Below, piece by piece: positions 1 to 64,000 of a DNA stretch of 64,000 nucleotides (position 1 is its first letter; every line of letters starts with the position of its first letter). This DNA comes from Callorhinchus milii (Eukaryota): the NCBI RefSeq assembly GCF_018977255.1, contig NW_024704743.1:27716001-27780000 (forward strand), read 5' to 3'. The position numbers were made by a program, and so were the translations under genes. The notes under the pieces were generated by a model. That model was given only the letters and a program-made list of their open reading frames with translations. It was not told the DNA's origin and did not search any database.

Positions 1-240
1 TCATTCAGGGGAGCTATCTAGTACCCACTTGTTGATGAAGTATATGAATGTAATCTTCTGTTGATGACAAGATTAGGCTAGACTTTTGATACCCTCCATA
101 CTCAAAACAGCCTGCCATCACTTACTGAATGGGGTTCATTCAAACATGAAAAAAGCTTGGATGAGGTACTGAGGACATCCAACACTTATGGATCCCAACA
201 TGAGTCAGCATTTGCAGAAAAGGAGGGGAGATAAATAGTG
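1..240 (+). mobile_element. LF-SINE-like relic (3' half)
   Basis: Motifs cagcctgccatcacttactg...gaggtactgagg...cccaacatgagtcagcatttgcagaaaaggaggggaga resemble the LF-SINE 3' region as I recall it; homologous to 45300-45665. Confidence 0.55.
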
Positions 241-1984
241 GGATAAAACAATAATACAGTGTACTTTGATAAGCAGTTGTTATCAGTGTCTCAGTCTACA
301 GCTGAGCACACACAATGTGCTAATGAACGCAGGAATCAAGTGAGCTGAACAAGTCGATGAAAACACTGTAGACCATTCAGTAGTGATCTCCAAGGGGCAG
401 GAAATAGAAAAAAGAGGGAGCCTAGCACAAAACAGATCCATATAAGAATATACAAGAAGTTATTCAAGATCAAAGGAGAAAGGACAAAAGAGTTCCTGAA
501 ATGTTGTGAAACAAATCCAGAAAGTATGAAAGGATGAACAGGGTTGAGTTATTTACATTAGTATATTTGCGATGCTAATCTCAAAGGCATTGTTACATAA
601 CTTAAGTGTTAAAAGGTTCAAGCGTGAATTTCTCTTTTGCATTTTAATATTCATTTTGTCGCAGCAAAGTGAGCTATTGCTTTAACTTGAGAAAGGACAT
701 GCTACATTAAACCGTCCCATTATATTTTAATACAAGGGAAATTATATTGTAATAGCGTGAATGGAAGATATTTTGGATTGTTTTGAAACTGCATTCTGAT
801 GACCAGGACGCAAATCATTGTTGCCTAGAAAGTTTCAAACCTTTTAACATACCCTGTAAAGTCTGTGATATAAGAAAACAACCAGCTGAATAACGGTAAA
901 ATGCCAATGACTGGTGAGAGATTTTTTAAATACATTTTAATTGAATTCGCTTTCCTTCGATTTATTTCCTGTTTGCATTTGTAGCATTGTCTTCCCCTAT
1001 TAGAGCGGGCATTAAACACAAGGATTCAATAAATACAATAAATGCCACTCCAAGACTGGTGTTTTGGGGAATCATTACAATCAGATTTTTATCAGATTGA
1101 TAAATCTGCTACTTAGTCATTGAAAGGGCATTTGTGAAGAGAATGGCAAACAAAAAAGAGACAATTTCCCCCTAGGTTTGAATTGAATTGAATATGAATG
1201 CGTGACTAAAAGAATTATGCTGCTGTTGTGATAGAAAATGGTTAAATGGTGGGGGACATGAGAAATCGTTCCACTCTGCATTTTAAGAAACCACTTACTT
1301 GGGCTGAGCAATATAACCTCTTAACAGCAATAACAAGAGCCCCAAGACTGTGTTCAGTGAATACTCTGTATCTACTGTTGACTTTTTGCTTTAATATTGT
1401 GATTTCATTTTCTCCATGGACTATAACAAATCTGACTGCAGTATAATCAAATGGAATCAGAAAGCCCAAGCTCCTTTGCCCAAAGCCCAAAGTTGTTTGT
1501 TATCAGTGCCTATTAAAATTCCATATTATTTTGCATTAGCTGTGATTGTTTTGATGTTGTTTCCTTTTGTAACTCCCCACATTTATCAATAATAAAAATT
1601 AATCCTTAATTTTAATATAGCCTGCTTCAAGTTAGTTGGATGTCTCCAAGCATTTCACAAGATATAGTGTAAAGTGCAGTGACTGTGTTTTGTTGGCAAG
1701 TCACCCCTCAGCTCACACTGTGCTTTGATTGCCTTTTATCAGTGTTTAATTAGTAAATAATATCATCCCCAACAACAGATAGGTCTCAGTGTATATCTCA
1801 GCCATCCTCTGTTGCTCTGCTTTGGTTGCTTTGGTCCTGGGCGCAGATGGGTTTCCCATTCTCAATGAAAGATCACCATCTGCTGTGACTTCCCTGCATT
1901 CTACTCCCATGACATTGTGAATGAGGAATCCCACTCAGCCATTGTCCCCATTCATGGCATCACTGAAGTGGAAGGTTACATTGT

Positions 1985-2120
1985 CAGCGCACTGAACAGA
2001 AGGAGGTCATTCAGTCCATCGAGCCTGTTTATTAGATCATGCCAGGTGTTTAAATCCCATTTTAGCATCTTTTCTCCCCATCTCCGAACACCTAAAAACT
2101 CCAATATGTGCTACCCAGCC
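1985..2120 (-). mobile_element. CR1-type LINE 3' end fragment
   Basis: aggaggtcattcagtccatcgagcctg...tagatcatg is the reverse complement of the shark-type CR1 3' tail also seen at 47745-47899. Confidence 0.5.
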
Positions 2121-2380
2121 AGCAATCCATCCATTCATCCCCTACCTCCCTATATTGTTCCGTACCACCCTACCTACCTCCTTACTTAACTTCTTCTCTA
2201 CCTTCCTACCTCCCTCACTCTCTCCCTCCCTACCTCCCTCCCTCCCTCCTTATCTACCTTCCTCCCTATCTGCCACCTTCCATATCTCCCTCACTACCTT
2301 CCAATCTCCCTTATTCGCTTCCTCCCTAGCTCCCTGCCTCCTCACCTCCCTCCTTCCCTGCCTACCTTTCTCCATACCAG
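2120..2380. repeat. Degenerate (CCCT/CCTA)n pyrimidine-rich low-complexity tract
   Basis: Visible in the sequence; explains the Pro/Ser/Leu-rich ORFs here. Confidence 0.85.
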
Positions 2381-2399
2381 CTGTGAGAAGATAACTTGC

Positions 2400-4090
2400 G
2401 TAACTGTTTTTATTTTCTCAAAAAATCATGAACTTCATATCCATTTGTGAGTTGAAACATACTGAGAATGGCATGAGTCTTGTCCAGTCTAGTTTAACTC
2501 TCGATGAATATATTATACATCCCAGAAGTTTGATCCTGTCTTGAGAAACCACACATTTGTAATTCCTGCCTCTTGCAGCTTGTTTAACAGTGTACTAAGA
2601 CATTCAGCATGCTCTGACTAAGTCTCACTACACACAGAAGCGTCGCCCATCTGGCATGCAACCCCTGGAGCATTGACAAGCTCCTCCGAAAATACTCTGA
2701 GGCTGAAGAAATATCGATTGAAGTTGATTAAAAATGAAAGGTCCAAAGGGTGCGATAAAGGTTGTAAGCAGAGCTGATGCTTTTGACAAGGGATTTGCCA
2801 GAAACAAGATTTGGTATCTAATTTTGAAAAAGCTTTCTGTCTTCCCCAGCTGAGCTGGAGTCTGATCGACCAAGGACATTGAATGTTTCTCATAAATACA
2901 CACATTAGTTTAACTGGGTCAAATCTGCACAAATCAAAACTTACCATGTGTCTTTGATACCAGAAATCAACTGCTCCCACACAGCAGTCAGTCTATTCCT
3001 CTACCACTGATAAACCTTCCAAGTTCTCCTTTCTGGTTAATTCTCGTTTCATTTTCAGACAGTAGAATAGGAATTCTTCCAGAAGCTGATTTGGAGAAAG
3101 ACTTTCCATCAAGCTTACGTTTAATGTAGTATTTACCTGTATTTTTATCTAGGCCTTCAAAACATTTAGTAAACGTTATCTTAAAGTCCACTTCTATTTT
3201 GATTAGGTGTACCCAAGATACAAATCCGAGGGCTTAAATCACATATCTTCAGCACTTCATTTTTCTTCAGGGAATAAATATCTAGGGTGTATATAAATAT
3301 GTAAATATTTATTCAATAAAAAATTATGGCCTCTCCTCATATCTTTATTTGCTGCAAATCAGCTCTCTCTACCTGGTGTTGATAGCTCACTTGAGTTATT
3401 GTTTTATTAAGGGTTAATTCAGGATCTAACTGTAATTCCCTCAGACAGCCTTGTATCTCATAGTCGCACAACAGTAAAATCTCAAATAATTTCATTACAC
3501 ATCACAGTGCAGCCACATTATTTAGACAGAATACACAGCTGAAACAAAACTGTCTATAGATTCCCACTCTTCCAATTTTCTTTGGTCGAATTTATTCTTT
3601 TTAAAACTCCTGTCTCCAGGCACCATAAGATACCTTTCAAAATCTATCATATACTGGGGTGAAATTTAAAGTATTAGCAAATAGGACTCTTAATCTAAAT
3701 ACCCATAAACCTGCCAGAACACCACTCCAGAACCAGAAGTAGACTGCATTGCAGCTGAGTTTCCAAGGGTTGTTATTACGCCCCTCTAAGAATCCCCATT
3801 TGCGTGATTTGGATACCTTATGAAAAAATCCTGTTAAGATATCCTATATTTTAAACCTGACTATTTCATTACATTTCTGTTCATCCTCAGACCATTAATA
3901 CACGGCATAAGACATCTTCAGCCTCCTTGTCCATTGAATATATTGATGCATTAATTTGACTGGGTTCATCTGTGCTGTCTATGCCCGAAGCAAATTCTAA
4001 TTCTTTCAAATCGCTTTATCCACCCTGGCTATTCCTCTGGCTTATTGAAATCAAGTGTATCTGGTGGGCTAATATGAAAATAAGCTATTT
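2400..4090 (-). mobile_element. Decayed Gypsy/Ty3-type LTR retrotransposon internal region (gag + RT), frameshifted
   Basis: Minus-strand translations: gag-like PPDTLDFNKPEE*PGWIKRFERIRIASG...QINASIYSMDKEAEDVL (~3905-4075); RT motifs SLVDQTPAQLGK, FSKLDTKSCFWQIP, LLTTFIAPFG, PGVACQMGD (degenerate YxDD region) at 2620-2900. Confidence 0.85.
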
Positions 4091-4239
4091 CTCAGTATGC
4101 TCATAGTACCTCTTACAGATCTGCATGCTTCTTTTCTCCCAAATTATCCCCGACAAACCCTCCCTGGATTCCTCATGATTTTTTCAACACATTTCCCCCT
4201 GCTGCTGTTAACATTTATTCTGATGTACAGCAAAACAAA

Positions 4240-4481
4240 CAGGCCTGAAATTTGACTTAGTCTCAGCATGTAAGACAATTTAATCTTAGAATTTAACGTG
4301 ACTCAAAATTATGCAAATTTGCTGAATTCAGTTTAATTTGAAAGCTAGTTTTCTGCAGTTCTTAAAAAGGGGAAGCTTTTAAATCATGACCAAGCTTAAG
4401 AATTTTCCATAATTCAATGTCATCTTATATTTTAAGACTAAATGGTCTTATATGCTAAAACTGGGTGACGTTTGGGGGTTG
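4240..4481. mobile_element. Palindromic MITE (non-autonomous DNA transposon), copy 1
   Basis: ~65 bp arm 4254-4320 is an imperfect reverse complement of 4401-4469; internal part similar to 12886-13122 and 47905-48060. Confidence 0.7.
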
Positions 4482-5585
4482 CTGACTGTGAAGCAGTATT
4501 TCCCATTCTTTCAATTTTTTTATTGATGTTAGTCAAAGATCCAATGAACAACAACAATTTGCATTGATATAGCTCCCTTCAAATGGGGTAGAGTCTTGGA
4601 GGGCTCATACTGCTCACCACTGTTGGGTCTCAGCGAGCAGTGTAAAGCACTTGTATTACTGTTGCATTGTATTTGGAATACCATCCCCTCATCTACTATA
4701 CATTTTGCACAGTGCTACAAACGCCTGATAGAATATTGCTCGTCTCCTCCTCCTACACATTACTGTGACTAATAGTTTTACAGCATCTCTCCAATAATTT
4801 GAGAGTTAAATTATTTTTGAAATGACAAGAGATTTGCTCCCGGTTTCCTGGACAACAATCCCCCAAATAAAATTGGTCATTCATTTATGGCTGGTTGTGA
4901 GATACTGTTGTGCGCAATTTGCTATCAGTTTGCCTACAGATACACAGGCACTCCACTTCCCAGTAAAATCCTGTGAAGAGCTTTGGGACATCCTCCTGAT
5001 GTGAAAGGTTCAAAATGCAAGGATTATTATTATTATTTTTAACATTCATCTACAATACACAGTTACTTCACTTTACAGTATATCCTGTGAAGCACTTTGA
5101 GATATGAAAACCACTGTATCAAATGTATTGTTTACTTGTTGGTTTATAACATTAATTTTATTGGTTTATTGTTTTCTCTTATTGGTTTAAAATAAATTAT
5201 CACTGTTTTCCTTCAGCATTTTGATATTGCTTGGTATTAAGTTCCAGCAAAGCCGTAGACATTTTATAGAAAGAAAGAAGCATTTTTACAGTACCTCATC
5301 AAGTTGAAACGTCTCAAATTGCTCACAACTAATTGCTGCTAAGGGCAGTGACTGTTTTTGTAGGTAAACACAACAGCTATATGCACACCAGCAGTGTCCC
5401 AATTGGTCATGAAGTAAATGACCATTGATCTGCAGGATGGCAGCCAAAACGTTGAATGAAACTCCCTTCTCTTTCTGAATAGTGTCATGGGATCTTTACC
5501 ATTCACCTGCAAACAGGAAAATGAGACATTTATTTGAACTTCTCAACTAAATGATTTTACACATAATAATAATCCTTGTATTTGA

Positions 5586-6062
5586 CATAACAACAACAAA
5601 ATTACATTTGTATAGCTCCTTTCACATCAGGAGGACATCCCAAGGCATTGGATCAGACAAAGTTACGGACCCAAGCTGGGTGTCGGGATCGGGGAGGGTG
5701 GAGGGCAGGTGGGGAAGCAGGGAAATCAAAAGCACAGTTGAAGAAGAGGGTCTTGAGATGGGTCTTGAAGGTGGCAGGGGAGGGGGTAAGGTGTAGGGAC
5801 TGCGGGATGGAGTTCCAGGGGGTGGGGGCAGAGTGACGGAAGGCCTGCCTGCCAATAGTGGTGCAAGCTAGGTGGGGGACGTGAAGCAGGCCGGAGCCAG
5901 CTGAGCAGAGGGAGCGAGCAGGATGGTAGGGGGATAGGCGGTCACAGGGGTAGGGGTGAGCAAGATCATGGAGGGCTTTGAAGGTGAGGAACAGGATCTT
6001 GAACTGTATCCTCTGAGTGATGGGAAGCCAGTGGAGTTGGGCAAGGATAGGGTTGATAGGGT
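5586..6062 (-). mobile_element. L2-clade LINE 3' end (ORF2 C-terminus + 3' tail)
   Basis: Minus strand reads LAQLHWLPITQRIQFKILLLTFKALHDLA-like L2 C-terminal motif; ends in an L2 tail with (TTG)n. Confidence 0.85.
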
Positions 6063-6139
6063 CGCAGAGCCTATATAGTGCCGTATTGTGTCTTCAAGAC
6101 CTCTCAAAGCGATTCACAGAATATACTGTATATATGCTT

Positions 6140-6392
6140 CCCAACATCAACAACTTGCTTGTGCATAGTGCCCCTCACGCAAGATAGCTTCCCAGAGCGC
6201 TTGACAGTGGTGAGTATGACTCCAAGCCGGGAGGAGGGTGAGGTGACCGTAGGCACAGTCAAATAAGAAGAACTTCAGGCACGACCTAAAGATGGGGAAT
6301 GGAAGGGCAAGGTGGAGGGATAGCTGAAGAGTTTTTCAGAGTTTCGGGACATAGTGGCTGAAAGCGCGACCACCAATGGTGAAACGGAGGGC
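6140..6392 (-). mobile_element. L2-like LINE 3' tail fragment
   Basis: caacaacttgcttgtgcatagtgcccctcacgc...cagagcgcttgacag, similar to the L2 tails at 30343-30402 and 47060-47110. Confidence 0.55.
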
Positions 6393-6905
6393 ACCATTCA
6401 TACTGAATTCACAAAATCTCTTTTCGAATAGTGCCATTGGAATCTTTGACATACACCATTCACAAATCACAATGAACATAAGCATGATATACAGTGAAAA
6501 AACTTGGTTGTGATATATTTACTCAATGTTTCACCTTTCAGAGGTACAGAAGTGTCCTAGGCAATCACAGCATTAGTTGCTGTCCAAGTCTCTGAGAATG
6601 GATGGAATGGTCAGATGGCTGTGCAGTACATAACATCCTTTTCTTCCTTTACATTTGCCAAACTAATTCAATTTCCTTTTTTTATTTTATAACAAACCTA
6701 CACACAAATATGCATAGTTACAACGAAGAATGCAATTGAGTGGGAAACTCATCCCGAGAAATAATAGAATGCAAAAATAAAATTAGCCACGTTTGATGAA
6801 TAATAAAAGTCATAACAGTTTTCAGAATCAGCTCCAAGATGACATGCCAGGGAACAAAATGTTGAATTGGGTCAGTCTTCTATTCCGGTTCCTGGCCAAG
6901 TGGGT

Positions 6906-7372
6906 CCACAGTATTCCAGGGCACTGCTGATGACAGCTCAGTCAGTCAGGCACATCAGCAGAACCTGGAAAGGCAGACCAGTCACTGGGGGCAAGGCATC
7001 ATCCCAGTGAGATCTTGTTCACTCGGCAAACCAAAGCCCTCACGGTAGGGTGGTCCTAGCTGTACAAGCAGCAGGAAAGCTTGCCAGCAGCAATAACAAT
7101 GGCAAGCTATGCAGTTTTAGCTGATTAGACTCCAGCAGTACTCAACGCATACTCTGGAGTCCGCAAACCTTGGCTCTTGCCAACCTGTACCTAATATTTT
7201 CTGGAATTAAACAAGCAGGATGCATCCCTCCAGGGAGAGAGTGCACATTCCATTTCAACAATCTATCTCTGGTATTTCTAAGTGTAAGTAGGATGCATGG
7301 AAATCTCAGCTTGGTTTGGATACTCTTAAACATGGTGATGGGTTTCCGCATTTGTCAGACACCCGGCTGATC
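6906..7372 (+). repeat. Unclassified dispersed repeat, copy 1
   Basis: Collinear similarity over ~460 bp to the reverse complement of 52460-52918 (e.g. gttttagctg.ttagactccagcagtac, ggtttggatactcttaa..atggtgatgggtttc). Confidence 0.8.
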
Positions 7373-7637
7373 AAAAAAAAACAGAATTCCCATAATAGTC
7401 ACTCTTCCTCTGAATTCAGTTTTCATAGTCACTCAACTTTCCCTGTGGACTTTGCACTGGTCGTTCCACTGACTGAACATAGCACTCCAGCTTAATGCAG
7501 TCCTCGGGCCCAGAATATTTCTGGTCCAGATCCATCAGCTTCTTCACTGCATCATCTGATCTATTGTTTGCTTTGACCCTTGTGAAGCAAATGTCCCTTT
7601 CACGATTAGTGCTGGAGAAGGGGCTTGCCAATGGAGG

Positions 7638-8063
7638 TAATAATAATAAAGTTTGCATTTAATGTAGCATCTTTCACATCAAGAGGATATCTCAAAATGC
7701 TTCACAAATTTTACTGTAAAGTGTAGTGATTGCATTTTTTGGGGCGAATGCGGCAGCTGATTTTGTACATAGGAATGTCTCACAAACAGCTATGAAGCGA
7801 ATGATCAACTTTATCTGGGAAATTTTTGATGAGGACACCTGAAAAAAACCTTCTCCTTTTGTGCAGTGCCATGGGATCTTTAATGGCCACCTGAACAGAC
7901 AGACGAGGCCTTTGCTTAAGTTTTCATCTGAAGGACAGCTTCTCCAAAGCAACATTCCTCCAGCGCCTCACTGGAGTGTCAGCCTAGACTTTATGAGTCC
8001 CAATATGGAGCTTGACCCTCCTGATTCAGAGGCACGAGTGCTGCCAACTGAGCCAGGCTGACA
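7638..8063 (-). mobile_element. Older DeuSINE-type (SacSINE1/AmnSINE-like) tRNA-derived SINE
   Basis: Head gtcagcctggctcagttggcagcactcgtgcctctgaatcag, Deu-like core (gttcaggtggccattaaagatcccatggcact), shared tail ...aaatgcaaac(TTA)n. Confidence 0.8.
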
Positions 8064-8349
8064 TCTCAGTGTTAATTGCCTGCACATATTCTGACCGGTT
8101 CGGTACCCAAGTGACTCAGTAAGCACTTCCTTTATCTGTGGAGCACTTTTAATGTTCTTTTTCTCTTTCAGAATGGAGACCATCTCCTTGTTTTTCTTGA
8201 TTGTTCCCGAAATAGGAACTACATTTGGAAATTATGTGCGATTGGGAAGACTTAGTTAAATGTGTAAGCTCAATTCAATATTCATGATTGTGCAACCTCA
8301 CGCATTCCATTGTAACCTTTATTCCAAGTGGCTTTTCTGAACACAACAC

Positions 8350-9125
8350 TTACTCCCATTCTCCTCTACTCTATTACTTCAAGCTGGTCTCTCATTCAAT
8401 AGGCAGCGATGGCAATTTGGCACACCCTCCCTACCCCTTTGTTGAAGTAGCCATTCTTCCTGTGTGAGCCTGACCAGTGAGTGGAAACTGTCTTATCTCT
8501 TTAAATACGGGAGAATATGGGAGGGGATAACAGCTGAGTCCAATTATGTCTTCATCCACTAATCATACATTAATAATAATAATCATCCTTGCATTTGATA
8601 TAGCAACTTATCACGTCGTTGAGATGTCTCAAAGCGCTTTACAGAATATATTGTAAAGTGAATTGACTACATTTTGTGGACGAAATGCGGCAGCCAATTG
8701 TGCACAGCAGTGTCCCACAAACAGTCACGTGATTGAGCAACCACNTTTTTTTGTGAAGGGATTATTACACCCGGAAAAGCGATCCGCCAATCAACTAACA
8801 ACAGGGTTCCTATTTACCCCTAGGTGAACAGAAGTATGTGGAGTAATGAAATTTGCCCAACGTTTCGCCAGGCCTGGGAATCAAACCCAGGTCCTGTCGC
8901 TTGTGAGGCAGGTGCTCTGACCACTAAGCTACAGGACATTAATACTTACAGCAGAGCTCACTAGATAGTGATTAAGAGCAGGAGTCCTGAGAAAAAATAT
9001 TTCTCCCTAGACCAATTATGCACTGCCCTGCTGAAATTTCCTAGCTCTATACAGATGAAAGACTAAACATGAGAATTACCTGTTCAACAACATATGGCTT
9101 GGTGCTTTTACCCACTAGACCACCT
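8350..9125 (-). mobile_element. LF-SINE-like element interrupted by a younger SINE
   Basis: ccattcttcctgtgtgagcctgaccagtgagtg and gctcactagatagtgattaagagcaggagtcctg match LF-SINE motifs in reverse; split by the 8571-8937 insertion. Confidence 0.6.
8571..8937 (-). mobile_element. Younger tRNA-derived SINE (SINE2-type), long variant, with TSD
   Basis: tRNA-like head with A/B boxes at 8870-8937, shared tail, (TTA)n end; ACATTAATA on both sides (8567-8575, 8936-8944). Confidence 0.9.
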
Positions 9126-9599
9126 CAACTATAACTTTGTGTTGTTTTAAATAAGCTCCTGCTGATGATACTAGCTCACCAATGCCAGCAATATATTACA
9201 CCTTACATGTTGATTCATCGTGAATGCTACAATGAATTGATATGATTGACAGCGTAAGTGGTTTTTGAGATGGAGCCCAACTCCCAAAAGTATTTTGAGA
9301 AAATAGTTTGACCTCAAAATCATGACAGTTTGAATCCAGGTACTGAACAGCGATTAACTCCACTCAAAAATAATCCCTTAGACATTCTTGCGCTACCTAA
9401 ACAAAATTAAATAATAATCCTTGAATTTGATATATAACAACTATAACTTATTTGCTCAGAAAATATACAGTCAATTCACTTTATAGTATATTCTAGGAAG
9501 TGCATTGAGATGTCCCACCAAAGTAATAAGGCGCTATATCAAACGCAAGGATTATTATTGTTATCATTATTATTAGGACAGTGTCTTGAAATACTTAAC

Positions 9600-10135
9600 A
9601 ATGGTGTGATTTTTATGGCAACCAAGGTAGAAGGGGTAGGAAACCAAAGGGGCAGAGGAGGTTATAGGATGGGATTTAAAGATAGATGAAGAGGTGCAAG
9701 GATTGAGCAGGGAGTACCAAACATTAGGGAAATGGCTGAAACACAGGGGTTGGGGGCATACAGCAGGCCTATGTTCACTGAACAAATCAGACATAGGGAG
9801 AGGTAGGGAGGTGCTAGGGCATGAGGGATTTATATTGAAATGAGGATCTTTAAAACAATTCTTTCAGAACCAATGGAGTCTGGCAAGAATTGGGGTGATG
9901 TGTGTAAGGAGTTTCATGTGGGTGAGAATGGTGACAGTGGAGTTTTGGATGAGGTGGACCTTGTGGATAATGGAACTAGGGAGACCAGTGAGGAGTGCAT
10001 TTGAGAAAACATGGCAGGAGGTGAGAAAGGCATGGATGAGGGCTCTTATGTGAGATAGGTTTGGAAGCGGGCAATGCGGCAGAGATGGAGGAAAGCAGTC
10101 CTGTTCACGGATCAGATGTAGGGTGGGAGGACACA
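9600..10135 (-). mobile_element. L2-clade LINE ORF2 C-terminal fragment
   Basis: ORF 9864-10154: LIHAFLTS...NALLTGLP...HLIQNS...HITPILARLHW, typical of L2 ORF2. Confidence 0.85.
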
Positions 10136-10144
10136 CAAGCGGAA

Positions 10145-10446
10145 GATCCCACAATCAGCCATGAGCAATTTTATCAGGGGAGAATTGTTGACTAATTGTA
10201 AGACACTGGAAGAAACTCCAGTCTCTTTTTCATATAGTGCCATAGGATCTTTAATACCCTCATGGAAAGGCAGAAGGGGCCTCTGTTTTAACATATTATC
10301 TGAATACAGCATCTCCAGTAATAGAGTGCTAACCCAGCACTGCACTGGAAGTCTCAGCATAGACTATCAGTTCAAAGTCCATGACATGGATCCCACAACC
10401 TTTTGATTTAGAGGCAAGATTGGTACCAAGTGACCCAGGCTGACAC
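10145..10446 (-). mobile_element. Older DeuSINE-type SINE, 3'-truncated
   Basis: Head (tgtcagcctgggtcacttggtacc...) and Deu-like core homologous to 7638-8063 and 43725-44137. Confidence 0.75.
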
Positions 10447-10530
10447 ATTATTATAGAGCTAGTCATACAAACTTCTCTTTAGAAACAATCTTAATACTGA
10501 CATCAGTTTACAGAGTGTTCTTAGTCACTA

Positions 10531-10966
10531 TTGACTCTTGCCAGTGCTGTCTGCCATTGCATGAAAGGTAGGCTGATTGGTGCTTCAGCAATTACACGAT
10601 TGATGTTTTACATGTACGGAAATCAAAAATGCTAATCCACAATTGAAAAATAATATGTCTTGGTGTGTTCTTAGTCACTATTGTTCAGAGAGCTCCTCAG
10701 CCCATCCAGTAATACATTCAGAGCAATATCCAGTGCTGTATAAAACTGCTCTGAATTGCAATTTCAAGTTGCTTCCAGCAGTTTAAATCAACAGGGTTTG
10801 AAATCTTTAAATGAATTCTGGGAGAGTACTTGAGGTTACATATTATTTTTCACTTGCAGATTATCATTTTTGATTTCCGCACATGTAAAACATCAATCCA
10901 ACAAGTGCTGAAGCAATCAATCAGCCTAACTTTCAATCAACAGTAGGTAGCATTGCCAAGAGTCAA
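10531..10966. mobile_element. MITE-like element with ~128 bp terminal inverted repeats
   Basis: 10531-10658 is a clear reverse complement of 10838-10966 (ttgactcttg.ca.tgct...gattgatgttttacatgt.cggaaatcaaaaatg.taatc..caa.tgaaaaataatatgt). Confidence 0.85.
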
Positions 10967-11389
10967 CACAAAAACATTATCAGTCAAAGAAAAAAATGAC
11001 AAAGCAGAAATGTTTGCCAAAGCAAACAAATTTGATTAAGCCTCAAAAACGACATCACCCTCAGTTAAAAGATTATTCACAATGATGACAATGTCACTCA
11101 GGTGAGCAATGTGTGACTGGTGAGAGGACCAATCAACACAGCAAACAAGAGGAATAGAGATGTAGGTTTATCTGAACAAGGCACAATGCTAATGCTGTCT
11201 ATGTACTGCAGTTTTGGTGTTGGTGTTGTACTGATGGCAAAGGGACAAGTTAGCTGCTGGTGCAAGATGGTATTAGAGGAAATGAGAACATCAACAAGAA
11301 GCTACTCTTTGGCTTAAAATGTCACAACTGAAACAAACTACCCTTAGAGAGATTCTGTTCAGTATATCACTAAGCATATACATGCCTTT

Positions 11390-11620
11390 AAAGGCACTAT
11401 GGCACTACTTGAAAATAGAAAGGAGTTTCTTCTGGTGCCCATGTCAACATTCATCCAGGTAAATATGATTATTCATTTCATGGCTGTTTGTGGGATATTA
11501 CTGTATGTAAATTGGTTGCCATATTTGCCTACAAATACACAATCACTACACTTCACAGTAAAATCCTGTGAATAGATTTTGAGACATCTTGATAACGTGA
11601 TAAGGCATTATCAAATGCAA
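11390..11620 (+). mobile_element. DeuSINE-type SINE, 5'-truncated
   Basis: atggcactacttgaaaatagaaaggagtttcttctggtg...ggctgtttgtggga...tcaaatgcaa core + tail. Confidence 0.7.
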
Positions 11621-11623
11621 ATA

Positions 11624-11864
11624 TTAGGAGGTAGATTAGAAGGTATAAAAGACAAGGCAGAAGGCTAGTAAGTTAGATGGATGCATCTCAGGAGCAGTGA
11701 CGGATCGTGGTAAAGACGACTGGACTCAGTAGTATTGTTCTGTACTATTCATTACTAAATGTGTTGAGTAACTAACCGTACGTGTTTACCTTGAATAAAT
11801 GCTTGTTCCAACCAGTTTGGTATATCGAGATCGATCCTTGAAACTCTAAAAAAGCTCAACTAGT
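11624..11864 (+). mobile_element. Candidate solo LTR-like insertion
   Basis: TATAAAA at 11644 and AATAAA at 11794 in ~240 bp bounded by the 8 bp direct repeat TGCAAATA (11616-11623, 11865-11872); no intact TG...CA ends. Confidence 0.3.
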
Positions 11865-11872
11865 TGCAAATA

Positions 11873-12193
11873 GGAGTCCTGTAGCTCAGTGGTTAAAGCA
11901 CTCGCTTTGCAAGTGAGAGACCTGAGTTCAATTCCAGGCAGGACGAAACCTAGGGCAAGTTTCCTTACTCCACACGCCTAATAATAATCCCTCCAAAAAA
12001 ACAAAACAATAATAAATTGGTCATTTTCAATCCACGACTGTTTGTGGGTCATTGCTGTGCGCAATTGGTTGCCGCGTTCGCCCACATATATACAGTCAAT
12101 TCACTTTCAGTCTATTCTGTGAAGCGCTTTGGGATGTCTAGAAGACGTGAAAAGCGCGATATCAAATGCAAGGATTATTATTATTATTATTAA
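11873..12193 (+). mobile_element. Younger tRNA(Ala-like)-derived SINE, short variant, full length with TSD
   Basis: A box TAGCTCAGTGG, anticodon-like loop TTTGCAA, B box GAGTTCAATTCC, shared tail, (TTA)n end; AATAG on both sides. Confidence 0.92.
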
Positions 12194-12394
12194 TAGATTG
12201 AGTTCTAACACATTGAATGCATTGAACTCACCCAACAGTAGCAGATGATCTAGTAGGTAAGAAATGTACCACATGGTCTACAAATACCTGGCTTACCTTT
12301 GCCTAAAATACAGTTACTACACTTAACAGTATATCGTGTTAAGAGCTTTGAGATGACCTCCTAACATGAAATGCATGTTTCTATATCAAATGCA

Positions 12395-12720
12395 TGGCCT
12401 CATCTCCCTGGGGTAGATATAAAAAAATCAGCCAGAGTTCTTGTTTTAGAATAATAAAATTCTTGCATTTGATATATTGCCTTATCATGGCGTTGAGACA
12501 TCTCAAAGCACTTCATAGGATATAGTGTAAAGTGGTGTGACTGTGTATTTTATGGGTTTTTGATCACTATCCTGAGACATGTGGATTGGTCTCAACCACA
12601 ATGCCCTCTGGAGTCAAATAGACTGTCAAGAATCAAATATGATTAAGGCAGTACAAAAAGCAGCCAAGATCCAATAAAAGAAAAATTGAGTCAAAGGAGC
12701 ATCAAGTGAAGAGAAGACAG
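12395..12720 (+). mobile_element. LF-SINE-like relic interrupted by a SINE tail (12448-12555, minus)
   Basis: tggcctcatctccctgggg...aaaatcagccagagttc...tgatcactatcc resembles the LF-SINE core. Confidence 0.5.
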
Positions 12721-12885
12721 AAACATAGACATGAAAAAATTAGAGGAGTCAAATTAATGCAAAAATATAAAATGCTGTTCACTCATACAAAGTATGTATA
12801 GATGGAAGGAAGGGAATTTTGTGAAATATAAATTCCTTGCTAACCCAGTTTAGTGGAAACACATATCTGGTTGATTCACATACCT

Positions 12886-13122
12886 GGGGTAAAATTCCAC
12901 CTGTATCTAGAGTTATACTATTAATATATAATTGTTTAACATCCAGAGTTTGGGAAATTGGTGCATTCAGTTATAACTTTGAGATTGAATTTCTGTAGTT
13001 CTAAGAAGAACTTAAGAAAAATGGCTTCAAAGTTAAGATTGTATTTAAGAATTTGCCAAGTTCTGGATGTTCTGGATCGTTACATTAATAGGATACATCT
13101 AGATCCAGATGAAATTTCTAAT
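12886..13122. mobile_element. Palindromic MITE, copy 2 (whole element is an imperfect hairpin)
   Basis: 12892-12959 reverse-complements 13050-13117; pairing continues inward to a loop near 13002. Confidence 0.75.
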
Positions 13123-13959
13123 GGATTGAGAGTTTACAAGAAGGGTGTTCATGAAGATTACTGTACATTTGTTAAGATGAATGTATAAACAATGTTTTGA
13201 AGTGCTCTGAGATGCCATCCGGCGTGGAGGACGCTATATAAATCCAAGTTGTTGTTGTTAAACAAGTGAATTGGTTTCACTCAGATAGCACCAGTGGCCT
13301 GTTTTAAAAATCTGCAGTGAAAATGTGCTATGTGATGTGCGATATCACTGGTAATAATTACATATACCATATATTGAATCTCTAAACTATTATTATTAAT
13401 AAATAGCCCTTCTAAGCATGGGTATCATTGTGTTTGGTTAGTATTCAGAGTCATTTACCATTAAACTACTTGCTGCAGGAGATACAATTAGTGATAGGTT
13501 ACATTTCATTGTAGTGGTGCATGACTGCAAACACCCAGTTGTATTTCACCCAGTTAATGAGCAGCTGTAACATTAACTAATGAAAAGCATGACAGGAAAT
13601 GAACACACCCACCACAACATTAATTTTCCAAATGTACTCACTTGACCATTATGATCCTGGAAGCACGAGTTTGCTTTTATTTTGCTCTACACAATCAATT
13701 AACTTTTAAGCTCAAGGAAAGCACATCTGGTGTAGAATATGTGTCTTTAAGAAGAAATCACAGGGAAAAGTTCTTTTCTCATAGAATGAATGGAAAACTT
13801 CAGGATGATCAAATAATCCTTCAGATTCATTATTGTCAGATTACAAAGGTTTACTGATTATTCCAACACTGAACTCAATTTGAGGTTGAGGTGTTCATTT
13901 GACATTCTGCAGCTGACATTCTGCAACCTCCTTCACCTTTATCTACCTGGCCACTCACT

Positions 13960-14262
13960 TCACTTGGCTGACACTGGATTGCTCCATGTCTCTCCTTCTA
14001 TCCACCCCACCATTGACAGGGAGGCTTTCAGCCACTTGGTGCCTACTCTCTAAAACTCCTTTCCCAGATCTCTCTAATTCACTCCCTCCTTCTCCTCTTT
14101 CAAGGTTCACCTCAAAACATACCTCTTTGTGCTTTTGGTCATCTTTCCACTCCTCACTCCCTCAATTCTCACCCTCACCTCCAGTGCCCAGCCAGAATTG
14201 TCAATTGCTTTTGGGTGTACTCATGATGTGAAAGGTGCTATACATAAGTGTATATTGTATTG
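13960..14262 (+). mobile_element. L2-like LINE 3' end
   Basis: gggaggctttcagccac...ctctttcaaggttcacctcaaaacatacctc...gtgaaaggtgctatacataagtg tail. Confidence 0.6.
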
Positions 14263-14364
14263 TCCATGTCCACAAAATATGGAAATATTGTGTATTTGCC
14301 CTCCACATCATAAAATAGGCTCCTACTCCAGTGCAAAAATGAAGAGCCCTGGAGAGTCATGGAT

Positions 14365-14702
14365 GCCACTTTTCTGATAAGGTGCACTGTTGGAGGTGCA
14401 TTGCCCCATTGTCAGATGGGACATTAAACCAAGCTCTATCTACCTGGTTAGGATGTTAAAGATCCCAATGCATGACTCTAAAAGAGGAGTCTCTCAGTTT
14501 CTTCCAGTGTTCCTTTTAACAATCCACCAGATAACATTGATCATTCACTTTACGGCTGTTTGTGGGACATGTCTGTGCACAAATCAGCTGTCATGTTCGC
14601 CTACAAAATTGACAGTCACTCCACTTTATAGTAACGTCTGTGAAGCACTTTTAAAAGTTCTCCTGATATGAAAGGTGCTTTATCAAACATAAGGATTATT
14701 CA
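14365..14702 (+). mobile_element. DeuSINE-type SINE, 5'-truncated
   Basis: gcactgttggaggtgc...cagatgggacattaaacc...ggatgttaaagatccc core plus shared tail. Confidence 0.75.
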
Positions 14703-15579
14703 TCTCTTGACTGTTTGTGGAACTTTGACTACTGCAAATGGCTTCCATTTTTATCAGCAAAACTAGTAATTTCACTTGAACTGCGAAGCACTTTTCAAAA
14801 CTTCAAGGTGATAAAGTGTTCCACAAAATCCAAGTTATTTCTTTTTCTTTGAGTTGGCATCTTACCCATCACTTATTGTACATGACGAGAAAGTTTAATT
14901 TGAACGGACACCATCTGTCAGTGCTTGCCGAGTCCAGATGCAGGTTGGGTTACCCTTGAATGATAACCCAACACCTAAAACTAGCAGCACTCATCCAACA
15001 ACATGTTCAGGTTACCTGGTTGGAGGACTGCAATATGCAAGCAATGGCCCAGGTAATGGGGTTGCTGATTGTATAACCATTGAGCCAAATGTTTACAGTG
15101 AAATATGTCACTAGATGTTTGGATCTGTATTTGATCACTGAAGTGATTAATAAATCTCAAAATAAATGTGCTTCTTCACTCAGTGTATGTATTAAGCAGC
15201 TCACCAATACTCTGCAGCCCATTGCAAGTCATCATTTGCACCATTGGTTCTCTGTGGTGATGTTAGCAATGATCCACACTGTTCTGAAGGCCTGTGTATC
15301 ATCTCATTGACAGAGTGTGTCGTGTTCCTGGGCTGCTATCCAACTTTAAAGTGCAAGCCCTGAGGCGTGCTGCTGCCTGCTGTGGAACAAAGAAAAATCT
15401 GGGAGCTAAAAGGGCAAGAAAAGGAGGCAGAACACTTTGAGCAGTCAAAATAAAGTAAAAGGCTGATGTGGAAATGCATTCACTATTTTGTCTTGGTTTT
15501 AAGGTGATTGGTACCTCAATGGTTATTCTATAAAATGTTCTGTAGAATGGGTACCGGAAATCTGGAAATCTCTCGCCCA

Positions 15580-15776
15580 AAACGCTTTGGATGCTGGATC
15601 AATTCAAATTTTGAAGACTAAGGTGGATAGATTTTTGTTAGTTAAGGGTATCAAGCGATATGAGGCAAAGGCGGGTAGTTACAGTTGTGGTACAGACCAG
15701 CGTTGATCAAATAGAATGGCAGAATAGGCTCGAGGGGTGAACGGCCTACTCAGGTTCTTACGTTTCCTATGGTTTC
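15580..15776 (+). mobile_element. CR1-type LINE 3' end
   Basis: gatagatttttgttagttaagggtatcaag...gaatggcagaataggctcgagggg...ggcctactc tail; homologous to 47745-47899. Confidence 0.8.
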
Positions 15777-15927
15777 AGAGAAGAAAGCATTTTGAAGGGT
15801 GGTGTGAGAAAAGAAAAAGTGGATGAAATAAAGAAGGCTTTTTCTGCCGTAGGCATTGTCAATGCCTTCAACACTATTGTATACATATAAATGTTCTCAT
15901 TGTCACTATTTAGATGGGTATCATTGT

Positions 15928-16915
15928 ACAATACAATAAAAAATTACATGTCTATAGCGCCTTTCACATTGGGAGGGCATCCAAAGACACTCGACAGACA
16001 GGGATTTCGACCCGAGAAGGGGGCGGGTTTTTTTTTGGGATGAGGGAGAGTAGAAGGTAGGCAGGGCAGGAGGGTAGCCAAAGGCGCAGTCAAAGAGGAG
16101 AGTCTAGAGACGTGCCTTGAAGGATGCAAGGGAGGGAGTGAGGTGAAGGGAATTTGGGATGGAGTTTCAAAGGGTGGCTGCAGAGAGGCTGAAGGCTCGA
16201 CCACTGATAGTGGGGCGGGTCAGGCGGTTGACGTGTAGCAGGCCGGAGCCTGCTGACCGGAGGGAGCGGACAGGTTGATATGAGGTAAGAGGGTCATAGA
16301 AGTAGGAAAGGGCAATGCCATGGAGGGTCTTGAAGGTGAGAATAATGGTTTTGAACTCTATCCTGTGGGGATGGGGAGCCAGTAGAACCGGGCCAGGGTG
16401 GGGGTGATGGAGTCACAGAGCCTGGTGTGGGAGAAGACGCAAGTTGCAGATTTCTGGATGATCTGCAGCTGGTGGAGAGAAGAGTTGGGAAGACCGACAA
16501 GCAGGGAGTTGGCGCAGCGAAGCCTAGATATGATCAACGTGTGAATGAGGGTTTCGTTGAACTGAGGGGCAAGGCAGTTGCCCGTCAGATGATATTGCGG
16601 AGGTGGGGGAAGCCAGAGCGGGTCATGGCATGGATGTGGGGGAAAAAGGACAGTTGAGGGTCATACAAATACCAAGATGTCTGACAGACAAACTGTCAGG
16701 ACAGCAGTGGTCTTGGAGTTGAGGGTGGAAGAAGAGAGATAGAGTTGGGTGTCATCCCCGTACATGTGGAAGTTGATCCAATGTCGGCAAATGATGTCAC
16801 CAAGAAGGAACATATACATGTCGAAGAGGAGAGGACCAAGGACAGCCCTGGGGAACACCGCACGAGAAGGTACAGGGCCTGGAGGAGAAGCGCCCACACC
16901 ATAAATTGTTTCACA
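15928..16915 (-). mobile_element. L2-clade LINE, RT domain to 3' tail, with internal deletion
   Basis: ORF 16661-16933: (PQG)xVLGPLLF..Y...[23 protein letters not shown] = L2 RT motifs; C-terminal LHWLP region and tail follow. Confidence 0.9.
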
Positions 16916-16938
16916 CTGGACTTGTAAAGCCAAGCACA

Positions 16939-17259
16939 GGACTGTAGCTCAGTGGTTAGAGCACTCGCTTTGCAAGCGAGAAACCTGGGTTCAATTCCAG
17001 GCAGGGCGAAACCTTGGGCAAGTTTCCTTACTCCACACACCTAATAATAATCCCGCCATAAACAAAAACAATAATAAATTGGTCATTTTCAATCCACGAC
17101 TGTTTGTGGGACACTGCTGTGCGCAATTGGCAGCCGCGTTTCGTCCACAAATATACAGTCAATTCACTTTACAGCATATTCTGTGAAGCTTATTGAGACA
17201 TCTAGAAGACATGGAAAGCACTATATTGAATGTTAGATTATTATTATGATTATTGTTAT
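16939..17259 (+). mobile_element. Younger tRNA-derived SINE, short variant
   Basis: Near-identical to 11873-12193. Confidence 0.92.
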
Positions 17260-18549
17260 CCATCTTTTCCATGCTGGCAGCAAAACTTTTACTTTTGTTC
17301 CTTTGGGTTGCAATTTCCAATACATTTTGGCTCCTATATAGTACCACTACATTGTGCATCCGTACACTTGATTTATAATTTCCGTTGAAACAATATGTGT
17401 TTTTCTATATTATCCAGAAAAGGACAACTTTCTACTAAATGTAGACAGACACCCAGGTTTTAGTATTGTTCAATACAGTACTAAATACACATGCCATTCC
17501 ATTTTATCTTGAGGGAGTAATAGTTGAAAAGCTTTCATGCCCATAGCATCAATTGTAACTTTATAAGGTACTGCAAAGAAGAATTTATAGAGTAAAACAT
17601 AGGTAGTAAAAGGCCATATGCCCAGGGCAATGCCCCCAAAATACCATAAAACATTATTAAGTGAACAGGTCTTGAAATAAAATGCTGTGTGGATCACTCT
17701 GAATTGAAAAGATCTTGCAACATAGGGAATGATACACAAGAAAACAGATGACAAAGAAAAAACAGATGGTTTGAGAAGCAACCAGTTCACAAACATTCCA
17801 GAAAGCCCCATTAAAAATACTGTAGAGTAAAAGTCGTCTTCATGTGAAATATGCCTTCAAAGGTTTGTGTAAAAAAAACAAATGGTATGTGTTGAACTAG
17901 TCCAGTATTATATAATTGTAAAAATCTTCCAGCACAACACAAGAGGGCAAAAAAATGCTCACTTCAATCAGTCAAACCTATGTGTTATTTGGTACAAATC
18001 GTTTTCCAAAGCAAATGGATGCTGGAAAATATTACGCATGTTGCGGGAAAGCAATTAGAATAGGTAATGCCGGCTACAGTTAAAATTGCAATAGTGTTCA
18101 TTGAAACCACTATGAAACCACTCTTTACTAACTTCAAAGTCAGTGAATCGTAGCTAGCTCTACTGCCCCCACTTTGGCAGGAGATTGGTAGAAATTCTAG
18201 AACAGTATGAAAGCTAATTGTGCAACATAAATGTAACATAAGTCTTGAAACAACCTTCAATTCTATGTCTAAAGGTCATTCCATGACCTAATAAGTCATC
18301 TTGCCCCTCCACCAATATTGTAGCAGGCAGTGGTAATTCTGATGGAAAGTTGCAGCAAGCTAAAAGAATAGAAGAGGATGAATTTTTTTTTGTAGCACAT
18401 GCAGCTAAATAAAACAGTGACTTTCATTTATGTATACTGCATAGCACCCTTCCTGCTGCATAGAATGTTGGAGCACTGAAATACACCTTTTATTGGCTAA
18501 TTGATTAACTGAGTTACTGCAGGTCATGTCACTGTACATTTTCACATGC

Positions 18550-18872
18550 AATAATAAAATAATAATAATAATCGCATTTGAAATAGCACTTTTCACGTCT
18601 TCTAGATGTCTCAAAGTGCTTCACAGAATATACTGTAAAATGAATTGACTGTATGCTTGTGAGCGAAACGCAGCAGCCAATTGCACACAGCAGTGTCCCA
18701 CAAACAGTTATGGATTGAGTGACCAAATTATTATCGCTTTTATTCTTGAGGGACTTATTATCAGATGTGTGGAGTAAGGAAACTTGCCCAAGCTTTTGCC
18801 CTGCCAGGAACTGAACCCAGGTAGGTCTCTTGCTTGCAAGGCGAGTGCTCTAACTACTGAGCTACAGGACTC
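18550..18872 (-). mobile_element. Younger tRNA-derived SINE, short variant
   Basis: Reverse complement of the 11873-12193 family; head gagtcctgtagctcagtagttagagcactcgcc. Confidence 0.9.
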
Positions 18873-20077
18873 AATTTATTCATTATGATGCTTACCAAGG
18901 TTCATATACCATGCATACAAGTGAATTAAAGATTAGCCTTTGGCAGAAATGCAATGCTTCAGTATATATCAGGTACGAGGAGCCATGGGATCTACCTGCA
19001 GTAGATAAACCTACAAATTTGTGAAAGCTCCATAGACCACAAAAACAATGTAGTTACTGCCCTCTCCCAGTCTATTGGTCATTAACAAAATGATTACTAC
19101 TGATCCAAATTCTCTGAGAATGAGAGGAAAAAACATGCCTTTATTGTAATGCCAAAGCTGATAAGGACAGGCAGTGAAAACGAGAAAGAAAATACAGAAA
19201 ACAGAAAAATGAGATGGAGAGAGTACATAAAGGTTATTGGCAGAGATGGTGGGAAGGAAAGAGTTCCTGGGGAAGTTAAATTAGATACAGAAGATAGAAA
19301 GTACCTCACAATACAAAGAAACAAGGAGAGAGAAATTGAGAGAGGAGTGAGAGAGTCGAAAACCTCAGAAAAAGAACAAAAGAGAATAAGAAATGGTAGG
19401 CGAGAAATACAGAACATCACGGAACAGTGAGAACACACACCAGGAGATAGAAGCAAGATACTGAGAGAAGAAAAGGGCATATGGCAGGGTACAAGAAAAG
19501 TATCGGCAGTGGGCAGATGATGTGAAGATATATGGTTTTAGGAGCCACTAGTCTGCAACTTTATGAGGGTTATTTTATAGAACATGAATGATTCATGTAT
19601 GCCTTATGCATTTACTTTTACCATTAGTGAGAAAAAGCTATGATATTTTTCATAGTTTTATTTCCATTTATTACATGTTTTTTTTTACTGTTTTGTCCAC
19701 ATAAACAATCCAAGTGAACAGCCATGATTGATTGCTGAGTGATCAAAACAGTTTTGCAAGTACTGTAATGTTTCTCAAACTTTCATGAATCAAAAGGATT
19801 TTTCCTGCAAAGCCGTATCATAAACAACCTCAAATCAAATGGCTCCCAACAAGTCACTCATGATAATTCAGAGTTTTGCCTCTGGCTAACCATTTTTATG
19901 ATGCTATACAAATACTCTGATACACAATGAAATTATAGCCATTTCAGATTGTTTGCATAGCCACTCATGAGCAGGCTGTACAGCATGACACAATATGTTG
20001 TTTTGACAATATGGTGTATGGCATGTAGGAAGGACTGCGCTTGAAGTCTTGAAGTGGAACATGATATGTAACTCAAC

Positions 20078-20435
20078 AATAGTAATATTAATCCTTGCAT
20101 CTGATATAGCACTTTTCAAGTGTTCGAGATGTCTCAAAGTGCTTTGCAGAATATGCTGTAACATGAATTGACTGTATATTTGTGGGCAAAACGCAGCAGC
20201 CAATTGCACACAGCATGTTCCCACAAACAGTCGTGGATTAAGTGACCAAGTTTTTTTTTTAGGGATTATTATCCCCGGAAAAGCAATCCGCCAATCGACT
20301 AACAACTGGGTTCCTATTTACGGCTAGGTAAACAGAGGTGTGTGGAGTAAGGAAACTTGCCCAACATATTGCCCTGCCGGGAATAGAACCCAGGTCTCTC
20401 ACTTGCGAGGCGAGTGCTCTAACCAATGTGCCACA
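20078..20435 (-). mobile_element. Younger tRNA-derived SINE, long variant
   Basis: Head, extra middle segment (cctctgtttacctagccgtaaataggaacccag...), shared tail. Confidence 0.9.
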
Positions 20436-21859
20436 TGTGCAAACAGTGCCAGTCTAGGAGCATTGACTTGTTGAGGGTCTGAAGCTTTATTTGCTCATTG
20501 GGATACTGGTTATAGTGCCCACAGTGTCTATGCTGTCAGTGTAGAATAACAAAAGGCACATGGTACAAGTATACAGTATACAGTATAAAATGATTATAAG
20601 GTACTATACAGTACCTCAACATAATAAAGGGGTTCGAGTAAATCTTCAACCTGTGGGGTTCATGTTGCCACCCTTCCCATTATCGAGCACAACATTGCGT
20701 TGCAGTTTCCCAGCGCGCTTCCAAACCACTTGTCGTTGCATACAACGTATTGCATAATTTTTATGTGAAAAAAAACACGCTGCCTTACTGTTGTTTTTTT
20801 TTTGTAGTGTATAGGAAACCTTCCATTGCGATGCTTTGATCGTGCAGTGGGTGGGAAGAAGGCTGATACAAGCACTCTGCTGCATGCGCTCATGGTTAGA
20901 CAAGATGACATGATAGGAAGGTGGTCATCATTGTGTGTGTGTGTGTGGGTGCATTATTTTGCAGTGTGTTTGCAAGGTATCTGATCTCCTGTGCTTATTC
21001 CAATCACATATTTGAAAACGGGGAATGATTGCGAACTCGTATTGCAATCCCACAACGCTCGGTCACTGGCGTAAGGCTTTGTGTAGTATTTCAGCACTGC
21101 AGTCCTCCAAAGCTGTCAGAAGGTGTGTGTGTGTGTGTGGAGCACGATGTCACAGGGCAAACGAATATATGACACCAGACAGAGAAGGTTCAATTATCCT
21201 CCAAGCCCCCCACATCCCCCCCACCCCCCCCCCCCACCCCCCCCCCCCACCTCTCTCCCCACCCCACAATAATTCAGTAGTTATTCGTAAAATAAATTGA
21301 TGTGTTGGTAGATGATGTTCGTGCAACATTTCAATAAGAAATATGGAATTGCACTATGATCAGGCGACCAGCTTCAGATCCAGACCCCACGGTGTTATAC
21401 TATAGTCTGTTTGATGCAATCGCAATCTTCCTGGAAGTCTTCTTTTTTTGAGTTCCTATAAACCGATGTTAAATAAAACCACTGCATGCAGTTAAGAAGG
21501 AACAGTTTCACAAAATGGCTTTCTGAGGAAGTGCATGAAAAATAGCAAACCTTGGCTGTTTCTTGTTCTGCAGCGGAGATGAGTTGAAGTATCACATCTG
21601 AGTTATCGAAGCGAACCGATAAAGAGACGTTGCAATGCAATAATGTGGTTCTGTGTTTGAAACGCATTTTAAACTGATAAACCTTTAGCAGAGAGCAGAA
21701 TGCATAAGTTACAATACAACCAGCAAAGTTTCATGAAACGCTGTAGAGGAGAGGAGGAGGAGGGGGTGGGGTAGGGGGGTGGTGGTGGTGAGGGGGTTAT
21801 ACCCGCTCTTTTGCATAGAATCCACTACTATTTGGTGGTGTGTGTGTGTGTGTGTTTTT

Positions 21860-22537
21860 TTTTGCTAAGCTATTTTTTTTGCGGTCCTTTGCGACGCCTC
21901 CTGATGTGATGCAGTGGAGTTGCATTTGAAGGGGGGGTTAAAAGTGATGAATGCGTTGTGTGGTGGGTTACCGACCGTCGACGAGAGAGCAGGGGTGGGG
22001 GGGGGGCGGTGGGTGGGGGGGAAGAAGAGCACAACAGTTGGGAGTTGCAGCGAGCGCGTAATCGGGCTGATCTGCTGCGAGGGGCGGATATTTCCTGGGG
22101 CTGCTTTGCAGAATGTGATGAGAGGGCGAATACGCAATGGGTGAGAAACTGACTGACGCACTGGAGTCGGGGAGCGGAGAGCAGCAGCAATAGCAGCAGC
22201 AGCAGCAGCAGCAGCGACCACTGCTGTACGCCGCTCACTCCGGAGCTGCGCTTTGGACTCGCCAGATCGCCCTCTCCAGATCATCCCCAGAAACACTGTG
22301 ATCTTCAGCAGCACACACACACATACACACACACACACACACGCAGAGAGACATACACAGAGAGACAGAGAAACACACATACACACAGAGACACACACAC
22401 ACACACACACACACACAGAGAGAAAAATTCCACAATGCTGCAGATAGCACATCGACTCCCGAGAAGATTTGCGGTGTCCCTCGTGTAATTTTTTCAGGAC
22501 GCCTGGATTCTGTGTGGGTGCTGATGTGTTATTTGGG
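21860..22537 (+). promoter_or_regulatory. VSTM2A: CpG-rich promoter / 5' UTR region of VSTM2A, with (CAG)n and (CA/GA)n microsatellites
   Basis: Marked rise in CpG density; GC boxes (ggggcgg at ~22004 and ~22081); (CAG)n 22181-22216; TSS not determinable. Confidence 0.6.
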
Positions 22538-22616
22538 ATGATGGGGACCGTTTCTCTCTCTCTTGGATTTGGTTGCATCTTTATCTTCTTCGCTCAGTTG
22601 ACCTTTTCATCCCAAG
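22538..22616 (+). CDS. VSTM2A: VSTM2A coding exon 1 (signal peptide)
   Basis: ATGATGGGG start, [26 protein letters not shown], donor AAG|GTAAGC. Confidence 0.9.
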
Positions 22617-25461
22617 GTAAGCTTGATTAATATATTCTTTGCCCCCCCCCCACCCCCCCCCCCCACCCCACCCACACCCCACCCCACCTCACCCCACACA
22701 CCTCTTGTTTGCAAACTGAAAATGAAAAGAAATGAACCGAGATGGATCTGTGTGTCTCAAGGCTGCTAAGTTGCTTTTTTTTTGGGGGGGGGGGGGAATA
22801 ATTAAACAAGGTAGGGGTTGGGAGGGATGGAGGAGTCGGTTGTTTATTGAAAAGCGAGTGGAATAAAAGTTGCACGTAAATAGTGGTGTGGGGAAGAGAC
22901 ACACTGTGTTATGTGTTTGAGGACTGGAAGGGAAAGGTAAGTCGTGCAAAATAGATGGATGGAGGGAAACAGATTGGGTGTGAGAGAGGCACAGGACCAC
23001 ACCGGGCACGACTGGAAACTGATTGATTTCCCCGAGTCTCTGACTGTCAAAGCAGAGACTTACTGTGGTCGTGGGAAGGGTATTTGTGTAGATGTGCCAC
23101 AGGAGTACAGCACAGCACCGGACTGTGTAACCTTGGCTATTTATTTTTTTTGCCCCCTCTGAGCGGATCGGTGGGCTGGAAAGCATGAAGCGTGAAGTGA
23201 CAGAGTGAGAAAGAGGGAGAGAGAGATCAACGATTGAGAAAGGCGAAGAACCAAGGGATGGGGTGGGGGGGGGGGGGGGGGTGGGGGGTGGAGGGGTGGG
23301 AGTTGGAGGGAGAAAATGCTGTAACATTCGGGAAAACTGGCAAAGAAGGAAGGAGGGGGAAAAGTGGGGGGAAAAAAGAACGTGTTCCCAAATAAAAGTA
23401 GGAGAGAGAGAGAGAGAGAGAGAGGGGGGGGAGTGTAAAAGAGAACATAGGAAAGATGAAGCTGAGCGAATAAGAGGAGGGAACACAAATAGGAGGCGAG
23501 TAATTCACTTGGGGTCAACTATTCAATGTGTCCGAATTTTTAGAGGCGTTAACTTGGAACCGATCGCTTTCAAACGATCGCTGCTGTGGTTTTAATGTCG
23601 GGGTTTGTATTTTCCTCGTGTTTAATGCACGGGAAGAAAACACGGAGGGCTCGAATAAGGGGAGCCAACAACTGGGGAATGAATGAACAAGCAGCAAGTC
23701 CAGCTGTTGCACATGCGAGGGGCTGTGTGCGTGTGTGTGTTGTGTGAGGTTGTGTGTGTGTGTGTGTTGTGTGTGTGTGTTGTGTGTGTGTTGTGTGTAG
23801 TTGTGTGTGTGTGTTGTATGTAGTTGTGTGTGTGTGTTGTGTGTGTGTGTTGTGTGTAGTTGTGTGTTGTGTGTAGTTGTGTTTGTGTTGTGTGTAGTTG
23901 TGTGTGTGTTGTATGTAGTTGTGTGCGTGTGTTTTGTGTAGTTGTGTGCGTGTGTTGTGTGTAGTGTGTGTGTGTTGTGTGTGTTGTGTGTAGTTGTGTG
24001 TGTGTTGTGTGTAGTTGTGTGTGTGTGTGTAGTTGTGTGCGTGTGTGTTGTGGAGGGTGGGGGGTGTTGTGTTGATGGTGACGGGGCTCTGCTAACGATT
24101 CCTGCAGTCATACATGACCTGGTGCGTTCAGGGAGGGGGGGGGGACTCTTTTTTTTAAAGAAAAAAAGCACGGTAAAAGATGTGAACCCCCACCCCCCCC
24201 CACCCCACTCCCCCACCCCCCACCCCCCACCCCCCACCCCCACCTTTTGCAGCGCGATTCACTGAGCTCCCCCGGAGCGTGACAGCCACCGAGGGGGAGA
24301 ATGTGGAGATGGCCTGCGCCTTCAGGGGCAGCGGGTCCCCATCCTACTACCTGGAGATCCAGTGGTGGTTCATTCGAGCTCCAGCCGACCAGGACTACAG
24401 CCCTGAAAACAGCAAGAGGCAGGTACGGCAAACCCCCCACCCCCCCCCCACCCCCCGCAACTGTGTGGCTTTTCCTCTGGGTTGAATTAATCGACCCTCT
24501 CTCTCTCTCTCTCTCCCCCCCCCCCCACTCCATCACCCACCATCACCAATACGCACGCATGCAAATGGTACCCGCATTTCCCATTTGTGCCCTGTCTTTG
24601 GTCGATTAAATGACTTTATGTAACGTAGTATAGCACTCTCGTAGCTGCTCTGCAAATAGATAGTACGTATGTGTGTGTGTCTCCCACCCACCCACCCCCC
24701 CACCCCCACCAATTATTATTATTATTATTAAACTTAACTCAGGCTGCGAATGCCTTTATCTGTCAATGTTGCTCTCCGCGTAATGTAACGTTACGCGGAA
24801 ACTATCGGTGGGAACTCAAAACACGTCCCGAGAGAGAGAAAATAATCAAAGGAACACAGATCCGAACGGTGCATCAACATTGGGGAAACCCTGCACTGAA
24901 GCGGTGCCCGAGCGACCCCCCCCCCCCCCCCCAACACCCCCCACCCCCACCCACCCACCCCGGGTGTGCGTGTTCCCGTTGCGGGTGACTGGATCGGGCG
25001 AGGGTCGAGCCCGGGCTGGTTGGTGTTTGCAACAGGTCTACCGCAGGGACCCCCCCGCCCCCCCCCCTTCCCCCCACCCACCACCAGCCTCACGTTGTGT
25101 GGGGGTGTGGGGGGGGACACACACACACACACCTTGAGGGGCGGGGAGTTCAGACGTGACAGGAGCAATGGGGGTGGGGAGAGGAAGGGGGTGCGGGTGG
25201 ATGGGGAGGGGGGTGGTGAGGGAGGGAGGGAGGGAGGGAGGGAGGGCGTCGGGGTGGGGGGGGGGGTTGGTATCAATGTTTTTTTGCACATTACCTGTAG
25301 CGTTGGAGCCTCTCCTGAGTTGACCATTGGCAGTCGGTGTTTATTTCCGAATGCACTTTTGTAATGAATATACTCTGCACACACATACATATGTGGGGGC
25401 CGTCTGGAGCGGGGGGGGGGGGGGGTGGGGTGTGAGTGTGTGTGGGGTGGGTGGGGGGGGG

Positions 25462-25493
<32 letters not shown>

Positions 25494-28087
25494 AACTTGT
25501 GTCTCGCATCCCTCGGGGTCTTGAGCACATTTACGCGTGTGTTGCGCATCGCGATGCAAACACCTCTGGTGTGATCTCGGCTATACTTTACACTGGAACC
25601 AATGCATTCACCGTGACGATAAAACTCGAGCAGCAACAATACCTGGAGAAGTTACCCCCCCACCCCGAGTATGCTGCATTTTCGTGGGAGGAGGGGGGGG
25701 GGGGGAGAAAAAGATACGGGTTAATCTCCCGGCGAGTGCTTTTAATGCGCGTAAACCGCGGTGACACTGTTGCTGATGATAACCACATCTGGACCCCCCC
25801 CCGTACCAAACCCGCACCGCTCCACGTGCGGGAACCGAACCACCGCCTCCGCACCTCTGCTGCAATCTTTCTGGCAAACTTGACGCGGGGTTTCACCCGC
25901 CGTTCGGGGCCGAATTCAACCGGTCAGCGAGAAGTCCAGGCGGATTTGGAGACCATTGGGACAGGCGGAGGGGGAGTGGGGGGGGGTCGGGGTGGGGGGG
26001 TGGGGGGGGGGTCAGTGATAAGAGGAGAAATTAGCATTTCACAGGCGGGTGACAGTGAATCTCTCTCTCTCTCTCTCTCTCTCGGGTCGAGCTCAGTATT
26101 AACACCAAACCAAACGATCCGATGTAAAAGTCCTCGCTCGGCATCGCCCGCGTGTTTTTGCACCAGTGCAGCGATCGCCCGTGTGTTTTGCACCAGTGCA
26201 GCGATCGCCCGCGTGTTTTGCACCAGTGCAGCGATCGCCCGCGTGTTTTGCACCAGTGCAGCGATCGCCCGCGTGTTTTTGCACCAGTGCAGCGATCGCC
26301 CGCGTGTTTGGCACCAGTGCAGCGATGCAAAAACACGGCGCGTGTAAATCCGGCCGCCGGCACAGCCTCTTTCTCTCTCTCTCTCACCTTTTGTGTTCAA
26401 TTATTTTTTTCTGTCTCCGAGCAGTTGGATCCAATGCCACGAAGCGAAATGATCAACGACGAGACGAAAATCAGCGTGAGTTTTGACACCTCGATCCACG
26501 CCGAAGCGAAGCTAAACTCCGAGCGGAGATCAGGACATTTGCACAATTCTCTGGTGTTTAACATCAAAGCAAACCCCCCCCCCAACTTAATTGGGAAATA
26601 TAACATCTCCCGGGACTCAGGGATGGGGAAGAGGAGAGTCGATCTGGGTATCAAAAGATAATGTGCACTGCGCCTTTCTTCCACAGAACACACAGTCGAT
26701 CGACTCTTCCCAGTATATTCCGTGGAGCGCTCTGAGACGTCTCCCCGACGCGACGAGGGGGGGGCGGGGGCTGCAAAATATTGCAAGGATGAGATAGATA
26801 GCTGTCCTCCACTGCCAGTGGAAACTCGCTAAAACACACACACACACACACACACACATACACACAGCTGTAGAAAACGTGCAAACAGCAAAAGAGCGAC
26901 CGGGTGTTGCAAACCCGTCCATCAGTTTAAGTGGACGACTGTCACCGCCTCCGGGTCGGGTTTTGGGTGTCTTTCGCTTCTATCTGCAAATGCGAATGCG
27001 AATGCGATGCGATGCGATGGTCTTAAACCGCAGTGAAACCGCAAAGCAGCAGCGCGACACCGAGAGTTGTCTCGTCGCTGGCGGAACGGAGCAATGGGAA
27101 CGGAGAAGCAATCCGCGTCCGTTTGACTCGGATTAAAGAGGACCCAGAGTGACGATCGGCGTTGTGAATGGGCTCCGACCGCACTCCCCAACCCCCGCAG
27201 TGACAGGTGCATCGCCGGCTACGCGGTGCGGGGAACCGTCTGGAGAGAAGGGCGACACGTTAGGATTGTGGCTGTGACTTTGATCTTAATCGGAGGGAGG
27301 GAGGGAGGGAGAGAGGGAGGGAGAGGGAGAGGGGGAGGGAGGGGGATCTCTGTGTTATTCCCAAGAATGTAACCTGGCCCCGTTTGCCCCGACTCCTCCA
27401 GGTGTCTCTTCCCACGTTTTTCGACCCCACACCCAAGAGCGCCACCTGCAACGATTACGCGACCGTCGGGACCCCCCGATGGCACTGGGAACACTGACAG
27501 CTCAGATCCCCGCGGGCGTGTGAGCCCGAACCCTAACCCTCTCCCGCCCTCAACAGAGCAGTTTCTAGGGATTATCCCCCCCTTCCCCCGCCACCCCCCC
27601 CCCCCCCCCCCCCTTCCCCCCCCCCCCCCCCCCTCCCTCACCCCTTTTTTTTTTCCTGCTGCGATTGCGTTTGGCTGTTGCTGCAGCACTGTCCCATCCA
27701 GTTGCGCCCTCTCAGTGGTGCGGTACGACGCAGCCCTCTCCAGTTCACTTTGGCACCGCATCGCGTCTGAGAGACACGGGGCAGTGTTTTCTCTCTGTGT
27801 CTTATTTGTTGTTGTTGTTGTTGTCGTCATCATTATTATTATTATTATTATTATTAGGTCCTTACATTAAAGATCGGGTTTAAATAGCATCATCAACAAC
27901 AAGCAACAAGGTCACATTTTGCAAGGACGCCTTTCGCGTCGGGACGACGTCCCCAGGGCGCTGGACGGTGCACAGCATATTTCAGGGAATCAACAGAAAA
28001 AAAAAAGACGCTGGAAATGTTCTGCCTCGACTGGGGTTTCGTACCATTTTCCCAAACCGATTTCGGTGCAGGAGACACACACTCACA

Positions 28088-28120
<33 letters not shown>

Positions 28121-28168
28121 CGTTGAATTTATGCAAACCTCGCAGGACCCAAAAAAAACACACACACG

Positions 28169-28199
<31 letters not shown>

Positions 28200-29499
28200 G
28201 GAGCGATTATAACAACCAAATCGCCGTCGGTGCCAACGTGGGTCCATTTCATTTCATTGTTTTCGCGAAACAAAAAGGTCCCCCCGAGTGTTTTGTTTTT
28301 GGGGGGAAAGTATTTGCCAAACCACAAGAGCAACAATTACACGTGGTGAATAATGCATTTGCAACTCGCCTGTTGTGTTGTGCGTTGTGTTGTGTTGTGT
28401 TGTGTGTTGTGTGTTGTGTGTGTGTGTGTGTGACCGAGTGTTGGTGTCTTGCATTGAGCCTGAAGGCTCTTGTGCGCAAACACGCACACACGGTGATCAT
28501 GATGGAAGTCCAAATCCTACACACACACCTACACACACACACCTACACACACACCTACACACACACACCTACACACTGTGATCATGATGGAAGTCCAAAT
28601 CCTACACACACACCTACACACACACACCTACACATACACACAGTGATCATGATGGAAGTCCAGATCCTACACACACACCTACACACACACACACACCTAC
28701 ACACACACCTACACACACACACCTACACATACACACAGTGATCATGATGGAAGTCTAGATCCTACACACACACCTACACACACACACACACCACACCTAC
28801 ACACACACCTACACACACACACACACCTACACATACACACACCTACACATACACACCTACACACACACACACACCTACACACACACCTACACATACACAC
28901 AGTGATCATGATGGAAGTCCAGATCCTACACACACACTTACACACACACACACACACAGTGCTGGGGAGTTAGTTACTCGTGGCTCTGTTCTCTCTCTCT
29001 CTCTCTCCCTCCTTCCTCCCCCCCCCCCCCCCCCCACCCCCCCCCCCCCCCCCACCCCCCCCCCCCCCCACCTTTTTGCAGACGGTGAAAGTGATGGGCA
29101 GCGACATCTCGCACAAGCTGCAGATCTCCAAGGTGCGCAAGGAAGACGAGGGGCTGTACGAGTGCCGGGTGACGGACGCCAACGTGGGCGAGCTGCAGGA
29201 GTACAAGGCTCAGGCGCACCTGTACGTCAACGCCAGCCACTCCCGGGCTCTGCAGGCGCTCGAGGCGCCGCCCCTGCCCCTGCACGATGGCAAGGGCCTG
29301 AGGGCCGCGGCCCCTGCCCCCCCCAGCCAGCGGCCTGGGCGCCGCTCCCCCGGCGGCAGCGACGACGCGGCTCGCAGAGGGCAGTCGGCACCCACCTCCA
29401 GGCCAGCGGCGGCGGCCACTATCCTCAGGCAGAGCGCCACCTCCACTTCAGGTAGGTGCTGGACCTCAGGCCAAGCTGCAACACAGCGGTACACACACA

Positions 29500-29536
<37 letters not shown>

Positions 29537-29707
29537 CCCCCCCCCCACCAACCCCCCACCTTTGCTCTTGCAAATGCTCTGAAGGCAACGCCAGGCACCT
29601 ACCTGTTGCTCTGCATTCAATTGACAAGGCATGATGTGTGTGTGTGTGTGTGTGTGTGTCTAATGTCATGTCATGTCATGTAATGGGTGCATGTTGCAAT
29701 CAACACA

Positions 29708-29746
<39 letters not shown>

Positions 29747-31233
29747 GCACATAGTCCCCCATATGTGTGCATTGCATTCATAAGATTATTCATATTATTA
29801 TTATTAGAAAAGCATAAGCTGTAATGATTTGATGCAGTGGGCGCCCATAGTCCCAGAGCAGTTAATATATTATTCGACCACTGTATAGATGAAATTTGTG
29901 TATGAAATATGCATTGGTGGTGAATACATAATGGCAGTCTGCAGACCATGAATTGAGTATCTATATTTCGATGCTACTGTACGGTTTGGCAGTGACTTAA
30001 ATGGCAGAATGACAAGACAAGTTGACGCGAAAGGTGTAACACAGCTTTCAAGTGAAATGGAAATATTTAAAGAACCCCAAATCAGGACTTCTGCTGAATG
30101 AATGCACGAGTTTAGCGTCAGATATGTGTTATCTTTTCTATTTACAAAGTTTAGGCGGGTTTTTTTTTAACTGGTGTGATACAAGCATAGGTAAAAGAGC
30201 AATAAAGCACGTAATGATTTAAGACTTGAAGGTAGAAGGCGTCACACGACTATCAGTTGAGCATTTGGAGGATTTATCAACATTGCTGCAACAATGAGAT
30301 AAACTATAAGCTTTACTGTATGTTTGTAGATAAGCATTGTACAGCAACAACAACTTGCACTTATATAGCGCCTTCCACGCAGGTTAGCTTCTCAGAGCGC
30401 TTAAATTGTACCCTTGATATGAAACATCATGCTTAATATATTTGCCATACAAATCTAGTATAGTATTCACATAATATACCAGAACCCCCCCCCCCCCCCC
30501 CCCCATATGTGTTTATTTGGTATCCTTACTGAAGGACAATAGATCTCCCTCATAGTAAAGTCATCTTATCAGAGGTGCCTATACTTCATACAATGTAGTG
30601 TGATTTTATATTACAATGTGTAGTCATTATAAGCCCTGTATATTATGTATGATATTACTATGACATGATTAGATGTTTATATATAATATATATTACAGTG
30701 AATGTTTTCTGTAATGTGTACAGTGGAGTTCTGTGGTTTTAATTAGCTTTGATAAGGTCAAATTGAACTCCTCTCAGCAAGAACTTGTTGTCTCTTGTTT
30801 TTTTTGAAACGTTCTTTCTCAGAGGACTTCAGCTATTTACAAATTCACCAAAACACCGTTTGAATGCTTTGTTTTGTTCTGGCATAAATTCAATGTTGTC
30901 GCCCCCAACCCCAACCCCTTTCACTGAGAATCCTGCTTTCTCTCTCAAAGATCAATTTCCCTACCTTGATCTTATCAGGGTTGTGGACTCTATATGTCGT
31001 GCTATATAGTGGAATTGCATGCTAAGCCAGTCGACGGTCCATTAACAGGTTATGCTGGACTCCAGTTGAAATATATGTGTTGAGAAACGTTGCTAAGAAA
31101 TATTAGAAACACAAAATCTTCCAGATGAGCGAATATTTTAACTTCTTTCGCAGGTACGACGATCGTAGCTGCAAGCCATGGACTAGCTGTCCTGCTTCTT
31201 ATTTGTGGCTTTATGAAGGGTGCTTTGCTATAG
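22538..31233 (+). CDS. VSTM2A: V-set and transmembrane domain-containing protein 2A, join(22538-22616,24253-24422,26425-26475,29082-29451,31154-31233), 249 aa
   Basis: All introns GT-AG and phase-consistent (79+170+51+370+80=750 nt). Protein [104 protein letters not shown] matches recalled VSTM2A better than VSTM2B/VSTM2L. Confidence 0.93.
23720..24050. repeat. Compound (GT)n/GTT/GTA microsatellite
   Basis: Visible in the sequence. Confidence 0.9.
24253..24422 (+). CDS. VSTM2A: VSTM2A exon 2 (Ig V-set N-half)
   Basis: Acceptor ccttttgcag|, [39 protein letters not shown], donor CAG|GTACGG. Confidence 0.95.
26141..26342. repeat. 30 bp CpG-rich minisatellite, ~6 units (GCGATCGCCCGCGTGTTTTGCACCAGTGCA)
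   Basis: Tandem array visible in intron 2. Confidence 0.95.
26425..26475 (+). CDS. VSTM2A: VSTM2A exon 3 (51 nt)
   Basis: Pyrimidine tract + gagcag|, [17 protein letters not shown], donor AGC|GTGAGT; TKIS motif is conserved in the VSTM2 family. Confidence 0.9.
28493..28960. repeat. Compound minisatellite: 5 copies of GTGATCATGATGGAAGTCYARATCCTA separated by variable (CA)n/CCTA tracts
   Basis: Cores start at 28493, 28578, 28643, 28738, 28902. Confidence 0.92.
29082..29451 (+). CDS. VSTM2A: VSTM2A exon 4 (Ig V-set C-half + low-complexity stalk)
   Basis: Acceptor ctttttgcag|, [47 protein letters not shown], donor CAG|GTAGGT. Confidence 0.95.
31154..31233 (+). CDS. VSTM2A: VSTM2A terminal exon 5a (hydrophobic, GPI-signal-like C-terminus)
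   Basis: Acceptor ttctttcgcag|, (G)[25 protein letters not shown]. Confidence 0.92.
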
Positions 31234-31272
31234 TCTTAGTGCTGACTTTTCCACTATCACTTTCTCTTAAAG

Positions 31273-31358
31273 CAAAGAGCGATTGGACGGTAAAATCCAC
31301 GGATCGGACAGCCAAATCGACCTTAAACTCCCACCCTTCTGCACCCAATGTACTGTAA
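31273..31358 (+). CDS. VSTM2A: VSTM2A alternative terminal exon 5b (hydrophilic C-terminus, 251 aa isoform)
   Basis: Acceptor cactttctcttaaag|, phase-1 compatible: (A)KSDWTVKSTDRTAKSTLNSHPSAPNVL*; resembles a recalled mammalian VSTM2A isoform ending ...VKSTERTAKLTLNS...APTVL. Confidence 0.75.
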
Positions 31359-31397
31359 TTCTCTAGCAATGGAGCCTTTTGCCGAAGAACAAGGACG

Positions 31398-31407
31398 AAT
31401 AAATAAA
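31398..31407 (+). promoter_or_regulatory. VSTM2A: Candidate proximal poly(A) signals (overlapping AATAAA x2)
   Basis: aataaataaa 40 nt after the exon 5b stop. Confidence 0.35.
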
Positions 31408-32569
31408 CCACCGCTTTTGGGCATTGTTCGGGAGAATCAATACAAAATGGAATTTAATATTGATAACGAACAACTTTTGGGCAATTTCACACGTGCGAGA
31501 TTTTAACTCGAGTGCATCCTCTTACACAATAAATCGTGCAATCCAGAGATCACCGTTGGACACAGTTTGTCAATTAATGAACCAACCACATCCAACCACC
31601 AACTCCAAATCCGTGCAAGAATTTTTTTTTATTGCACCTTCTCCACTTTAATGATAATCCGATCGTCATTTGAAGTTCTTGGGGGACAATCTTGATTTCC
31701 ATAGAAATAATTGTGTAAAGTGTGCAGGAATCTTGTAATCGCATTAGAGAACCACCTAACCCAACCCAACCCACCCAACACATTGTACCACTCCAATCGG
31801 CACCTGGATATTTTATTTTACCTATAATTTGATATGATATATGGATACATTGGAGCTACTCTATATTGCAGAGCCAACCTAACCCACATTATTTACTGCT
31901 TTTGAGTGTGATGTGATTATATTCCTTCCTTCCATATAAGCACCAAAGCTTTCCCCTGCAGCCATCTCAGTTTGCGTTGTGACACCAATACTGTTTAAAG
32001 AATTGTCTAATTCCTGAGCTGAATAATACGACACTGTGTGATTGTAATATTTCCCCCCCATCCCCCTCCCCCCCCCCCCCCCCCCCCCCCCACACACACA
32101 CACTCCTAGTAACGCAACCACTCAACCCGTGGGACAATAGTCCCTTCTCAAAATGCAAGTTGTAGAATCTTAAAAACAAAAAATATTAACATTTCTTTTG
32201 GTATTGGTTTGTGAGTGAGCAAAAAAAAAACAAAGAACCTTGCTTTGCGCTGTGAGTGTTTCTTTTTTTTTTAAAAAACAACAAAAAATGGAGCATTATC
32301 TTGCAAATCACGTCGATGTTCTGGGTTATGTTTTATTTCTCTGTAATAAAATGTCATCTTATTGGTGTGATGCTCGTTCACGGAATTGCAATCACGGGCA
32401 CAAAAAAAAAGTTAGATCACAGCGACACCTACTGAGACATATGTAGAGGCTGAATCAACTTGACATTAAAATCAAACAAGGACTATGTTCTATTTTTCCC
32501 TCCCCGTTTGCTTCGTTTTTTTGTTTGTGTATTTGCAATTAGGAAATCAATCTTGTGTGTGTGTGTTTT

Positions 32570-32690
<121 letters not shown>

Positions 32691-33734
32691 GGCGAAACAT
32701 TCCAGTGGTCAAGCACTTGCTCTCAAAATATAACTGATGTGCAAACCGATGTCCAGCGCAGACATTAAAACCAATCGATTCTAACCTCAATCACAAATCG
32801 GAATGAATGGGATGAAGCTATACCGGCTTTTCTTTTTCTTACAAAAATCCGATATTTGCAATTATTGCAAGCCTGTGGGTTTATGTTGCAGGGAGCACTG
32901 GCTTTTTCATTAAAGCCATCTCCATTTGAACCAGGTTGGTGTTTCGACCCATATTGGGATGCTCTGTTAAAGATTGCCACTGCCTCGACATTTTGATTTG
33001 GTGCACAGACTTTTTCAATGTGACCAATTTACATCCTTAAGGATTAGAGTTGAAGAAATCTGTCTTCAGCCGAAAAGTCTCAGTGTTTTTTTTTTGTAAA
33101 TGACACAATGTCCTACTATGTATTGGCGTTAACTCTATGTGAGGTTTTTTTTCTAACTCTAGTGATTGCTTGATTGCTGCTTTTCCAAGCTATTCTCCTT
33201 TCTCCAAATAGTGAAAGATTTGCTGAGCCTTGTTCCCCCTCCCCCCCACCCCCCCACAGAGCTGGTCCTTTATGAATCAGTTCCATTTTCAATTCAGATC
33301 ATTTGATTGGATTTGCAGCTCTGAATTAAACTGTCAAGTGACTGCATAATCCTTCAACTCCCGCCGAGCTATTATTTTACGGAAATAATACAATTCATAC
33401 AGGATTAAATTATCCTCAAGCAGTTTCTGACTTAATGGTTATCTCTGGAAGGGATTCAAGACTCCAAGAAGGTTGAAAATCGTTAACACAACAGATAACA
33501 GACAGGTAATGGACTGTTACCATGTTTATACAATTGCTGAACCCACCACAGAACACACATTAGCCAGTATTTCACCCCTGGGAGCAACTTATTTGATTGC
33601 ATATTACAAATGCCATGTGCTGCAAAAATAATGGGAGCTCATCGCCAATTTTTCATATCCTCTGTTTCTGTCTTGTGCTGTAAAACAATTAGGACATGCC
33701 AGGGATCTTCAGTTCTAGCACAGCTCAGAGAGGA

Positions 33735-34055
33735 CCTACAGAGATGTACAAAAAAATTAAATGCCATTGAGAAAGTATAACCAGAACAATACTTCCGCAT
33801 GCCATAAAACAGCAGTAAAGGGGATACAGGTTTACAGTTGCAAAGTGCAATTTCAGAACAGACATCGGAAAATATGTATTTATTTATTCAGAGGGTAAAT
33901 AACAACAGAAGCAGAGTACTAGGAAGGTTGGTTGAGACCAGGACCACTGAATTCATTTAAGAAACAGTTCATTGCTGCAGGGTAGGTGTTCTGAAATGAT
34001 GAGATTAAATGGGTTGAAGAGCCTTTTTTTATCCAGACAAATCTTGTGATCTTGT
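33735..34055 (+). mobile_element. CR1-type LINE 3' end, old
   Basis: agaggacctacagagatgtacaaaaaa...aggggatacaggtttacagttg...ttcagagggta...gagattaaatgggttgaagagcctt: CR1 ORF2 C-terminus and tail pattern. Confidence 0.65.
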
Positions 34056-35615
34056 GCTGGAAGTGAACTACAGAGCCAACCCTTAACCTTCTTCCTCTCT
34101 TGTAGTCTTGTATCCTTGCCACTTGTGAAGTGTTTGCTCTGGGCATTTCTGGGAAAGTGGTCACATTGGAGGCAAGCATAGTTGGGTGGCCCAGCAGTGT
34201 GGGACTGTGCTTGGGGTTTGATATGCAATTATTTCCTATGGGATTTGTTAATCATAAGGAAACCAGAAGTACGTCACATTGACCCATGACAACTCCACTT
34301 TGTCGCAGTTTTCTTTAGTGTTTTCCCTGGCGTGACGTGATGTATTTTTATCCCTGGTAGCAATTCCCACGCAGATTCCATACATAGGAATCCCGCTAAA
34401 AGATTGGACCCCAATGTGTCATGATAAGAATGAGTAGGTGGCTGGTGAATGTTTTAAACAAAAATGACATTTGGACAGTAGACGACGTGTAACACTCAGT
34501 TGAACTTCGTAGGCTCTCTCTGCAGCCAACGGTTGGGGAAGCAGCTTGCCTGAGGTCTGTGTGGGTAGCTTGTACTTAAATTTGATTGTTATTGCCAGGA
34601 TATCATTGTTTTTTTGAACCAGAAATCTCTGTTGGAAAATCCTCATTTGTGCATTGTCCAGTCAGGAAGCTACCAACCTAGAGTGCGCTGCCACCGTTCG
34701 CAGAAGACACTACAACCTCTCTCTTGTCATGTCCAAATAAAGACTTTTTTTTTTCAATTTCTTTTTAAAAGAAAACTTGAAATGCAAATCCTCACCTACA
34801 CAGTTGCACAGAAATGCAAGCTAGTGTAAACTGCACCATAGCTAGAACGTACCAGAAGGTGTCTATTATCAAATAAGATATCACAGAGACACATTCATTG
34901 TCCAATGAATTTCAAATCACTCAAACATTACACTCCATTGACCCAGCATTGCTTAAGTATACATTTAAAGAAGCCATAGTTTGCATCCAGCTGTAAAATA
35001 ATCAATGTTACAATTTGTCATTAGTTCCTGGTTACTCACAATATCTATTTCTTAACATTTCTTTTCAATTTTATTTCTGGAAACAACCGGAGTGCTCCTT
35101 GTCCCCACAATTCAATTTCCGTTTGTCAGTAAAATTAGCAATCTCAGCAGTCGTGTGAACTTTTAAAAGAGATCTCCCCATTTACATCATTGCACCATCT
35201 ACATCAATAAATTTACTCTCCAGAATAATTATGCATATTCTTAAGAGAAATAAATTCCTTTGTTAGCCTTCAAGGAACAAGGTTTATAAAACAAATTTTA
35301 AAATGTTACACCACTGATTGTTAGTCATTTTAATCTTTGGAGAGGTAAGAGTCCTGAAAACTTGTTCCTGTTTCATAGCAATGCATCATTCTCCAGTAAG
35401 GCAATGATATGTTTTGTTGTTAATAATAAGCCTCATATTTGATATAGCACTCTTCAGGTTAGAAGGATGTCTCAAAGAGTTGCACAAGATTCACTGTAAA
35501 ATGTAGTGACTGAGTATTTTATAGGCACCCACATATTAGACGCCAATTTTGTGTTGCTGGATTTATGTTATTGCAAACTTGATATGCTAAATCTTCTTTT
35601 TTTTTGCTTGAACAG

Positions 35616-35790
35616 TTTTTCGTGAAGGATAACCCTTTCAATGGTGTTCGAAAATTATTTACTTCAGACATCGAGCATGGCAACAAAAGGACCAGTAGAG
35701 TTCACTATTATTTGTAGAACTTTTAATGTATGTAATGTAATCAATATTACATTGATTTATTTTTAAAATAAAGGCAAGTATGTCAGAATA
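35616..35790 (+). other. VSTM2A: Candidate distal terminal exon 5c of VSTM2A with poly(A) signal
   Basis: Branch-like gctaa + T-rich tract + aacag| at 35615; would encode (V)FREG* (stop 35630-35632); AATAAA at 35767-35772. Confidence 0.4.
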
Positions 35791-36009
35791 TAGATAGATG
35801 TAGTTGCCACAGGAGAGTGATTGCTGGTAACTAATTTTCCACAGTTCAGTGGTGGCTGGTAATTAATGGTGTATTTTAATCATGTTCTTGACTTTTCTAA
35901 CCCTAATAGTAATTCTAACTTTGAATTAAAGGTCATACTAATATCATCGTTTTAAGGGAATTTCTTCCATGTTCACAAATTACAAAATAATCGCATCCTT
36001 CTAAATTCT

Positions 36010-36640
36010 TACAGTAGCATATGACATAAATGGGCTACTTGCCCCATCAAACCTAATCTACTATTTTATTAGATCATGGTAGATCTTTTAATCTTTTAAT
36101 CCCTTAATCCCTTTAATATCCTGGTTTCCTACGTGTCCATATACAGTCTATCTCCTTCTGAAACAACTTAATCAGTTTGGCATCTACAACCTTCTGAGGC
36201 AGTTTATTGCACATGTTCACAATCATTTGTGTCAAGTAATGTTTTCTGAACAAACTCCTGCAGGTTTAGCTCTAAATTTAAGGTTCAGATCCCTTGCTTT
36301 ACATCTCTCTATGAGAGTAAATAGTCACAGCCTACCGAGTGTGTTAATCTCCTTCATAATTTTAAATCCTCAAACCTCTCTTAAACTCCTCAGATCTGGG
36401 GAATATAATAAATGCAGTCATTGTGGCTAAACCCCTTCAGTCCAGGTTTTAATCTGGTGAGTCATCACTGGACATGCTCCAAGGCTACAATACCCATCCT
36501 AAGGTTGACCAAAATAGAGCATGATACTCCAAGTTAGGTTGGTTCTATACAATTGTAATGAGACATCCTTGTTTTGATAATCTAGACCCCTTGTTATAAA
36601 GTTGTGCATAGTAGTAGTAATTCTGATTGCTTCGTGCACC
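36010..36640 (-). mobile_element. CR1-type LINE 3' portion, old
   Basis: tggcccatcaaacct..tagatcatgg tail; catctacaaccttctgaggcag..., cccatcctaaggttgaccaaaatagagcatgatactcc (CR1 ORF2 C-terminus in reverse). Confidence 0.65.
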
Positions 36641-38564
36641 TATAAAGTAGCTCATAGATGTACCTTTGAGTGTATGAAATTCATCATTTAGAAATACACA
36701 GGCATGTGTGAAAAAGAGTATGGACAGTAACATGTGGCCACGTTGCAACATGAAATAGAGCTGAACAGTTTAGGATTTGCAGTTACATGGAGGATTTATT
36801 CTTTGTAAATGTGAAGAGGTAAAAACGCATTTGGATGGCAATACTGTAACAATCAGCTCACTTGTAACACAACCTTGATGAAATACGCTGAAGAGTGGAG
36901 AAAAGAAAGGCTATGATTTTGAATGGGTGCTTTATCGACAAATAACAGAATTGGAAGCTATGATATTGCAAACACATTTCATTAACTTTACTTTAGTGCT
37001 GTGGCCTCAGAGCCTGAATGGTTGCCAACCGTCCTTTTTAAAAAAAAACACTTTGTGTTATTATCTTTTCCTTTTCTTTATAACATCTTTGAAGGCGTTT
37101 GTTTCAACAGTGGTTTAGTAGAGGAACATCTGACGTGGAGGAGATCGAAGACTGACAATGTGAAGACAATGGATTTACACTTGCCATTATTAAACCAAAT
37201 GCTTCAGTAATACCACCAATTGAACAATGCATGTTAATCTCATTCATTCGCACTCCGCACCGTTTTTGATGAAATTTGTATTAGGAACTTTACCAGTGCA
37301 ATATAAAAGTAACTTTAATGTACTCTCTCTTTCTCTTTTCTCTTTTGAAGAAGCGTTTTGGAAATGCTACTATTCAAGACTAATCACATTTCTGGGAGGT
37401 GGGCGGGTGGCGGAGGGGTGAGGAGAGAAAATAAGACACCAATGTTTGGAGATAGATGGGTTATACCAACATCTACATTTCAAGAGGCAGCGATGTCTAA
37501 ACCTACAGTATAAAATAATTCATTCATATGTTTGGCAGAACCAAACAATCCAAGAGAGGAAGTAGAATCCTAGATTTGGACTGTCCCAAATGGTTCAGGC
37601 TTCACTCGAAACAATGACACATATCCAGAAACATTCGGGCACAATGCTACAGGAGATTGTCCTAGTTAGAGCTTTTTCAGCAAAATGAAAGATTGCCAGC
37701 CTACCATTCTTTCTCTATTCACTTGATTTGTTTATTGAAAAGGTTAATAAAATAACAATAATAATCCTTGCATTTGATATAATGCCATTCACATCAGGAG
37801 GATGTCCCAAGGCGTTTAGATTATAGGGGGGAAAAAAACATTGAACAATGTAAGGAATTCCACAAGGAGAGAGTAGGCGAGGACTTGCTTCATTTTGATT
37901 TCAACAGAAGAAGAACTTGTAGGAAGATAATTGGTTATCCTCTAACGTGTATTTCATACGTTAGTAAACACATAACTGTTAATCACTATACACTCCATGT
38001 CTACAGACATCTTTAACAGTAGCATCCGTGCCTGCAGCTGATATTAGAAAAGACCTGATGTGAAGGGGAAACAAGGTAAACAGGGTTCTGCCACCCAACA
38101 TAAAGTCGATCACGATCAGAATCAATTCTCGTCAATCTCTAATAATAATTCCGGGTCAGAATAGGATTTGTATTCAGAGTACCCAATAACAGTTGTTCAA
38201 AGGATGGATGTGTTACTGTATTGATTCACATGAAGACACTACTGTTGAAATAAAACTTTACAATTCAGATACAATTAATTTTAAAAAAACTAGTGTTCTT
38301 TTTATCGATTTAGTTTTGCTCACAGTATTCAGTGTTAGAAGAAAAAGTAAAATCAATGTGCTTCCTATCAGTGATGTAGAATTCCAGCAATATTTGATTT
38401 ATGATTACCAAGTTTTTTTAATCCAATGTGTTTTTTTGAAGTTTCAATTTTTAGTGATCTTTGACACCTAGGCACAATTCATGTAGTTACATCTGGCTTC
38501 AGGCTCACAGAAATGGCAGAAAATCTGCTTTGAAGGTTAGTATTTTCAAAGATACATGAAATAT

Positions 38565-38945
38565 AATAATACTTGCATTTGATACAGCACCTTATCACAT
38601 AGTCAAAAGTCTCAAAGTGCTTCACTGAACTTACTATAAAATGTAGTATCTGTATTTTCAATAAGTGATCGCAGCAGCCAATTTGTGCACAGGAATATCT
38701 CACAAATAGCCATGAATGAAAGACCAATTTTATTTAGGGATTGTGCACCTGGACACCAGGAGAAAATTCCCTTCTCTTTTCAAATACTATCAATTGAATT
38801 TTTAACATCCACCTAAGTAGTTATACGGGACCTCAGTTTAACATCTAATTAGAAGAATAGCAACTCTGAAAGTGAATTGCTCCTAGCATTGTATTATCAG
38901 CCAGACTGTAAGTTCAAAGACCCAATATAGGGCTTTGTATCCATA
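38565..38945 (-). mobile_element. DeuSINE-type SINE
   Basis: Tail + core (gacaccaggagaaaattcccttctcttttcaaatact...tttaacatccacct) homologous to 43725-44137. Confidence 0.75.
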
Positions 38946-38983
38946 ACATAAGTCATTGGGAACACTCAGTAGGTCAGGCCAAC

Positions 38984-39343
38984 ATAATAATAATAATAAT
39001 CCTTGCATTTGATATCGCGCTTTTCACGTCAGGAGGACGTCCCAAAGCGCTTCACAGAACACACTGTAAAGTGAATTGACTGTATATTTGTGGGCAAACG
39101 CGGCAGCCAATTGCGCACAGCAAAGTCCCACAAACAGTCGTAGATTGAGTGACCAAATAATTTTTATTTTGAAGGAATTATTACACCTGGAAAAGCAATC
39201 CACCAGATTCACTAACAACCAGATTCCTATTTATTGGCAAGTAAACAGAGGCATGTGGAGTAAGGAAACTTGCCCTGCCGGGAATCGAACCCAGGTCCTC
39301 TCATTTGCAAGGTGAGTGCTCTAACCACTGAGCTACAGGACTC
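38984..39343 (-). mobile_element. Younger tRNA-derived SINE, long variant
   Basis: Full head to (TTA)n tail; a 10 bp tandem (GACTCATAAT)x2-3 abuts the head. Confidence 0.92.
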
Positions 39344-40239
39344 ATAATGACTCATAATGACTCATAGACGAACAAAAAAAACATGTCTAATCAATTTGTG
39401 AGGAAGACCTTAAAATAGTTCCCAATAACTGACACATGACGGGAAATTAAACTAAAAGCAGGAAAAAATTGCTCCCCATTAAAATAAAATACAACCCAAG
39501 CTTTTCATGAATTGTCCATCTGAGGATTCAGTTGTCATTCTTCAGTGCACAAAGTAAGCTTTTTACTGCAAAAATATGCCAAAGGCCCACCTCCATTACC
39601 ACCATTGCTATTATAATATGGCTATTACACAGCAGAGTAATCATTGTAATGGTAGTTGTTAAAATAAATACATCTGACACTTTTTATGCTGTAACAGTGC
39701 TGACAAGCTAAAGCCTCAAAAGAAAGCTTTCATCTCTCAGCACAGCACAAAGTGTGGTTTCCAGTATTTGGCTCATGTCAAAATAGTGTGAGCTTTATTG
39801 AGATTGCTCAGAAGCAACTGTTGAGTCCCAGATATAGTGGATGAGATGGAGTGCATATCAGAAACAGTAAGAGGAGAATGCAGGAAGGAATCTGACTGGA
39901 TACCAATGTAAAAATCCAATCTAAGATCGCATGAGTGAGAAAGATTACAAGACTCAAGTTCAAAGAGGTTCGGGTGAAGAAACCCTTTGGCCGATTTGAT
40001 CTCATTTTTGCAGTCACCACTTTTACCACTCCCCAGCTTCCCATTACAGCACCAGCTGTTTTGTTTTTAAATACTTCCAATGCCCAAGCCTTAACCACTC
40101 TTAAACATAAGGGAGTTAACTATTTGCAGTTGTTTTTTGCCGTCTGAGATACAAAATTTGCCAACTTCAAGATGATTTGGGGGTCATGAGCTCTGCCACT
40201 GCCACAGAATATAAGTTTAAGAACACAATTCCATTGAAT

Positions 40240-42030
40240 TCATCAAATTGTCCAAATCATGCTTTCAATAAATCAATTATTTGGGGGATATTGTGGTGAT
40301 CATGTCACATATTTGCAAAATCTCAATATACTTCCAATCCAGTTTGTATTCAATTATCACTACCTACCTCTGCAGGAGTTTCAAATTTGGTTAAACAAAA
40401 TCATCTTTATCTCATCTTCTATCATGGTCCCTCCCCTTGTGTCATCCAGTGTCTAAATATATTTGTGATGTAATTTTCTACAATTACATACTCCTCTCCA
40501 TTGTATTGAATGATGTGAGTGCCCATTTTTGTCTAGGTTATCTCTGGTACTGCATGGTTCTGCATATTTTCTCTATCCGTATTGAGCACACACCTCAGCT
40601 ATGTATATACAATACTCTTCAATCTGTCTTGTCATACCAGGTTAGAACACAATATGGTCCTGTGCTTTACGTGTTCCATACACTGAGTGAAAATCCATCA
40701 GGATCTTACCTCTCAATGTTACCTGTAGGATGATTTACTGCCCTTCGTACAGCACTCCCTCATGTGTGGTTTGCTCCTTCCTATATTGATAAACTACAGA
40801 ATCACTATGTTCTGCTTGCTCTCTGGCTATTCCTCGTGAATGATGCTTGCCATTTCGCCCAACGATTCAACAGGTAGTGTAGATGCGTTAAAGAGAAAGC
40901 TAGACCTTCACATGAAGGAAAGGGGCATAGAAGAGTATGGGAGGGAGTAAGGAATGGGTGAAGATTTGTCTGTAGTATAAACACCAGCATGTGCTAGTTA
41001 GGTCAGGTGGCCTGTTTTCATGCTGTACGTTCTTTGTGAATATCTTTGTAAACAGTGTGCAAATGTTTGCATTTCATCCTGCACGTGGTGATTTCCTACA
41101 ACATTACTTGTAATAAGGAGCACTTGCACTTCTAACATCCTCCTCCCACTGTGTGGTTCAATTTTCTCTTTATTCACATACACTTTGCTTCATGTGTCAA
41201 TTGTATGGAGATCCAATACCAGTCTGGATCATAAATCAATGTCATATTCCATCAGCCGAATGGGCATTTGTTGAATATGTGGCAGTACATCTGCCAAGGA
41301 CGTCTTGAAGATTGCTTTTGAGAGGTTCATAGTCAGTTTCCATCCATGTTTTGCCAAAAATATATTGATGAAATCTGTCACACCCGTACACTGCTGCCAG
41401 ATACTCCTTTTCAATCTGTGCATATTGCTTCTCTGTTGTTGCCATAGACTTGGAGGCAGAAGCACGTATTCCATCTTTGCTGGAAAATCTAAACAGATTT
41501 ACTGGATTACCGGATTACACAAGCAACAGTACTGGATTGTTGAATAGAATTCCAGAACTGCCACTTGAGTTAACACATTTCACTGGTTTAAAATGTACTT
41601 TTTTGCTTGACACCCCGTTGCTTTATTTTCCTAATACCATTCCTTACACCTCCACGTGCGGTATGAATCAAGCCAGCCAGCTAACTATTCTTATTGGTTT
41701 TTAATTAATTTGCTATCTTCTGGAATGGATATCTCTTTGATAGTTTTTATTTTGTCTGGATTTGGCTTTCTCAAGATTATTTGCCTCAAATACTTCAATT
41801 CTTTCCTGTTCCTTTGTTCTCTTGCTTAAGTTTCAATTAGACATGTGTAAATCACTGCAGAACCATCTCATACGCCTTTTCTATTTTTTCCATAGACCAA
41901 AATATTATCTGTGAAATTTAGATCCATTTCTATATCATTCTAACATTGCAGAGTTTCCATTGAAAGAAGTCTTGTGAGACGTTATTCCAAATTGCATTCA
42001 TAAAATTCAAGCCCTCCCAAATGAAGTGTT
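40240..42030 (-). mobile_element. Decayed Gypsy-type LTR retrotransposon pol (RT-RNase H-integrase)
   Basis: RNase H motif TEKQYAQIEKEYLAAVYGCDRFHQYIFGK..ETDYEPL (41300-41445); RT FNT.FGR-like near 42000; integrase core YVT*SPQYPPNN*FIESMIWTI (~40245-40312, cf. TSSPxYPQSNGxxER); integrase lies downstream of RNase H = Gypsy order. Confidence 0.85.
40860..41035 (+). mobile_element. CR1-type 3' end nested in the Gypsy element
   Basis: aaagagaaagctaga...catgaaggaaaggggcatagaag..tatgg...tataaacaccagcatg..ctagttaggtcaggtggcctgttttcatgctgta. Confidence 0.7.
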
Positions 42031-43724
42031 AAACAGCATCAAATAATATATTTAATTATTATTAATAAATAGGAGCTTCTGTTCTTTGCTCCTGTCATTG
42101 TCATATGAAAAGTTTGCATTGTTGATATTTTATAATGCTCCCTTCAGAGATTCCTCAACCATGTTATAAGCCATCACATCAAATGCAGAGATTATTATTA
42201 TTATTTACCCACTTCCCTCTTCAAGATGACCTCTCTTGTTTTTTGTCCCTTCGATCAAGCACTCATTGATTAATTTCCTCAAGTGTTTTATTTGTCCAAT
42301 AAAGAGTAGTGCAGGATTTCTTTAGTGTTTTGGAATTGGCCATATGGTCCTCTTCGGTGCTATGTTCTTGCCATGTTTTTATTTAACTAAAGCAGCTGTG
42401 GCCATCCACAGACTGCTCAGAGCATTCATTGTGAACATATCTGCAGGCTAAAGTGTCCCAACTGGGTGAACTTCAGATATTCACCAAATGAACCCAAAGA
42501 CACACAATTTATGAAATTTTGCATCCATTATTCTGTTTTACACTCAGTGAAAAACATGAAGGGAAAGGTTTGGATGAGTTCCATGCCTTGGAGTGTTTAA
42601 GATGCTGCCATTGAAACCACCATACAGTGCCAAACCATCACAATATGGGAAGAGAAAAGGGTATCAAAATGTGTAGCTAATCCTCAAGGTTAAATGGCAA
42701 TGACTTTCCAACAGATGCAGACATCTTTTAGATAGCATACATCAAAGTGCAATTGAGAAGAGATGACAGTGCAAGAACCTACTGTTTTGTTAACTTGAAA
42801 AACTGAAGACCCCAGTGGGTTTCCTAATACACATCCTCATTAACCACACAATGGAGTCTTTTGGTGTAATGCCTCTGCTGAAGCAGTCGTTGTGTAATCC
42901 CAAGACCTGGGATGTGATGTTTGTAGAGGCTAAATTTGCACAGCACATTTGTCGAGCAACTCTCAATATGTTATTTATCCTGGTGGTCAAACAGAAGTAT
43001 TATTATAAATAAACATTCTAAGTGTACTATATTTCTGGCCACAAAGTGAAGAGGCCTCGGGCAGTTGAAAGAAAACAATACCAAGCATGATGAACAGCGA
43101 ACATCCAGCAGAGTGTAATGAAACACAAACATTCCCTCTCCTGAATTACACCAAGGTAGCACTGGGTATTCATTCATAACCATGGTATTTTCAATGTACT
43201 GCTGCGATTATAGTCATATTGATCCTGCATTATGTTTGCACTTCTTATTGTAATAAGGTGCTGCTCAGTAAAGCTGTCTTAATGTTTAGCATGCAACTCA
43301 GACATTACAGGCACATTTAATGTTGCTGCATTGTTATTCAGGCTATCTGCTGGAGGCACATCAAGGCAAATACTAATGATGTCTCAAAGGAGGTTTTCAC
43401 ATGGAATGCTCAGAAGTGTACACATCCAAAAGTTTTGTGTGCGTCTTTTTCTGTTAATTAAGTCAAAAATGTGAGACTTGTTTTCAGGAATATGCCTCAG
43501 TGCCCGAGTTTGGTGGTTGTTGGCCAAGTTGCCAAACATGTTTGATGACCAGACTATTAGACGTCAACCATATTTGCCAGCATGGCCAACAAATACAATA
43601 CAACAAATACAGCAATACAATCCTTATCAGGGCTCAGGGGAAACTAAAAGCGTCAGGCCTGCAATGCATAAGAATTGCTAAACACACTAAGGAAGATTGA
43701 AGTTTCATTCACGCTGAATTTCTG

Positions 43725-44137
43725 AAACAGACCTTTCACAACAGGGGATGTGTCAAAGCGCTTCACAGAATATTCTGTAAAGCGTAGTGACTGTGTATCT
43801 TGTAGGCAAACATGGGAGCCAATTTGCACACAGCAATGGCCCACAAACAACCGTGATATGAATGCCCAATTTTATTTTGGGGATTACTGGCCAGGACACC
43901 AGGAAACCCCACCCCTTCGTTTTTCAAATCATGCCACTCGTGCTTTAACATCCACCTGAACAGATGTGACCTGGGTTTAACATTTGAAGGACACCACATC
44001 TGACAGTGCAGTGCACCCCTGCACTGGATTGGGATGTCAACCTAGACTGTGTGTTCAAAGTTCCAACATGGGGTTGGAACCCACAACCCTTTGACTCAGA
44101 GGTAAGAGTGCTACCTACCACTAAGCCAGGCTGACGC
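43725..44137 (-). mobile_element. Older DeuSINE-type SINE, near full length
   Basis: Head gtcagcctggcttagtggtag..cactcttacctctgagtca, core gttcaggtggatgttaaa..tggcatgatttgaaaa..cctggtgtcctggcca, tail. Confidence 0.85.
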
Positions 44138-44810
44138 CTGATGTTGTTTTAAGAAAGAATTTGCATTTATCGAGTCTTATATGTCAAAATGTTCAAGTGT
44201 TTAACAGTAATTATTGTGATGTATAGTGACTGCTGCTTGCAGGGAAGAGCAGCAATCATTTTTCACATGGTCTGGTCCTCTGAACAGCCATGAGATGAAT
44301 CACTAACTAAATGGAGAATTGTTGGCCAGGATTGTTCACAGTCATCTCCAGCGCAGTGCTGGGTTTGAATCAGAGAGGGACAGTGCAAATGAGAAGATAT
44401 TAATATTGATATTCTAGTTAAAGGCCACTAACCTGTTAATGAGGACATGTGTTTGGAGTGAACAGTTTCTCCAGCACCAGTTCAATCCCATGTGTTCTAC
44501 TGAGTTTGCTTATTGGCGATAATTGGATAAAGAGAATGTTTTGCTTACCATCAGAATGTATCCATTAAGAGGTTTTAATTGTATACCATTCTGCAAAGAG
44601 TGTGATTAATTACTACTTTACACTACATGGACTTATACCATGGAGACATCATTTTGTTGCTGAAGCCTCAACTCCTGCTGCTGATCAGTGAACAGCATGT
44701 CTTAATTTTAAACTGCAAATGTTGAATCTCAACCTATCAGTGTTTCAATGCTACCATCTAGTGGCAATGATGTATGGTAACAGTTATGCAGCCAGAAACG
44801 TAATGCACAA

Positions 44811-45240
44811 TAAATAATAACAATCCTTGCATTTGATATGGTGCCTTTCTTGTCAGGAGAATGTTCCAAAATACTTCATAAGATTTACTGAAAAGTGTAG
44901 TGGCTGTGTATTTGTAGGTGAGTGCGGCAGCCAATTTGGCACAGCAACATTCCACAAAGAACCACAAAGTGAACAAACATTTTTGAGGGGAGAATTTGTT
45001 GGCCAGAGCAGTGGAAGATACTCGCTTCTCTTTCTGAATAGTGCTATGGAATCTTTAACATTGACCTGAACTGGCAGACAGCACCTCGGTTTAACATCTC
45101 AACCATTCTGTACCCCCACCACTGCATTGGAATGTCACCCTAGACTATGCGAGCTCAAAATCCAGGCATAGTGCTTGAACCCACAATTTTCTGAACCAGA
45201 ACCCTTCAACCCTTGAGATTACCACATGAGCCAGCCTGAC
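44811..45240 (-). mobile_element. Older DeuSINE-type SINE
   Basis: Homologous to 43725-44137 along its length. Confidence 0.82.
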
Positions 45241-45299
45241 TGCTGGCAATAAAGGCATTTTACAAGAGCTATTATCAAATGCAATTAGTAAGAACAACT

Positions 45300-45665
45300 T
45301 TCAGTACTAGGCCATACAACCTACAACCAACTTAATCCCAATTTCTGAATTCCTATCTGATCTCATCTTGGACAGTAGTTAGAGCATCAGAATTACCTTC
45401 TGCACCTCTGGTTTTAGGGAGATTAAACTGCTGATCACTATCCAGAGACATTTATTGGAAAGTATGTGTATGTTAATGTCAGGTGAGGACAGGATTTGAC
45501 TAGATTGTGATACCACTAGTTGAATAGTGTGCCATCACTCTGCGTCAAATCTCATACCGAATAGCAACTTATGCAAAGTCCAGAGAGTGCTCAGGGTCCT
45601 TGAAGAAGGGCAAAGGAGTCAAACACCTTCAGAAGAAGAGGAGAGCAGCAAAGTTGGCAGAAGAA
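45300..45665 (+). mobile_element. LF-SINE-like element, near full length
   Basis: gccatac..., ctgatctca, tgatcactatccag, ggaaagtatgtgt, tcaggtgaggacaggatt, gttgaatag, caccttcagaagaagaggag match the recalled LF-SINE consensus in order. Confidence 0.7.
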
Positions 45666-47744
45666 AATAAAGAAACTTTTCTACTAATGTCCACAGCAAA
45701 TCTGCAACTAAAGAGTGGTGTGTCTTGTGTATGTCTACTGTATAAGTTACTCTCATAAAATGCCCACTATAAGCCAATTACTAACATACACCAAAACTGT
45801 AACATTTCAACCCTTGAAATTAACAGTTCTTTATTACTGTTAATCACATTGCTAATTATCAGGTGCTTAATAGAAATCTTGTTCTGCCCGCTATGAAATC
45901 CAATTAATAATATTCCATTAAACCTATAAAAATGAATTACTGTCAGTTCATAAATATTTGAGAACATTGTATAACACATGCTGTTAACTTATAATAATTG
46001 TTTGAGCATGTTTTGTAATGGAATAGGAAGATGGAAATTTGATTAAACGATTAGTCTATTCATTCAAGTTTATTTATTAGTTCAAGGTCCACTATTTGGT
46101 ATTGAAACCACAGGAACAATTGCAATGGGCCTTAAAAAGTAATGTTTCAGTTATCAGCAGTTTCTAATATTTTCCTGATCAAACAGATACCCCTGCTGAC
46201 TGATGTCTGTAATTGGTTATCAAATTCATCCACGACATACATAATCACTTCAATTTACAGTGTATCCTGTGAAGCACTTTGAGACGTCTTCCCAACATGA
46301 ATGGTGCAAATATCAAATGTAATATTGTTATTATAAATACACTCTTAACATCATGTTAGTTGTACCTTTAATCTTCCAGTACCCTCACTGGCTAATACCA
46401 GCTCAGGTGCTGTATCTGCTTTTCCTTTACTCTAGCTATTGATTTGGAATTCAGTGCAAATACAGTCATTTGCTTTAGGTTATAGTTTAACTTGGAAGAT
46501 GATTTTTTAAATGAGTTCAGTGTTCCGGTCTCAACCACTCTTCCAGGTAACCTCCAGTCATTAATTATTCTCTAGATAAAGAAGTCGCTCCTAGTGGCTG
46601 TCCTATAACTGTACTTTTCAAACCTAAAGCTTTGTAGTCTTGTTCTCCTCAGTGCATCCAGACTTTAATTCCTCAATCAAGTTTAAAATCTTACATATTA
46701 TGTGGGATTTCCGACTTGGTTCAGCTGAAACTTAATAGACCCATCTGGGAAAGCCAGGCAGAGCAATCTGAGGCATTATTGTTGATTGACCATGCTGTCT
46801 TGCTCATCAGTGGAGATCTAGACATACACGCAAACTAAGGTCTTGACAAATAGACCTAATTGTTAAGGTCTTATAGTCCTAACTGGACAAATATCGTGCT
46901 GCACACATGGTTATTTTATATTCTCTTTCCCATTGGTAATTTCAAACTTAAATGACTTGCAATTTTACCTTTTTAGCAACAACCGCTTGCTTTATATGCA
47001 GCCCTTCATGTAGTATAATGTCTCAGAGTTTTTCACAACGATAGTATTTGAAGACAGAGGCAACATCAACAACAACTTGCATTTATATAGCACTCCCCAT
47101 GCAGGGTAGTGTTCCAAGAAGGGCAAGACTGATAATAGAGACAGGGAGTTCCAGAGGATAGAAGTGAAGTTCACATTTGGATACCCATGTTGAGGTTCTT
47201 TTCTTCATGTCAAATTCTTAAAGTTTTCATTTTGAAGTAAGATGCCTTCAGGAAATCACTAGAAAATGTTGGGACCTCATTCAAATCGCTCATATAAAAC
47301 AATTCTTTAGAGCATAATTTTATTAATGAGCTCTTTATAATACAACTAGTATGTCCAGTTAGTCTATTTCACTCAGTATTCAGTGAAGCAATGTACTGTT
47401 ATTTCCCACTGACCATCCTACTTCAGTCACCTTTACACTTGTGGAAATTGGAATTTCTGGAGTCAGTTATTAATGTGGGCCATTTCTCTCTCTCTCATCC
47501 AGGTAATGTTCCAAGTTACCACACAAAAGAGTGAAGAAAAGGGGTGCATTTCTTCTCCCACCATATCTATGACTGTTTGTGGGACAGTGCTGTGCGCAAT
47601 TGTCTGCCACACTTCGCTCACAAAGTATACAGTCAATTCGCTTTACAGTATAATCAATGAAGCACTTTGAAACGTCTCAAAGACGTGATAAGACGCTATA
47701 TCAAATGCAAGGATTATTACCATTATTATAATTTTTTAACCAAG

Positions 47745-47899
47745 TAGATTTTTTAAAAATAGAGGGAATAGAGGATATGGGGATAGGGAAGGTAATTAGC
47801 GTTAGGTCTGAAGATCAGCCATGATCTTATCGAATGGCGGGGCAGGCTTGAGGGGCCGAATGGCCTACTCCTGCTCCTAATTCTTATGTTCTTATGTTC
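47745..47899 (+). mobile_element. Young CR1-type LINE 3' end with (TTCTTATG)n tail
   Basis: gatcagccatgatcttatcgaatggcggggcaggcttgaggggccgaatggcctactcctgctcctaattcttatgttcttatgttc. Confidence 0.88.
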
Positions 47900-47904
47900 A
47901 AATG

Positions 47905-48060
47905 ATTGATGAATTGTGGAAACTTTATAAATTCAGTCTAAACTTGGAATTAAATTTTCTGGAGTTCTTAAAAAGAACCAACTTTAAGAATTTTCCACAA
48001 TTCTGCACTTTGATAAATTTTAAGAAACAAATAGTCTTAGAGGCTAAGCTAAATGAGCTT
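47905..48060. mobile_element. Palindromic MITE, copy 3 (left arm truncated)
   Basis: aattcagtctaaacttgg..ttttctggagttcttaaaaag..cttaagaattttccacaattc..ttttaaga..aaatagtctta similar to 4317-4463. Confidence 0.65.
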
Positions 48061-49941
48061 TATATTGAAGCTTGATAATCTGTTTCTTCAGACTACAACC
48101 TGCATGGAACATCCTCCTGTTTTAAACACCTCAGGTCAAATGTATTAATAGGACCGAATCAAGAATCGGATTTTGTAATAAATTGCTTGAGACTGTGGTG
48201 CAGCGAGGAAACATGTTATCTTTTGTCCTAGCCCGCGGACACTGGTGCCTCATAAACAAATATTTTTTTCATAAACGTCTCCATCATTTTGTTGATTTCT
48301 ACGCAGACAAAGTGCCAATCTTTGCATTGATGGCAAATGAAGGAATTCACTGTTTTTGAATAAATTCAGAGATCTTATATACCGTATTCCATAGATTAAA
48401 ATACTTTGTGATTATGAAATATGTAGTAAAGTCCACATTTAATATCCAGCTGTATTGTAGATCTTATGCGCTACTCACCTGCAAAAAGATTTTACCAAAT
48501 GATAGAACACATTTACATGTGATTATGACATGTGATTAATATAATGCCTATAACATGGAAACTTCTCAAAGCACTTCAGGGAATTACTATTAAATGTGGT
48601 AACTGTTTTTGTAGTCAAATGCAACAGGATATCTTGGAGGATAAACATAGATAATATTTACTGAACAATTGTGAAATGCAGAATCTATGATGGAAGCGAG
48701 AAAAACAATTGAGGTCGTAATATCTTTTCTGCTTCTTTTACTAAATGTAACTAATTTGTTAATGTCCCGTCATTCCACTCACTAAACGCAGAAAGTGTAG
48801 TGATGTGTACTTAGTGTACTTATAAATAATACTGAAAAATCATAGTGTGATTAACAGCTGGTAATAACTGTTTACCGGGAAAGGTGGTTGAGCCCAGGAT
48901 ACTGCTCTCATTCAAGAAACGTCTTTATTCAGTACTGGAACATCAGTAAGGCTGATGTTATAATAATAATTATTATTTTTTAATTAAAATAATTTAAATA
49001 ATGACTTTCACATCAGGAGGACATCTCACAGTAAAGTGAGTGACTGTATATTCTGCAGGCAAACATCTTCATCTGAACCTTATTATGATTGTGTGACTCC
49101 CCCCACCCCCTCTTTTGTGAGAAGGAATTAAGTGTAAAGTAAATCTAAAATTGTATGTTTGAAGCTCTGGGGCCTTGTACTTTCATCTTCAGTGCACATG
49201 TGGATCCCATTGAGAGTTAGAACCATGAAGATAAAGTGTGGAGGGCTGTGCGTGGAGGTGACCAATATGTTACAATGCCTAATTAATTTTGCATTAGTGT
49301 TTAAATCTTAACATCAATGGCTAAAAAACAAGTTGTTTTCGGTAGCAACACTTGTAACCTGCGCTGTGAGCATACCAATCAATGTCTATGAAGGCAGAGT
49401 AAGCAATAGCCTCTGTACTAAACACTCTGTGATAACACTCACAGAAAACATTTTCCATATTGAAAGTAAATAACAAGTGCTCTTTGTGATATATACATTA
49501 ATTATGATACAGATAGCCACATCCAAGATATTCAGTTGTCAGCGTAGAAATAAAAGACAAATGCATTTCCAAATTCCTCCAAAGAAAATCACAGCTTCAC
49601 ATATCAATGGTTGTGGAAGCCACCCAATAGTTCATATTGAAAGATTACATGGCAACTGATCCTACCTTGCATAGAATTTATGATACCTGTTAAAGCTTGC
49701 AACATGTACAAGCTAATCAGCCCTGGTGTTTTTTCTCCCATGAGTCACACAGTCTAATCCCACTTTTGTGTTCACTTCCCATACCCTTTAATATTCTTCT
49801 GCTTCAAGCAGCTATTTAATTCCCTTTTAAATTAATTGATGAACTCCACCTGAGACACACAAGCTGACAAATTAACAACACTGCCTTCACAAGATCACGA
49901 GAGAGGTTCAGACAAAGAGGCACTTTGGCTCATTTAACGTT

Positions 49942-50314
49942 GTGTCAGCCTGGTGGAGTGCTAGCACTCTCACCTCTGAGTCAGAAGATTGTGGGTTCAA
50001 GTCCACATCACAACTTGGAACTCACATAATGTAAACTGACATTGCAATGTAGTGCTGGGGGTGTATTGAATTGTCGGAAGTGAAGTCTTTTGGATGCGAT
50101 GTTAAAACGAGGTCCAGTTTGCCTGTTCAGGTGGACATTAAAGATTCCATGACACTATTAGAAAAGAGAAGTGAACTTCACTTCAGACTGTTTATGGGAC
50201 ATTGTTGGACGGAAACAGTAACACATCAGTTTACAGTATATCCAGTGAAGTGCTTTGAGATGCCTCAACAAGGTGATCAGGCACTATATCAAGAACAAGG
50301 CTTATTTATTATTA
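49942..50314 (+). mobile_element. Older DeuSINE-type SINE
   Basis: Head gtcagcctgg..tagcactctcacctctgagtcagaag.ttgtgggttcaagtcc, core, tail. Confidence 0.82.
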
Positions 50315-51410
50315 TCCTTCCCAATCTATCATTCCTCTAGAACTCTATATAGTACTCCAAGTGCGGTCTGACCAGAGCATTCTGCAAATTGGTTATGATT
50401 TCTGGGCGTCTGAATTCAACTGATTTAGCAATATAGCCAGCTTACTGTTGCCTTGTTTATTGCCTCACACTGCTTAGACATGGTGAGCAAACAATGAAAC
50501 AACATCCTTAGAGCTCTTTCTGTTTCCCCCATTGGCAAGCTCTATTCCTTTTATGGTGTACCTGTGCCTCCTATGCTCACTTCTAATATATCGTACCTTA
50601 CCTTCAATATGTATGGAACTTCATTTTTCAGTGATCAGTTCATGCGCATATTCGATCAAGCTCTCTTTGTAAGACCACTGCAGGCACTTCTGACTCCACA
50701 GTAACCTCCAGCTTTGCGTCATTTATCAGTTTAATACCTTTGCACTGGGTCTGCAAATCTAAGTCATTTTTGTAAACAGGGAATAGGAATGATCCAAGTA
50801 CAGACTCCTGACACAAGCCACTTAATATTTTTCTCCACTTAATACCTAGTTCCACGAACAACTACCCTCTGCTTCTTTCCCTCTAGCCAATTTCAAATCC
50901 ATATTTATCTTTTGCCCTTTATATATTGTGACATCAATTTGTAAAGGAGTCCCTCAATGTACTACTTTGTCAAATGTCTTATAATATTATGTGTCTTATA
51001 TATTACTTCATAAGGCTTCCCTGAGTCAATTTGGGATGTCACCTTCACTGAAAGTCTATGAAGTTGGTCATACATCTTTTCTAAATCCACATTGGTTGCC
51101 ATTTATTAAGTTATTTCTGTACAGTTAATATTCCATTTTCTTTCCGGTGATTGACTGCATCAGTTTTCCAATTATTGAGGTCAGACTCTATAGTTGCCAG
51201 GTATGGTTGTGTCATCTTGCTTGAATATAGAAACAGCATTTGCTTGCTTCCATATTTGTTGAAGTCTCACCAGTGGTAACTGATTCTATCACAGTGTCAG
51301 TGCTTCACAAACCTCCTGCCTTCTCAAAGTAAGTTATCCGGGGTACAGTACATCCCTTCAGGGATATTTGTTGGCTTCCACCCCTTGAACCTTTCTAGAA
51401 ATTCAGTTTC
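50315..51410 (-). mobile_element. CR1-type LINE ORF2 (RT) fragment
   Basis: ORF 50640-50861 WRKILSGLCQESVLGSFLF..YKNDL...KLINDAKL...LQRELDRI = degenerate SGVPQGSVLGP..YINDL..KFADDTKL. Confidence 0.85.
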
Positions 51411-52459
51411 ACTTTGGTCAAGGTCATGGAGTTCAAATGATGAATAGAAACCATCAGGATATATATATGCTGTTTAATATAATGCTGTGGGATACCATGG
51501 CTTCTACCAAGTTTCTCTCCATGGAGCCAGTTCAACCTCTAGCAGTTCTGTACTGGTTTATACCCTGCCCACCAATTGTCTAACTCAATGTAAGAGGTGA
51601 CCAGGACTGTGTCACTTAAGTAAAAAAATGCAGCATGAATTTACGTGATGTATAAATTGGGCTAATATTCCATGGGCTAATTGTATTTAAATACACGGTT
51701 GTTTCTCTAATTATGCAAACAACTAATGAAACGGGAATCAGAACCCTAATGGTGGAGCTTCAGCTTTTGAGTGGAGCTGACAATTAATGGACAGGACAGA
51801 AGCCTAAACTATAGATTCATGCTGAGTTTATTGGTTTGAAGCCTAACTGCAGGGAATGAATAAAAATCAGCAGACTATTTATCCTGGACCTTCTCATGCT
51901 CCATTTACTTTCAGTGCTATTTCATACTTAAAGATTTTGCTGTTCATACATCTAATGCATTTAGCATGAAGACAATGCAAATGAGTATCTCAGCAAATTC
52001 AAATTGAACTGGCCATCTCTGCACAATGTGATAATATTTTACGCTTAAAGGAGTTGCCCTACAGTTTAGAACAGAGTGGAACTCAAATTTTCATCTGGGT
52101 AATTTGTAATTATGTTTTCCCAAATATTATAATTAAGCTTTACTTTAATGGAAATTTTGGAATAAGTAAATTCTAGTCAGTCATGCTGTATCACAGTAGA
52201 GCACCATGTGTAGTGAAGTCCATGTTAATTGTACCCACAGAATAGAAACACAGCCAAGGTTATGTAATTTCAGAGTGGTTAATTGAAATCTATTCATATG
52301 AAATAACATTACTAGAACCATTTTAATTGCTTCATTTAATTGCCTGTCTTTAATTAAAATTGTCAAGTCCAGTAATTTAAATATGCTCACGGCAGGTTCT
52401 TCAATTCATTAACATTCATAATGTCTAAGAACTTTTTAACATATAGAATGTATGTGTTT

Positions 52460-52918
52460 GGTCAGCCAGGTGTCCCTCACAATCCCTTACAATCAGAAAC
52501 CCATCACCATACTTAAGAGTATCCAAACCAGACTGAAAGAGTTCCATGCATCCCACCTACACATGGATATTCCCGTGTACTAAAATAGAATTCACACTTG
52601 CTCCAAAGTGGGATGAATCCTGTTTACCTAATTCTGAAAAATATTAGATGCAGGCTGAGAGCCAAGGCTTGGGGGACCCCAGAATGGTGTTGGGGTACTG
52701 CTGGAGTCTAACCAGCTAAAACTGTGTATCTTGCCATTGAGAGCACTGCTACTTGTCCAGCTAAGACCATACTATCTGTTTAGGGCTTTAGCTTATAGTG
52801 CTAATGGGAGCTCAGTGGAAAGAATCCCTGTCCCCAGTGAGTGGTCTGCCCTTCCAAGTCCCGCCGATCAGCCAGGCTGGCTGTGCTGTCATCAGCAGTG
52901 GCCTGGAATACTGTAGAC
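52460..52918 (-). repeat. Unclassified dispersed repeat, copy 2
   Basis: Reverse complement of 6906-7372. Confidence 0.8.
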
Positions 52919-53202
52919 TCTTGTAACTCAGGAACTATTCTACCAAGATCCCCACAGAGATTTAAATCGATTCCAACAATCCATTGCCAAAAGAAATCAC
53001 CTTGGAGCCAGCTCAGCTCCAAGGAGACTCTGCTTACCTCCCACCACCCCAAGGAGTATAGTATAGGACAGTATAGTGAGTTAGTTAACAGCATCTTTAC
53101 ATCTCGAGCACATGGGTTCAATTATAGCAAAAAGTATTCTCTCTGCTGGCTGTAAGGACCATAATTGAATGTGTTTCGACTCTCAATCCAACTTCCAGAA
53201 CA

Positions 53203-53712
53203 TGTCAGCCTGGCGTAATGGTAGCACTCTCTCCTCTGAGTCAGAAGGTTGTGGGTTGAATCTCTACGTTGGGATTTGAATTTATTTAATGTAAGCTGAT
53301 CTTTGAATGCAGTGTTGAGGGTGTTTCATTGTCAGAGATGCCGTCCTTCAGCTCTGAGACGCCTTCCGGCGTGGAGGGCACTATATAAATCCAAGTTGTT
53401 GTAGTTGTTGTTGAGATGTCAAAGCGAGCTGCTTAAACAGCCTGTTTAGGTGGACGTTGAAGATCCCATCGACATTATTCAAAAAGAGAAGGGAGTTTCT
53501 CCTGGTGTCCTGGCCAATACTCCCCCAAATAAAATTGGTCACTCACTCCATGGCTGTGTGAAACTTTTCTATGCCTGTTTATGGGACATTGCTCCAGCGT
53601 TTCACCCACAAAATACACAGTCAATATACCTTACAGTATATCCTTTGAAGTTCTTTGAGAAATCTCGACAACAAGAAGGGCACTATATCAAATGCCAAAT
53701 GTTATTTGTTAT
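53203..53712 (+). mobile_element. Older DeuSINE-type SINE carrying a nested L2 tail (53351-53412)
   Basis: Head, core and tail as in 49942-50314; insert gctctgagacgccttccggcgtggagggcactatataaatccaa(GTT)n also occurs at 13204-13259. Confidence 0.82.
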
Positions 53713-54826
53713 TAACATACATCAATAATAGAGAACTACCTATAATCTGGATCCTTTTTGCAGAGGCCAGTTGATGATCGGCATTAAAACGGGCAAAAAA
53801 ATCCCAATAGTACACTAAGGAGTCTTCTTCCAAAGATTGGGATAAGGCTGGTTTTGGGGCAATATAACAAATAAATAATCCTTGCATTTGACATAGCACC
53901 TCATCACGTCGTTGAAATGTCTCAAAGCACTTCACAGAATATACTGTAAAGTGGATTGACTGCAAAATATGATGGCTCTTTATTTTTAAATTGTCTATGA
54001 CTAGGAAATACATTACCAAGTGAGTGCAAAAATGCCTCAAAAGGGAAAGTGTTCCATGACTAAACACTTACATTTATTGCTTTGATAAGCACAAACAGCA
54101 TGATCAAATCATATTTTCCATGATGATAATTTGTGTTGGGTTGCTGTTCCAGGAGTCAGAATTTTGAGATACACAGTCTCAATGATAATTCTTACAACTT
54201 GTCACTACTCAGATTGCCTCAGCAATTCATTACCGGCTGCACACTGGCTAAGAACTTTGGGAATTGTATTCCTGAGATCAGGGAGAAGATACTCTCATTG
54301 TGTATTGTTTGCAGCTGAGTTGCAGTTGAGGTACAGGTGCATTGAGAGCACATTAGATTCTGAAACATGCTGAAGAGTGAGTAGGGCATAGAAACTGAGA
54401 CACAGTTAATTACTTGCACAATTGATTAAGGGAAAGAAAGGTTCTAAAACTCTGCTCGAGAGATTATTCCTAGCAAGAAAAAAAACATGAATAGAAAATA
54501 AATTGAGGCGGTTGGTGTTTACTGACTGAAAGCTAGTGAAATAATATATAAGTATGAGGGTCAGAAGTGTTAATGGCTGAATGTAAAGAACTCAATCTGG
54601 ACCTCAGCAGTGAGACATGGTTATTGTGGTTTTACATCAACTGTGGCACATTTTGATTTCCTAGTCTGTAATTATAATAATAATCCTTGCATTTGATATA
54701 GCGCTTTTCACATCTTCTCGACGTCTCAGAGCGCTTATGTAATGGAAGGTAAATTACATTTCATTGGAATTACAATATCAAGGAGGGATTAAAAGATTAA
54801 CAGGCTTTTCAATTTGCTTGTAATTT

Positions 54827-55244
54827 TTTTGCTCCCTCCCTTCTTTTGATGGGTAAATTTTAATTGTAGTGCTTGATTTAATTGATTCTGATTGAAATGT
54901 CATGATGATGTGCAATGAATGTTATTAAGACCAAAGTAATTAATTGGCACAAGAGTGTCCCAAGCGAATGGGATGAAATTGCAGAGCCACGGAGATAATA
55001 ATAATAAAATAATTTATTATTTTGCTCCCTCCCTTGTTTTGATGGGTATAGTCATTTACTTTACAGTATCTTCTGCCAAGCACTTTGAGACATCTCGAAG
55101 CCGTGATAAGACGCTATATCAAATGCAAGGATTATTATTCATTCTAATTGTTGTGCTTGATTTAATTGATTCTGTTTAAAATTTCATGATGATGTGCAGG
55201 GAATGTTACTAAGACCCAAAGGCAATTAATTGACACGAGGAGTG
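54827..55244. repeat. Local ~130 bp tandem duplication; the second copy carries a SINE tail (55049-55140)
   Basis: 54827-54957 aligns to 55020-55048 + 55141-55244. Confidence 0.85.
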
Positions 55245-56161
55245 GGGGATCAGAATCAACTGATAGACAAACATTGAGCTTGAATTTGTTTCTCAGGTCA
55301 AAAATCCAGCAAGTTCTAACATGGTAAGGGTATGGCAGAATTTTTGAATAAATATTGTGTCTGTCTTCACGGAAAATGAGATCAGAGAATGCTATTTAGC
55401 GAAGTGGAGAAACGTAAAGATATAATTATAAACAGAAAAATAGCAATGGATGAACATAGATCTAAAGCCAGACAAATCTCCAGGACCAGACAGTTTCTAC
55501 CCCTTGGCACTGGCATGGCTGTCAGTGGGACATTGCTGTGTGCAAATTGGCTGCTGTGTTCATTCACAGTCACTCCACCTAATAAGGCGCTACATCAAAT
55601 GTAGGAAATATTATTATCACCAAAGTTATTGAGCCATTATGTCACTGACCAACACTGTTGTAGCAATCTATCCATATCTTCCTATCAAAACAAGAACAAA
55701 GAAATGTACGATTACAGGAGGTAATCCATAGCAAAAAAACTCAGTGTTCAGTCCCTATTTTATTCATCAGCATGATTATAGGAAATAACCAATGTCCTGG
55801 TATGAAAGCAAAAAGAAAGTACAAGGATAAAATGGAATCCCAAATTACCAATTACTTTTTGTCAAAATTCTTTATTCAAATAAAAAATCATTATTCAGAT
55901 ATGTATAAAAAAACATGAGGAGCATTTTTTTAGAAAAGGAAACGGCTAAAACAGTCAATCATCCCAATGTTGGTTACCTTATAAAATCATAACGTAATCT
56001 TTGCATTTAATATAATATTTTTCATGTCAGAAGAACATGCACAGCAACTTCCCACAAATAGCTATGAAAAGAGTGACCGATTTTACACGGGGAACTGTTG
56101 GCCAGGACACTGGTAGAAACTGTCATTTGGATCTTTGATGTCCACCTGATATATATCTAGT

Positions 56162-56192
<31 letters not shown>

Positions 56193-56534
56193 GGCAGACA
56201 TAAGCTTAGTGCCTGAACAAAATGCCCCTGACTGATGTTCAACTTAGGTCAGTTTGTTTCAATTGTGTACAGCTGATGTTATAATGGCATTTTAAGCAAC
56301 AAAAAAACAGCTTGTTGTTGATGTTGTCATTCCCTCTGACACCATCCTGCAGCTAACCTGTCCTTTTGGCAACAGTACAACATCACTAACTGTCATGAAG
56401 TGAATCACCAATTTTATTTGGGATTGTTGGCCAATAAACTGGGGGAAAATCCCTTCTGTTTTCTAGTAGTGCTCTGGGATCTTTGACGTTCATCTGAACA
56501 AGCAGACGGGACTTCAGTTTAACATCTCATCTGA

Positions 56535-56997
56535 TCCGTCTCATCCGGCTCAGCCAGACCGCTCCCCTCAGGTCGCCGAGACCCTCATCTATGCATTTAT
56601 CACATCCAGGATCCAGACTCGACTATGCTATCTCCCTGTTTGTCAGCCTTCCCATCGCTTCTCTCCACAAGCTGCAGATCCTCTCCCACACTAAGCTATG
56701 TGATCCTAACACCTCTATCCTCACCCAGCTCTACTGAATCCCCATCTCCCAGAGGATAGAGTTCCAAATTCTCGTCCTCACCTTCAAAGCCCTCCAAGGC
56801 CTTGCTCCTCCCTACCTCTGTGATCTGCTAACTCCATATGGACCTGCCTTCTCCCTCCGCTCAGCGGGCTCCAACCTGCTCCATGTCCCCTGCCCCTCCC
56901 GCCCCACCATCAGCAGATGGGCCTTCAGCCTTTTTGCCTCCATCCTTTGGAACTCCATCCCACAGTCCCCTCCCTTGCTCCTTCAAATCCTGTCTCA
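56535..56997 (+). mobile_element. L2-clade LINE ORF2 C-terminal fragment
   Basis: AETLIYAFITSR..LDY...QLY*IPISQRIEFQILVLTFKALQGLAPPYL-like translation. Confidence 0.85.
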
Positions 56998-58479
56998 ATA
57001 TCCACAAAATATACAGTCACTACACTTTACAGTATATTCTGTGAAGCGCTTTGAAACATCTAGAAGACATGATAAGGCGCTATGACAAAGGCAAGGATTA
57101 CTTACATTATTTGGCATGCCAGACTCCAGTCTTTTACTTTTGTTACTGTATTTCCTTGTAGTGATATTTTAATCTGTGTTGTGCTTATCATATTACTTAC
57201 TACAATCACATGCTTAACCCAAACCTCCTATTTCCTACAATTGATAATTGTACATAATGTACCTTAAGAACATGTTAACAAAGTCAGTGGTGGACTGGCT
57301 CCCTGAAAAGGCTTGTGAAAGTGGTGTCAGATAAAATTGGGGGCTAGTTCATGGAAGGTGGCAATTTGTGGAGGTGCCAATTTGGGGAGGTGTCAAAAAG
57401 CATAAAATATTTGTGCATTTAAAAACTTTGTCGGCCTTTAATGGAACTTATGAACTAGGCTGCATTGGGTGGTCAGCATTGGGAGCCATTTGCAGGTCTG
57501 CTCAGGAAACTTCTCGATTTCCCATATACCTCATGCACCCCTGAACAAAGTTAACAAAGTGCTGAGTATTTCATCCAAGTGACATTCTTCATATCATGAA
57601 ACCCAAATTTAGTCAACCAGGTGTACATGCTACAGCCTCTAGATGGTGCTATAAGGAGGCTAATTGAAACACTGGTACTGTCTTTAATTGTTAATACAGT
57701 ACTAGTAAATGTTAAACTGGAAAATGTGGTGTGCTCTTGTTATGAATTAAGTTTAGTAAGACATCTATTCAGATATGCAGACACATACAGTCCTCAAAAG
57801 ATGAACACTGATCATTGATAATATTGATTTCTTAATTTCTATGTAAGTATTGCTGCTGATCACTAATTTTGAGACAAGTAGCAGCTGTGAGTGCCGACAA
57901 GTTTATATAGCATCCCATAGGCAATGGGGAGATATTTCCTCATTGTCCCTCTAAACAGTAACTGAAATTATGTTCAAAAACCTTTACAGAAGTTCCTTTA
58001 CTCGCAATATCCACCTCCTGACACAAGAGAAGTTTGGATAAAGAAGGCCCTTTCCCTCATTTTTGGCTCATTCCAGAACACCTACTCGACCATCCTCCCA
58101 TCAAAGCATCAAGTTGTTTCTTCAATAAGTCCAGTTCCTGGCCTCAACCATTCTTCCTGGTAACCTGTTCCAGTCGTTGTTATCCTCTGGTTAAATAAAT
58201 TCTTTCTGGTATCTGTCTTGAAGTTTCCCTTTGCTATCCTGAACTGTGGTCTCTTGTTCTGCTGTCTTGGCATATTTGATTGTATTGTTTGGGGATTAGT
58301 TTTTCAATCCCATTTAAAATTCGTCATCCTGCTAAAGTGTCTCCAAACCAAACTGCTGAGAGTTCCACATATGTATGGTTTCCTGGCATTTCTGGCACAG
58401 GGGGACACACTTTGCTTATCTAATCCCGAAGAGGTTGGAAAAACCAAGGCTTGAGGATGCCACAGTGTGCATTGGGGTT

Positions 58480-58835
58480 GTAATAATTATAATCCTTGCA
58501 TTTGTTTTAACACCTTATCGTGTCGTCTCACAGCGCCTCACAGAATATAGCGTAAAGTGAATTGACTGTATATTTTGAGGGCGAAACACAGCAGCCAGTT
58601 ATGCACAGCAGTGTCCCACAAACAGCTGTGGATTGAGTGAACAAATTAGTATTATTTATCTACTTTTTTTTTAAGGGATTATTAAACCCAGAACAATCTA
58701 CCAATCGACAAACAACTGGGTTCCTACTTACTGTTAGGTAAACTGAGGCGTGTGGAGCAAGGAAAGTGGCCTAAGATTTTGCCCTGTCTCAGAATAAAAC
58801 CCGGGTCCTCTCACTTGTAAAACGCTACTGGACTC
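58480..58835 (-). mobile_element. Younger tRNA-derived SINE, long variant (head partly deleted)
   Basis: Homologous to 20078-20435. Confidence 0.85.
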
Positions 58836-59940
58836 CACTTGTTGCTGGGTTTAACCACGTGAAGCCATTGGGAACACTGGCAAACTTCCTGCTGCTTGTA
58901 TAGCTACGACCATTTGGACTTGCAGGGTTAACATGTGCCGAGTACAAAAATCCCACATAAAGATGCCATAGTGGGGGAAAAATACAAACGTGCCTCAATA
59001 TTTAATTATGTCTAAACATAGGTAAAGTATATAGAAACACCTAATTACGTGAACAAAAGTAAAGATATCTAAAATTGGCAAATTTAAGCAACAGAGGTTA
59101 TCTTGTGGTATGTCTTAACTGAATTCCTTGATAAGACTCCCTTTCAAATTCCCATTCACCCGTGGAAAACCTGCTCCGGGAACTAATGTCGTCAAATCGG
59201 AATTCCTGTTGGTCCGCAATACACACTACCGGTCAGCAAAAAGATTTTCCATTTAGGCTAAGAGATACTGCAGTTTGAAATGCCCACGTGTTATTGAAAA
59301 ATGCTCTTTGCCCAGCTTTGAAGAGAAAGTTAATCCACTTCACAGTATATTCTGGGAACCGGTTTGAGACGTCTCAACGATGTGATAAGGCGCTATATCA
59401 AATGCAAGGATTATTACTCTTATTATCTTCCAATCACTTCTGAAGACTTTCCTCTTTGACTGTTTCTACCATCACCTCTCCTTTCTCCCAGGCTCAGAAT
59501 CAAAATACGCCACTGTCAAGCTCTCCAAGTCACTAACCCACATGAAGGGCACTATGTGAATACAAATAGTCATTTAACTGAAATAAATCACCATATCAGA
59601 ACACAAATCACCAGATCAGCAACCTTTATTTTATATAAAAAGAAACTCTTTGCGTATCCTTTAAACTCATGGTAATAACTTGTTGATGGCGATTTCATTT
59701 GGGTTTTCAATTAAAGTTGTGGGGGGGAGTTTTTGTAGAAAAAGAGACTTCACTGCGTCTGAAAAAAGAAGTCAAGGTGTGCAGGAGGTTTAGCTCGACA
59801 GGAGCTACACACGTCTCCTCTGGAACAAGCAACTGATTTAAAATCTTTGCATAAATCTGTATTTTTTGGGGGGAAAAAAACACAAGAGGGCAAGTGTGTG
59901 GGGCGTCAGAAATGAACTGAAAACGAGTTCAGTAAATGAA

Positions 59941-60378
59941 GTGGTGTGTGTGTGTGTGTGTGTGTGTTGGTGTGTGTTTGGTGTGTGTGTGTGTTTGGTG
60001 TGTGTGTGTGTTTGGTGTGTGTGTGTTTGGTGTGTGTGTGTGTGTGTTTGGTGTGTGTGTGTTTGGTGTGTGTGTGTGTTTGGTGTGTGTGTGTTTGGTG
60101 TGTGTGTGTTTGGTGTGTGTGTGTGTTTGGTGTGTGTGTCTGGTGTGTGTGGTGGTGTTGTGTGTTTGGTGTGTGTGTGTTTTTATTTGCTCACCTGCTA
60201 CCTCTCGGGTTACTGGAATCTTTTAACCGGTGTGTGTGTGTTTGGTGTGTGTGTGTGTGTGTGGTGTGTGTGTGTTTGGTGTCTGTGTGTTTGGTGTGTT
60301 TGTGTGTGTGGTGTGTGTGTTTGGTGTGTGTGTGTTTGGTGTGTGTGTGTGTGTGTGTTTGGTGTGTGTGTGTGTTTG

Positions 60379-60411
<33 letters not shown>

Positions 60412-62246
60412 TGGTGTGTGTGTGTTTGGTGTGTGTGTGTGTGTGGTGTGTGTGTGTGTTTGGTGTGTGTTGTGTGTTGTGTGTGTGTGTTTGGTGTGTG
60501 TGTGTGTGTTGGTGTGTGTGTGTGTGTGTTTGGTGTGTGTGTGTGTTTGGTGTGTGTGTGTGTTTGGTGTGTGTGTGTGTTTGGTGTGTGTGTGTGTGTT
60601 TGGTGTGTGTGTGTTTGGTGTGTGTGTGTGTGTTTGGTGTGTGTGTGTGTGTGTTGGTGTGTGTGTGTGTTTGGTGTGTGTGTGTGTTTGGGTGTGTGTG
60701 TTGGTGCTGTGTGTGTGTGTTTGGTGTGTGTGTGTGTGTGTGTTTGGTGTGTGTGTGTGTTTGGTGTGTGTGTGTTTGGTGTGTGTGTGTTTGGTGTGTG
60801 TGTGTGTGTTTGGTGTGTGTGTGTTTGGTGTGTGTGTGTGTGCGCTCTCCAGGTAAACCCACTGCAGGACCCCAAGAGAAAAAAAACACGCGAAAAAAAA
60901 AACCTGCAAGGAAACAAAAATACGACATAAAGTGGAGGGACCAAAAAGGGACTGGTTTGCAATGTGTGTGTTTTTTATTTGCTCACCTGCTACCTCTCGG
61001 GTTACTGGAATCTTTTTAACCGGTTGTGCTGTGTTTGGTGTGTGTGTGTGTGTGTGTTTGGTGTGTGTGTGTTTGGTGTGTGTGTGTGTTTGGTGTGTGT
61101 GTGTGTGTGTTTGGTGTGTGTGTGTGTGTGGTGTGTGTTTGTTTGGTGTGTGTGTGTGTTTGGTGTGTGTGTGTTTGGTGTGTGTGTGTGTGTTTGGTGT
61201 GTGTGTGTTTGGTGTGTGTGTGTGTTTGGTGTGTGTGTGTTTGGTTTGTTGTGTGTGTGTGTGTGTGTGTGTGTTTGGTGTGTGTGTGTTTGGTGTGTGT
61301 GTGTGTTTGGTTGTTGTGTGGTGTGTGTGTGTTTGGTGTGTGTGTGTGTTTGGTGTGTGTGTGTTTGGTGTGTGTGTGTGTTTGGTTTGTGTGTGTGTGT
61401 TTGGTGTGTGTGTGTTTGGTGTGTGTGTGTTTGGTGTGTGTGTGTGTTTGGTGTGTGTGTGTTTGGTGTGTGTGTGTGTTTGGTGTGTGTGTGTGTTTGG
61501 TGTGTGTGGTGTGTGTGTGTTTGGTGTGTGTGTGTTTGGTGTGTGTGTGTTTGGTGTGTGTGTCTGGTGTGTGTGTGTGTCAGTCTGGTGTGTGTTTGGT
61601 GTGTGTGTGTGTCAGTCTGGTGTGTGTTTGGTGTGTGTGTCTGGTGTGTGTGTGTGTGTGTGTGTGTGTTTGGTGTGTGTGTGTGTGTGTTTGGTGTGTG
61701 TGTGTTTGGTGTGTGTGTGTGTTTGGTGTGTGTGTGTTTGGTGTGTGTGTGTGTGTTTGGTGTGTGTTTGGTGTGTGTGTGTTTGGTGTGTGTGTGTTTG
61801 GTGTGTGTGTGTTTGGTGTGTGTGTGTGTTTGGTGTGTGTGTGTTTGGTGTGTGTGTGTTTGGTGTGTGTGTGTGTTTGGTGTGTGTGTGTTTGGTGTGT
61901 GTGTGTGTTTGGTGTGTGTGTGTTTGGTGTGTGTGTGTTTGGTGTGTGTGTGTGTTTGGTGTGTGTGTGTTTGGTGTGTGTGTGGTGTGTGTGTGTGGTG
62001 TGTGTGGTTTGGTGTGTGTGTGGTTTGGTGTGTGTGTGGTGTGTTTGGTGTGTGTGTATGTGTGGTGTGTGTGTGTTTGGTGTGTGTGTGTTTGGTGTGT
62101 GGTGTGTTTGGTGTGTGTGTGTGTGTGTGTGTGTGGTGTGGGGGTATATATATATATTATATATATATACCCCCACACCACACACACACACACACCAAAC
62201 ACACACCAAACACACACACCAAACACACACACACCAAACACACACC
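59941..62246. repeat. ~2.3 kb compound (GT)n-TTG satellite with two unique inserts and a terminal strand inversion
   Basis: Visible in the sequence; source of the long Cys/Val and His/Thr ORFs. Confidence 0.97.
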
Positions 62247-62279
62247 GAAACACAGATACATATATTACATATAAAAAAA

Positions 62280-63049
62280 GTCTCTGAGATGACAGACGAG
62301 GGCGCTGAACCTCTGATGACTCGCTGTGAATGACAGTGTTTGTGGTGTGTGTTGGTGAGTGTGTTGTGAGCCACAGACACTTGTCCTTCCCCAATGCAGT
62401 CAGTCTTCAGAGGAGAGGAGAGGAGAGGAGGAGAGGAGGAGAGGAGAGGAGAGGATGGATGAGCTCTTCGCCCGTCTCATCTCTCTTTTCTCTGCGGATC
62501 TAAGGCCGGGGACTTCCTGAACAAAACCAGACAGCAGCAGTTCTTTTTTCTCTCTCTCTCTCTCTCTCTCTCATCTATCTTTTTTATTATTATTATTATT
62601 ATTAACGCACATCCCGCAGCAGCAGCAGAGGCAGAGTCAGCAACAGCAGCAACAGCAGCAGCCGCAGGACTTCCCGCAGCAAACCCGCACAGCACCTTTT
62701 TGGTGCTGCCGAATGCGGTCCCTCGTTTCTTTCGGGATCAGAGAGGAAGGAGGAGGAGGAGGAGGTGGTGGAGGAGGAGGTGGTGGGGGGTGAATAGTCT
62801 GGAAGCTCTCAGGCTCCGGATCGGATGAATGTTAAACCCCTCTCTCTCCCTCTCTCCCTCTCTGTGTGTCTTGGAATCGCCGAGGAAGCGACGCAACGAC
62901 AACGAGAGACTTTATTCGGGTCCAAATCCTTTGGATGCGCAGCGACTGCAACCTGCTGCAAGTTTCTGCAGCTGCTCCCCTCTCTCTCTGTGTGCATTCC
63001 CCCCCTCCCCCCCCTTTTTTTTCCCCCCTGTTTTGCATGGCTGTAGACC
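62280..63049 (+). promoter_or_regulatory. FHOD3: CpG-rich promoter / 5' UTR region of FHOD3
   Basis: Elevated CpG, (GGA)n, (CAG)-rich and (CT)n tracts immediately upstream of the start codon. Confidence 0.55.
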
Positions 63050-63214
63050 ATGGCCACTTTCGTCTGCAGGGTTCAGTTCTTAGACGACACCGATCCGTTC
63101 AACAGCACCAACTTCCCCGAACCCACCCGACCCCCCGTCTACACTTTCCGAGAGGACATCCCTCTGATCAATCAGATCGCCGGGGTCCACCGGCTGCTCA
63201 GAGCTCCCCACAAG
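63050..63214 (+). CDS. FHOD3: Formin homology 2 domain-containing protein 3, coding exon 1 (55 aa); gene continues beyond the window
   Basis: Strong Kozak accATGg; MATFVCRVQFLDDTDPFNSTNFPEPTRPPVYTFREDIPLINQIAGVHRLLRAPHK matches the FHOD3 N-terminus (FHOD1 differs); donor AAG|GTAAGG. Confidence 0.93.
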
Positions 63215-63527
63215 GTAAGGGGTGAGGGGATGGGGGGGAGAGGGGGGAGGGGAGGGGAGAGGGGAGGGGGGAAAATAATCTGGACAGTGGTCTGCAAAGG
63301 GAAACAAGTGGTCTTGGGGGTGTGGGGGGGGGTTGGGGAGTGGGTGCAAACGAATCACTTTCCTGAAGTATTGTACAACAAGTCCCATTATTTGTTGCAC
63401 AGTGCAATCGATATGAATTGATCCACACCTGACTTTTATTATACAGTTGCACACACGCGTGGTATTAAATGGATATGTTGTGTGTGTGTGTGTGTGTGTG
63501 CATGTTGCATATATTGTGTGTGTGTGG

Positions 63528-63559
<32 letters not shown>

Positions 63560-64000
63560 TTGTAAATGAATAGAAAATGGGTAACTCTTTTGGTGCTGAA
63601 TTGATCTTAAAATGAATGCAATCTGTGTTTGTCTGCAGTAACTCTTTGGGCACCGCAATAGCTGCAGTGAGTGAGTGAGTGAGTGTGTGTGAGTGTGTGT
63701 GTGTGAGTGAGTGTGAGTGTGTGTGTGTGTGAGTGAGTGAGTGAGTGTGTGTGTGAGTGAGTGAGTGAGTGTGTATGTGCCGGAGTGAGACTGACTGCAA
63801 AGAATGCTGCTCTACACATGTTTGCACACTTTGGGAGCTGTCAAAGATGTGGATGGCTCTCCCCACCCCCCTCCCTCCTTCTCTCTCTCCCTCCCTCCCT
63901 CTCTCCTTCTTTCTCTCCCCCCTCCCTCCCTCTCTCTCTCCCTCCCTCCCTCTCTCCTTCTCTCTCTCCCCCCTCCTTCCTTCTCTCTCTCCCTCCTCTC

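What the first reader, a model, noticed from the sequence alone, without database searches (positions are those of the whole stretch)
31154..31358. Tandem terminal acceptors give VSTM2A either an anchored or a soluble C-terminus
Seen: two phase-1-compatible 3' splice sites 119 nt apart. AG|31154 encodes a hydrophobic tail ([29 protein letters not shown]-signal-like). AG|31273, inside the first exon's 3' UTR, encodes a polar tail (AKSDWTVKSTDRTAKSTLNSHPSAPNVL*). From recall, mammalian VSTM2A has isoforms with both kinds of ending. Inference: an anchored-versus-secreted switch for this neural Ig protein has been kept since the jawed-vertebrate ancestor.
Basis: partly seen in the sequence, partly recalled or inferred. 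Interest (0 to 1): 0.7.

Follow-up and report, generated by a model that had tools for sequence, protein, structure and literature searches.

The report
Ultraconserved anchored-or-secreted splice switch in VSTM2A
The elephant-shark gene for the cell-signalling protein VSTM2A splices its last exon at either of two nearby sites, giving a likely membrane-anchored or a likely secreted protein; both endings recur from sharks to mammals, and the stretch matches the human 'ultraconserved element' uc.217, so far studied as a non-coding RNA.

Summary
Confirmed and extended. The window holds elephant-shark VSTM2A. Exons 1-4 plus the 31154 ending equal the RefSeq protein; the 31273 ending had no record among the hits. 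RNA-type contigs join exon 4 to both acceptors (31154 in two studies, 31273 in two samples of one study). Both tails are on record in sharks, bichirs, sturgeons, bowfin, coelacanth, caecilians, birds and mammals; the polar tail was in 0 of 157 teleost sequences. Papers show mouse Vstm2a is GPI-anchored and a 240-aa human form (the polar tail, by length) is secreted; none I found links the two by splicing. New here: the published primers of ultraconserved element uc.217 map onto the first acceptor and the polar-tail coding sequence, and synonymous sites are conserved from shark to bird. So the constraint is on the DNA, and the polar peptide's own sequence may matter little (rays and rodents frameshift it). 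Anchoring, secretion and regulation are untested in the shark; shedding also releases soluble Vstm2a. The scan had no earlier VSTM2A note. New member of a known kind.

The parts
22538..22616 (+). VSTM2A exon 1 coding part (predicted signal peptide)
   Evidence: joined product identical to P0004; N-terminal 11-residue hydropathy 2.50
24253..24422 (+). exon 2 (V-set Ig domain, first part)
   Evidence: PF07686
26425..26475 (+). exon 3 (51 nt)
29082..29451 (+). exon 4 (end of Ig domain, Ser/Thr/Pro-rich stalk); its GT donor at 29452 is shared by both endings
31066..31153 (+). conserved intron block ending in the first acceptor (AG 31152-31153)
   Evidence: 90-99% alike in contigs of organisms B, C and D
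31154..31233 (+). ending 5a: hydrophobic tail, predicted GPI signal; stop TAG 31231-31233
   Evidence: X1, X2; X14
31234..31272 (+). spacer: 3' UTR in the 5a mRNA and intron end for 5b (branch-like CTGAC at 31242, pyrimidine tract, AAG 31270-31272)
   Evidence: no difference listed at 31214-31287 in the organism E contig
31273..31358 (+). ending 5b: polar tail without an anchor signal; stop TAA 31356-31358; it is also 3' UTR of the 5a mRNA
   Evidence: (X1, X3)
31151..31311 (+). minimal stretch that corresponds to human ultraconserved element uc.217 (221 bp)
   Evidence: published uc.217 primers map to 31151-31173 and 31292-31311
31398..31403 (+). AATAAA, candidate poly(A) signal in the shared 3' UTR
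   Evidence: use not shown
31528..31533 (+). AATAAA, candidate poly(A) signal; the X2 contig ends at 31541, the X1 and X3 contigs run past 31720

Best explanation
The exon-4 donor of VSTM2A is spliced to either of two acceptors 119 nt apart in the last exon; the first gives a hydrophobic tail predicted to be replaced by a GPI anchor, the second gives a polar tail, so the same Ig domain would be either tethered to the cell surface or secreted. Both mRNAs stop in the last exon and share the 3' UTR, so neither should meet nonsense-mediated decay (inferred). The choice likely dates from the ancestor of jawed vertebrates and was likely lost in most teleosts. The block is ultraconserved most likely because several codes overlap in about 300 nt: first acceptor, GPI-signal codons, branch point and pyrimidine tract of the second acceptor inside the first form's UTR, and polar-tail codons that are also UTR. 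What selection keeps is likely the anchor-or-no-anchor choice and its ratio more than the letters of the polar peptide. Shown: both splice joins, both tails across lineages, DNA-level constraint, overlap with uc.217. Inferred: GPI attachment and secretion in the shark, regulation of the ratio, a purpose for the soluble form.
For: Both junctions in RNA-type contigs, at depths 24.9 and 24.4 in run X1. A contig of organism E runs from exon 4 through 31154 to 31366 with 18 other letters in 216, no gap, and diverges 8 nt after the 5b stop; a contig of organism D starts exactly at 31271, as the shared contig does at the fork in X1. Both tails on record in 8 sharks, 2 rays, 6 non-teleost ray-finned fishes, coelacanth, 2 caecilians, birds and mammals. 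Shark versus ape or human: 5a 19 of 26, 5b 20 of 29, stalk only 27 of 75 residues identical. Hydropathy separates the classes: best 15-residue window median 2.20 for 245 5a tails, at most 0.65 for 95 tails that start like 5b; small residues S-G-T at the junction fit an omega site. PI-PLC releases mouse Vstm2a (PMC13728146). A 240-aa human form is secreted by the ER-Golgi route (PMC6771244), and 240 = 211 shared + 29 of 5b. uc.217 primers land on the 5a acceptor and on 5b codons. Shark-bird 5b DNA: 68 of 81 inferred positions and 16 of 19 same-residue codons identical, 5.5 expected at random.
Against: No GPI predictor or experiment was run on the shark protein. The 5b junction is seen in one study only, on contigs with 30 letters of exon 4; run X5 of a third study covered only UTR. 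0 of 157 teleost sequences carry 5b. 10 of 95 5b-start tails depart from the frame or length, and shark-to-shark changes in 5b are 5 non-synonymous to 3 synonymous and 4 to 3, little sign of selection on the peptide. The anchored form itself sheds a soluble fragment (PMC13728146). The isoform identity of both papers' clones is inferred (by length; by the predicted GPI signal), and the 2019 constructs carry tags that could favour release. Most isoform records are automatic XP_ models. No tissue labels or raw reads, so regulation is unshown.
Confidence: 0.8

Rival explanations
1. 5b is a tolerated by-product: the DNA is conserved for the 5a mRNA's UTR or for splicing of 5a, the second AG is used without a selected purpose, and physiological soluble VSTM2A comes from shedding of the GPI form.
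For: Synonymous sites are nearly as conserved as non-synonymous ones; frameshifts in rays, rat, cricetids and rabbit, and absence from teleost records; shedding seen in HEK293T (PMC13728146); mammals have many other unconserved endings.
Against: Near 1:1 depth of the two junction contigs in X1; 85 of 95 tails keep frame from start to stop with lengths of 28-31 residues, indels being whole codons; high likeness ends just after the 5b stop; the 240-aa form is reported as the most expressed in human colon (PMC6771244).
Confidence: 0.12
2. [quoted passage not shown]
For: uc.217 is described as an lncRNA that restrains neurite outgrowth (Yao 2015, seen only through the review PMC6611387); another transcript, GS1-18A18.1, is listed over the element.
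Against: The primer pair sits on VSTM2A's own acceptor and codons; uc.217 level correlates with its host gene (0.886 sense); uc.217+ and VSTM2A are each reported as top down-regulated in colorectal cancer; no structure above shuffles (z -0.95) and no Rfam match over the block.
Confidence: 0.05
3. The hydrophobic tail is a true transmembrane helix, as the gene's name says, not a GPI signal.
For: Best 19-residue hydropathy 2.09.
Against: The protein ends at the hydrophobic stretch with no cytosolic tail; PI-PLC releases the mouse protein.
Confidence: 0.03

Closest known systems
Mammalian VSTM2A isoforms (human NP_872352.2, 236 aa; NM_001301009, 240 aa; mouse NP_666079.2)
   Same: Orthologous gene (tree support 100/99), same two tails, same phase-1 join.
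   Different: The isoforms are database records; the papers read treat the protein as either secreted (PMC5551894, PMC6771244) or GPI-anchored with shedding (PMC13728146) and do not tie the two to a choice of acceptor. The polar form had no Callorhinchus record among the hits.
Ultraconserved element uc.217 (chr7:54,636,656-54,636,876 as printed in PMC4991481, supplement)
   Same: Its primers map onto the first acceptor and the 5b codons.
   Different: In the papers read it is handled as a transcribed non-coding RNA; here it reads as a two-acceptor splice switch that is recognisable in cartilaginous fishes.
Neurexin-3 AS5 (Hauser et al. 2022, PMC9275415, passages read)
   Same: Conserved 3' splice choices, with tandem acceptors in the last exon, set the mode of membrane attachment of a synaptic protein; VSTM2A binds alpha-neurexins.
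   Different: Nrxn3 switches between GPI and transmembrane forms through a cassette exon; VSTM2A switches between GPI and no anchor through two acceptors of one last exon.
Acetylcholinesterase H/T/R, CD55 and NCAM1 GPI-versus-soluble splice forms (recalled, not read here)
   Same: Alternative 3' end gives or removes the GPI signal.
   Different: Different families; I do not recall an ultraconserved element over those switches (not checked).
Ultraconserved elements over alternative exons, such as uc.138 in TRA2B exon 2 (PMC9829027, passage read)
   Same: Extreme DNA conservation over a regulated splice event.
   Different: That exon carries premature stops; here both products stop in the last exon and are full proteins that differ in location.

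Membership tests
VSTM2A orthologues | Groups with named VSTM2A, not with VSTM2B-like or VSTM2L-like proteins | tested here: met
   clade support 100/99; the B-like and L-like labels are mine from recalled sequence features, the rows being unnamed
VSTM2A orthologues | Signal peptide, one V-set Ig domain, stalk, five exons | tested here: met
   five exons in human per PMC6771244; signal peptide judged by hydropathy only
Alternative 3' splice-site events | One donor joined to two acceptors in transcripts | tested here: met
   (X1 both; X2 first; X3 second); contigs hold 30 letters of exon 4
Alternative 3' splice-site events | Regulated ratio between tissues or cell types | not testable with these tools
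   only contigs, no tissue labels
GPI-anchored proteins (5a form) | Hydrophobic C-terminal stretch with no cytosolic tail | tested here: met
GPI-anchored proteins (5a form) | Small residues at omega and omega+2 about 20-30 residues from the end | tested here: met
   rule scan: S-G-T at 223-225 (S-G-A in ape and bichir); a permissive rule that gave 7 candidates, not a trained predictor
GPI-anchored proteins (5a form) | Release by PI-PLC or GPI labelling | not testable with these tools
   shown for mouse Vstm2a in PMC13728146, not for the shark protein
Secreted proteins (5b form) | Signal peptide and no later hydrophobic segment | tested here: met
   best 19-residue window -0.76 in the tail, 0.23 in the mature part
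Ultraconserved elements (at least 200 bp identical in human, mouse, rat) | The orthologous human stretch is a listed element | tested here: met
   uc.217, 221 bp, exon-intron of VSTM2A; primers map here; the element's full sequence was not seen
NAGNAG-type tandem acceptors | Acceptors 3 nt apart, changing one residue | tested here: not met
   119 nt apart, with a stop between them
Poison-exon (splicing-coupled decay) switches | A premature stop upstream of a later exon junction | tested here: not met
   both stops lie in the last exon by the model; no later junction seen up to 31720; further downstream not tested

The most novel reading that the evidence does not exclude
uc.217 is not a non-coding RNA but a 400-million-year-old splice dial that sets, cell type by cell type, the ratio of GPI-tethered to freely secreted VSTM2A, the soluble form acting at a distance or as a decoy for alpha-neurexin and LRP6; the published uc.217 phenotypes are VSTM2A phenotypes, the secreted-versus-anchored dispute is an isoform mix-up, and teleosts are a natural loss of the dial.
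Probability: 0.35. Interest if true: 0.75.

Novelty: new member of a known kind. Interest (0 to 1): 0.55.

Why it matters
It gives one ultraconserved element a concrete, testable reason for its conservation: single-base edits of either acceptor should fix the protein on the surface or in the medium. It would reconcile papers that call VSTM2A secreted (Wnt/LRP6 antagonist, adipogenesis) with the 2026 paper that calls it GPI-anchored (alpha-neurexin ligand), and it warns that work on 'lncRNA uc.217' in nerve injury and cancer may have measured or knocked down VSTM2A mRNA. The kind of mechanism is well known and the isoforms are already in databases, which caps the surprise.

Tried and rejected
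No whole genome is held, so a processed copy elsewhere could not be searched for; no DNA run was laid as control. No holder is on record as RNA; absence of intron cover in X1-X3 fits RNA but is not proof. Runs X5, X7 and X10 gave no junction. RNA structure as the cause of conservation: no support (z -0.95, 35 of 200 shuffles fold as well); Rfam's 11 matches lie on microsatellites or upstream intron, all far below gathering score. Placing other species' minor endings in this window: of 139 distinct tails only 5a- and 5b-type tails matched clearly; the VHAK-type tail gave a weak match at 32376-32414 with no AG before it (2 and 5 of 200 shuffles for two variants, not significant for the others), at the level of evident chance hits, so unresolved; the catshark and manta minor tails did not place. 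RBFOX-type TGCATG at 31016 (motif recalled): 2 copies in 2.25 kb, conservation untested, not used as evidence. A search with the sturgeon 5b region found only gar (low sensitivity). No 5b-like tail at 6 bits or more among the 135 new unnamed representatives, which include B-like and L-like proteins. The clone used by Secco 2017 could not be identified. One search used exon limits off by one, so its two window rows are void (redone); one search stopped before its sixth row. Two papers were not held.

Full report
What the locus is. The peptide of exon 29082-29450 is 100% identical to a Callorhinchus milii protein named VSTM2A, first of 188 hits, 120 of them listed. Exons 22538-22616, 24253-24422, 26425-26475 and 29082-29451 have GT donors and, from exon 2 on, AG acceptors, and total 670 nt, so the last intron is phase 1. 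With 31154-31233 they give 249 aa identical to XP_042202171.1; with 31273-31358 they give 251 aa without an internal stop. A tree of 29 proteins puts the gene among named VSTM2A with support 100/99 (the outgroup labels B-like and L-like are mine, from recall). The RefSeq protein is alone in its cluster and no other listed hit was 100% identical, so the polar form appears unrecorded for this species.

Both acceptors are used. Four runs were laid on 30950-31720. Among organism A's runs, X1 has a contig that joins the end of exon 4 to 31154 (depth 24.9) and one that joins it to 31273 (depth 24.4); X2, of another study, has the first join; X3 has the second. The loose 28-mer matches the window once, at 29422-29449 (0 of 100 shuffles). 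None of the three covers the intron before 31151. Limits: the runs are RNA by the tool's guess, they are contigs and give no true ratio, each junction contig holds 30 letters of exon 4 (the tool asks 31 to call a record bridging; 30 is what a fork in a 31-mer graph leaves, my inference), and both 31273 joins come from study P1. Four more runs were laid on 30700-31740. X5 covered UTR only. X14 (organism E) has one long contig from exon-4-like sequence through 31154 to 31366 with 18 other letters in 216 and no gap, so the 119-nt spacing is the same; no difference is listed from 31214 to 31287, across the 5a stop, the branch-like CTGAC, the pyrimidine tract and the second AG, and likeness falls away 8 nt after the 5b stop. 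X11 (organism D) has a contig that begins exactly at 31271, as the shared contig does in X1, a hint of the same fork. X7, X10 and X11 carry the intron block 31066-31153 (X7 from 31111) at 90-99% likeness.

Spread. Tails were read from 519 proteins fetched (cluster representatives and at most 15 members per cluster, not all records): 245 scored as 5a, 99 as 5b, 175 as neither (the two small profiles were built from members of the same set). Species with both tails on record include eight sharks (Heterodontus, Heptranchias, Pristiophorus with 5b cut to 11 residues, two Chiloscyllium, Rhincodon, Stegostoma, Hemiscyllium), two rays (Mobula hypostoma, Hemitrygon; 5b frameshifted after eight residues), Polypterus, Erpetoichthys, Acipenser ruthenus, Polyodon, Huso, Amia, Latimeria, two caecilians, crane, flamingo, gibbon, squirrel monkey, cattle, rat, shrew, meerkat, pangolin and sea lion. 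Most are automatic models; cattle NP_001076997 (5b), human NP_872352.2 and mouse NP_666079.2 (5a) are NP records. The human 240-aa record and mouse isoform 1 were not among those listed; a human UniRef record ends in the 5b tail. Of 157 sequences I classed as teleost (by name, a few unnamed rows by likeness), 122 were 5a, 0 were 5b and 35 neither; the best 5b score was 6.7 bits, in a second tarpon copy. This is absence from annotation, not from genomes. No 5b-like tail was found among 135 further unnamed relatives, while B-like proteins end hydrophobic, which suggests 5a is the older ending. A shared origin at the base of jawed vertebrates follows by parsimony; the age of over 400 million years is from my own knowledge.

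What the tails do. 5a has a best 19-residue hydropathy of 2.09, ends at the hydrophobic stretch and has S-G-T 26 residues from the end, S-G-A in ape and bichir (a simple rule, no trained predictor). 5b scores -0.76 and the mature protein has no other hydrophobic segment. Across the set the classes do not overlap: at least 1.32 for 244 of 245 5a tails (one mis-modelled record 0.13), at most 0.65 for 95 tails that start like 5b. PMC13728146 (abstract, passages, plasmid section and peer-review file read) shows N-terminally tagged mouse Vstm2a on the cell surface, released by PI-PLC and bound by alpha-neurexins with the SS2 insert; it also reports a shed 25-kDa fragment and says earlier work called the protein secreted. 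Its clone has a predicted GPI signal, so it is 5a by inference; the figure with the sequence was not held as text. PMC6771244 (passages, section 26, supplement legends) notes four human isoforms with different C-termini, uses the 240-aa NM_001301009 as the most expressed in colon, and shows brefeldin-sensitive secretion and binding of LRP6 through the Ig domain. Exons 1-4 give 211 residues in human and 5b gives 29 in apes, so 240 aa fits 5b; the other human endings seen give 226, 228, 236, 244, 309 and 343. PMC5551894 (passages; supplement searched) reports secretion without a clone I could identify.

Why it is so conserved. Shark versus human or chimpanzee: Ig domain 84 of 123, stalk 27 of 75, 5a 19 of 26, 5b 20 of 29 residues identical; 5b is 21, 22, 17 and 15 of 29 against crane, coelacanth, caecilian and bichir. 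Two mis-modelled records read 5b in another frame, which fixes most DNA letters: against bird 68 of 81 positions equal the window (third positions 20 of 26), and 16 of 19 same-residue codons are identical where uniform codon choice gives 5.5; against primate 66 of 81 and 14 of 18 (the two frames come from different species, one codon gap allowed). Changes listed against X14 and X11 in 5b are 5:3 and 4:3 non-synonymous to synonymous over 61:20 sites, three of them at CpG. So the DNA is constrained at all codon positions and the peptide only modestly more. In keeping, 10 of 95 5b-start tails break frame or length (two rays, three rodents, rabbit, a salamander, a sawshark, a houndshark, one mis-model) but none gains a hydrophobic end; 85 keep frame over 28-31 residues. 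A table in PMC3626850 lists ultraconserved element uc.217 as exonic in VSTM2A. The supplement of PMC4991481 gives it as 221 bp, exon-intron, with UTR, and gives a primer pair. One primer matches 31292-31311 in 5b with 2 mismatches, 0 of 100 shuffles; the other begins at the first acceptor's CAG and reads GARIAT, the start of human, mouse and rat 5a. Taking both primers to lie within the element, the two acceptors are tandem within 221 bp in human too, and uc.217 is this switch. In the papers read, uc.217 is handled as an lncRNA: lowered in injured sensory neurons (Yao 2015, seen only in review PMC6611387), most lowered in bladder cancer and top lowered in colorectal cancer without mention of VSTM2A (PMC11824705), where VSTM2A is itself reported as top lowered.

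Mechanism. Shown: one donor, two acceptors, two tails, wide conservation, overlap with uc.217. Inferred: GPI transfer at the exon-4/5a junction serine; secretion of 5b; no decay of either mRNA; selection on the splice choice through overlapping codes. Untested: what sets the ratio and what the soluble form is for; since the Ig domain binds LRP6 and the protein binds alpha-neurexins, tethered versus diffusible ligand is my best guess. Confidence 0.8, with tolerated by-product plus shedding the main rival (0.12).

Novelty. The isoforms are in databases, GPI anchoring and secretion are each published, and splice switches of membrane attachment are a known kind (Nrxn3 AS5, PMC9275415, passages; acetylcholinesterase, CD55, NCAM1 recalled). 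Ten searches of the open-access library (listings seen, 12 papers opened in part) showed no paper that ties VSTM2A's two locations to acceptor choice, to sharks or to uc.217. Subscription papers, the original ultraconserved-element papers and Yao 2015 were not available and may note the splice event. PMC12934767, PMC4992253 and PMC8631521 (passages) added nothing on this event. The scan's index had no VSTM2A note and no look-alike stretch. Verdict: real, new member of a known kind, interest 0.55.

Noticed in passing
window 63050-63214 (+): First coding exon of a formin with an N-terminal GBD domain (PF18382, E 7.7e-24); FHOD3-type by recall.
   Followed up: partly
proteins P0068, P0419, P0222, P0429, P0488 and others: A third short polar ending that starts VHA is on record in bichirs, amphibians, birds and mammals (32 of 519; mouse isoform 3 is an NP record). 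Its place in this window is unresolved; a weak match at 32376-32414 has no AG before it.
   Followed up: partly
window 31066-31153: The intron end before the first acceptor is 90-99% alike in three other organisms and is present in their RNA-type contigs at fair depth (10-55), suggesting a splicing element and a retained or slowly spliced last intron.
   Followed up: partly
proteins P0139, P0148: Two stingray-group species read the second ending in a shifted frame after eight residues, giving a 23-residue tail that still lacks an anchor signal.
   Followed up: partly
protein P0274: A second tarpon copy has a stretch weakly like the polar tail (6.7 bits), perhaps a remnant in an early-branching teleost.
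   Followed up: no
proteins P0554, P0586, P0609: Unnamed, long-branch VSTM2-like proteins with hydrophobic ends; possibly jawless-fish relatives, origin not determined.
   Followed up: partly
window 26150-26330: About six head-to-tail copies of a roughly 30-nt unit in intron 2, just before exon 3 (seen).
   Followed up: no
window 59840-62400: A 2.5-kb degenerate TG array upstream of the formin gene, G+T-rich on the + strand.
   Followed up: no
window 31016-31021: TGCATG (RBFOX-type motif, recalled) 138 nt before the first acceptor; conservation untested.
   Followed up: no
window 31381: G-to-A difference in the low-depth X3 contig, in the shared 3' UTR; allele or error.
   Followed up: no
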